Below are positions 1 through 32,000 of a stretch of DNA of 32,000 nt, one piece after another. Source of the stretch: Promethearchaeia archaeon (GTDB lineage Archaea; Asgardarchaeota; Lokiarchaeia; Sigyniarchaeales; SOKP01); assembly GCA_046497275.1 (NCBI GenBank), contig JAWOFX010000002.1:1-32000 (forward strand), read 5' to 3'. The position numbers and the translations under genes were made by a program. Position 1 is the stretch's first letter. The number at the start of each line of letters is the position of its first letter. Under the pieces are notes generated by a model, which made no database searches, was not told the DNA's origin, and worked only from the letters and a program-made list of their open reading frames with translations.

Positions 1-11
1 TTCTTTCTGGA

Positions 12-557
12 TTATTGCCATTTTGTTTTTAAATCTTTTCGAGTTAATTTGCGGACCAGATCAATCGCAAAATATACAAAATTAACGCAAGTATTCTCCC
101 AGATATGTTCTTCTTTATATACTTGATAATCATTCGTTAGATCTAACCCAACTAAGTCATGACAGCTTATAGATCCGAATTCTTCTTCGAATTTATATGC
201 AAAACGTCCTGCTTTTCCGAAGACGAGCGGGACGTATTGAGGATTAGTTTTCTCCTTACCGCCCATAATGATCCCAATGGCTGCAATTGAACCAGAAACA
301 ACACCACATGGACCTTTCCATCCTTTATCGTTGATATAAGAACCAAAACCGCTAAATGGTATGGCAAGATTATTATAATAGCATTTATCAAATTCCTCTA
401 AATCTAATACCTCTAAAATATTATTAAATGTATGCGCGGCGCAGCTATTGCCAAACTTTCTACCTTCAGGTGGTAGAGTTTCCTTCAATTTCTCGATTTT
501 ATCATCAAATCGTTTAAATATATCTTTTTTTAGGTTATTGGATTCACTTTTTTTCAT
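12..557 (-). CDS. C_GCAxxG_C_C family putative redox-active protein
   Basis: NSCA...FSGFGS...GPCGVVSG...FGSISCHDL...CVNFV matches the four-Cys pattern of this family. Confidence 0.8.
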   Translation of the reverse strand: MKKSESNNLKKDIFKRFDDKIEKLKETLPPEGRKFGNSCAAHTFNNILEVLDLEEFDKCYYNNLAIPFSGFGSYINDKGWKGPCGVVSGSIAAIGIIMGGKEKTNPQYVPLVFGKAGRFAYKFEEEFGSISCHDLVGLDLTNDYQVYKEEHIWENTCVNFVYFAIDLVRKLTRKDLKTKWQ

Positions 558-576
558 ATATTAATATTAAATTACT

Positions 577-592
577 ATTTATATAAAGAAAA
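577..592 (-). promoter_or_regulatory. Archaeal TATA box for the 557 gene, probably leaderless
   Basis: Minus-strand TTTATATAAA lies about 20-30 nt upstream of the ATG at 557. Confidence 0.45.
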
Positions 593-909
593 CTTTCAAT
601 CCTTATTTTAATAAAATATTGAATTAATAATTTATTTCGGTGCTAATCTAGATAAAAAGATTAGAATTTTTAGAAGTTTTATATTCCTAATTTTTAAATT
701 ATTAAAAGGGTTTATAATAATATAAATTGGGTTATAACGGCATATAACGATAATTCGAAAAAGCCACTAAAGCATTCTAAAGAATGATTGAATGATTCTT
801 AAAGCTGTAAAAAAGAAACTAGAAGATAAGATACAAGGATCAATAGAAAAGTTTTATTTATACAAAATAAACATTATATCATAAAAATAAAAGAAAATGG
901 TAAAAAAAT

Positions 910-1452
910 ATGATTGAAGATGATTATAAATTAGATGACATTGACAAAAAAATAATAGAAATAATCCAAGAGGAACCTACGATTACACACACCGATATCG
1001 CGAAGAGAGTGGAACGAAGTCAACCTACAATAGGAATGAGGATAAATCGTTTGAAAGAACTGGGAGTATTGCAGTTCCAAGCAGGATTAAATCTCAAAAT
1101 TGCCGATATGTTTTATGCGCGAGCTGAAATAGTAACAGATCATCCCAATGAATTGTTGGATGAAATTGAAAAATGTCATTTCATGCTGAATGCATTTCGA
1201 TTAAGCGGAACAACTAATGTGAGTGTATTAATTGCAAATCCTAAGATAGCATTTTTGGATAAGCTTGTAAATACCAAATTTCGTAATAATCCTCTGGTAA
1301 AAGAAGTAAATATGAATATTATTACAGATGTGGTGGAAGATTTCGTCCTACCAATTGATCTGGATTTTAACGATTGTAAATGCGAATTGAAAGAAGAGTG
1401 CAGTAAAAGCATTTATATTGAAAATGATGAAGAATCGAAAAAAAGGGAATGA
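910..1452 (+). CDS. Lrp/AsnC family transcriptional regulator with a Cys-containing C-terminal tail
   Basis: LDDIDKKIIEIIQEEP...THTDIAKRVERSQPTIGMRINRLKELGVL HTH, followed by a RAM-like domain. Confidence 0.85.
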   Translation: MIEDDYKLDDIDKKIIEIIQEEPTITHTDIAKRVERSQPTIGMRINRLKELGVLQFQAGLNLKIADMFYARAEIVTDHPNELLDEIEKCHFMLNAFRLSGTTNVSVLIANPKIAFLDKLVNTKFRNNPLVKEVNMNIITDVVEDFVLPIDLDFNDCKCELKEECSKSIYIENDEESKKRE

Positions 1453-1598
1453 AAGTTCAAAAAAATACCAAATTTACTATTTCCGTGAAAGATATAAGTG
1501 TTTGGTGTAAGATATTTATAGATTTTAAACGATATTTTTAATAGAAAATGATTAATAAATTAAGATGAGAGCAAAAAAAATTAAAATAGGTATTCTAT

Positions 1599-1937
1599 AT
1601 GCAAAATCTTCTTATTTCAGAATCAGTTGATTTATTAAAAACATTAGGAGATACAACTAGGCTTTCTATTTTACAGATTCTAAAAGAAGATGATGTTTCC
1701 GCATCGGAATTGCAGGATGAACTCGAAAAATCTCAGAGTACGATTTCGCAACACCTAAAAGTTTTAAGAGAGGCGGATTTAATTGAAGTAGATAAAGATG
1801 GAAGGATAAATTATTATAAGGTTAAGAATGCTAAAGTTTTTAAGATATTAGCCAGGATTAAGTCCTTTATTATCAAAACCAAAAAAGAAAAATTAGATAT
1901 TTTAAATAAAGCCCAAATCAATGATACTTTATTTTAA
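1599..1937 (+). CDS. ArsR/SmtB family transcriptional regulator
   Basis: LKTLGDTTRLSIL...SQSTISQHLKVLREADLI...DGRINYY; contains no Cys. Confidence 0.9.
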   Translation: MQNLLISESVDLLKTLGDTTRLSILQILKEDDVSASELQDELEKSQSTISQHLKVLREADLIEVDKDGRINYYKVKNAKVFKILARIKSFIIKTKKEKLDILNKAQINDTLF

Positions 1938-2062
1938 AGAAAAATAAATCGACTTGAATAATTAAATACTTTATAATTTTTATTCCACAATTTTAAATAA
2001 TTTGAATAGTATTCAATTTTGTAAATATTTGAGTTATATAAAATATCTCTTTATGTGAGAAA

Positions 2063-2617
2063 ATGAATCGGGAACAGTTAAAAACTGATGGTGGAGAGCT
2101 TCGAAAGATAATGCTATTGGGGTTAGATAATGCAGGGAAAACCTCCATCGTTTTAACACTCAAAGGAGATAAAAGTTTACTTTCCTATATGTCCTTAAGT
2201 CCAACAATGAATCATAATATTACAAATATTACTGTTTCAGACACTAAGTTCAATATATGGGATTTTGGAGGACAAGAAACTTACCGAAAAGAACATCTTG
2301 AAAATATGGAAGATTATATTGAAGGATGTAATAAAATTATTTATGTGATTGATGTCCAAGATTATGAAAGGTATGATATCTCCTTAACTTATTTAAAGGA
2401 TCTTTTAGTTTTAATCGATAATAGTTATGATAAGATACAATTTTCAGTTTTTTTACATAAATATGATCCAAATATTAAAGAAATAAAACCCAAAATTAGC
2501 GATAAAATTGATGAATTATTAAGTAAAGTAAAAGAAATCGTTCCTTCAGATATTGATTTAAAAATTTTCAAAACTACTATTTATACCACCTTTGAAAAAA
2601 CCCCTATATTTCTATAA
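2063..2617 (+). CDS. Small GTPase, Rag/Arf-like (Asgard type)
   Basis: G1 GLDNAGKTS, G2 PT, G3 WDFGGQ, G4 HKYD, G5-like KTTIY. HKxD and TxIY are Rag-like; GLDNAGKT is Arf-like. Confidence 0.9.
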   Translation: MNREQLKTDGGELRKIMLLGLDNAGKTSIVLTLKGDKSLLSYMSLSPTMNHNITNITVSDTKFNIWDFGGQETYRKEHLENMEDYIEGCNKIIYVIDVQDYERYDISLTYLKDLLVLIDNSYDKIQFSVFLHKYDPNIKEIKPKISDKIDELLSKVKEIVPSDIDLKIFKTTIYTTFEKTPIFL

Positions 2618-2779
2618 ATGAAAATCTATTTTTTAGTAATATAATTTCTACTGTTTCAGTAGAATTTTTTGATACAAATCCTTAAATACAAGAAAATCCT
2701 AAAAATATTCTAAAAGTAGTGAAAGTTTTAAATAATTTTTTATCTAAACCTAAAATAATAATATTCCTTTCTTCTATTA

Positions 2780-3667
2780 ATGACATCACTAATATTTCTC
2801 GTTGAAGATGATCTCGATTTTTTAAAAAGTATTCAGATGATATTAGAAGATGAGGGATACTCGATCTTAACTGCAAGAAATGGAAAAGATGCACTTCAAA
2901 AATTAAAAGGGCTAGATAATTTGCCCGATCTCATCATAAGTGATGTTAAAATGCCCGTTATGGATGGCTATGAATTTTTTAAGAATGTTTCAAATAATGC
3001 ACGTTTAAATCAAATACCGTTCATTTTTTTAACAGGATTATCTTCAGAAAAAAACATTCGTTTTGGCAAAATATTGGGTGTTGATGACTATCTGGTAAAA
3101 CCAGTCAAGGAAAAAGATTTAATAGCTTCTGTGAGGGGCAAATTAATAAGGAATAGAAAAAGTAGGGAAGTAATGAACTATGTTAATGAAATTCTCTTTG
3201 ATGGATCGACATTAAAAGCTACAATCGAGAAAAGTGAACTAGAACAAATTTGGATGATTTTTTTTAATTGGGATGACGTTAAAGGTCCCGAATTGAATAT
3301 TTTTTATCCCAAAGGAGATAAGCAATTCAATAAAAGAATAGAACAAATTGGAAATCAATGCTTTTATGCGATTAAAGTAATTTATGGAGATCAAAAAAAT
3401 ATAGAAAATGAAGAATATTTATTGATTACCCTAGAGAATATCAGTAAGAGAGCCTTCCTTTATTTCGATGCATACCCAAATCCAAAAACAAGATCTGGAG
3501 AAACTAAATTTATGATAAGTATTATTGCTCCAGAAATAACTTATCTGGATTCTATTCAGATTAAGAACTATTTTAAGAAAATAGCAGAAAAAATTAAGAA
3601 AAATGATGATTGGGATATTAAATCATATTGGGAAAAAATTAGTGATATCTTAACTTCTTCCCAATAA
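2780..3667 (+). CDS. Response regulator: receiver domain plus C-terminal longin/uDENN-like domain
   Basis: Receiver is intact: VEDD, D55 in LIISDVKMP, FLT, YLVKP. The C-terminal ~140 aa begin IFFNWDDVKGPELNIFYP; the longin call is from recalled motifs only. Confidence 0.85.
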   Translation: MTSLIFLVEDDLDFLKSIQMILEDEGYSILTARNGKDALQKLKGLDNLPDLIISDVKMPVMDGYEFFKNVSNNARLNQIPFIFLTGLSSEKNIRFGKILGVDDYLVKPVKEKDLIASVRGKLIRNRKSREVMNYVNEILFDGSTLKATIEKSELEQIWMIFFNWDDVKGPELNIFYPKGDKQFNKRIEQIGNQCFYAIKVIYGDQKNIENEEYLLITLENISKRAFLYFDAYPNPKTRSGETKFMISIIAPEITYLDSIQIKNYFKKIAEKIKKNDDWDIKSYWEKISDILTSSQ

Positions 3668-3729
3668 ACTGAAATTTATATAATCTTAATATAAAATCAA
3701 TTTTCATCTTATTATAGATAATATGTAGA

Positions 3730-4197
3730 TATTACATATTTATAAAATGAAATCTTTAATATCATTCTCATAAATATCTCAATATTCTTGTAATATAATT
3801 GAGATAATATGCGTTTAAAGAGTTATGAAATAAGATGAGTTCAAAAACAGAACTTGCAAAAAGAGATACTCCTTCTATACCTAACGAAAAATTAAAAAAA
3901 ATTCAAGGAGTGAAAAAACATTTAAGTTCCTTCTCAGGGAACACTGTGAATGCTAATTTAGAAATGGCTAAGGATTTACAAAATATTATAAAAAATTGTT
4001 CCAATTTAACAGGAAAAGAAACGTGGGGATATTGTAAAAGCCAAAGATATTTTATGAAACTTTATTTACAACATCTTAATTGTGAATAAAAAAAATAATT
4101 CATTTCATAAAAGTCATGAAATGAACCATATTTGTATTCTATTTGATTATTATTACTATTTTCTTTGAAATCGTCAAAAACATCAAATTTTAGAGGA
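3730..4197 (+). repeat. Copy 1 of a ~470-bp diverged direct repeat
   Basis: Shares TATTACATAT, TATCATTCTCATAA, ATGAGTTCAAAA, a 126-nt core (114/126 identical) and TTGAAATCGTCAAAAA in the same order with 8001-8484. Confidence 0.85.
3835..4089 (+). CDS. Hypothetical small protein (84 aa, or 41 aa from the ATG at 3964)
   Basis: Open frame; the last 41 codons are conserved in the second repeat copy. Confidence 0.45.
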   Translation: MSSKTELAKRDTPSIPNEKLKKIQGVKKHLSSFSGNTVNANLEMAKDLQNIIKNCSNLTGKETWGYCKSQRYFMKLYLQHLNCE

Positions 4198-4464
4198 AAC
4201 GGAGAATATTTGCTTTTTACCTTAGAGAACTTGGAAAAAAGAACTTTTGTTTATTTTGATGGCTTCCCGAACCCAAAAAGCCGTTCTGGAGAGATTAAAT
4301 TTATGATTGGTGTTATCGCTCCCGAAATCACATATTTCGACTCTATTCGAATAAAAAATTATTATAAATCAATTGCAAACAAAATTAAGACTCATTCAAA
4401 CGTGGATATAAAACATTATTGGAATAAAATAAGTGAAATATTAAATTCTCCTCAACTACGGTAA
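4198..4464 (+). pseudogene. 5'-truncated paralog of the response regulator C-terminal (longin-like) domain
   Basis: About 59/86 aa identical to the product of 3407-3664. Homology starts right at the end of repeat copy 1, and the TTG start at 4165 lies inside the repeat. Confidence 0.75.
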
Positions 4465-4482
4465 CTAATATTAAGTATTTTT

Positions 4483-7400
4483 TTATATTTTAGGTAAATT
4501 AATGACGAATCGCGTTCCTTCAGATGGTTTTCCTTCAACCCGATTTTCAACCCAAATCTCTCCTTCGTAAAGATTTAATATCTTTTTAACAATCAAGAGC
4601 CCTATACCCATTCCCGCTTGTGAAGATGATTCGAGCTTATCTTTAAATAGTCTATCTTTAATTTCTTGAGAAATTCCATATCCATTATCTTCAATTTCTA
4701 TTTTGGCATATTTCTTTTTTTCTTTTTCAAGAAAGGAGACTTTCACAAATATTTGTTTGAGATCACTTTCATTATATTTAATGGCATTAATAAACAAATT
4801 TTCAAAGACATCCTCCAACAGATTGGAAGCTAGAACAGGAATCTTTTCTTCGGGGGCATTTATAGTGATTTGAATATCTTGATGATTATAAGAATTTATG
4901 ATATATTCTTTGGAACTTTTCAAAATTGATATGAGATCCAAGGGAATCTCTTTTTTATCTTTAATATCAATTTGGGATAATCTTTGAATATTTTTAATCA
5001 ATTTAAAAGATTTTGAAGTTTGCTCTATTGTATTATCTATATACTCTTTTAATTTTTCATTCTTATCTTGATTATGTAAAATATTCGATGCAAGTTCCAT
5101 TGAGCTTAAAATTACTTGAAGGATATTTCGCATATCATGAGTAAAAAGATCTTTGTATAGTTGCAATTGATTATATGCATCTCTAATCTTTTCTTCAGAC
5201 TTTTTTAGGGCTTGTTCTGCGTTTTTACGTTCTGTAATATTATAGAATGTTATAACCGTTCCATCGATAATATTATCTTCGGTTCTATAGAGATTTATTC
5301 GCATTCTATACCATTTATTATCTTTAGTTTCAAGATCCTTTTCTATTGATTCCAATTCTTCCAAAACTTTAGTCGCATCTTCGGAAATCTTATGATATTG
5401 GAGAGTTGATGCAATGTCTGAGATTGGTCGTCCAATATCCGAATCTATTAAGTTATAAATATCGGTAGCTGTGGGAGTATATCTTTTGATTTTTAAATCA
5501 CTATCAAGAAAGATAGTACCGATATCTGTACTATTTATTAGATTTCTAAGATCATCGTTGGTTTTTTTAAGTTCCTGGTTTTTCTCTTGTAATTCATTAT
5601 TTACAGTTGTTAATTCTTCGTTGAGGGATTGAAGTTCTTCCTTAGACGTTTGGAGTTCTTCATTAGTACTTCTAAGTTCCTCGTTCGATGATTGGAGTTC
5701 TTCATTAGTTGATTTTAATTCTTCATTTTTAGTTTCTAATTCTTCAATAGTAGATTGAAGATACTGTTTAGTTTGACTCAACTCATGTTCTAACTGCATT
5801 ATCCTTACCTTGCTCACAGTATCAATTTCTTCAGATAATTTTTCCTTAGGAATGTCAACAAGGTCTATATCGAGAGGTTCAAAAATTACTAGTAATAATC
5901 CTTTCATCGATTCAGGTTCTTTAATAGGTCTGATAACCAGATTAACAAAATTTTTCTCCCCGTTAGATTTAACTCCCACGTTATTTAATTCAATTTCCTC
6001 TCCTGTGACTGTTGCTTTTCTGATAGCAGTAGAAAGTTTAATCTTTAGTCCCTTCCGAGCCATGTTTATAATATTAACGGATGCTCTTCCTTCAGCAGGC
6101 TCTAAAAACTTACCAGTTTTCCCATAAATGTATAATATATCTTTATCTTGATTTATGAGGATAGATGGAGGATTATAATGCTCTAATAATTGTGTTTTAA
6201 CTATTTCCTGGTAATTGAGTGATTCGGGTTTTTTGGAAGATAAATCTTGATAATCAGGGATCTTAGAGATCGAATAATCAAATAAGGGGGGAAAGATATT
6301 ATAGTTGTCTTTATAAGCGTCTGGTGTTTGTTTATATTTAAATATTTTATTTGATCGGTCTATTTCTATGAAAAGACGTTTAGCCTCCATTATAGATTCC
6401 GATTTACCCAGAAGAAGATAACCATTCTGATTTAGGGCATAATGAAAAATATTTAGAAGTTTCTCTTGGATTTCTTGCTTAAGATATATGAGAAAGTTTC
6501 TGCAACTTATCAAATCTACATTGGAGTAAGGAGGATCACTTAAAACATTTTGCTCAGCAAAAATAATCATATTGCGTATTTTCTTTTTTATTTTGTGCAG
6601 ATTTCCATCTGATGTGAAAAATTCATCTAATCTTTCTTTAGATACATCTGCTGTGATATTATCCAAGAATCTCCCCCTTCGAGCAGTCTCAATCGCATTT
6701 GAATCAATATCTGTAGCGAAGATTTGTACTTTACATGATTTTTCATGTGTTTTCATATATTCCATCAGTAAAATGGCTATTGAATAAGCTTCTTCGCCAG
6801 TAGAACATCCTGGAACCCATATACGTATTAGATCATCTTGGGAATGAATATCAAATAGTTTAGGGATAATGTTCTTTTTTAAGGCATCAAAAGCATTTTC
6901 ATCCCTGAAAAAGTTCGTTACTCCTATAAGAAATTCATGAAATAAATTTTCTAATTCTTTCGTATTTTTTTCAAGATAATCTACATATTCGTTAAACTTT
7001 TGAATCTGATTTAAAACCATTCTCTTCTTAATTCTTCTTAATATCATGTTCTCCTTATATACTGAAAACAGATGACCAGTTTTGTTATGAATTAATTCAA
7101 ATATTTTATTTAAACCCTCTCTTATGTCCATCTCTCCAAAATCTTGTCGAATTTTTAACTTTTTATAGTAAGAATCAATGTATTCAATAATTTTCTCTGG
7201 AATTTTTTCTGGAGATAATATGAAATCTATTTTAAGATTATCTATCGCATTTTTAGGCATATTTTCATATTCTGCAGTTTTTGGGTCTTGAGCTATAGCC
7301 ATACCATTTACTCCTTTTATTTCTCTAAGTCCTAAGGTACCATCCGTACCTGTGCCTGAAAGAAGGATTCCTATCGATTTTTCTCCGAATTCTCGAGCCA

Positions 7401-7797
7401 TTGAGCGGAAGAGAAAATCTATGGGCATTCGCTGGCTACGTGAAGTAGTGAAGCCTTCAACTTTTATTTTTGAATCCTCAATGGATAATCTATGATTAGG
7501 TGAAATTACATATATAGTATTTGGTTCTATTTTCTGAGTTTCATTTATTTGGATAACATTTAAAGATGTGAATTTTCTCAAAATCTCATCTAATGTACTC
7601 TCATGGTTAGGATCAAGGTGTTGGACGAGTATATACGCAATATCATGTTTTTTGGGTATATTAGAGAATAGTTTTTTGAAGGCATCTAATCCCCCCGCAG
7701 ATGCCCCGATTCCAACAACAGGAAATTGATCGATATCATCAACCAAAACTTCTTTTTTTTTGGATCTTTCGATTGATTTATTTTTTATAATTATCAC
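4483..7797 (-). CDS. CheB methylesterase - CheR methyltransferase - coiled coil - PAS - histidine kinase fusion
   Basis: CheB: GIGASAGG, VQHL, LSGTGTDG. CheR: GVTNFFRD, WVPGCSTGEEAYS, ATDID, ISCRNFLIY. EELxSxNEEL heptads. H-box FTHDMRN. HATPase NAIKY, DNGYGI, GMGIGL. GTG start. Confidence 0.93.
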   Translation of the reverse strand: MIIIKNKSIERSKKKEVLVDDIDQFPVVGIGASAGGLDAFKKLFSNIPKKHDIAYILVQHLDPNHESTLDEILRKFTSLNVIQINETQKIEPNTIYVISPNHRLSIEDSKIKVEGFTTSRSQRMPIDFLFRSMAREFGEKSIGILLSGTGTDGTLGLREIKGVNGMAIAQDPKTAEYENMPKNAIDNLKIDFILSPEKIPEKIIEYIDSYYKKLKIRQDFGEMDIREGLNKIFELIHNKTGHLFSVYKENMILRRIKKRMVLNQIQKFNEYVDYLEKNTKELENLFHEFLIGVTNFFRDENAFDALKKNIIPKLFDIHSQDDLIRIWVPGCSTGEEAYSIAILLMEYMKTHEKSCKVQIFATDIDSNAIETARRGRFLDNITADVSKERLDEFFTSDGNLHKIKKKIRNMIIFAEQNVLSDPPYSNVDLISCRNFLIYLKQEIQEKLLNIFHYALNQNGYLLLGKSESIMEAKRLFIEIDRSNKIFKYKQTPDAYKDNYNIFPPLFDYSISKIPDYQDLSSKKPESLNYQEIVKTQLLEHYNPPSILINQDKDILYIYGKTGKFLEPAEGRASVNIINMARKGLKIKLSTAIRKATVTGEEIELNNVGVKSNGEKNFVNLVIRPIKEPESMKGLLLVIFEPLDIDLVDIPKEKLSEEIDTVSKVRIMQLEHELSQTKQYLQSTIEELETKNEELKSTNEELQSSNEELRSTNEELQTSKEELQSLNEELTTVNNELQEKNQELKKTNDDLRNLINSTDIGTIFLDSDLKIKRYTPTATDIYNLIDSDIGRPISDIASTLQYHKISEDATKVLEELESIEKDLETKDNKWYRMRINLYRTEDNIIDGTVITFYNITERKNAEQALKKSEEKIRDAYNQLQLYKDLFTHDMRNILQVILSSMELASNILHNQDKNEKLKEYIDNTIEQTSKSFKLIKNIQRLSQIDIKDKKEIPLDLISILKSSKEYIINSYNHQDIQITINAPEEKIPVLASNLLEDVFENLFINAIKYNESDLKQIFVKVSFLEKEKKKYAKIEIEDNGYGISQEIKDRLFKDKLESSSQAGMGIGLLIVKKILNLYEGEIWVENRVEGKPSEGTRFVINLPKI

Positions 7798-8000
7798 CAG
7801 AATTGATTACATTCTAAATAATTATGAAGGGGGTAGATAAATGTGAAATCAGTTTATAAATATTTAAATTATTCATATTTTATTAAATATTATTACTTTA
7901 CTTTAATTGTCTTTTACTGATATTTCAACTATATTATAATATATACTTAAAAAAAATGGTTTTACTTAGATAGTCTAAATTATCAAATATATTGCATGAT

Positions 8001-8484
8001 TATTACATATGTGTAAAATCCAATCATTTATATCATTCTCATAAGTATTGAGATGTTCTTTTGTATAATTACGATAATTTATCCCCATAATCAGAAAAAT
8101 ATATCATTCATCATGAGTTCAAAATCCAAATCCTCCGAAAATAATATTAAGTCTTTAAAAAATAAAAAAAAGAATTTAAGTAATGATAAAAGTATTCATG
8201 AGTTGTCAAGAAATACCACTCAATTTAGTGATAGTGTTAATAATGAAAATTAAAAATGAAAAAAGATCTCCAAAATATTATAAAAAATTGTTCCAATTTA
8301 ACAAGAAAAGAAACTTGGGAATATTGTAAAAGCCAAAGATATTTTATGAAACTTTATTTACAACATCTTAGTAATGAATAATGATTCGATTTATAAAAGT
8401 CATAAAATAAACATATATGTATTCTATTTGTTATAATTATTATTTTTTTTTTGAAATCGTCAAAAATATTAACTTTTATATGGA
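8001..8484 (+). repeat. Copy 2 of the ~470-bp diverged direct repeat
   Basis: Collinear with 3730-4197, sharing the same anchors. Confidence 0.85.
8256..8381 (+). CDS. 41-aa micro-ORF MKKDLQNIIKNCSNLTRKETWEYCKSQRYFMKLYLQHLSNE (not in the ORF track)
   Basis: Same length as, and 36/41 aa identical to, the ORF at 3964-4089. Confidence 0.5.
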   Translation: MKKDLQNIIKNCSNLTRKETWEYCKSQRYFMKLYLQHLSNE

Positions 8485-8806
8485 TTCCGATTAATATTTT
8501 AATCCTATATAGTAAATTTTAAATATTTCATATACTTTCAATAGTATGACAGACATTTAATATGAACTGTCTAAGAAGATGGGTCATACCTTGCTTAAAT
8601 CCCTGGATTTTTGTCTTTTGGTGATCTACTTTATTTCAGTAGAGTAGAGATCTTCTTTACTTCTCCCTTATATATAATGGTTTGGAGCAAGGGGATCTAT
8701 TTTCCATTCTTTTTTTTATTATGAGAGATATATTGTCCAAGAGCAATATGAAATAACGGATAGAAGGATCAAAATTAATAGAAAAATTTATAAGTATTTC
8801 TCTGGT

Positions 8807-10519
8807 CTAGTAATATTTTTTGATTTCTTGGATAACTAGATTTATGAGATCTTTTGGAGATTTCACAGGATAAAACGAAACATTATTTAGTAAATCCTTA
8901 AATTTATTTTTAGGTATTTTTTTTGAACCAATGAAGAAACCTACGACTTTATGCCCTTGTTTACTTAAATTTAAAAAACTTCTTTTCGAGCTACTCCAAT
9001 TATAAATCCCGAAATCTGTTATAATAAATACCAAAACTTTTTTATCAGCCTTATCGCATTGTTTTATTATTTTCTTTGTGGGTAAAACTGTTCCTCCCCC
9101 TTGATAAGTGAGGAGTGTTTTTTCTGCCTTCCTAAAATCTGAAGTCCAATCGCTCACATCTGCTTTATTTGAAAAATTGATCACACTAAATTTTACCCCT
9201 CTCTTAGCAGCATAATGAAGAGATGCGAACGCTGCTATCAATGCAGTATGATAAGGGCCTTTTCCTTGGTCTGTCTTAGCAGTATAACGCCATCCCATTG
9301 ATCCAGAAGAATCTAAGACAATCAATAGATCTGGAATTTCTTGTTCCTCAAAATGACCAGGTCCCAATTTATAGGCCCATTTGCGAGTCGTGATATTTGG
9401 AATAATAATCGGACTATTTAATAAAGATTGTATAATATCTAATTCTTCAATAGGATCTCCAATTCTCCATACTTCTGGATAAACGGGAACTTGACCCCCG
9501 GGTTTTTCCTCATAAATCCGGATTTGTATCAAATTTTTAGCTTTTCCCCTATACCATGTTGCTAATGGATCCCCCTCAATCATTATTCCCGCTTGAGTTG
9601 CTGGAGCTCCAAATTCCGAATAATTTACATCTTTTGCAAATTCTTCAGATTTTTGTTTTAATTTATCCGTATTTTCTTTATCTAATTTATCTGAATTCTT
9701 ACTTTCGAGAGGATTATCCATAATCTCTAAGATATCATCGGGAATTTCAATATAAGATTGCCCTTTTCCCGGGGCTTCCCTTAAAGATTTACCTTTTTCT
9801 GATTTTAATCCTTTCCCAACAAGATTGAAAGTATCTTTTATCAAATCGTTCAGATAATAGGCTATTTTTTCAACTTTTTTTTCCCATTTCGACTCATCAT
9901 AGAATTCCTTTAGAATGGTTTTTGATATTTTCTCAACCAAATTTTTATAGTTATCTGATAATTGCTCTTTTGAAATTTCAATATTTAATATCTTTTCATA
10001 AAGAGCAAGGAGAATTTTAGAAAAATCCGATAAATTATTTTCCTGTTTGATATGTTCATATATTGTTCTTAATTCCCACGATACTAATTGTGGATGTTTG
10101 GAATATGTGATTTTATCTATGACTAAATCAGCGAACAAATTTACGACTATAGGAGCAAAATTTTGATTAACGTGTTTCAATGCTGCTTTTAAAAGCTTTG
10201 CGTCAATATAACCATCATATGGACAAATTTGATAATGAGAAATTTCATGAAGGCTGATGATATAATAAAATTCAATATATTCTTGTTCATTTGAAAATAA
10301 TGGAGTATTTGCGAGATTCATTGTAATTTGCCATCTTTCTTCAGGATCTATATAAAAACCTTCGCGATGGGTATAATCAAATACAAAATGAGGTTCATTT
10401 AAGGGAGGATAATAATATTCTCTCAAAGATCTATTCCAACCTTTTTTAGCTAAATCTATTAGCTTATTTTCATTTTCTTGTATAAAATCAATATTTTTTT
10501 CGTGTTTATATTGACTCAT
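8807..10519 (-). CDS. vWA-domain protein with an N-terminal HExxH metallopeptidase-like motif (MoxR partner)
   Basis: LHEISHY near the N-terminus; MIDAS LDSSGS with GGGT and ITD; lies directly downstream of a MoxR-like ATPase. Confidence 0.85.
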   Translation of the reverse strand: MSQYKHEKNIDFIQENENKLIDLAKKGWNRSLREYYYPPLNEPHFVFDYTHREGFYIDPEERWQITMNLANTPLFSNEQEYIEFYYIISLHEISHYQICPYDGYIDAKLLKAALKHVNQNFAPIVVNLFADLVIDKITYSKHPQLVSWELRTIYEHIKQENNLSDFSKILLALYEKILNIEISKEQLSDNYKNLVEKISKTILKEFYDESKWEKKVEKIAYYLNDLIKDTFNLVGKGLKSEKGKSLREAPGKGQSYIEIPDDILEIMDNPLESKNSDKLDKENTDKLKQKSEEFAKDVNYSEFGAPATQAGIMIEGDPLATWYRGKAKNLIQIRIYEEKPGGQVPVYPEVWRIGDPIEELDIIQSLLNSPIIIPNITTRKWAYKLGPGHFEEQEIPDLLIVLDSSGSMGWRYTAKTDQGKGPYHTALIAAFASLHYAAKRGVKFSVINFSNKADVSDWTSDFRKAEKTLLTYQGGGTVLPTKKIIKQCDKADKKVLVFIITDFGIYNWSSSKRSFLNLSKQGHKVVGFFIGSKKIPKNKFKDLLNNVSFYPVKSPKDLINLVIQEIKKYY

Positions 10520-10552
10520 ATGTTCTCATTAAATTCCATTTTATTCAGATAT

Positions 10553-12283
10553 TTAAAAATCTTTTTGTAAATAATCTAATTTATCTAAAATCCCTTTTAA
10601 TTTAAGTGCCTCACTTCCACCAGAAATTTGGATATTAACAAGAGAATCATCATCGGTTCCCGTAACATTTACTTCAATGAGAAGATCTTCAGAACGAACT
10701 TGTTTAGTTTGTCTTTTACCAAAAGCTTCCTTTAGTGAATTATCTAATTTAGGAAATTCAGAGGCGATATCTGCCCACACTTCCTTCCAATAATAGTATT
10801 TAAACACATAATCTGTTACGGTTTGCTTGTATAATTCACGATTACACCAATTAATAAGATCAGCCCTGTTTGGAAAATCTAAATTTTCTAATAATTCATT
10901 TCTAATTTGTGCTAATTCTTCTATTTTTCCCTTATTGGATGCTTCATTAATTTGCTTAGCCAGGTCTTTATATTTTTTGTTTTTTATTTCTTGTACAAAC
11001 GGATAAAGATCATATTTTACAATTAAATCATTTTTTTGAAAATTTTGGATTTCTTGTAGATCTCCTTTTTCTTGGATGCCATTTCTGAATTTTTGCGTAA
11101 TTTCATAGCAAATTTTTCTTTTTAAGAATCTATTTTGTATTTTTACTAAAAGGTCTCTGGAAAATTCATATTTATTACCCCAATATGGTGCTTTTTCTGA
11201 TTCCCTCTTAGAATAATTTACTCTATGGGAAATGACATAAGGAGCTATAGTATTTACTATATTGACATCTATCTCATTAATATCTAATAACCATGCTAAA
11301 GCCTTTGAATATCTTAATAAATCTTTTGCAACACGTACACTTAAAATAGAATCAATTTTATTGCATACATTTTGAGCAGTGTCGAAATGACATCCCGAAC
11401 ATAATCCAGTACTTGGTTTTAGATCTTCAGTATTTCCTTTATCGATTCTATCACATAGTGTAAATTCTCTAATTATCGCATGAATATAATTATTCGTTTC
11501 TTGGTTAATTTGTACTCTATTCACATAATACCATATTTCCATTAAATCATCTATCGTTAAAATTTTCGGAACTTCAAGCAGTTCATCATATCCAGAATAT
11601 TTTTCATCCTTTCCAGCCAAAATTAACTGTAGATCTTGGCTTGCGGGCATAGATATTGGGACAGAGATTCCAAATCGATCAAGAAATGGAGAACTTAACT
11701 CAAATGTTCCCACATCTTGGGGATTGATTGTCGCAAATAGACAGAATTTATTTACATTCATAACTGAATCATAATATTTCACAGTACCCTCAGCGAGAAG
11801 GGAGAGTAATATATCTTGAGCATAAGGAGTAAGTCTATTTACTTCATCAATGATTTTCCAAAAATTAGTCACAAACTTTTTCCAGACGACCTCTTCAGCA
11901 CCATCCTTCATTAATTTTCCTAATTTCAAAGTCCCAACTAATTTTTCCTCAGTTAATTGGGGATGACCACGAATGATAGATTCTTCGATTATTTCAAGTG
12001 TATTAGAGGTGAACATCCGTCCAAGAAGTTTTACCAGCGTAGTCTTACCACCGCCATGTCCCCCTATCAGGAGCATTGCAGAATTAGGAACTAATGCATT
12101 TAATATTGAGATGGTAAGAATTTCCGGTAATTTTATGGATTTAATCTTATTATTATTTTTAGGATCTGGATATTTAATTTCCAAATTTTTAGAATGAATA
12201 AATAATTGATTTGCTTGAATTAGATTAAGTATTCTCCAGACTTTTTTTCTTAATTGTTCATGTTCTACTAATCTTGTTTCCAT
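10553..12283 (-). CDS. MoxR-like AAA+ ATPase
   Basis: Walker A GGHGGGKT, Walker B IIDEVNR, ATINP, FLDRF, SVR sensor. Confidence 0.88.
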   Translation of the reverse strand: METRLVEHEQLRKKVWRILNLIQANQLFIHSKNLEIKYPDPKNNNKIKSIKLPEILTISILNALVPNSAMLLIGGHGGGKTTLVKLLGRMFTSNTLEIIEESIIRGHPQLTEEKLVGTLKLGKLMKDGAEEVVWKKFVTNFWKIIDEVNRLTPYAQDILLSLLAEGTVKYYDSVMNVNKFCLFATINPQDVGTFELSSPFLDRFGISVPISMPASQDLQLILAGKDEKYSGYDELLEVPKILTIDDLMEIWYYVNRVQINQETNNYIHAIIREFTLCDRIDKGNTEDLKPSTGLCSGCHFDTAQNVCNKIDSILSVRVAKDLLRYSKALAWLLDINEIDVNIVNTIAPYVISHRVNYSKRESEKAPYWGNKYEFSRDLLVKIQNRFLKRKICYEITQKFRNGIQEKGDLQEIQNFQKNDLIVKYDLYPFVQEIKNKKYKDLAKQINEASNKGKIEELAQIRNELLENLDFPNRADLINWCNRELYKQTVTDYVFKYYYWKEVWADIASEFPKLDNSLKEAFGKRQTKQVRSEDLLIEVNVTGTDDDSLVNIQISGGSEALKLKGILDKLDYLQKDF

Positions 12284-12437
12284 ATAAAATGCCTCTTGAT
12301 CATATTCTCTTTCATTATAACTAAAATCGACTAATTATTTATTTTTGTTTATGAAGTCTAATAATATATTTCAATTTTCTTCTAGAAATGAGGACTTAAT
12401 CTTTAAAAGATAAACCCCGATAAATTTTCATATAATC

Positions 12438-13139
12438 CTAGTTTGGTTTAAGACCTAAAAGTTGATTTAAATCTTCTATAACGAAGTCTGGTTGATATTC
12501 CCAATCCGAATATCCATCAGGATATTTTTCAAAGTTTCTAATAAGCAAACAAGCATGAATATTTGCCCTTTTCGCTGCGGAGATGTCCGAAATGGAATCA
12601 CCTATCATTAATGCATTAGACTCGTTTAGGTTAAAGTTTAATTTATTTAAAATCATGTTTATACCATCGGGTGATGGTTTCGCAATTTCTTGTTCATTTT
12701 CATCACCAAGCCCCAAGATTTCAAGAAAATAATGTTTTATATCGAATTTTTCTAATATATACTCTACTATATATCGAGCTGTGTTGGAAATTATAGCCAA
12801 TTTTTTATCTTCGTCTAATAATTTATCTAAAACGTATATTACATCAGAATATAACCTAATTTTTCCCTTTTTTATGAAATTCTTTCTAATTTTAAAATCT
12901 ATTGTATCAAAATGCTCCCAAAATTTATCATAGTCTTCTAAAAAAAGACCCCATTCTTTTAAAAGAGTTTGATACTGATCACCAGACATCCAAAATTTAT
13001 TTCTTCTGATTTTCTTGGGAATTGTGGTAATAGAAAAAGATTTTAAAGTTTTCACTAAGATTTTATCAAAATATTCTGGTGGATTTGGAATATTTAAAAG
13101 ACTATTATCAAGATCGAATAAATAATAATTAAATTTCAT
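12438..13139 (-). CDS. HAD superfamily hydrolase (phosphoglycolate phosphatase-like)
   Basis: FDLDNSL, ISN, KPSP, GDSISD. Confidence 0.88.
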   Translation of the reverse strand: MKFNYYLFDLDNSLLNIPNPPEYFDKILVKTLKSFSITTIPKKIRRNKFWMSGDQYQTLLKEWGLFLEDYDKFWEHFDTIDFKIRKNFIKKGKIRLYSDVIYVLDKLLDEDKKLAIISNTARYIVEYILEKFDIKHYFLEILGLGDENEQEIAKPSPDGINMILNKLNFNLNESNALMIGDSISDISAAKRANIHACLLIRNFEKYPDGYSDWEYQPDFVIEDLNQLLGLKPN

Positions 13140-13195
13140 ATCTTAATTGTATTATTATCCTAAATTCTAAAAAATTAATTCTCTAGATTATTAAA

Positions 13196-13582
13196 TTAAA
13201 AGTATCCAATGTGACCAAGATCTTTTCCATTTTCATCTAAGGCATAAACCAATCCCATAGAAAGTGCTCCTTCATCATCATCCTCTTCAGAGTTTCTCGC
13301 TTTATTTTTCTTTTTAGTAGGTTTTGCGACTTTTTTAATCGTTTCGAGTTTAAATTGAAATTTTCCCCCACAAACTTCACATTTCATAAGTATAAGTTTT
13401 GTATTTTTATTTTCTTCATCAAACTCTTCAATTTCAAGAGGGATTATCTTATTTTTATCTTGATTATCACATCCAGGCAAAAAACATTGATCTAAAGAAA
13501 TCTTTTCCATTCCTCTTCTCGCTAATGCTATCCATGCATAAGCAGGAATCTCATACCATAAATCCTTATTTTCATCACTCAT
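13196..13582 (-). CDS. Hypothetical protein, possibly zinc-binding
   Basis: CFLPGC and CEVC Cys pairs; basic/acidic low-complexity insert. Confidence 0.7.
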   Translation of the reverse strand: MSDENKDLWYEIPAYAWIALARRGMEKISLDQCFLPGCDNQDKNKIIPLEIEEFDEENKNTKLILMKCEVCGGKFQFKLETIKKVAKPTKKKNKARNSEEDDDEGALSMGLVYALDENGKDLGHIGYF

Positions 13583-13715
13583 ATTAATATAACCAAAATT
13601 GAACTTTCGTTTTTAAAATCTATTCTTCAATTAATAAATAATAAAATGGAAAAAAATAATTAATAATTATTATTATAAAAAATAACGGGAATCGTAGAAA
13701 CATATTAGAAAAAAA

Positions 13716-14027
13716 ATGAATAAAGAAGAGGAAATCGAATTCTCAAAGGAAAAAATAAGGTATGTTTCCAAATTAGCCTTATTAGATTTAACGGAAGAGG
13801 AAGAGGAAAAATTATCAGGGCAATTAAATAATATTATATCTTATTTTAAAAAATTAGAAAATTTAGATACAGAGGATATTGAGCCTACCCGACATCCTAT
13901 TGAGGGTTTAAAAAATATTTTTAGAGAAGATGAGGTTTGGGAAGGTTTAGGTCAAAAAAAGGCATTAAAAAATACGGAAAATAAAAAAGATGGTTTTTTC
14001 AAGGCTCCACGAATATTAAAGGAGTAA
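13716..14027 (+). CDS. gatC: Asp-tRNA(Asn)/Glu-tRNA(Gln) amidotransferase subunit C
   Basis: IRYVSKLALLDLTEEE...REDE...DGFFKAPRIL. Confidence 0.92.
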   Translation: MNKEEEIEFSKEKIRYVSKLALLDLTEEEEEKLSGQLNNIISYFKKLENLDTEDIEPTRHPIEGLKNIFREDEVWEGLGQKKALKNTENKKDGFFKAPRILKE

Positions 14028-14034
14028 GAAAGAT

Positions 14035-15048
14035 TCAATCTTTGTATTTTTCTGTAAGAAGTCGTATAGCATCAGCCATATCATGTAAAGCTTTTTTTTT
14101 CTGAGTAGGATTTAATTCCATAAATTCGTTTTCAAAACCAGATTTTATCTCATTTGGAGATGCTAAGCTGAGATATTTATCTACTATAAGTTTAGTAATA
14201 TAATCATCATAATCTTTCAAAACTTTCTGAAGCTTATTATTCTCCCTTATTTCATCCCATAATTCCAATGTCTCTAAAGATCGAATGCCAATATCAAATC
14301 GAAACCAACTTATCGGAAACAATCTTTCTCGTTCGATACCTGATTCTATAATTGTGATACAATCTTGATCAATGTAAAATTCGGGAATTTCATCTTCTTT
14401 AAAAACAATTCTATCATTCATCATAAATAGATTTGCTGATTTATTTGATGAGACTACCAGACCTGTGGCAAAACCTTTAGCAAATCGCAATTTATCTGCG
14501 ATATCTTCTATTGTGGTTCCTGGTATTTTTAATTTATTTTTGTTACGCCCTTGAATTGTTATATTGATATAATCTCTTTTTTCTCCACTTTTAACTAATT
14601 TTGGAAATAAATTTTGATCTCTACTTTTTCTATGAGCATCCATTAAAGTATTTAATAATTCTCTATCAAGTTCTAATCCAGGTATAACAGTATTCTGATT
14701 CATAAACGCATCCACTTCAAAATCCCCAATACCATAAAATAATTTTTTTTCAGCAATGATCTGTCGAAGACTGTTAACTATTGAGGTTACGAGAGCATCA
14801 GGATCATCTTGTATTGATTGATATTCTTTTGTTGTAAAGGTATCGATTTGATCTTCTAAGCCCTCGATATTCTTATAGAATTCGGCCCAACTCATTTCAG
14901 TATAGATGGTTCCAATATTATAGAGATTGTGGTCTTTATCTAAACAAAATATATTTTTGGAACCTCCTAATTCAACTCCTGATTTTGAACCAGAAGCTAA
15001 AAAAGCAGATGGAGGATTGTAAAACTTTAGATAAAGACTGGAAATCAT
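14035..15048 (-). CDS. Conserved hypothetical protein, tandem paralog A
   Basis: Full-length similarity to 15141-16142 (FYNPP, GTIYTEMSWAEFYK, DFEVDAF, ISWFRxDxG). Confidence 0.8.
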   Translation of the reverse strand: MISSLYLKFYNPPSAFLASGSKSGVELGGSKNIFCLDKDHNLYNIGTIYTEMSWAEFYKNIEGLEDQIDTFTTKEYQSIQDDPDALVTSIVNSLRQIIAEKKLFYGIGDFEVDAFMNQNTVIPGLELDRELLNTLMDAHRKSRDQNLFPKLVKSGEKRDYINITIQGRNKNKLKIPGTTIEDIADKLRFAKGFATGLVVSSNKSANLFMMNDRIVFKEDEIPEFYIDQDCITIIESGIERERLFPISWFRFDIGIRSLETLELWDEIRENNKLQKVLKDYDDYITKLIVDKYLSLASPNEIKSGFENEFMELNPTQKKKALHDMADAIRLLTEKYKD

Positions 15049-15140
15049 ACTAATAAGTGAGTATAATTTAAATTTCTTTAATAAAAGTAGAATTGCTTAA
15101 CTATTTAAAATTACTTATCAATATTACTTTAAGAGTAGAT

Positions 15141-16142
15141 TTATTTTTTCTTCACATCTTCATGCAAAATTTTTATTGCAATTTGCAAATCTTTCAGCAC
15201 TTGTTTTCTCTCTTGAGGTGTCATCTGGAAAAAATCATCTTGGATATTGAATCCCAGTCCGCTGCTGGAAGCTAATTTTTCGTATTTTTTAAATATCATT
15301 TCTAAAAGATAATGATCATATTTAGCAATAGCTATTTGCAGTTTATCCATTTCCTTTATTTTATCCCATAAATTGAGAGTTTCTAGCGCATCTATTCCTA
15401 AATCAATACGGAACCAGCTTATAGGCGTAAGAATTTCATTTTCAATTCCATCCTCAATTAAACGAATATTTTCTTTATCTAAATATAATTTCCGAACTTT
15501 CTCTTCTTTAAACTTGATATTATCATTCATTATATAGAAATTAGCTAATATTTGAGTTGTACAAACAATTCCAGTAGCAAAACCGCTCACAGCCCTCAAC
15601 TGATTCGCTAATTCTTCCAAGTCAGATCCTTGAAATATTAATTTATCTCTTTTTTCTCCATAGAATTTTATTTGTATTTTTGGTTTATTCCCAGAATCTC
15701 TTAAGATTTTAGGAAATAATATCTTATCTCTTGTCGTTCTGTGTGCTTTCATTAATTTATTTATTACACTTGGAGGAATTTTAAGACCAGGAATAATGGT
15801 ATTTTCATTTAAAAATGCATCTACTTCAAAATCTAATATACCGTAAAACAATCTATCATTTTTAATAATCTTATTAATGCAATGAGAAATTGAATTTACA
15901 AGAGCTTCAGGATCATCACTGATAGATTCATATTCCTTTTGAGTAAAGCTATCGATTATATCCTCCAAACCTTCATCTTTATAAAATTCAGCCCAAGACA
16001 TTTCTGTATATATAGTTCCTTCAGAATAGAGATTTCGATCTTCATCTATACTTACAATTAGTTTAGAACCACCTATTTCTAAGCCTTCCTTTGACCCAGA
16101 TGCTAAAAGTGCTCGTGGGGGATTATAAAAATCTAACAGCAA
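15141..16142 (-). CDS. Conserved hypothetical protein, tandem paralog B
   Basis: Full-length similarity to 14035-15048. Confidence 0.8.
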   Translation of the reverse strand: MLLDFYNPPRALLASGSKEGLEIGGSKLIVSIDEDRNLYSEGTIYTEMSWAEFYKDEGLEDIIDSFTQKEYESISDDPEALVNSISHCINKIIKNDRLFYGILDFEVDAFLNENTIIPGLKIPPSVINKLMKAHRTTRDKILFPKILRDSGNKPKIQIKFYGEKRDKLIFQGSDLEELANQLRAVSGFATGIVCTTQILANFYIMNDNIKFKEEKVRKLYLDKENIRLIEDGIENEILTPISWFRIDLGIDALETLNLWDKIKEMDKLQIAIAKYDHYLLEMIFKKYEKLASSSGLGFNIQDDFFQMTPQERKQVLKDLQIAIKILHEDVKKK

Positions 16143-16239
16143 TGAATTAACCTTAAATTCATAATTGAAATTAAATATTTAGAATATTGAATATCCTTTA
16201 AGATCATTTTAGAAAACAAATTTATATAATTAATTAAAC

Positions 16240-16400
16240 GATGCATTTTTAAGAGTGCACATCTCTGCAACCAGCAACACGTTCGTGAATGCGGTATTAG
16301 GTAGTACTACTACACATAGGCAACACGAGTCATAGCTAAAAACCTTTTTGGACTCATTTGATACCTTTGTGGTTTAATCTTGCTTTTGTTTAACCTTTCT
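16240..16400 (-). ncRNA. Putative omega-RNA scaffold 3' region / element right end; 5' boundary unknown
   Basis: Position at the tnpB 3' end plus several hairpins (GCAttCACG-AA-CGTGtTGC; AGAG-N7-CTCT; GTTGCA...TGCATC). Inferred from the usual TnpB locus layout. Confidence 0.5.
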
Positions 16401-18838
16401 TTTCTTTTTAACTCTTTTGTGGGAATTCCATTTGAAGGGCAAAATCTAATCGGCGGGGTGGTGATAAATTTGGTAACTTTTTGCCTTGCTTGATTGGGTA
16501 GGCTTCGGCGAGGATCGGAAATCAAGCGTAGGTTGTAGGCGATGGCTTTATGGGAAAAGAGCTCTGGATGTTTTTTTCTGCCGATATTAGCAGCACCGTT
16601 GATATCTCCGTGAATGATTTTTCCGTTCCTTGTCCGAAACAGCCCATTATGTTTTACTTTATTTTGGGTGAATCTGCGTAATCCAGCATATTCATCATTT
16701 GGTTTTTTCCCAATGGATTCTTCATCAATAAATGAACATTTGCTGGTATACCATTCGGTTGTGTAATCCACTTTAATTCCAAAATAAATAGCTTCTTCCT
16801 GAATCCGTTCAAACATTCGGCTAAATGGAAGCGAAACGAATAAATCTCTGGTTATCTTCTTGAGTTTAACAGTATTGGTTTTCCATCCCGTGTTATAGCC
16901 AATTGTAATCGTCCCTACTCCATAGTATAGGCAATAATACATAAGCTTCTTGGCGATCTTGTTAATGGCATCCCGCTTCACTCTGTTATATTTGTCCCAT
17001 AACTCATCTATTTTCAATTTGACAGATGCTAAATATTTCCGTAAATTTTGAACTGACCACCCAGAAATTGTTTCCAAAATTCGTATTTTACGATTCCTTT
17101 TGTCCCGCAAATAGCGAGAATAATTACGCAAGAGAGAATTTTTCTCACGAGGGGCAATCTCCATCAAAATAATCTTTCTGAGCTTATTAAAAATCCCTTT
17201 ATAAACACTTTCTCCGTCGCTCTCAGCAAGTTTTCTGAAATTGTCCCAATTCGTATTTTTTGCAGTCCTAAAAAATGATCTGGAACGAAAACATCCAAGA
17301 GAAGAATTCGTATCCAATCGTGAAAGATCAGAAAACTTTTTAAAAACATACAAAATCATTTTTTTCAAGTTCTCGAACTCGTCGTGATAGGTGTGAATTC
17401 GAGAATCGATAATTGAGTCTAATGGTTGAATAAATTTATTTTTTTCATATCGCTCTAGCAAATCGGCAATTACATCAGCTTTCCGTTGCAGTGAGGGAAC
17501 TCTATGATTTATCCTATAATTCCATTTTTTTATTGCTGAACCGCTAAAAATAGGAAATTTCGCACCAAAATTTTTAAAGACAGTAAGAAAATTATTCACT
17601 CCGAAGTCAATGGAAATGGCTCTGTTAGGGTTTTGCTCGTAATTATTGAGATCAAGACCATATTCTCTGGCTCGTTGTGGTTTCGTTTTGTAATAATGAA
17701 TGTTAAATGAGTAATTTCTCCCGCAAGGTATGATCTCCACAAACCCACCGTTTTTGAACAATTGAGATAATACCCTTGCTCTGACTCGTATTCGGGGGAT
17801 TAAATGATCGTGTGAGGGTGGCACATACATATAACACGTACGTCTTTTATTATTGATGGCGTCTTTAAGGCTTTCTAGATTCTTCCTATGTTCGAGTCTC
17901 TGCTTTGTATAGATTAATTTCCATTGTCCCACTCGTTCTCCCTTTACTTTTTTGCCAATGTAGCGGGGTAGACCAGGTCGTGACGGCTTCTGACCGCGTC
18001 GATTTTCTGCGGTATGTTTCCAGTTTTTTAGACTTTCATAATATTTCTCTATTAACTTTAGGTGACTCAAAAAATTCTCACACACAGCTATAACTATCTG
18101 TTGGGCACATATAGTATATCCGATATCTTTGTAAGAATCCATAAATTTCATTATCGTTGGAACAGTACTACTTAAGGCTCGTAATCCATTTTCAAAAATT
18201 CCGTTCAAAATCTTTATAGCCGCCTTTTTTGTGTCAGTTGGATAACCGGATTCTCTTATGGTTTTATAAAATTTGTTCTCTATACTTTTACGATATAGGC
18301 TTTTCTTCTCAGGATCTTTCGTATTATGAAAAAAATAATATTGGCGCAATAAGTACAATGTATCATTCGCGAGTGCTCGAGAACGGTCAGAAAGGCGATT
18401 TAACTCTTTTAAATCAAATTTAGACCGAGAAATCCGGATTGACTCGGTGGAATAACGCCCTTTTTCGTCAATCATCGATTGCATTTCCTTAATGTGCTTT
18501 TGGTTTATTACAAAAGATCTCGAAGTAAGCTGCTTATTATCAATAGGTTTTGGGTTGATATGATCTTTATGGATTCCTACATTGGAATTCTTCGAAATAT
18601 CTTCGGCAGAATTCTTATTCTTCTCTTCGTTTAAATTTGGCAATAATAATTGGGAATTATTAGTTTTTTCTTGTTTAATTTTCTCAAATAAAGGATAAAA
18701 AGGGACCCCATAATTTCTCATCAGGATTTTATTTATCGCATCCAACCCTAACACAATATCGGTTTTAAAAGTCTGCGTCATATTGGTTTTAAGTAAGAAA
18801 TTGTCCTTATAGGCTTGATGATTTACATAAAATTCCAC
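16310..18838 (-). CDS. tnpB: Oversized TnpB-family RNA-guided endonuclease (842 aa from GTG 18838; 823 aa from ATG 18781)
   Basis: RuvC-I ISIDFGVNN (D411), TITIGYNTGWK (G647 at the canonical Glu position), TEWYTSKCS (E695), GLFRT...HGDINGAANI (D745); also PGLPRY and VEIIP motifs. Confidence 0.9.
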   Translation of the reverse strand: MEFYVNHQAYKDNFLLKTNMTQTFKTDIVLGLDAINKILMRNYGVPFYPLFEKIKQEKTNNSQLLLPNLNEEKNKNSAEDISKNSNVGIHKDHINPKPIDNKQLTSRSFVINQKHIKEMQSMIDEKGRYSTESIRISRSKFDLKELNRLSDRSRALANDTLYLLRQYYFFHNTKDPEKKSLYRKSIENKFYKTIRESGYPTDTKKAAIKILNGIFENGLRALSSTVPTIMKFMDSYKDIGYTICAQQIVIAVCENFLSHLKLIEKYYESLKNWKHTAENRRGQKPSRPGLPRYIGKKVKGERVGQWKLIYTKQRLEHRKNLESLKDAINNKRRTCYMYVPPSHDHLIPRIRVRARVLSQLFKNGGFVEIIPCGRNYSFNIHYYKTKPQRAREYGLDLNNYEQNPNRAISIDFGVNNFLTVFKNFGAKFPIFSGSAIKKWNYRINHRVPSLQRKADVIADLLERYEKNKFIQPLDSIIDSRIHTYHDEFENLKKMILYVFKKFSDLSRLDTNSSLGCFRSRSFFRTAKNTNWDNFRKLAESDGESVYKGIFNKLRKIILMEIAPREKNSLLRNYSRYLRDKRNRKIRILETISGWSVQNLRKYLASVKLKIDELWDKYNRVKRDAINKIAKKLMYYCLYYGVGTITIGYNTGWKTNTVKLKKITRDLFVSLPFSRMFERIQEEAIYFGIKVDYTTEWYTSKCSFIDEESIGKKPNDEYAGLRRFTQNKVKHNGLFRTRNGKIIHGDINGAANIGRKKHPELFSHKAIAYNLRLISDPRRSLPNQARQKVTKFITTPPIRFCPSNGIPTKELKRKERLNKSKIKPQRYQMSPKRFLAMTRVAYV

Positions 18839-18907
18839 ATCAGAAATAAACTCACCTTGCTTTGAGATGTTTAAGATTTTGTATCTCGATTATCTTTGAG
18901 GGAAAAA

Positions 18908-20110
18908 TTAATTAATAGGAAGCTTAAAGGAGAAAGTAGAACCTAATCTAAGGCCTTCAGATTTGGCAAAGATCTCCCCATCATGCAAATTTATGATTTC
19001 TTTCGAAATATGAAGCCCTAACCCGGAACCATTCATTTTGATATCTAATAAATCATTCGATTTTTCTATATCTGGAAATTTATTAAATACTTTTTCAAGT
19101 TGATTTTGAGTAAGGCCAATTCCCGAATCTTTAATATTAAAAAACGCATAGGTTCCCTCAGTTTTAATTATTATTTCAATATCGCCGTTAGGAGGTGTAA
19201 ATTTTATTGCATTTGAAAGTAAATTTATTATTACTCTCTCTATCTTTTGAGCATCGATATTTAATATTAATGTTTTTGGGAAAATTGTATTTACCATTAA
19301 ATTTTTCTCATCAATTTGATATTTGACGTCTCTAAGACAATTCTTTACTAAACAAATAAAGTCTTGCTTTTTCTTTTCTATTTTAAAATTATTTGATTCT
19401 AATTTGGATATATCCAATAAGTTCCCAACCAACTTTATAAGTCTTTCACTGGAATTATTTATTATTTCTAAAAGATCTTTAAAAACAGAAATATCTTCAA
19501 ATTTATTTTTATTATAAAAATCTAATAGGAGTTGACTTGCTCCATATAAGGAAGTGATTGGAGTCTTTAATTCATGAGTAGCAATATTTAAGAAGTTTTT
19601 TTGCAATTCTTCGATCTTTTTTAATTTGCTAATTTCTCTTTTGAGTAAATCTTCCAATTCTATCCGATTTAAATTTTCCTCATAATTTCCTATAATATCT
19701 TTGCTTTTTATTCTGGTCCCTAGACTAAGAGATTCTTGAAGATTTATTTCGTCAATAATTATTTGGATAAATGATTGATTAATCAATTTTATTTGAGACA
19801 TATAAAGGTTAATTAATTTTACCTCTTGATTTATTTCTATTGAGAACCCCTTTTTACCAAAAATATCTCCTTTAGCTACTTGATTTAACTGTTCTTCAAG
19901 TATGATGCTTAAATCTTCAGGAATTAATGAATTGAGGAAAATATTTTTGGTTATCACATCATCATAATTTAAATTAAAAAAAATTTGTGCTTTTTCATTT
20001 AAATATTGAATTTTTCCTGAAAAATCTAATAGAAAAAGAGAATATGGTAACTTATTGAATTTAATCTTCAATTCTTCATATTTTGGTATATTATTATCAA
20101 AACTAATCAT
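18908..20110 (-). CDS. PAS-domain sensor histidine kinase
   Basis: PAS-like N-terminus (LLDFSGKIQYLNE), H-box ATHELKTP, NLLSNAIKF, DSGIG, GSGLGL, GSTF. Confidence 0.92.
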   Translation of the reverse strand: MISFDNNIPKYEELKIKFNKLPYSLFLLDFSGKIQYLNEKAQIFFNLNYDDVITKNIFLNSLIPEDLSIILEEQLNQVAKGDIFGKKGFSIEINQEVKLINLYMSQIKLINQSFIQIIIDEINLQESLSLGTRIKSKDIIGNYEENLNRIELEDLLKREISKLKKIEELQKNFLNIATHELKTPITSLYGASQLLLDFYNKNKFEDISVFKDLLEIINNSSERLIKLVGNLLDISKLESNNFKIEKKKQDFICLVKNCLRDVKYQIDEKNLMVNTIFPKTLILNIDAQKIERVIINLLSNAIKFTPPNGDIEIIIKTEGTYAFFNIKDSGIGLTQNQLEKVFNKFPDIEKSNDLLDIKMNGSGLGLHISKEIINLHDGEIFAKSEGLRLGSTFSFKLPIN

Positions 20111-20261
20111 TTTTCAAATTTGAAAAAAACCAATTCTTAAATTGTTAAACAAAATGATCTTAAAAAAAAGCTATGAAAAAAAAATTCATTCTTACCTATA
20201 TAACGAACAAAATTGTAAAAATTCTAAGAACTCAAAATTTTATAAATTTCAATATGATGTA

Positions 20262-21767
20262 TTATTTCATTCTTCTTCGAAACTGTGAATAATCGCTTAA
20301 CACTTTAAAACATTGGCTAGGAGCATCCCATAAATCAAAAATAGGGATATCGTGAGATATAAACTTTTGTAACCACCCTGAACGATATGGGATTGGGCCA
20401 ACGTAAAAAACAGGTATAGAATATTTTTTCATTAATCTTTTCATTGGTTTGAATACAGCTCTCTCTATTACATTTCCGATATTTCTCATTTGATCATCTA
20501 TCACCATACCAGATTCTTCCATCGTTTTAAGCACATCATCTAAATCGAAGACACCATAGACAGCAATGCCATCAACCTCTCCGGATTCCATTAAGATTTT
20601 GGGGAATTTTTTGAACAAATTTAAAAAATCTATGTCAAAAGTCACATCTATCGGATTTAGAGCACTTGCTGTGGGTGGAATATATTGTTTAATTTCCTCT
20701 TGAAGAGTATTACTGAATTTAGGTACTTCTAATCCAAATTTTTCCATAGACTTCGTCATCATGCTCCCACTCCCCCCAGAATCAGTAACGACTGCAATCT
20801 TTTTTCCTTTCATAAATACCTGCTCTTTTTGTGCAAATGAAAGTGTACGAAGATAATATAGAAAATCTTGCATTGAAATAGTCGAAATTATACCCGTTTC
20901 TTTAAACACAGCATCATAAATATTTTGATTTCCCCCGATAGATCCAGTATGACTCATTATCGATCTTTCTGCTGCTTCTGAACCCCCAGCATAAATTGCT
21001 ACAATGGGTTTTTTAGGGGTTATTTTTTTTGCGATATCAATAAATTCTCTGCCCCTCTTTATTTCCTCAATATAAAGTCCTATTACTTGTGTTTGTGGAT
21101 CATCTTTGAAAAATTTTAAATAATCCACTATATCGATGTTAAGTTCATTTCCTATAGACAAAGATTTACCGACCCTAACACCCCAATCTTGGCAATGCCA
21201 AAACAAATGACAGGCAATAGTTCCAGACTGTGAAATTATCGAAATATTTCCTCTTTCAGGAGTTTCATAGATCCACATTGTATTAAAATGTGAGTTCTCG
21301 TTTTCGGGGTCATACCATCCGTTATATATTCCCAGACAGTTTGGACCAACAAACCTCATTCCATACTTCTCAGCTATTTGATTGATTTTTTTCGATAATT
21401 CTAAACCATCTTCACCCACTTCTCTGAATCCACCTGAGGTTATAATTAATTGCTTTATGCCTTTCTCTCCACATTCTTGCATGACTTCAGGTACTATTCT
21501 CGGAGGCAAAATAATAAATGCTAATTCAGGTATTTCTGGTAAGTCCAACACGCTTTTATAGGCTTTATGTCCTTGTACCTCATCTAATCTTGGATGGATA
21601 GGAAAAATCTTTCCTGTAAACCCACCTTCCCTAATATTTCTTAATTGCATAGAACCCATTGTGGTTAAAAGATTATTATTCGCACCGAAAACAGCTATGC
21701 TTTTAGGATTTAAGATTTTATATAAAAAGTGGTTTTGATTAAGTTCTTGATATTCTTGTAAGTTCAA
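20262..21767 (-). CDS. ADP-forming acetate/acyl-CoA synthetase, alpha subunit
   Basis: PKSIAVFGA, GPNCLG, SQSG, GNE, SHTGS (phospho-His), TDSGG, NPIDV. Confidence 0.88.
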   Translation of the reverse strand: MNLQEYQELNQNHFLYKILNPKSIAVFGANNNLLTTMGSMQLRNIREGGFTGKIFPIHPRLDEVQGHKAYKSVLDLPEIPELAFIILPPRIVPEVMQECGEKGIKQLIITSGGFREVGEDGLELSKKINQIAEKYGMRFVGPNCLGIYNGWYDPENENSHFNTMWIYETPERGNISIISQSGTIACHLFWHCQDWGVRVGKSLSIGNELNIDIVDYLKFFKDDPQTQVIGLYIEEIKRGREFIDIAKKITPKKPIVAIYAGGSEAAERSIMSHTGSIGGNQNIYDAVFKETGIISTISMQDFLYYLRTLSFAQKEQVFMKGKKIAVVTDSGGSGSMMTKSMEKFGLEVPKFSNTLQEEIKQYIPPTASALNPIDVTFDIDFLNLFKKFPKILMESGEVDGIAVYGVFDLDDVLKTMEESGMVIDDQMRNIGNVIERAVFKPMKRLMKKYSIPVFYVGPIPYRSGWLQKFISHDIPIFDLWDAPSQCFKVLSDYSQFRRRMK

Positions 21768-21885
21768 TTTTAACCCTTTAGAAGAATTTAATAAATGAAT
21801 GGTAATTTGATAACAATATTTTTAATAAAATCTTATATAATATGAATTTTGAGATTTTAATTATGGTAATCCAGAATTAGAATTT

Positions 21886-22398
21886 TTATTTTTTGCCAGT
21901 TGATCCAAATCCTCCCAATCCACGATCGGAATTGGGTAAATTTTCGGTTTCAACAACTTCATAATCATGAAGTTTTCCTAAAATAATCTGACAAATTCTC
22001 TCTCCTTTTTTCAAAATGACGTCTTTATTGGAAATATTTGCAACGATCGCCATCCATTCATTTCTATATCCAGAATCAATGGTACCCGGACTATTTAATA
22101 TTGTGAGTCCGTCCCATAACGCTAACCCACTTCTTGGAACCACTTTAAAATAATATCCTTGAGGAATTGCGGTTGAAAATCCTAAAGGACAACCTACTCT
22201 CTCTAATGGTTTCAATATATACTTATCAGTGTCTATATCAATTAACTCTTTTTTCCCTCCCTCTATATTTATCTTTTTAAATCCCTTAATACGAGCATCT
22301 GCTCCCGCATCACCAGGTTTGGAAAATTCTGGAATTTCTGTATTGGGTCTTTCCTTTTTAAAATATACTTTTATCCTTTCTTTTTGAGATTTTTTCAT
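21886..22398 (-). CDS. dut: dUTP diphosphatase (trimeric dUTPase)
   Basis: AGAD, PRSGLA, GTIDSGYR, QII, RGLGGFGSTG motifs. Confidence 0.95.
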   Translation of the reverse strand: MKKSQKERIKVYFKKERPNTEIPEFSKPGDAGADARIKGFKKINIEGGKKELIDIDTDKYILKPLERVGCPLGFSTAIPQGYYFKVVPRSGLALWDGLTILNSPGTIDSGYRNEWMAIVANISNKDVILKKGERICQIILGKLHDYEVVETENLPNSDRGLGGFGSTGKK

Positions 22399-22515
22399 AA
22401 TATTCTCTAAGTAATCTTTTAACCATAATTATTTAAGAAAATAAAAAAGAATTTTTATTAAATAATCATTAATTAGGATAAAAAAGAAGAATAAACTAAG
22501 CAAGAAAAAGAAATT

Positions 22516-22971
22516 ATGATAGAAATTGGTAGATACAATCCTCGAGAGCATGAAATGGGATTAAAGGAATTATTTTATGATTTTAAGCAAAACAATTCCT
22601 ATTTCCAAGTGAGTTGGGAACAATTTAAAGAAGAATTGGATAAAAGAGTACTTGATCTAACAAAAAGAAATGGTATGGTTACTGCATTGGAAGAAGGAAG
22701 ACTTGTAGGATGGTCTACATATTCTATATTTGTAGATTATCTAGGAAATACGAGAGTTCTTATTCATCAAGTAATGACACGCAAAAAAGATTCATATAAA
22801 AAAGGAATTGAAGAGAAAATAATTCGTGAGCTTGAGAAATATGTGAAAAATACATTAAAATACGACAAAGCATATTATCTCTGGAAAGAATCTGACAGTT
22901 CTCTGCGTAGTTTGTTTCTAAAATTAGGAATTAAGAAATCAGACTATATATGGCATGAAAAAAAGTTATAA
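22516..22971 (+). CDS. Hypothetical protein, possible GNAT-like fold
   Basis: Size and pattern (ALEEGRLVGW, LIHQVMT...KGIEEKIIRELE, LFLKLG) loosely resemble GNAT. Confidence 0.55.
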   Translation: MIEIGRYNPREHEMGLKELFYDFKQNNSYFQVSWEQFKEELDKRVLDLTKRNGMVTALEEGRLVGWSTYSIFVDYLGNTRVLIHQVMTRKKDSYKKGIEEKIIRELEKYVKNTLKYDKAYYLWKESDSSLRSLFLKLGIKKSDYIWHEKKL

Positions 22972-23021
22972 TAATCCTATTCTTGTATTTGATATTAATC
23001 AGTGTGGAGGGTTGACTTATT

Positions 23022-23759
23022 TTGACTGAAATAGAGAACCAGATTGAAAAAGCAGATAAACTTAAAAAAGATAAAAAATTTAACCCAGCCATCGAACTTT
23101 TGGAAAAATTGTATGAAAAGAATCCTGAAAACAATAAAGTAAAAGAATTTTTAACCAACACTTTATTAGATTACGCTGGAGAACTTAATGATGAATTTAT
23201 TAGAGAATATAATGAAGCATTAAGAATCCTTCAGAAAGTCATTAAGATTGATCCAGAGAATTATAGAGCATTATATAATTTAGGAATCACATATCATAAT
23301 TTAGGAGAATACCAAAATGCTTTAGATGCTCTTAATGACGCTCTTGAGATAAACCCTCAGTATAAATACTGTTATTATAATATTGGTTTGATTTATGAAG
23401 ATTTGCATGATTTTATTAAAGCCTTAAAAGCATATACTAAAGCAGTAAAAATTGATAAAAATTTCAGTTATGCTGCTCAAGCTAAAAGAGATATGCAACA
23501 ATTAATCGATTCATCGAGTGAGTTAGAAATTCCCATATTAGATACAATTGATGATAAATCCTTACAGAAATTAAAAAATTTGCTTAAAATGTCTAATAAA
23601 GTAAAAATAGAGATGCTTGAGGAGATTCTTAAAATCGAAAAACCAAAAGTAATTGATTTAATAATCGGATGGGGAGATAAGTATCAATTTGAACTCGATG
23701 GTGATTATTTAATTATAAATAAAGAGACTTTACCTAAATTGCTTAATGAATTAGAATAA
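23022..23759 (+). CDS. TPR-repeat protein with a C-terminal PCI-like winged helix
   Basis: TPRs (ALYNLGITYHNLG, CYYNIGLIY); C-terminal VKIEMLEEILKI...FELDGDYL; TTG start preceded by GGAGG. Confidence 0.8.
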   Translation: MTEIENQIEKADKLKKDKKFNPAIELLEKLYEKNPENNKVKEFLTNTLLDYAGELNDEFIREYNEALRILQKVIKIDPENYRALYNLGITYHNLGEYQNALDALNDALEINPQYKYCYYNIGLIYEDLHDFIKALKAYTKAVKIDKNFSYAAQAKRDMQQLIDSSSELEIPILDTIDDKSLQKLKNLLKMSNKVKIEMLEEILKIEKPKVIDLIIGWGDKYQFELDGDYLIINKETLPKLLNELE

Positions 23760-23825
23760 TATCATTATATGACAAAAATAAGTGCAAAAATAAAAAAATA
23801 ATAGAAATTTGAATATTTTACATAT

Positions 23826-24035
23826 TTACTTCTCAATTTCGAAGTTAACTTGACAACGGACCCTATATACCAACTCATCGACATCTTCGCGGACCTTTAC
23901 GTCAGATTGAATTATTGTAAGGTTTCTGATGCCTCGAAGGGTTTTCTTGGCTTCCATATATGCGTTTTTTACCGCATCAGCCCAATTTTGTTTACTTGTG
24001 CCAACAAGTTCGATACTTTTATAAACTTCACCCAT
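23826..24035 (-). CDS. Dodecin family flavin-binding protein
   Basis: VYKSIELVGTS...WADAVKNA...AKKTLRG...YRVRCQVNF. Confidence 0.9.
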   Translation of the reverse strand: MGEVYKSIELVGTSKQNWADAVKNAYMEAKKTLRGIRNLTIIQSDVKVREDVDELVYRVRCQVNFEIEK

Positions 24036-24270
24036 TTATATCACTTCCTTTTATGTGGTGAAATATGTTGTTATTAGTTAATATTTAAATATTACTGATA
24101 TGAATTATTGAAACTCAAAATTTTCGATAATTTTATAGTCATTTTTTGCTAAATAATAGAGAAAAAAATGATATTTTCTGTAAATTTCAATTTTAAATAG
24201 TTTGATTTAATAAAAATTAATAAATAAAACGAATAAATAAAAAGAAAATAATTTTTTAAAATAGGAAGAT

Positions 24271-25590
24271 TTAGGCATCTGGATTTTCCAATACAACTGC
24301 GACTCCTTGTCCACCGCCACAGCATGCATTAGCCAATCCATATTTAGCACCTTTATCTCTAAGTATTCGAGCTACAGTTCCAGGTAATCTTACCATAGTA
24401 GATCCTAATGGATGTCCAATTGCAGTAGATCCGCCCATAACATTGACTTTTTCTTCTGGTATGTTGAATGCTTTCATACAATTTAAGGTAACAATGCAGA
24501 AAGCCTCATTTATTTCCCAGAAATCAATATCATCTGCTTCTAAACCAGCGTGTTTTAACGCCATTTCAGTTGCAGGAACAGGCCCTCGTCCCATAACGGA
24601 AGGATCAACAGCAGCCCATCCTATTGAGACAATCTTTGCTAAAGGCTCAAGACCTCGTTTCTTTGCTTCCTCAGCTTCCATTAATACTGCCGCAGTCGCA
24701 CCAGCATTCAATGGAGAGGAATTTCCAGGAGTAATAACTCCGTCCTTAGTCCCTTCTCGTTCTTTATAGCCACTTCTTCCTCCAATATCCTCACCATAAA
24801 TATTCTTTTCCAAATAAAATGGTTTAGAGATTCTTGGTAATGATGCTACTTTTTCTAATACAGATTTTCGTGCAGCTTGATCCGTTTTAATTACTTCTGT
24901 TTCTTCTACATTTCCTTCAGCGTGAGCTTCTATAGGAATAATTTCTCCACCCCAAACTCCTGAAGTAAACCATCCTTCTTCTTGAGATTTGATAGTTAAA
25001 TTATGGCTTCGTACACCAAATTTATCCATATCTTCTTTTGTGAAATGAGGAGTTTCTTGTTCATATAATTTTTGGGCGGTCTGAAGCATGTTAATAGTGG
25101 TCAATAAGTCATATTCTGGTCTATACCATTCACTCTTTTTATTAATCATATTCAGATTTGGTTTTACCCAGTCATTATTCATTGGAATCCGAGTCATATG
25201 TTCTACTCCCGTAGCTAATGTACATTTACTGTAGCCTGTCATAATTTCCATTATTCCAACATGCATACCTGAACCAGCAGAACCACATTGTCTGTCGACA
25301 AAGAGAGCAGGAGTATCTTCAGGAAACCTCGCTAGGAATATTGGAAGTCTGCCGCCGTATGTCCATTGTTCATAGACACCCATAGCTGACCCAACGGTGA
25401 CCTCATCGATATCTTCTTTTGTAATTCCCTTATCAGCTAACTTTTCATCGAAAAATTTCATCAATAATGTAGCAAGCAATTCATCTCCTCGAATCTCACC
25501 AAACACATCTCTTTCCGGTTGTTTTGGTCTCGATCGTGAAAATGGTGTTCTCGCGTAATCAATTAACCATACTTCTTTTGTTTCTGGCAT
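24271..25590 (-). CDS. Acetyl-CoA C-acyltransferase (thiolase)
   Basis: RQCGS, NEAF, GHPLG, CCGGGQG. Confidence 0.93.
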   Translation of the reverse strand: MPETKEVWLIDYARTPFSRSRPKQPERDVFGEIRGDELLATLLMKFFDEKLADKGITKEDIDEVTVGSAMGVYEQWTYGGRLPIFLARFPEDTPALFVDRQCGSAGSGMHVGIMEIMTGYSKCTLATGVEHMTRIPMNNDWVKPNLNMINKKSEWYRPEYDLLTTINMLQTAQKLYEQETPHFTKEDMDKFGVRSHNLTIKSQEEGWFTSGVWGGEIIPIEAHAEGNVEETEVIKTDQAARKSVLEKVASLPRISKPFYLEKNIYGEDIGGRSGYKEREGTKDGVITPGNSSPLNAGATAAVLMEAEEAKKRGLEPLAKIVSIGWAAVDPSVMGRGPVPATEMALKHAGLEADDIDFWEINEAFCIVTLNCMKAFNIPEEKVNVMGGSTAIGHPLGSTMVRLPGTVARILRDKGAKYGLANACCGGGQGVAVVLENPDA

Positions 25591-25870
25591 TTTTAATAAT
25601 TCAACTCTTTATTTAGTTTAGATTGAGTAATTTCTTATAAATTGTAATTTAGAAAATTTAAAAACAATATTAAACTTTTTGAAAATGAATACTAGATTGA
25701 TCGATTTGAGAACAAGATTAATGATTATTCAAAAAAAAAGTACCAAAATCAAAAATTTATGTTAAATTTGATCACTTCATTTAGATTAATATCAAGATAA
25801 ACTCAACAAAGAATATATTTTATGAGAAACAAAAAGAATCCTTAATAAAAGTGTTATATTTAAAACTATT

Positions 25871-26296
25871 ATGAGTAAACAAAGTAAAAGAACTAATCCA
25901 AAAATAAAAGTCGCTGTAATTGCGGGAAGTACTTCTGATGAAGAAGTCTATAATAAAGCATTAAAAGTATTAGATGAGAAAAAAGTACCATACGAGCTTA
26001 AAATTCTTTCTGCACATAGAAATCCAGACGAGCTCGATGCTTATGTGAACTCATGTTCTGCATTGATATATATAGCAGTTGCGGGATTATCGGCTGCCTT
26101 ACCCGGAGTAATTGCATCAAAGACTAATAAACCCGTTATCGGTGTACCTGTAAATGCTAAATTAGGCGGCTTAGATGCATTATTATCAATAGCTCAGATG
26201 CCCCCAGGCGTTCCAGTTGCATGTGTGGGAATTGATAGAGGAGATAATGCTGCTCATTTAGCAATAAGAATTTTAGATTTATTAGAAAGCAAATAA
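25871..26296 (+). CDS. purE: AIR carboxylase / N5-CAIR mutase
   Basis: [37 protein letters not shown]. Confidence 0.9.
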
Positions 26297-26324
26297 CTTT
26301 GTAAAAATAATTCAATGAGTTAAA

Positions 26325-27035
26325 ATGGCAAAAAATAATTTGATTGAGCAAGGAAAAAGAAACGCAGCAGAGAGGGCGGTTGAAGAAAATATAAAGGAGG
26401 GGATGATTATAGGTATAGGGAGTGGTTCTACGGTTGTTTATGCTGTACAAAAAATGGGGGAATTAAATCAAAATAATAATTTGAATCTAAAATGCATACC
26501 ATCCTCTTTTCAATCCTATCAATTAATTGTAGAAAACGGATTAGAATTAGTATCATTAGACCAATATTCAGAAATTGATCTGGATATCGATGGCGCCGAT
26601 GAGATAGACAAGGATCTAAATCTTATCAAAGGAGGCGGAGGGTGCCATGTTCAGGAAAAGATTCTTGCGTCCAATTCTAAAAAATTGATTATTATAGCAG
26701 ATTTTAGAAAGAATTCGAATTTTCTTGGCGAAAAATGGAAAAAAGGAATTCCAATTGAAGTTATTCCAATGGCTTATGTTCCGATAATGAATAAGATCAA
26801 AAAGATGGGGGGAAAACCAAAACTTAGAATGGCGCAATCCAAGGCTGGCCCATTAATATCGGATAATGGAAATTTTATTATAGATGCTGATTTTGGAATA
26901 ATTAAAAATCCCTCAGAATTAAATCAAAAATTAAAAGGTATATCTGGTGTGGTTGAAACTGGACTATTTATCAATATGGCTTCAAAAGCATATATTGGGC
27001 AAAAAGATGGAAAAGTTTCAATTAAGAATAAGTAA
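26325..27035 (+). CDS. rpiA: Ribose-5-phosphate isomerase A
   Basis: GIGSGST, DGADE, KGGGG, EK, DNGN, GVVETGLF. Confidence 0.96.
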   Translation: MAKNNLIEQGKRNAAERAVEENIKEGMIIGIGSGSTVVYAVQKMGELNQNNNLNLKCIPSSFQSYQLIVENGLELVSLDQYSEIDLDIDGADEIDKDLNLIKGGGGCHVQEKILASNSKKLIIIADFRKNSNFLGEKWKKGIPIEVIPMAYVPIMNKIKKMGGKPKLRMAQSKAGPLISDNGNFIIDADFGIIKNPSELNQKLKGISGVVETGLFINMASKAYIGQKDGKVSIKNK

Positions 27036-27066
27036 TGGGATTAGAGTTAAAAAATAAAGTTAATAT

Positions 27067-28107
27067 TTACACATTAGTTTCAATTTCCTGAATCTTTTTA
27101 TGAAATATGCCAATTTCTAGGTTAATTCTTTTTCTAATGACTTTAAAATAGATAATTAGCGCTCCTATTATTAATTGAGTTATAGCTAATATATTAAAAT
27201 AAAGCATATCTAATCCTATAGTACTTGACACGATTACTATATCTCCCGTTTTCGACCCGAAAATAAACCAATGAGGTAATCCAAAAGTATTATTGATCGA
27301 GTATAATGGAAAATCTAACCATGCTATAATCATTAGGAAAATTAAGAATCTATTAACCCAAAAATTAAATTTTTTGAAATATAGAATAAATCCTACTAGA
27401 AAGATAAAGACCCATTGAAAAATCTCTCCCCCCATCATTACAAGTATATAAAATTCATCTGGAACATTTTGAAAATTGACATAACCTGCAAAATTCTTCC
27501 AATCTAAAAATGGAAAGGGTGCATAACCAGTTATTTCTCCACCAGAAATTAATACGAAGAAAGCATGTCCATTTTCATGTATGAAGGAGCTTAAAAGAAG
27601 AGCTACAATTAAAAGACTGGTATATTGAAAATATCGCTTAAGATATCTTTCTCTGTTAAGAGTATGAAAGGTTAAACCTATAAAAACCAAAGTCGAGATA
27701 ATGTATAGATATCCTCCGATTTCTAAATATTCCAAATTTGTAGGTGTTGATCCCTGAGGAAATAAAATTAAAAATTGAGGATTAATAAAGAGGAGGATTA
27801 TTGAAAAGAAGGCTATTAAAGATTGTATTGAATAAATCAGAACTCTTAATTTTATTATTTTTACAAATAGATTTGTTATAATATTAATTACTGAGAGGAA
27901 AATCAGTAAATAAAAAGGTATCACTTGCGAATTCTCATAGAAAACATAAATAATTACTGGTAAGGACCCCCAAGTATTATGTTTTATATACATAAAATTA
28001 AAATTTAAAATTAGGAAAATTATTCCTAGAATAAGAATTAAAAAATTTCCTATATTACTTATTTTACTTCTTTGGAACACTGCTATAAAATCTTTATTCA
28101 TTTTCAC
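27067..28107 (-). CDS. Polytopic membrane protein, M50-like zinc metallopeptidase
   Basis: HENGH within a hydrophobic segment, GG motif, many predicted TM stretches. Confidence 0.65.
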   Translation of the reverse strand: MKMNKDFIAVFQRSKISNIGNFLILILGIIFLILNFNFMYIKHNTWGSLPVIIYVFYENSQVIPFYLLIFLSVINIITNLFVKIIKLRVLIYSIQSLIAFFSIILLFINPQFLILFPQGSTPTNLEYLEIGGYLYIISTLVFIGLTFHTLNRERYLKRYFQYTSLLIVALLLSSFIHENGHAFFVLISGGEITGYAPFPFLDWKNFAGYVNFQNVPDEFYILVMMGGEIFQWVFIFLVGFILYFKKFNFWVNRFLIFLMIIAWLDFPLYSINNTFGLPHWFIFGSKTGDIVIVSSTIGLDMLYFNILAITQLIIGALIIYFKVIRKRINLEIGIFHKKIQEIETNV

Positions 28108-28334
28108 TGATTAATTAAATTAATATTTAATTTCTAAATAAGGGAAGATTTTTTTAAAGATTATTCAAGATAGTTATGTACTTGAATACCCGTTTATGTG
28201 CTTCTATTACATATTTGTTGTATATTGAATTTAATATCATAATATTTTTGATATTATTAGTAATCAATAGAATAGTTTGGGTAAATTTAAAATATCAAAT
28301 TTTTATATGAAAATAGAGATATTATTTATTTGTA

Positions 28335-28802
28335 ATGAAAAATTCTATTGATGATTTTATAAAAAAATACGAACTAGATAATTTTAAGAAACCTTTAGAA
28401 TTGACACCACAAAATAAAATAGAATTTTTTAATGATTTAACAGAAATCTTAAGAATTATTTGTAGAATATTTGATAAAACTGCAAATATTCCATCTATTC
28501 GTGGTTTACTATTATTGATGGGATTAGCGAAAATCGGAGAATCTGAAGAGGTCATAAATAAATCTGATATAATGGATGAATTGAATATTGATAGATTAGA
28601 GAAATTATCGCATGCCTTTGAATATCTCGAACAAAATAACTATATAAAAATCATCGAGAAAACACCGCGATTTCATGTTGTAAAATTAAATAAAGAAGAA
28701 AATCCCGATTTAAAGATTTTTGAAGAACTTATAAAAAAATACTGGAAAAGTCCAAAAGAACAAAAAAAAAAAATTCAGAAATGGGTTGAGGAAAATGACT
28801 AA
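28335..28802 (+). CDS. Hypothetical protein, probable winged-helix domain
   Basis: INKSDIMDELNIDRLEKLSHAFEYLEQNNYIKI...FHVVKL pattern. Confidence 0.6.
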   Translation: MKNSIDDFIKKYELDNFKKPLELTPQNKIEFFNDLTEILRIICRIFDKTANIPSIRGLLLLMGLAKIGESEEVINKSDIMDELNIDRLEKLSHAFEYLEQNNYIKIIEKTPRFHVVKLNKEENPDLKIFEELIKKYWKSPKEQKKKIQKWVEEND

Positions 28803-29661
28803 AAATGAAAATTCATTTAGTTCAGGATTTGATCTGAATGATGGAGGTGAGACTAATATATTTTCCAAACTAAAAACAGAATTAAAATTGCGCCTTTTAA
28901 AATATATTATTCCATCTACTATTTTACTCGTATTTATAATTATAATCATCATTGGCTTAGAAGCCACTTCAACAAATGAAATACAATCAAATAATTATAA
29001 TCTATTCAAAATAGGGAATTATTTCAGTTTCTATTGGATATTTTTCGGTTTTAGTGCATTTTTTATAATAAAAATCTTAAGTATTCTTAAGAATAGAAAT
29101 ACTCCTATTATCAATGAATATATTAAGAGAGAAATAAACAATTTAAATTTAGAGTTAAAGACTTTTTATTCTTATGATATAATTTGTTTAATATTCCTCA
29201 TATTTTCAAGTTTTTTTTATCTTTTTAACGATTTAAGAATCTTTACCATTAATGAAAAAACTTTATTTTTAGGAAAGATTCTGCTCAGTCTTGTTCTTTT
29301 TAGCCTCTTGAATTTTATTCTGTGGGTAAATAACAAGAGAATCGATTTGAAGAATAACTATTATATCTACTTCAGAATTAAATTTCCAATTTTTAAAAAA
29401 AAAGAAATAGAGATGGTAAAAATATTCATGAAATCAAAAAGAGTTTTCCTCTTGTTTAACCGGGAGAAAAAGGATTTGTTTTCAAGAATTTCTAAGAAAA
29501 GATGGTTGCAGGTAGATAAGACATTAATCTTTAAAAGATTGAACCTAGGAATTTTTACAAATTTTTGCGAATTCTCTACCTTTCAAAATTTCCCAAATAA
29601 ATTTCTCAATATAGCCTTAGCAACTAGAGATTGGGATATTAATAAAACCAAACTTAATTGA
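28786..29661 (+). CDS. Hypothetical membrane protein
   Basis: Four hydrophobic segments followed by a soluble C-terminal region. Confidence 0.65.
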   Translation: MRKMTKNENSFSSGFDLNDGGETNIFSKLKTELKLRLLKYIIPSTILLVFIIIIIIGLEATSTNEIQSNNYNLFKIGNYFSFYWIFFGFSAFFIIKILSILKNRNTPIINEYIKREINNLNLELKTFYSYDIICLIFLIFSSFFYLFNDLRIFTINEKTLFLGKILLSLVLFSLLNFILWVNNKRIDLKNNYYIYFRIKFPIFKKKEIEMVKIFMKSKRVFLLFNREKKDLFSRISKKRWLQVDKTLIFKRLNLGIFTNFCEFSTFQNFPNKFLNIALATRDWDINKTKLN

Positions 29662-29742
29662 ATTTAAGTTAAATTAAAGAAATTAATTACTCCTTATACC
29701 TTATATTTTATATAATAATTAATACTCAAACGAGGTTAAATA

Positions 29743-30210
29743 ATGACTGATGAGTTTCAATTAAAACTAATTAGTGGAGAAATTACAGAAGATAATCGAA
29801 AAAGAATTCATACTGTTAAAAATCCTTTAAATAACTCTTTTCCTGAATTTAAATTACAATTACCTGTAGCTTATGAAGGGCCTGAAGGAGAGAAAGGGGA
29901 AATAGTCTATACTCCCGAACATTTCTTTATTGCAGCAATTTCTGGATGCTTTTTAACAACTTTTTCGGTTGTCTCATCTAATTCCAATTTTAAGTATAAC
30001 TCTCTAATAATTGAAGCAAAAGGAATTGTTGGAACTAGTACTGGTGAGAAAATAATGGAGAAAATTGAGCAAGATATCACTCTAAGAATTCCTTCATCAG
30101 AAAGAGAGCATAAAGCAGAGCGAGTTTTGGAGATAACTGAAGATAGATGCCCTCTTGCTAAATCAATCAAAACAAAAATCAATAATACATATAAAATAAT
30201 CTTCGAATGA
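29743..30210 (+). CDS. OsmC family peroxiredoxin-like protein
   Basis: TPEHFFIAAISGCF ... RCPLAKSI two-Cys pattern. Confidence 0.88.
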   Translation: MTDEFQLKLISGEITEDNRKRIHTVKNPLNNSFPEFKLQLPVAYEGPEGEKGEIVYTPEHFFIAAISGCFLTTFSVVSSNSNFKYNSLIIEAKGIVGTSTGEKIMEKIEQDITLRIPSSEREHKAERVLEITEDRCPLAKSIKTKINNTYKIIFE

Positions 30211-30241
30211 TTTTTTCTTATTTTCTTTACAATTCTTAAGT

Positions 30242-31171
30242 TTATCCTATTCCTAATAATACTACAATCAACCACATCAAGCCAAAACTGATAAAATTGG
30301 TTAAATTCACTAATGTAGAAGTTAATTTCTCATCATAACCCAACTCAACAGAAAAGGGAATAGCGCTCATTCCTATTGGTAATATAAGTCCTACCAATAT
30401 AAGAGCATTAAATTCTAATCCAAATGGTAAAATAAAAAGTAAAATGAAACCTATTAATAATCCAAAACCATATCTTGTCAAAAGAACTCTAATCACATAT
30501 TTCCAATCAGATTTTTCGAACTGAAAATCAATAAAAATACCTAAAACTAACAATGTGAGTGCCATATTCGCCCTTGAGAGGATATCCAAAAGATCTGTTA
30601 AAAATAATGGAAGAATTAAGCCGGATAAATTTATAATTAACGCGAGAAATAAAGCTATTAATGGAACAGAACTCAATACTCTTTTAATTATTGCTTTCCA
30701 ATTGAATTTCTCTTCATGAGGTTTAATTTTTGGAGAATAGAGAGATCCAAGTGTATATCCCAATATAAATACTGAAAAGGAGTTTCCTAAATCAAACATG
30801 ATTATATATTCCATACCAACTTCTCCCCAGATCCCTCGAATCAAGGGATAAGCAAATAGACCTATGTTAAATCCTACTGAAACCATCATTAATAATCCTT
30901 TATATCTTACTGGATAATTTCGATACATCATATATGTAAAACCGGACACAAGTAAACTATAACCAAATGCTAAAAAGGGGAGTAAAATTAATGTGGGATA
31001 AATTTCAATGTTGCTGAACACTTCTAATATTAATGCAGGTAAAGTTATATTCAATACCAATTTTGAGATAATTTTGCCATCATCCTCAGTAAGAAATCCT
31101 AATTTCTTGATAAGAAATCCGATAAAAATTATGGTTAATGATAACAGAAATAAATAATTAGGATTCGACAT
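30242..31171 (-). CDS. AEC family (auxin efflux carrier-like) transporter
   Basis: NITLPAL, NIGLFAYP, about 10 TM segments. Confidence 0.85.
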   Translation of the reverse strand: MSNPNYLFLLSLTIIFIGFLIKKLGFLTEDDGKIISKLVLNITLPALILEVFSNIEIYPTLILLPFLAFGYSLLVSGFTYMMYRNYPVRYKGLLMMVSVGFNIGLFAYPLIRGIWGEVGMEYIIMFDLGNSFSVFILGYTLGSLYSPKIKPHEEKFNWKAIIKRVLSSVPLIALFLALIINLSGLILPLFLTDLLDILSRANMALTLLVLGIFIDFQFEKSDWKYVIRVLLTRYGFGLLIGFILLFILPFGLEFNALILVGLILPIGMSAIPFSVELGYDEKLTSTLVNLTNFISFGLMWLIVVLLGIG

Positions 31172-31298
31172 TCACAGAAACCAAACTAAATTTTTAAATG
31201 TATCTTCTATAAATTCATGAATATAGAAAAAAATATCTAGAATTAGTTAAAAATGCTAAATACCTAATTTTTAATTCATAAAATAAAAAAAAAGTAAA

Positions 31299-31451
31299 TT
31301 ATTGTTGATATTTTTTAGATAAAAGTAGTGCTCCAATCCCGATTAGAGTGATTAGGAAAAATAGACTGTATCCGGGAATTTGATTGTCTAGTTCGCCTCC
31401 ATCAGGACTTTCTGAAATGGATAATCTTCTAAAGAAAATATCATCGCCCAT
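31299..31451 (-). CDS. 50-aa ORF that is mostly an IPGY-TM-basic C-terminal sorting signal (not in the ORF track); possible remnant
   Basis: MGDDIFFRRLSISESPDGGELDNQIPGYSLFFLITLIGIGALLLSKKYQQ*. Confidence 0.6.
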   Translation of the reverse strand: MGDDIFFRRLSISESPDGGELDNQIPGYSLFFLITLIGIGALLLSKKYQQ

Positions 31452-31575
31452 TCCCGAAGCTAGTTTAATTTTAGTTCTTTAATCTAATGAACTTTTTAGA
31501 TGAATTTAGTTCTTAGAGATTGATTTTTCAATGATATAATAAGAAAAAAAAGTTTTAGTAATTTTATTGATCATT

Positions 31576-32000
31576 TTATCCTTTTAATCTTAATTCTACT
31601 TCACTCAAATCCGTACCTTTAGTTTCTTTGATAAATTTGGGAATCAGATAAATGTGTGATAGGACAGGCAAGCTTAATATTATAAAGGAGATCCCTAAAT
31701 TAGAAATTGTCAGTGTAAAAATGGATCCGAGCACAAAACCAATAGTAATTCCTAAAGAAGTTGCCAATGATCTTATACCTAATCCTGTTCCTCGTTTATC
31801 TGTGGGTACTAATTCTTGTATGACGATTCGAATTACAATAAGTAACCCATTAAACCCAACATAACCTAAAGATAGTCCTAATGCGCATACTGCTAAAACT
31901 CCTACTGTTAAAACAGACCCTAAGTAAAGTAGTATAGTACCTATAGGAAGAATTATTGAACAAAAATACAAGAGCGGAATTCTTCCAATTCTGTCCGCTA
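31576..32000 (-). CDS. MFS transporter, C-terminal part (runs off the window)
   Basis: The frame is open to the window edge and reads ADRIGR (MFS motif A); QELVPTDKRGTGLG. Confidence 0.85.
   Translation of the reverse strand, partial: ADRIGRIPLLYFCSIILPIGTILLYLGSVLTVGVLAVCALGLSLGYVGFNGLLIVIRIVIQELVPTDKRGTGLGIRSLATSLGITIGFVLGSIFTLTISNLGISFIILSLPVLSHIYLIPKFIKETKGTDLSEVELRLKG

Follow-up and report, generated by a model that had tools for sequence, protein, structure and literature searches.

The locus described here raises the question of whether a response regulator with a longin domain as its output could act, under phosphorelay control, on a small GTPase encoded beside it. It lies in a window (the whole stretch of DNA that was analysed, 32,000 nucleotides from a Promethearchaeia archaeon) for which an earlier note had suggested a receiver-controlled GAP with an arginine finger. 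The open reading frames on which that suggestion was built, 2063-2617, 2780-3667 and 4165-4464 on the forward strand and 4483-7797 on the reverse strand, are all present.

Genes and features of the region

The features of the region are as follows.

910-1452, + strand: AsnC/Lrp-type HTH regulator (Pfam HTH_24, HTH_AsnC-type)
1599-1937, + strand: ArsR-family HTH regulator, first gene of the conserved cassette (Pfam HTH_5, 1.5e-14)
2063-2617, + strand: Rag/Arf-like small GTPase, 184 aa (Pfam Arf 6.5e-24, Gtr1_RagA 2e-23)
2780-3667, + strand: receiver-longin response regulator, 295 aa (Pfam Response_reg and AlphaFold2 fold)
2780-3154, + strand: receiver domain, residues 1-125 (D10, D55, T85, Y104, K107; Pfam Response_reg 1.7e-24)
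3110-3247, + strand: long alpha5 extension helix (residues 111-139) and lower-confidence linker (140-156), from the full-length AlphaFold2 model
3248-3664, + strand: longin domain, residues 157-295 (AlphaFold2, fold searches, column conservation)
3269-3274, 3284-3289 and 3491-3493, + strand: longin codons for W164-D165, G169-P170 and R238, respectively
3730-4192, + strand: diverged (73%) direct copy of 8001-8478, containing a small ORF, 3835-4089
4191-4464 (ORF 4165-4464), + strand: fragment of a receiver-longin gene, its 3' third (longin residues about 210-295)
4483-7797, - strand: CheB-CheR-coiled coil-PAS-HisKA-HATPase sensor kinase, 1104 aa (Pfam; H-box His at about residue 887)
8001-8478, + strand: conserved region upstream of the kinase gene, homologous to L003 12438-13247; original of the 3730-4192 copy

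The ArsR gene is immediately 5' of the GTPase gene in 15 surveyed loci, and a gene of the AsnC type also borders the cassette in the loci L003, L037, L043, L046, L057, L061-L066 and L072-L074. The intergenic distances in the cassette here are 126 and 162 bp and co-transcription in this window is therefore uncertain.

The ORF at 4165-4464 is 69% identical to residues 210-295 of the intact gene and 80% identical to the relative P0009. Since the fragment (4191-4464) lacks both the receiver and the first half of the longin, it probably represents a pseudogene that arose by partial duplication. The arginine equivalent to R238 is kept in it (PNPKSRSG), as had been noticed before.

The receiver and its candidate kinase

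The 295-residue protein matches Pfam Response_reg at residues 5-118 (1.7e-24) and the rest of it is without a Pfam match. The receiver is intact: D10 of the acidic pocket, the phospho-acceptor D55, T85 and K107 were all verified as residues and codons, and D10, D55, K107 and P108 are conserved in at least 90% of 67 relatives. The residue check also found D55 and R238 at the positions originally given for them. Receivers usually receive kinase input and relay it to the attached domain, and the expected link of this receiver to a kinase is borne out by the presence of a kinase gene within the operon or adjacent to it in most loci. The more specific proposal, that the CheBR-PAS kinase is the partner, may hold for the small lineage of this genome, in which the kinase gene (4483-7797) is convergent with the receiver-longin gene in an arrangement seen identically in L003, L004 and L037. 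It did not extend to most relatives, which have an ordinary sensor kinase inside the operon, and the CheBR-PAS link is thus specific to this lineage.

The longin fold

AlphaFold2 folded residues 150-295 with high confidence (pLDDT 91.8, pTM 0.87) in the order beta-beta-alpha-beta-beta-beta-alpha-alpha. DSSP of the models gave strands at 158-165, 169-176, 212-218, 223-233 and 241-250 and helices at 181-202, 255-273 and 280-293, in agreement nearly residue by residue with the elements previously read from the sequence. This topology, without a helix N-terminal to strand 1, together with the structure searches described below, confirmed the longin/uDENN assignment. A Roadblock/MglB-type domain was also considered and was rejected on account of the longin topology, the lack of an N-terminal helix and the presence of two C-terminal helices. 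The protein ends at residue 295, right after the longin helices, and so has no DENN domain; besides the truncated fragment there is no second longin gene in the cassette.

Many solved longin domains match at Z 10-14 in VIA-align. The best match, at Z 14.4, is 8yqg, a Lokiarchaeal longin dimer that superposes with an rmsd of 2.4 A over 131 residues at 9% identity; it is followed by chains of FLCN-FNIP2 complexes (Z 12.3-13.1), Lst4 (Z 12.4) and C9orf72-SMCR8 (Z 11.9), with DENND1B (Z 10.5) and TRAPP and Mon1-Ccz1 (Z 9-10) lower. Foldseek matched SMCR8, C9orf72, DENND11 and NPRL2 and also AFDB clusters titled 'Folliculin/SMCR8 longin domain-containing protein'. The closest likeness is therefore to longins of the FLCN, SMCR8, C9orf72 and NPRL2 type, as the earlier note had supposed. 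No meaningful match came from searching Protein Data Bank sequences with the domain alone or with a 97-sequence profile, so kinship to solved longins is visible by fold alone. At E<=0.1 the receiver-longin protein had no match to Pfam Folliculin (PF11704) or NPR2 (PF06218); whole-genome scans with these models missed the window and the Folliculin model matched another gene (on contig C172).

GAP-type motifs and arginine 238

The combination of a GP motif with an arginine finger has been described as the mark of GAP-type longins and as not occurring in the longins of DENND and TRAPP proteins (PMC12290439). In the C9orf72-SMCR8 complex SMCR8 R147 lies in the active site of ARF1, and C9orf72 W33/D34 are essential for GAP activity (PMC8213707). 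Motifs of this kind occur in the domain studied here. A WD motif is formed by W164 (94 of 97 relatives) and D165 (77/97), and G169 (94/97) and P170 (91/97) make up a GP motif where strand 2 begins. In the AlphaFold2 models R238 falls within the loop that joins strands 4 and 5 (residues 234-240). Its supposed conservation held in 75 of 97 relatives and failed in 22, where the Arg is missing; one of these, the relative in L037, has the same cassette with Gln at this position and still has its GTPase neighbour.

Counted without gaps from the start of the Foldseek alignments, W164-D165 fall on C9orf72 33-34 and G169-P170 on SMCR8 68-69. When the domain was aligned by hhalign with a Pfam-Folliculin-positive longin of the same genome, GP fell on GP and R238 on the Arg of 'ARG', with a probability of only 17%. 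The evidence for equating R238 with SMCR8 R147, FLCN R164 and NPRL2 R78 consists of these alignment ranges and this hhalign result. A GTPase neighbour was found for 26 of 32 genes with the Arg against 1 of 8 without it (Fisher p = 6e-4), an association that is without statistical power because only three independent losses of the Arg underlie it in the tree.

Longins mostly serve as exchange factors (GEFs) or platforms, as in DENN, TRAPP and Mon1-Ccz1, and not as GAPs. The domain might likewise promote nucleotide exchange on the neighbouring GTPase, or serve it passively as a platform or anchor, in which case phosphorylation would control recruitment or activation and not inactivation. DENND1B, TRAPP and Mon1-Ccz1 are indeed among its fold matches, the Arg is dispensed with in the 22 members mentioned above, including the syntenic relative that retains its GTPase, and Swiss-Prot still labels C9orf72 and SMCR8 as exchange factors. 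Nevertheless we consider this explanation unlikely, given that the top structural matches belong to the GAP-type class and that the WD, GP and Arg motifs, which are specific to that class according to PMC12290439, are all present and conserved.

Family and gene neighbourhood

The longin family is real: at E<=1e-3 it has 156 cluster representatives, and at the stricter E<=1e-10 still 101. It is common in two Asgard families and consists mostly of receiver fusions: a receiver is present in 78 of 108 relatives, and two are hybrids that combine kinase, receiver and longin. Four members are direct fusions of an Arf/Ras GTPase to the longin, all with WD, GP and RG.

Conservation of the GTPase neighbourhood, on which the original suggestion depended, was upheld: of 40 surveyed genes, 27 have a small GTPase ORF within about 6 kb, whereas the fraction expected from chance placement in this genome is 0.14. 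Flanks of 1.5 kb had seemed to be without GTPase neighbours, and flanks of 6 kb revealed a kinase gene between the GTPase and the receiver-longin gene. The usual order of this Lokiarchaeial signalling cassette is ArsR - GTPase - histidine kinase - receiver-longin, with spacing of 10-60 bp in many loci.

It could be argued that the output of the longin has nothing to do with the GTPase, the domain serving, for instance, in dimerisation or membrane targeting and the gene order being no more than synteny inherited within one archaeal family. This would fit with the 13 of the 40 surveyed genes for which the survey of about 6 kb found no small GTPase, and with the fact that most loci come from one genome family, so that the neighbourhood counts are not independent. 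It is, however, difficult to reconcile with the GTPase-longin fusions within the same domain family, or with an adjacency that is found in two distinct gene orders, in two distant genome families (f1 and f24) and at four times the chance rate, and we regard it as very improbable.

The flow of information might also be reversed, with the GTPase in its GTP form binding the longin as an effector and thereby modulating the two-component pathway, through phosphotransfer or through the ArsR/AsnC regulators. The cassette has two conserved HTH regulator genes, and there is a precedent in Myxococcus, where the receiver protein RomR together with RomX binds MglA-GTP (PMC9481161; PMC13408092). Such a direction runs counter to the normal passage of kinase input from a receiver to its attached domain and would leave the conserved Arg beside the GP motif without a role; we think it improbable.

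The adjacent GTPase and the predicted complex

The GTPase at 2063-2617 has a P-loop (G20-T27), a switch I threonine (T48), DFGGQ with the catalytic Q71, which is invariant, and HKYD at 132-135. There is no Arg in its switch I stretch SLSPTMNHN. Its Pfam Arf score is 84.8 bits against a cut-off of 22.3, and among solved structures the closest are the Asgard-type GTP-binding proteins 8yl2 and 8zla, with Arf6 and Arl proteins next; relatives of the gene are labelled Promethearchaeota or Lokiarchaeota in the source records. Arf family proteins have an N-terminal amphipathic helix and usually a myristoylated Gly2. The N terminus of this protein, MNREQLK, is without Gly2. The C-terminal Roadblock domain of Rag/Gtr GTPases is absent from its 184 residues, in which the G domain and HKYD are present. 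On these sequence features it is best called Rag/Arf-like.

Prediction of a complex between this GTPase and the receiver-longin protein gave a median ipSAE of 0.58, against 0.00 for the best control, with contact agreement between runs of at least 97% and partner pLDDT of at least 87. The mark used was passed by 58 of 80 solved complexes and by 2 of 110 mismatched pairs; only 7 of the 80 solved complexes, plus both passing mismatches, had an ipSAE of 0.60 or under. The result was rated as weak support, and since similar complexes have already been solved the pass may mirror likeness only.

Proposed function and significance

We think there is a slightly better than even chance that the receiver-longin protein, a response regulator whose output domain resembles the FLCN, SMCR8, C9orf72 and NPRL2 longins, acts on the adjacent GTPase under the control of phosphorylation, probably as a GAP. 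D55 would be phosphorylated by a sensor kinase, for which the convergent CheBR-PAS kinase is the most likely candidate in this genome; the long alpha5 helix may pass the change on to the longin, altering its dimerisation or exposure. Probably acting as a homodimer, the longin would then bind the neighbouring GTPase in its GTP form on the WD/GP face, and R238 of the beta4-beta5 loop would be placed beside the catalytic Gln71, speeding GTP hydrolysis. We infer the direction of this effect, as a GAP and not as a GEF or effector, as well as the identity of the client and of the cognate kinase. More tentatively, and with some doubt, we suggest that a homodimeric, phosphorylation-gated GAP with WD face and arginine finger on one chain could represent an ancestral, still undivided form of the heterodimeric longin GAPs of eukaryotes, and that the cassette could hold the first native pair of GAP and client known for an Asgard Rag/Arf-like GTPase.

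To our knowledge, native regulators have not been identified for the numerous small GTPases of Asgard archaea. In a structure-based search for Arf GAPs and GEFs, Zhu et al. concluded that regulators 'remain to be established' (PMC11914678), and Tran et al. found that gene order seldom helps to match GTPases to regulators (PMC10933270). The two proteins of the cassette, the GTPase of 184 aa and the receiver-longin protein of 295 aa, are small and soluble and make a testable pair, with D55 as the switch and R238 and W164/D165 as sites for mutants. If the GAP activity is true, the arginine-finger mechanism by which longin GAPs act in the mTORC1 and C9orf72 pathways is older than eukaryotes and was at one time connected to His-Asp phosphorelays.

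Comparison with known systems

The earlier note knew of no description of such a link, but two studies precede it. Many fusions of NPRL2-like longins with two-component domains in Asgard archaea are reported by Liu et al. (bioRxiv 10.1101/2020.10.19.343400, Fig. 5c), where it was also proposed that growth is controlled in these organisms by two-component systems with 'eukaryotic' regulators. As far as described there, these fusions are of the same phylum and the same class (receiver or kinase parts with a GAP-type longin) as the receiver-longin protein. The text names neither an arginine finger nor the ArsR-GTPase-kinase-receiver-longin cassette and places most genes of this kind outside conserved neighbourhoods. 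Asgard longins of the FLCN/SMCR8 type with a GP motif and arginine finger were described subsequently, with ArfR or Rag/Gtr posed as possible partners (Traffic 2025, PMC12290439). With their GP before strand 2 and adjacent Arg they share a structural class with the receiver-longin protein, but neither a receiver fusion nor a gene neighbourhood is reported, and the present family adds a candidate partner by gene order and fusion. The receiver-longin idea is thus already in print, and the value of this locus is its testability rather than discovery.

The closest structure, 8yqg, is the longin of a Lokiarchaeota Roadblock-Longin protein, a dimer in the crystal, and is fused to Roadblock and not to a receiver; a literature search found no paper describing it. 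The Myxococcus MglA-MglB/RomR system also combines a prokaryotic small GTPase, a regulator of the Roadblock/longin superfamily and input from a receiver protein. MglA relies on an intrinsic Arg (PMC10933270). MglB differs in having Roadblock topology and no Arg finger, and the receiver of RomR is not fused to the Roadblock domain.

Among eukaryotic longin GAPs, C9orf72-SMCR8 acts on ARF, FLCN-FNIP2 on RagC and NPRL2-NPRL3 of GATOR1 on RagA. The receiver-longin protein has in common with them the longin fold, the WD and GP motifs, an Arg in the equivalent loop, here a candidate finger, and a client, here putative, of Arf/Rag kind with a catalytic Gln. The eukaryotic complexes are longin-DENN heterodimers in which the holding face (the WD of C9orf72) and the finger (the Arg of SMCR8) are on separate chains. 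The receiver-longin protein, at 8-14% identity to them, instead carries WD and Arg together on one 140-residue domain that has no DENN partner and would be controlled by a receiver.

Genes of the window

The window is AT-rich (G+C 26-30%) and comes from a 3.85 Mb genome that is 98.9% complete; the nearest relatives of its proteins are labelled Promethearchaeota or Lokiarchaeota by their sources. The gene elements described in the earlier note, together with D55 of the receiver and the candidate arginine finger R238, were all found where that note had placed them. The genes in this part of the window are:

910-1452 (+), AsnC-type regulator
1599-1937 (+), ArsR-type regulator
2063-2617 (+), small GTPase, 184 aa
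2780-3667 (+), response regulator (receiver-longin), 295 aa
4165-4464 (+), fragment repeating the last third of the receiver-longin
4483-7797 (-), CheB-CheR-PAS-HisKA-HATPase kinase, 1104 aa, convergent on the + strand genes

Within the kinase gene, 21-nt periodic repeats (5611-5757, -) encode an acidic, leucine-rich coiled coil of EEL/NEEL repeats located between the CheR and PAS parts, which accounts for the spurious Pfam matches to Golgin and Rootletin.

A partial tandem duplication appears to have left its trace in the DNA beside the kinase. The conserved stretch that precedes the kinase gene, 8001-8478, recurs at 73% as 3730-4192; this copy directly abuts 4191-4464, where the 3' end of the receiver-longin gene (3400-3664) is repeated at 71%. 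This junction fits a tandem duplication of the longin 3' end, the kinase and its upstream region, with one kinase copy later lost. The fragment is more similar to a relative, P0009 (80% identity), than to its own intact neighbour (69%), so either the copies are old or one was gained by recombination. Neither the receiver nor strands 1-3 are present in it, and it is probably non-functional. Small ORFs lie inside the duplicated kinase-upstream region (3835-4089, 84 aa; 8053-8253, 66 aa) and a gene of 90 aa is predicted at the corresponding position of locus L003 (12550-12822); these may represent a conserved small protein or merely conserved regulatory DNA.

Fold of the C-terminal domain

The sole Pfam match in the receiver-longin is the receiver itself (residues 5-118). 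Residues 135-295, searched against 1.84 billion cluster representatives, returned 156 clusters at E<=1e-3, 101 of them at E<=1e-10. An AlphaFold2 model of the C-terminal domain, built from an alignment of 97 relatives, reached a pLDDT of 91.8 and a pTM of 0.87, and its secondary-structure order (beta-beta-alpha-beta-beta-beta-alpha-alpha) is the longin topology, in agreement with what had been read by eye in the earlier note. The full-length model (pLDDT 90.9, pTM 0.85) comprises a canonical receiver whose final helix extends to residue 139, followed by a linker of lower confidence.

Foldseek and VIA-align concur on the structural class. The longin of a Lokiarchaeal Roadblock-Longin protein (8yqg) superposes with a Z of 14.4 (2.4 A over 131 residues), followed by the chains of the FLCN-FNIP2 complex (Z 12.3-13.1), Lst4 (12.4) and C9orf72-SMCR8 (11.9), with the DENND1, TRAPP, NPRL2/3 and SNARE longins at about 9-10.5. 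The best Foldseek matches among reviewed UniProt models were SMCR8, C9orf72, DENND11 and NPRL2, and several AlphaFold DB cluster matches are titled 'Folliculin/SMCR8 longin domain-containing protein'.

WD, GP and arginine motifs

Conservation within the family is highest at W164 (94/97), D165 (77/97), G169 (94/97) and P170 (91/97), along with P177, F229, D230, M245 and R238 (75/97). The last of these is mostly followed by G or S, and the AlphaFold2 models place it in the loop that joins strand 4 to strand 5. A paper of 2025 reports that FLCN, NPRL2, SMCR8 and C9orf72 have a GP motif ahead of strand 2 and an adjacent arginine finger, that these features are absent from the DENND, TRAPP and adaptin longins, and that they also occur in a set of Asgard longins (PMC12290439). 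In the C9orf72-SMCR8 system the ARF1 active site contains R147 of SMCR8, and GAP activity requires W33/D34 of C9orf72 (PMC8213707).

When positions are counted from where each Foldseek range begins, W164-D165 corresponds to C9orf72 33-34 and G169-P170 to SMCR8 68-69. In an hhalign comparison with a longin of this genome that is positive for Pfam Folliculin, the two GP motifs align and R238 pairs with the Arg of an 'ARG' motif, at a probability of only 17%. These ranges and this alignment suggest, less firmly than for the WD and GP motifs, that R238 may be the equivalent of the catalytic arginine.

Architectures and spread of the family

A receiver is present in 78 of 108 full-length relatives, and two of the 108 are kinase-receiver-longin hybrids; further partner parts are PAS, RsbRD_N, DUF1638 and TPR. 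In four an Arf/Ras-like GTPase domain is fused directly to the longin, with WD, GP and RG retained. GTPase-longin fusions have been catalogued previously (Tran et al., PMC10933270; Zhu et al., PMC11914678). The domain was detected in 93 of 301 genomes of the phylum, concentrated in two genome families, f1 (59/68) and f24 (21/21). A separate conserved architecture, present in almost all genomes of one Asgard family, has this same Arg-bearing longin at the N-terminus followed by TPR repeats (P0131, P0150, P0155 and ORFs of 645-700 aa in many f24 genomes).

The window's genome also encodes, on contig C172 (L077, 505-1917, -), a 470-aa protein that combines an N-terminal longin with a Rag-like GTPase and a C-terminal domain. 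Both a GP motif and an exact 'ARG' motif occur in this longin, which exceeds the Pfam Folliculin cut-off (24.4 bits), and the GTPase portion hits 8yl2 at 1.7e-32. This protein is a candidate for a second longin-GTPase switch, fused in a single chain. By phmmer the genome holds 51 small GTPase ORFs and, as a lower bound, about 6 receiver and 9 histidine kinase ORFs, and with so few of the latter two the receiver-longin is a sizeable share of its two-component outputs.

Gene neighbourhood and likely kinase partner

About 13 kb was fetched around 40 further sites. The commonest order in the window's own family is a divergent AsnC gene, ArsR, GTPase, histidine kinase (650-970 aa) and receiver-longin, often with intergenic gaps of just 10-60 bp; the GTPase in this order is an orthologue of the 2063-2617 product (E 1e-41 to 1e-58). 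A second order consists of a divergent kinase, the receiver-longin and a paralogous GTPase. With genes cut by contig ends excluded, a small GTPase lay within about 6 kb of 27 of 40 genes; the chance of finding one in a random 13-kb stretch of the window's genome, with its 51 such ORFs, is 0.14. That the longin and the GTPase have no functional link is one of the alternatives sharing the smaller part of the probability.

The proposal that the CheBR-PAS kinase provides the input is plausible but local, since this convergent kinase, in place of an internal one, is confined to the window and the loci L003, L004 and L037, a single well-supported clade in the family tree. Across the family the usual partner is an ordinary sensor kinase. 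In L037 (contig C300 of the same-genus genome G183) two receiver-longin genes (4464-5384 and 9022-9954) flank the CheBR kinase within the cassette; the one adjoining the GTPase has lost motif residues (P170A, D230G, R238Q) and has a long branch, and the other retains the Arg.

The GTPase and the predicted complex

The GTPase carries the motifs GLDNAGKT, DFGGQ with the invariant Gln71, and HKYD, with Thr48 in switch I. Arf and Gtr1_RagA score equally in Pfam, and among solved proteins the GTPase is closest to 8yl2 and 8zla, two 'GTP-binding proteins', and next to Arf6 and the Arl proteins. Since it lacks a Roadblock domain, it is Rag/Arf-like, not Rag proper. The catalytic Gln is present and there is no Arg within the printed switch I stretch. 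Among Ras-superfamily GAPs such an arrangement is completed by an arginine in trans.

Prediction of the GTPase with the longin domain, GTP and Mg, using alignments for both proteins, gave a median score of 0.58 (runs 0.48-0.67) with the best control at 0.00, graded as weak support for a complex. Of 80 solved complexes 58 pass the mark applied, as do 2 of 110 mismatched pairs, and scores at or below 0.60 include just 7 of the 80 solved complexes and both mismatched pairs above the mark. Contact agreement between runs was at least 97% and partner pLDDT at least 87. The pass may reflect likeness to known structures, because C9orf72-SMCR8-ARF1 and FLCN-RagC have already been solved.

A possible regulator of the adjacent GTPase

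We lean, with some reserve, towards the receiver-longin being a regulator of the adjacent GTPase, with GAP as the favoured direction. It would form a two-component pathway with small-GTPase control as its output, in which phosphorylation of D55 would act through the extended alpha5 helix to change how the longin dimerises or is exposed. In the next step the longin would engage the adjoining GTPase in its GTP-bound state, and R238 would be inserted next to Gln71.

Several findings count against a GAP. The Arg is absent in 22 of 97 relatives, and the syntenic relative L037 4464-5384 has Gln at this position while retaining its GTPase neighbour. A GTPase neighbour accompanies 26 of 32 genes with the Arg and 1 of 8 without, a contrast resting on only three Arg losses in the sample. 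A DENN domain and any Pfam match to the eukaryotic families are also absent. The longin might instead be an exchange factor or platform for the GTPase or, with the roles reversed, its effector; these possibilities divide with the absence of a functional link what probability the preferred reading leaves over.

Comparison with known systems

Many fusions of NPRL2-like longins to two-component domains have already been reported from Asgard archaea, with the same general conclusion on Asgard growth control (Liu et al., bioRxiv 10.1101/2020.10.19.343400). The receiver-longin of the window is a well-supported further member of this known class, whose function is putative. The description of GP-plus-Arg Asgard longins raised the question of which GTPases they serve (PMC12290439), and in MK-D1, a cultured strain, the pairing of GTPases with regulators was generally not helped by gene order (Tran et al., PMC10933270). 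No report of the ArsR-GTPase-kinase-receiver-longin cassette was found in the literature searched. The present analysis shows how widely the GTPase neighbourhood extends and supplies a clean GTPase/receiver-longin pair for assay. In contrast to the eukaryotic heterodimers, the putative WD holding face and the candidate Arg finger are here both on one chain, and for this reason a homodimer could perform the role of those heterodimers.

Follow-up and report, generated by a model that had tools for sequence, protein, structure and literature searches.

The fixed right end of a large TnpB element in a Lokiarchaeote most likely folds into a compact pseudoknot handle for a TnpB guide

The closest described counterparts of the locus considered here are the IS607-family TnpB elements (ISXfa1, CboIStron, and ISFba1) and ISDra2, whose omega/reRNA scaffold overlaps the 3′ end of tnpB, stops at the element end, and takes the flank as its guide. 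In both groups a pseudoknot employs bases just ahead of the guide, and the last two bases of the scaffold are also the last two of the motif. The guide-flanking pseudoknot is necessary for IS607 TnpB activity and is long-range in ISXfa1 (10.1101/2023.08.09.552727). The common last two bases of scaffold end and TAM are an IS607 pattern, and in CboIStron, where TCGG stands against TGGG, the difference falls at the third-last base (10.1101/2023.11.20.567912). Related TnpBs cut 16–22 nt from the motif. Other TnpBs have a glycine where the canonical RuvC-II glutamate would stand, with an alternative glutamate farther downstream (TnpB2; PMC10530073), a signature that likewise marks the RIIr-5 clade (PMC10691335). 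On the CRISPR side, the Un1Cas12f1 (Cas14a) guide contains a repeat that begins GTTGCAGA and ends ATGCAAC (10.1101/2022.10.20.513037), and arrays are thought to form by duplicating omega-RNA segments (PMC10691335). Our literature search for Asgard TnpB omega-RNAs, target duplication, or aborted homing found nothing direct.

The window analyzed here is a stretch of 32,000 nt to which all coordinates refer; every feature of the element lies on its minus strand (Table 1). The assembly of the genome to which it belongs (G000) is 98.9% complete and has 30% GC. A first-pass annotation had proposed that a 32-mer at 16271-16240 closes the omega-RNA scaffold of a TnpB element at its right end, with a guide drawn from the flank, and also that this unit is a Cas12f-repeat-like, one-repeat proto-CRISPR. 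The former proposal is supported by the copies and empty alleles described below. In this Asgard archaeon (a Lokiarchaeote), the 32-mer marks the constant right terminus of a mobile element with many copies, and this right end very probably serves, as RNA, as the 3′ handle of the element's omega-RNA; sequence comparison shows the boundary, motif, guide origin, pseudoknot, and intact catalytic triad.

Table 1. Features of the element and its junctions in the window
Feature	Position	Strand	Evidence
Inserted element, 5′-truncated copy (retropepsin remnant, tnpB, omega-RNA scaffold/right end)	16241..18872	-	Four empty alleles; blastn boundaries among genomic copies
tnpB ORF, 842 aa	16310..18838	-	Pfam OrfB_IS605 and TNB; TIGR01766 above cut-off, NCBIfam guided_TnpB below
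Retropepsin-like protease, 3′ half of domain, in frame with tnpB	18665..18872	-	86% DNA identity to 1758-aa ORF on C111
Long irregular hairpin, last 20 codons of tnpB	16313..16371	-	z -3.2; RNAalifold on 25 copies
Tetraloop hairpin	16270..16295; core CAC 16287-16285, loop 16284-16281, GTG 16280-16278	-	89% of cells paired
H-type pseudoknot, putative scaffold 3′ handle	16241..16266	-	Paired cells 96%/98% (36 sequences); compensatory changes in distant homologues
Pseudoknot stem 1	AGAG 16266-16263 / CTCT 16255-16252	-	96% paired
Pseudoknot stem 2	GTGCA 16260-16256 / TGCAT 16245-16241	-	98% paired
Pseudoknot A-rich loop	16251-16246	-	
Predicted 20-nt guide (host flank)	16221..16240	-	Conservation ends after 16241; empty allele is GACAT + flank
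Left junction, AAA microhomology	18870..18885	-	~57 bp of target including motif deleted versus empty alleles

The tnpB gene is present in this genome in nine long copies (mostly 70–82% protein identity) and several 3′ remnants. An alignment of right ends from the same genome holds 11 ends, all of which stop at one base and continue into unrelated flanks. When two relatives and several metagenomes are included, the close copies number 37, and their last six bases, ATGC(A/T)T, are invariant but for two copies that end in TT instead of AT. The position that follows is free (A17/T13/C4/G3). Because the last six bases are fixed and the next is not, we placed the boundary at 16241 and assigned C16240 to the flank. 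The scaffold end had earlier been placed near 16240; conservation among homologous ends drops directly after 16241, so that the final C of the proposed 32-mer does not belong to the element and the guide starts one base earlier than had been suggested. The 32-mer had also been called single, which holds within the window; in the genome, our search returned eight matches with up to eight mismatches. The rise in AT content that had been remarked upon past this point is real (57% over 16241-16330, 85% over 16200-16240), and is what intergenic DNA ordinarily looks like in a genome with 30% GC. Lokiarchaeota and Promethearchaeota are the named sources of close homologues. A pattern search across the family returned, outside TnpB loci, mostly chance coding matches, and a promoter and terminator scan gave matches at chance level.

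Two gene arrangements next to copies of the element may be recorded here. Directly downstream of the insertion, the window contains two tandem paralogous ORFs of 333 and 337 aa (14035-16142), which have no Pfam match and are conserved across Promethearchaeota. Another copy (C118; L017:2547-2554, G000) sits in the last codons of a convergent gene, whose product changes from 301 to 298 aa and whose stop codon is provided by the element end.

The site occupied in the window is empty in four independent assemblies (L057, L058, L089, and L090), in which the interval from a kinase gene to the 333-aa gene is 185 bp. These alleles read GACAT and then the flank, and, as four empty alleles of the same site, they confirm the right boundary of the window element. 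With empty alleles of 12 other sites and one paired left half, they yielded 14 insertion motifs (10 ATAT, two ACAT, and two GTAT), all of which end in AT and 12 of which fit AYAT. The core dinucleotide AT is therefore common to 14/14 targets and 35/37 element ends, and AYAT, lying 5′ of the insertion site, is a candidate TAM. As in the IS607-family and ISDra2 RNAs, the last two bases of the scaffold are those of the motif; the window element end, GCAT, departs from AYAT at the fourth-last base, as against the third-last in CboIStron. Motif, element, scaffold, and a flank taken as guide thus follow one another as is usual for TnpB. Compared with the four empty alleles, the guide of the window copy has a 3-nt insertion in its seed, so this copy may not cut its own empty alleles. 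Elsewhere in the genome we found no match to the window guide flanked by the motif or TAM. At the C92 site every orthologue was filled, and no empty allele was found.

A few other sites differ from their empty alleles at some distance from the insertion. At L007, L008, L011, and L020:3700-3725 (C115b), indels or duplications lie 17–25 nt past the right end, near the expected TnpB cut position. A site in the genome of the window that is filled in L009 (G000:C169:21828-21971) lacks the 20-nt guide match and has a 44-nt stretch that recurs unchanged upstream of the C108 element, possibly a repair scar.

As RNA, the 32-mer most probably adopts a compact pseudoknot, which would hold the guide of TnpB. 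Among 36 aligned sequences, A-to-G changes in the pseudoknot stems are preserved as G-U pairs, and RNAalifold predicts stem 2 unprompted. In relatives, stem 1 takes the forms AGAG/CUCU, AAGG/CCUU, ACGG/CCGU, and AGGA/UCCU, and stem 2 the forms GUGCA/UGCAU, GUACCA/UGGUAU, and GUCCU/AGGAU. Distant TnpB loci (~28–33% identity or less) keep the same topology with other letters; such loci are few and were anchored by hand, and it is on them that the covariation of stem 2 rests, this stem being almost invariant among close copies. Four of 16 hand-picked ends misfit a strict pseudoknot template at the boundary, and an equal fold at a fixed end is possible in ~1% of random genomic windows; the aligned sequences are related by descent, and figures from shuffles are not probabilities. 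The upstream hairpin is capped by a tetraloop, for the most part GNRA among close copies and C-UUCG-G within the distant lineage, which points to RNA. The long hairpin at 16371-16313 is probably an upstream scaffold domain; it lies in coding DNA and shows little double-sided covariation, which coding constraint confounds. Like the IS607-family and ISDra2 pseudoknots, the one in the window employs bases just ahead of the predicted guide, but it is local and contained within 26 nt, unlike the long-range pairing of ISXfa1 (−3 with −130).

Folding of single sequences was unremarkable: the post-stop region folded no better than shuffles (nested models cannot score a pseudoknot), the isolated 32-mer gave z +0.48 against shuffles, and an Rfam search returned no relevant family. 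All of the letters reported by the first-pass annotation were located, namely the palindrome GTAGTACTAC at 16310-16301, the hairpin at 16292-16274, CGTGTTGC at both 16327-16320 and 16281-16274, and AGAG/CTCT inside the 32-mer, which is pseudoknot stem 1. The other structural readings fared less well on the alignment. The "near-complementary ends" of the 32-mer are paired in just 55% of cells across the 36 sequences, below shuffled controls, and the CACG-AA-CGTG register would need a 2-nt loop, whereas homologues back CAC-tetraloop-GTG; the terminal stem and the 2-nt-loop hairpin were therefore ruled out. The palindrome is broken in many copies, and the duplication of CGTGTTGC is not conserved among them. 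Homologous loci do nevertheless share a conserved structure with compensatory changes, in the form of the pseudoknot.

The TnpB core of the 842-aa ORF begins at about residue 109–117 and bears a large helical insertion after RuvC-I. RuvC residues D411, alternative E695, and D745 are invariant in 14 homologues, while the canonical RuvC-II glutamate is replaced by G647. From these residues, we conclude that the protein has a rearranged RuvC-II site of the TnpB2/RIIr-5 type with its catalytic residues intact. The spacing of G647 and E695 fits TnpB2 (PMC10530073) and the RIIr-5 signature (PMC10691335), in which, as in TvTnpB, the alternative glutamate lies ~45–48 residues downstream of the glycine. 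Unlike those proteins (~400 aa), the TnpBs of this family comprise ~730–780 aa, and in some full-length copies a long ORF and a retropepsin domain precede TnpB within one fused frame. A structure model of the window TnpB was of low confidence (pLDDT 61, pTM 0.35), and the Foldseek matches to it are scattered over Cas12f, other Cas12s, TnpB, and Fanzor at 9–14% identity.

The window ORF opens with ~58 residues that correspond to the 3′ half of a retropepsin. Full fusions of long ORF, protease, and TnpB occur at four sites of one metagenome (L006-L009), and a distant lineage (P0178; L196) encodes an 1806-aa fusion with the same RNA end; because full copies have this arrangement, we regard the window copy as 5′-truncated. 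The long N-terminal ORF was present in 1/154 genomes, and its low-confidence model matched PIN-like and winged-helix folds weakly (Z below 8). As a possible mobilizer it was set aside, given this distribution and the lack of any PHROG or Atlas lead. On C111 (L013:1256-6529, G000) the same front part carries a helix-turn-helix/HNH-like tail that replaces TnpB. Many copies have, upstream of tnpB, a divergent cysteine-containing frame of ~100 codons and an A-rich motif, sometimes duplicated (L015, L016, L022, L023, L004, and L093), and in C115b and L011 the A-rich motif is joined directly to 3′ parts of the element.

Could the 32-mer instead be a CRISPR repeat of the Cas12f type, or a seed from which such a repeat might arise, beside a protein on its way to becoming a Cas12? 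The premise of this proposal, that some Cas12f repeats start GTTGCA and end ATGCAAC, is correct for Un1Cas12f1; the first eight bases of the 32-mer, and its AATGCA, match the ends of that repeat, a pseudoknot strand lies beside the guide in both, and the protein is of Cas12 size. The origin of arrays in duplicated omega-RNA segments would also suit this idea, as would a distant relative (G007, L028), in which a 37-nt spacer separates two 55-nt units, and a degenerate second end in G099. However, the GTTGCA start occurs in 2/37 copies and is thus a private variant, and the TGCA on the 3′ side forms a strand of the pseudoknot, for which relatives have GGTA or GGA. The unit bounds a mobile element, empty alleles of which are known, and its self-contained pseudoknot makes a tracrRNA unnecessary. 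We found no array, array-like repeat, spacer, tracrRNA, or Cas1 in the assembly, and a second unit within 600 nt downstream was absent at 42/43 ends of the clade. The proto-CRISPR reading is hence largely refuted for the window locus, and we hold it to be highly improbable. The two relatives deserve description in their own right. At L028:3551-3697 (G007:C2), the two units are 48/55 identical and stand 37 nt apart right after a distant 832-aa TnpB; each has a tetraloop hairpin and a likely pseudoknot, and together they resemble an omega-RNA array of two units, which comes nearer to a proto-CRISPR than the window locus does. In L031/L114 (G099:C57), the tnpB tail and right end are followed, ~145 nt farther downstream, by a second and degenerate copy of both.

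The conserved end might also be a DNA signal for a transposase only, such as a single-strand hairpin or a binding site, and not a functional RNA. IS200/IS605 elements have DNA hairpins at their right ends, and DNA and RNA constraints overlap at the end considered here, which lends this explanation some weight. Against it stand the G-U-compatible changes, the GNRA and UUCG tetraloops, and the pseudoknot with its A-rich loop, which are signatures of RNA, as well as the retention of the topology with different letters in distant TnpB loci; we therefore think it very unlikely. What remains is a conserved omega-RNA end of a known kind, and not a CRISPR repeat; its pseudoknot is compact, its TnpB2 is very large, and its left junctions are ragged. 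Like IS1341-type solo-tnpB elements and standalone omega-RNAs, the element has no transposase inside, and two short derivatives (C115b and C185) retain the RNA end alone; unlike IS1341-type elements, it has no constant left boundary that we could find.

Whilst right junctions are exact, left junctions are ragged. Left and right halves were matched up through common flanks or through synteny rather than along uninterrupted sequence, and in none of ~10 resolvable left junctions was the motif followed by a constant left end. Five (L011, C116/C118, C18/C128, L093, and L169/L081) retain the motif and the first 4–8 bases of the right flank, the last of them additionally repeating its own left flank, and the motif is lost in the window (~57 bp), L004 (3 bp), and L005 (7 bp). 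Even in G043, where right ends are near-identical, 5′ lengths and upstream passengers differ. Insertion of IS605 and IS607 elements produces no target duplication, so the 4–8 bp duplications at five junctions count against insertion of that type. Compared with the IS607 family, the element also has a core of AT rather than GG and no linked TnpA. Nevertheless, the shared AT dinucleotide and a related ~420-aa TnpB that adjoins a serine recombinase in G097 suggest, at the level of sequence, an IS607 ancestry. Searches of G000 found no Y1 transposase and no serine transposase or resolvase, the latter being absent upstream of every copy as well (repeats may be unassembled); the Y1 genes of G002 and G043 stand ahead of a different TnpB family. 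Neither the sole tyrosine recombinase, which was not linked and lies ~7.5 kb away from the left half of C116, nor a LINE-like reverse transcriptase found in G000 only could be retained as a mobilizer. The latter is encoded on two short contigs without archaeal genes (L193 on C10 and L194 on C81), whose ORFs of ~1025 aa are of the eukaryotic non-LTR retrotransposon type (AP-endonuclease-like plus reverse transcriptase); such contigs occur in 1/135 genomes and are probably contamination.

Two accounts of these junctions were weighed. According to the one toward which we lean, tentatively and at a little short of even chances, an IS607-type recombinase that acts at the shared AT but is missing from the assembly makes new sites, and aborted homing repair accounts for the ragged left ends, which are its scars. 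It is favored by the distance at which related TnpBs cut from the motif, since scars with a long guide match would be cut again and those with a short one would stay. Alternatively, the element may insert by one end through a mechanism of its own, be it an exact strand transfer of the right end or target-primed copying at AYAT, after which host repair finishes the left side. The lack, among the resolvable junctions, of any with both motif and constant left end would be explained in this way, and so would the five that keep the motif and 4–8 right-flank bases, the others that delete the motif, and the variable 5′ lengths and passengers seen even within G043. No linked candidate enzyme is at hand, however: the long N-terminal ORF, with its weak matches, and the LINE-like contigs are each restricted as described above, and identical scars are expected wherever repair of a TnpB cut, made 16–22 nt away from the motif, is aborted. 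One-ended insertion thus seems to us possible, though unlikely. A broader proposal, that large Asgard TnpB elements spread without a two-ended transposase of the conventional sort, by exact right joining after AYAT and left repair that captures variable upstream DNA, and that their pseudoknot handle can be duplicated into arrays as in G007, is a good deal more speculative, and we regard it as doubtful.

If the right end is indeed an omega-RNA handle, known TnpBs suggest how expression, binding, cleavage, and homing may proceed. A transcript would run through tnpB and past 16241, and its coding-region hairpin, tetraloop hairpin, and 26-nt H-type pseudoknot would be bound by TnpB. Trimming would leave the scaffold and a guide made of the next ~16–20 flank bases. 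TnpB would cut the element-free allele, where AYAT is followed by a match to the guide, and GCAT, the element's own end, would escape self-cutting. Repair from the filled allele would then restore the element (homing).

To assay a Cas12-sized Asgard TnpB2, one needs to know where its scaffold stops and its guide begins, which motif to try, and what fold to test; these are now fixed, with AYAT as the candidate motif and the pseudoknot as the fold. The junctions, exact on the right and ragged on the left, may be a natural record of aborted TnpB homing or the sign of a new way of moving. Finally, the combination of a self-contained 26-nt handle with an enlarged protein may parallel the shift from RNA to protein in Cas12 evolution.
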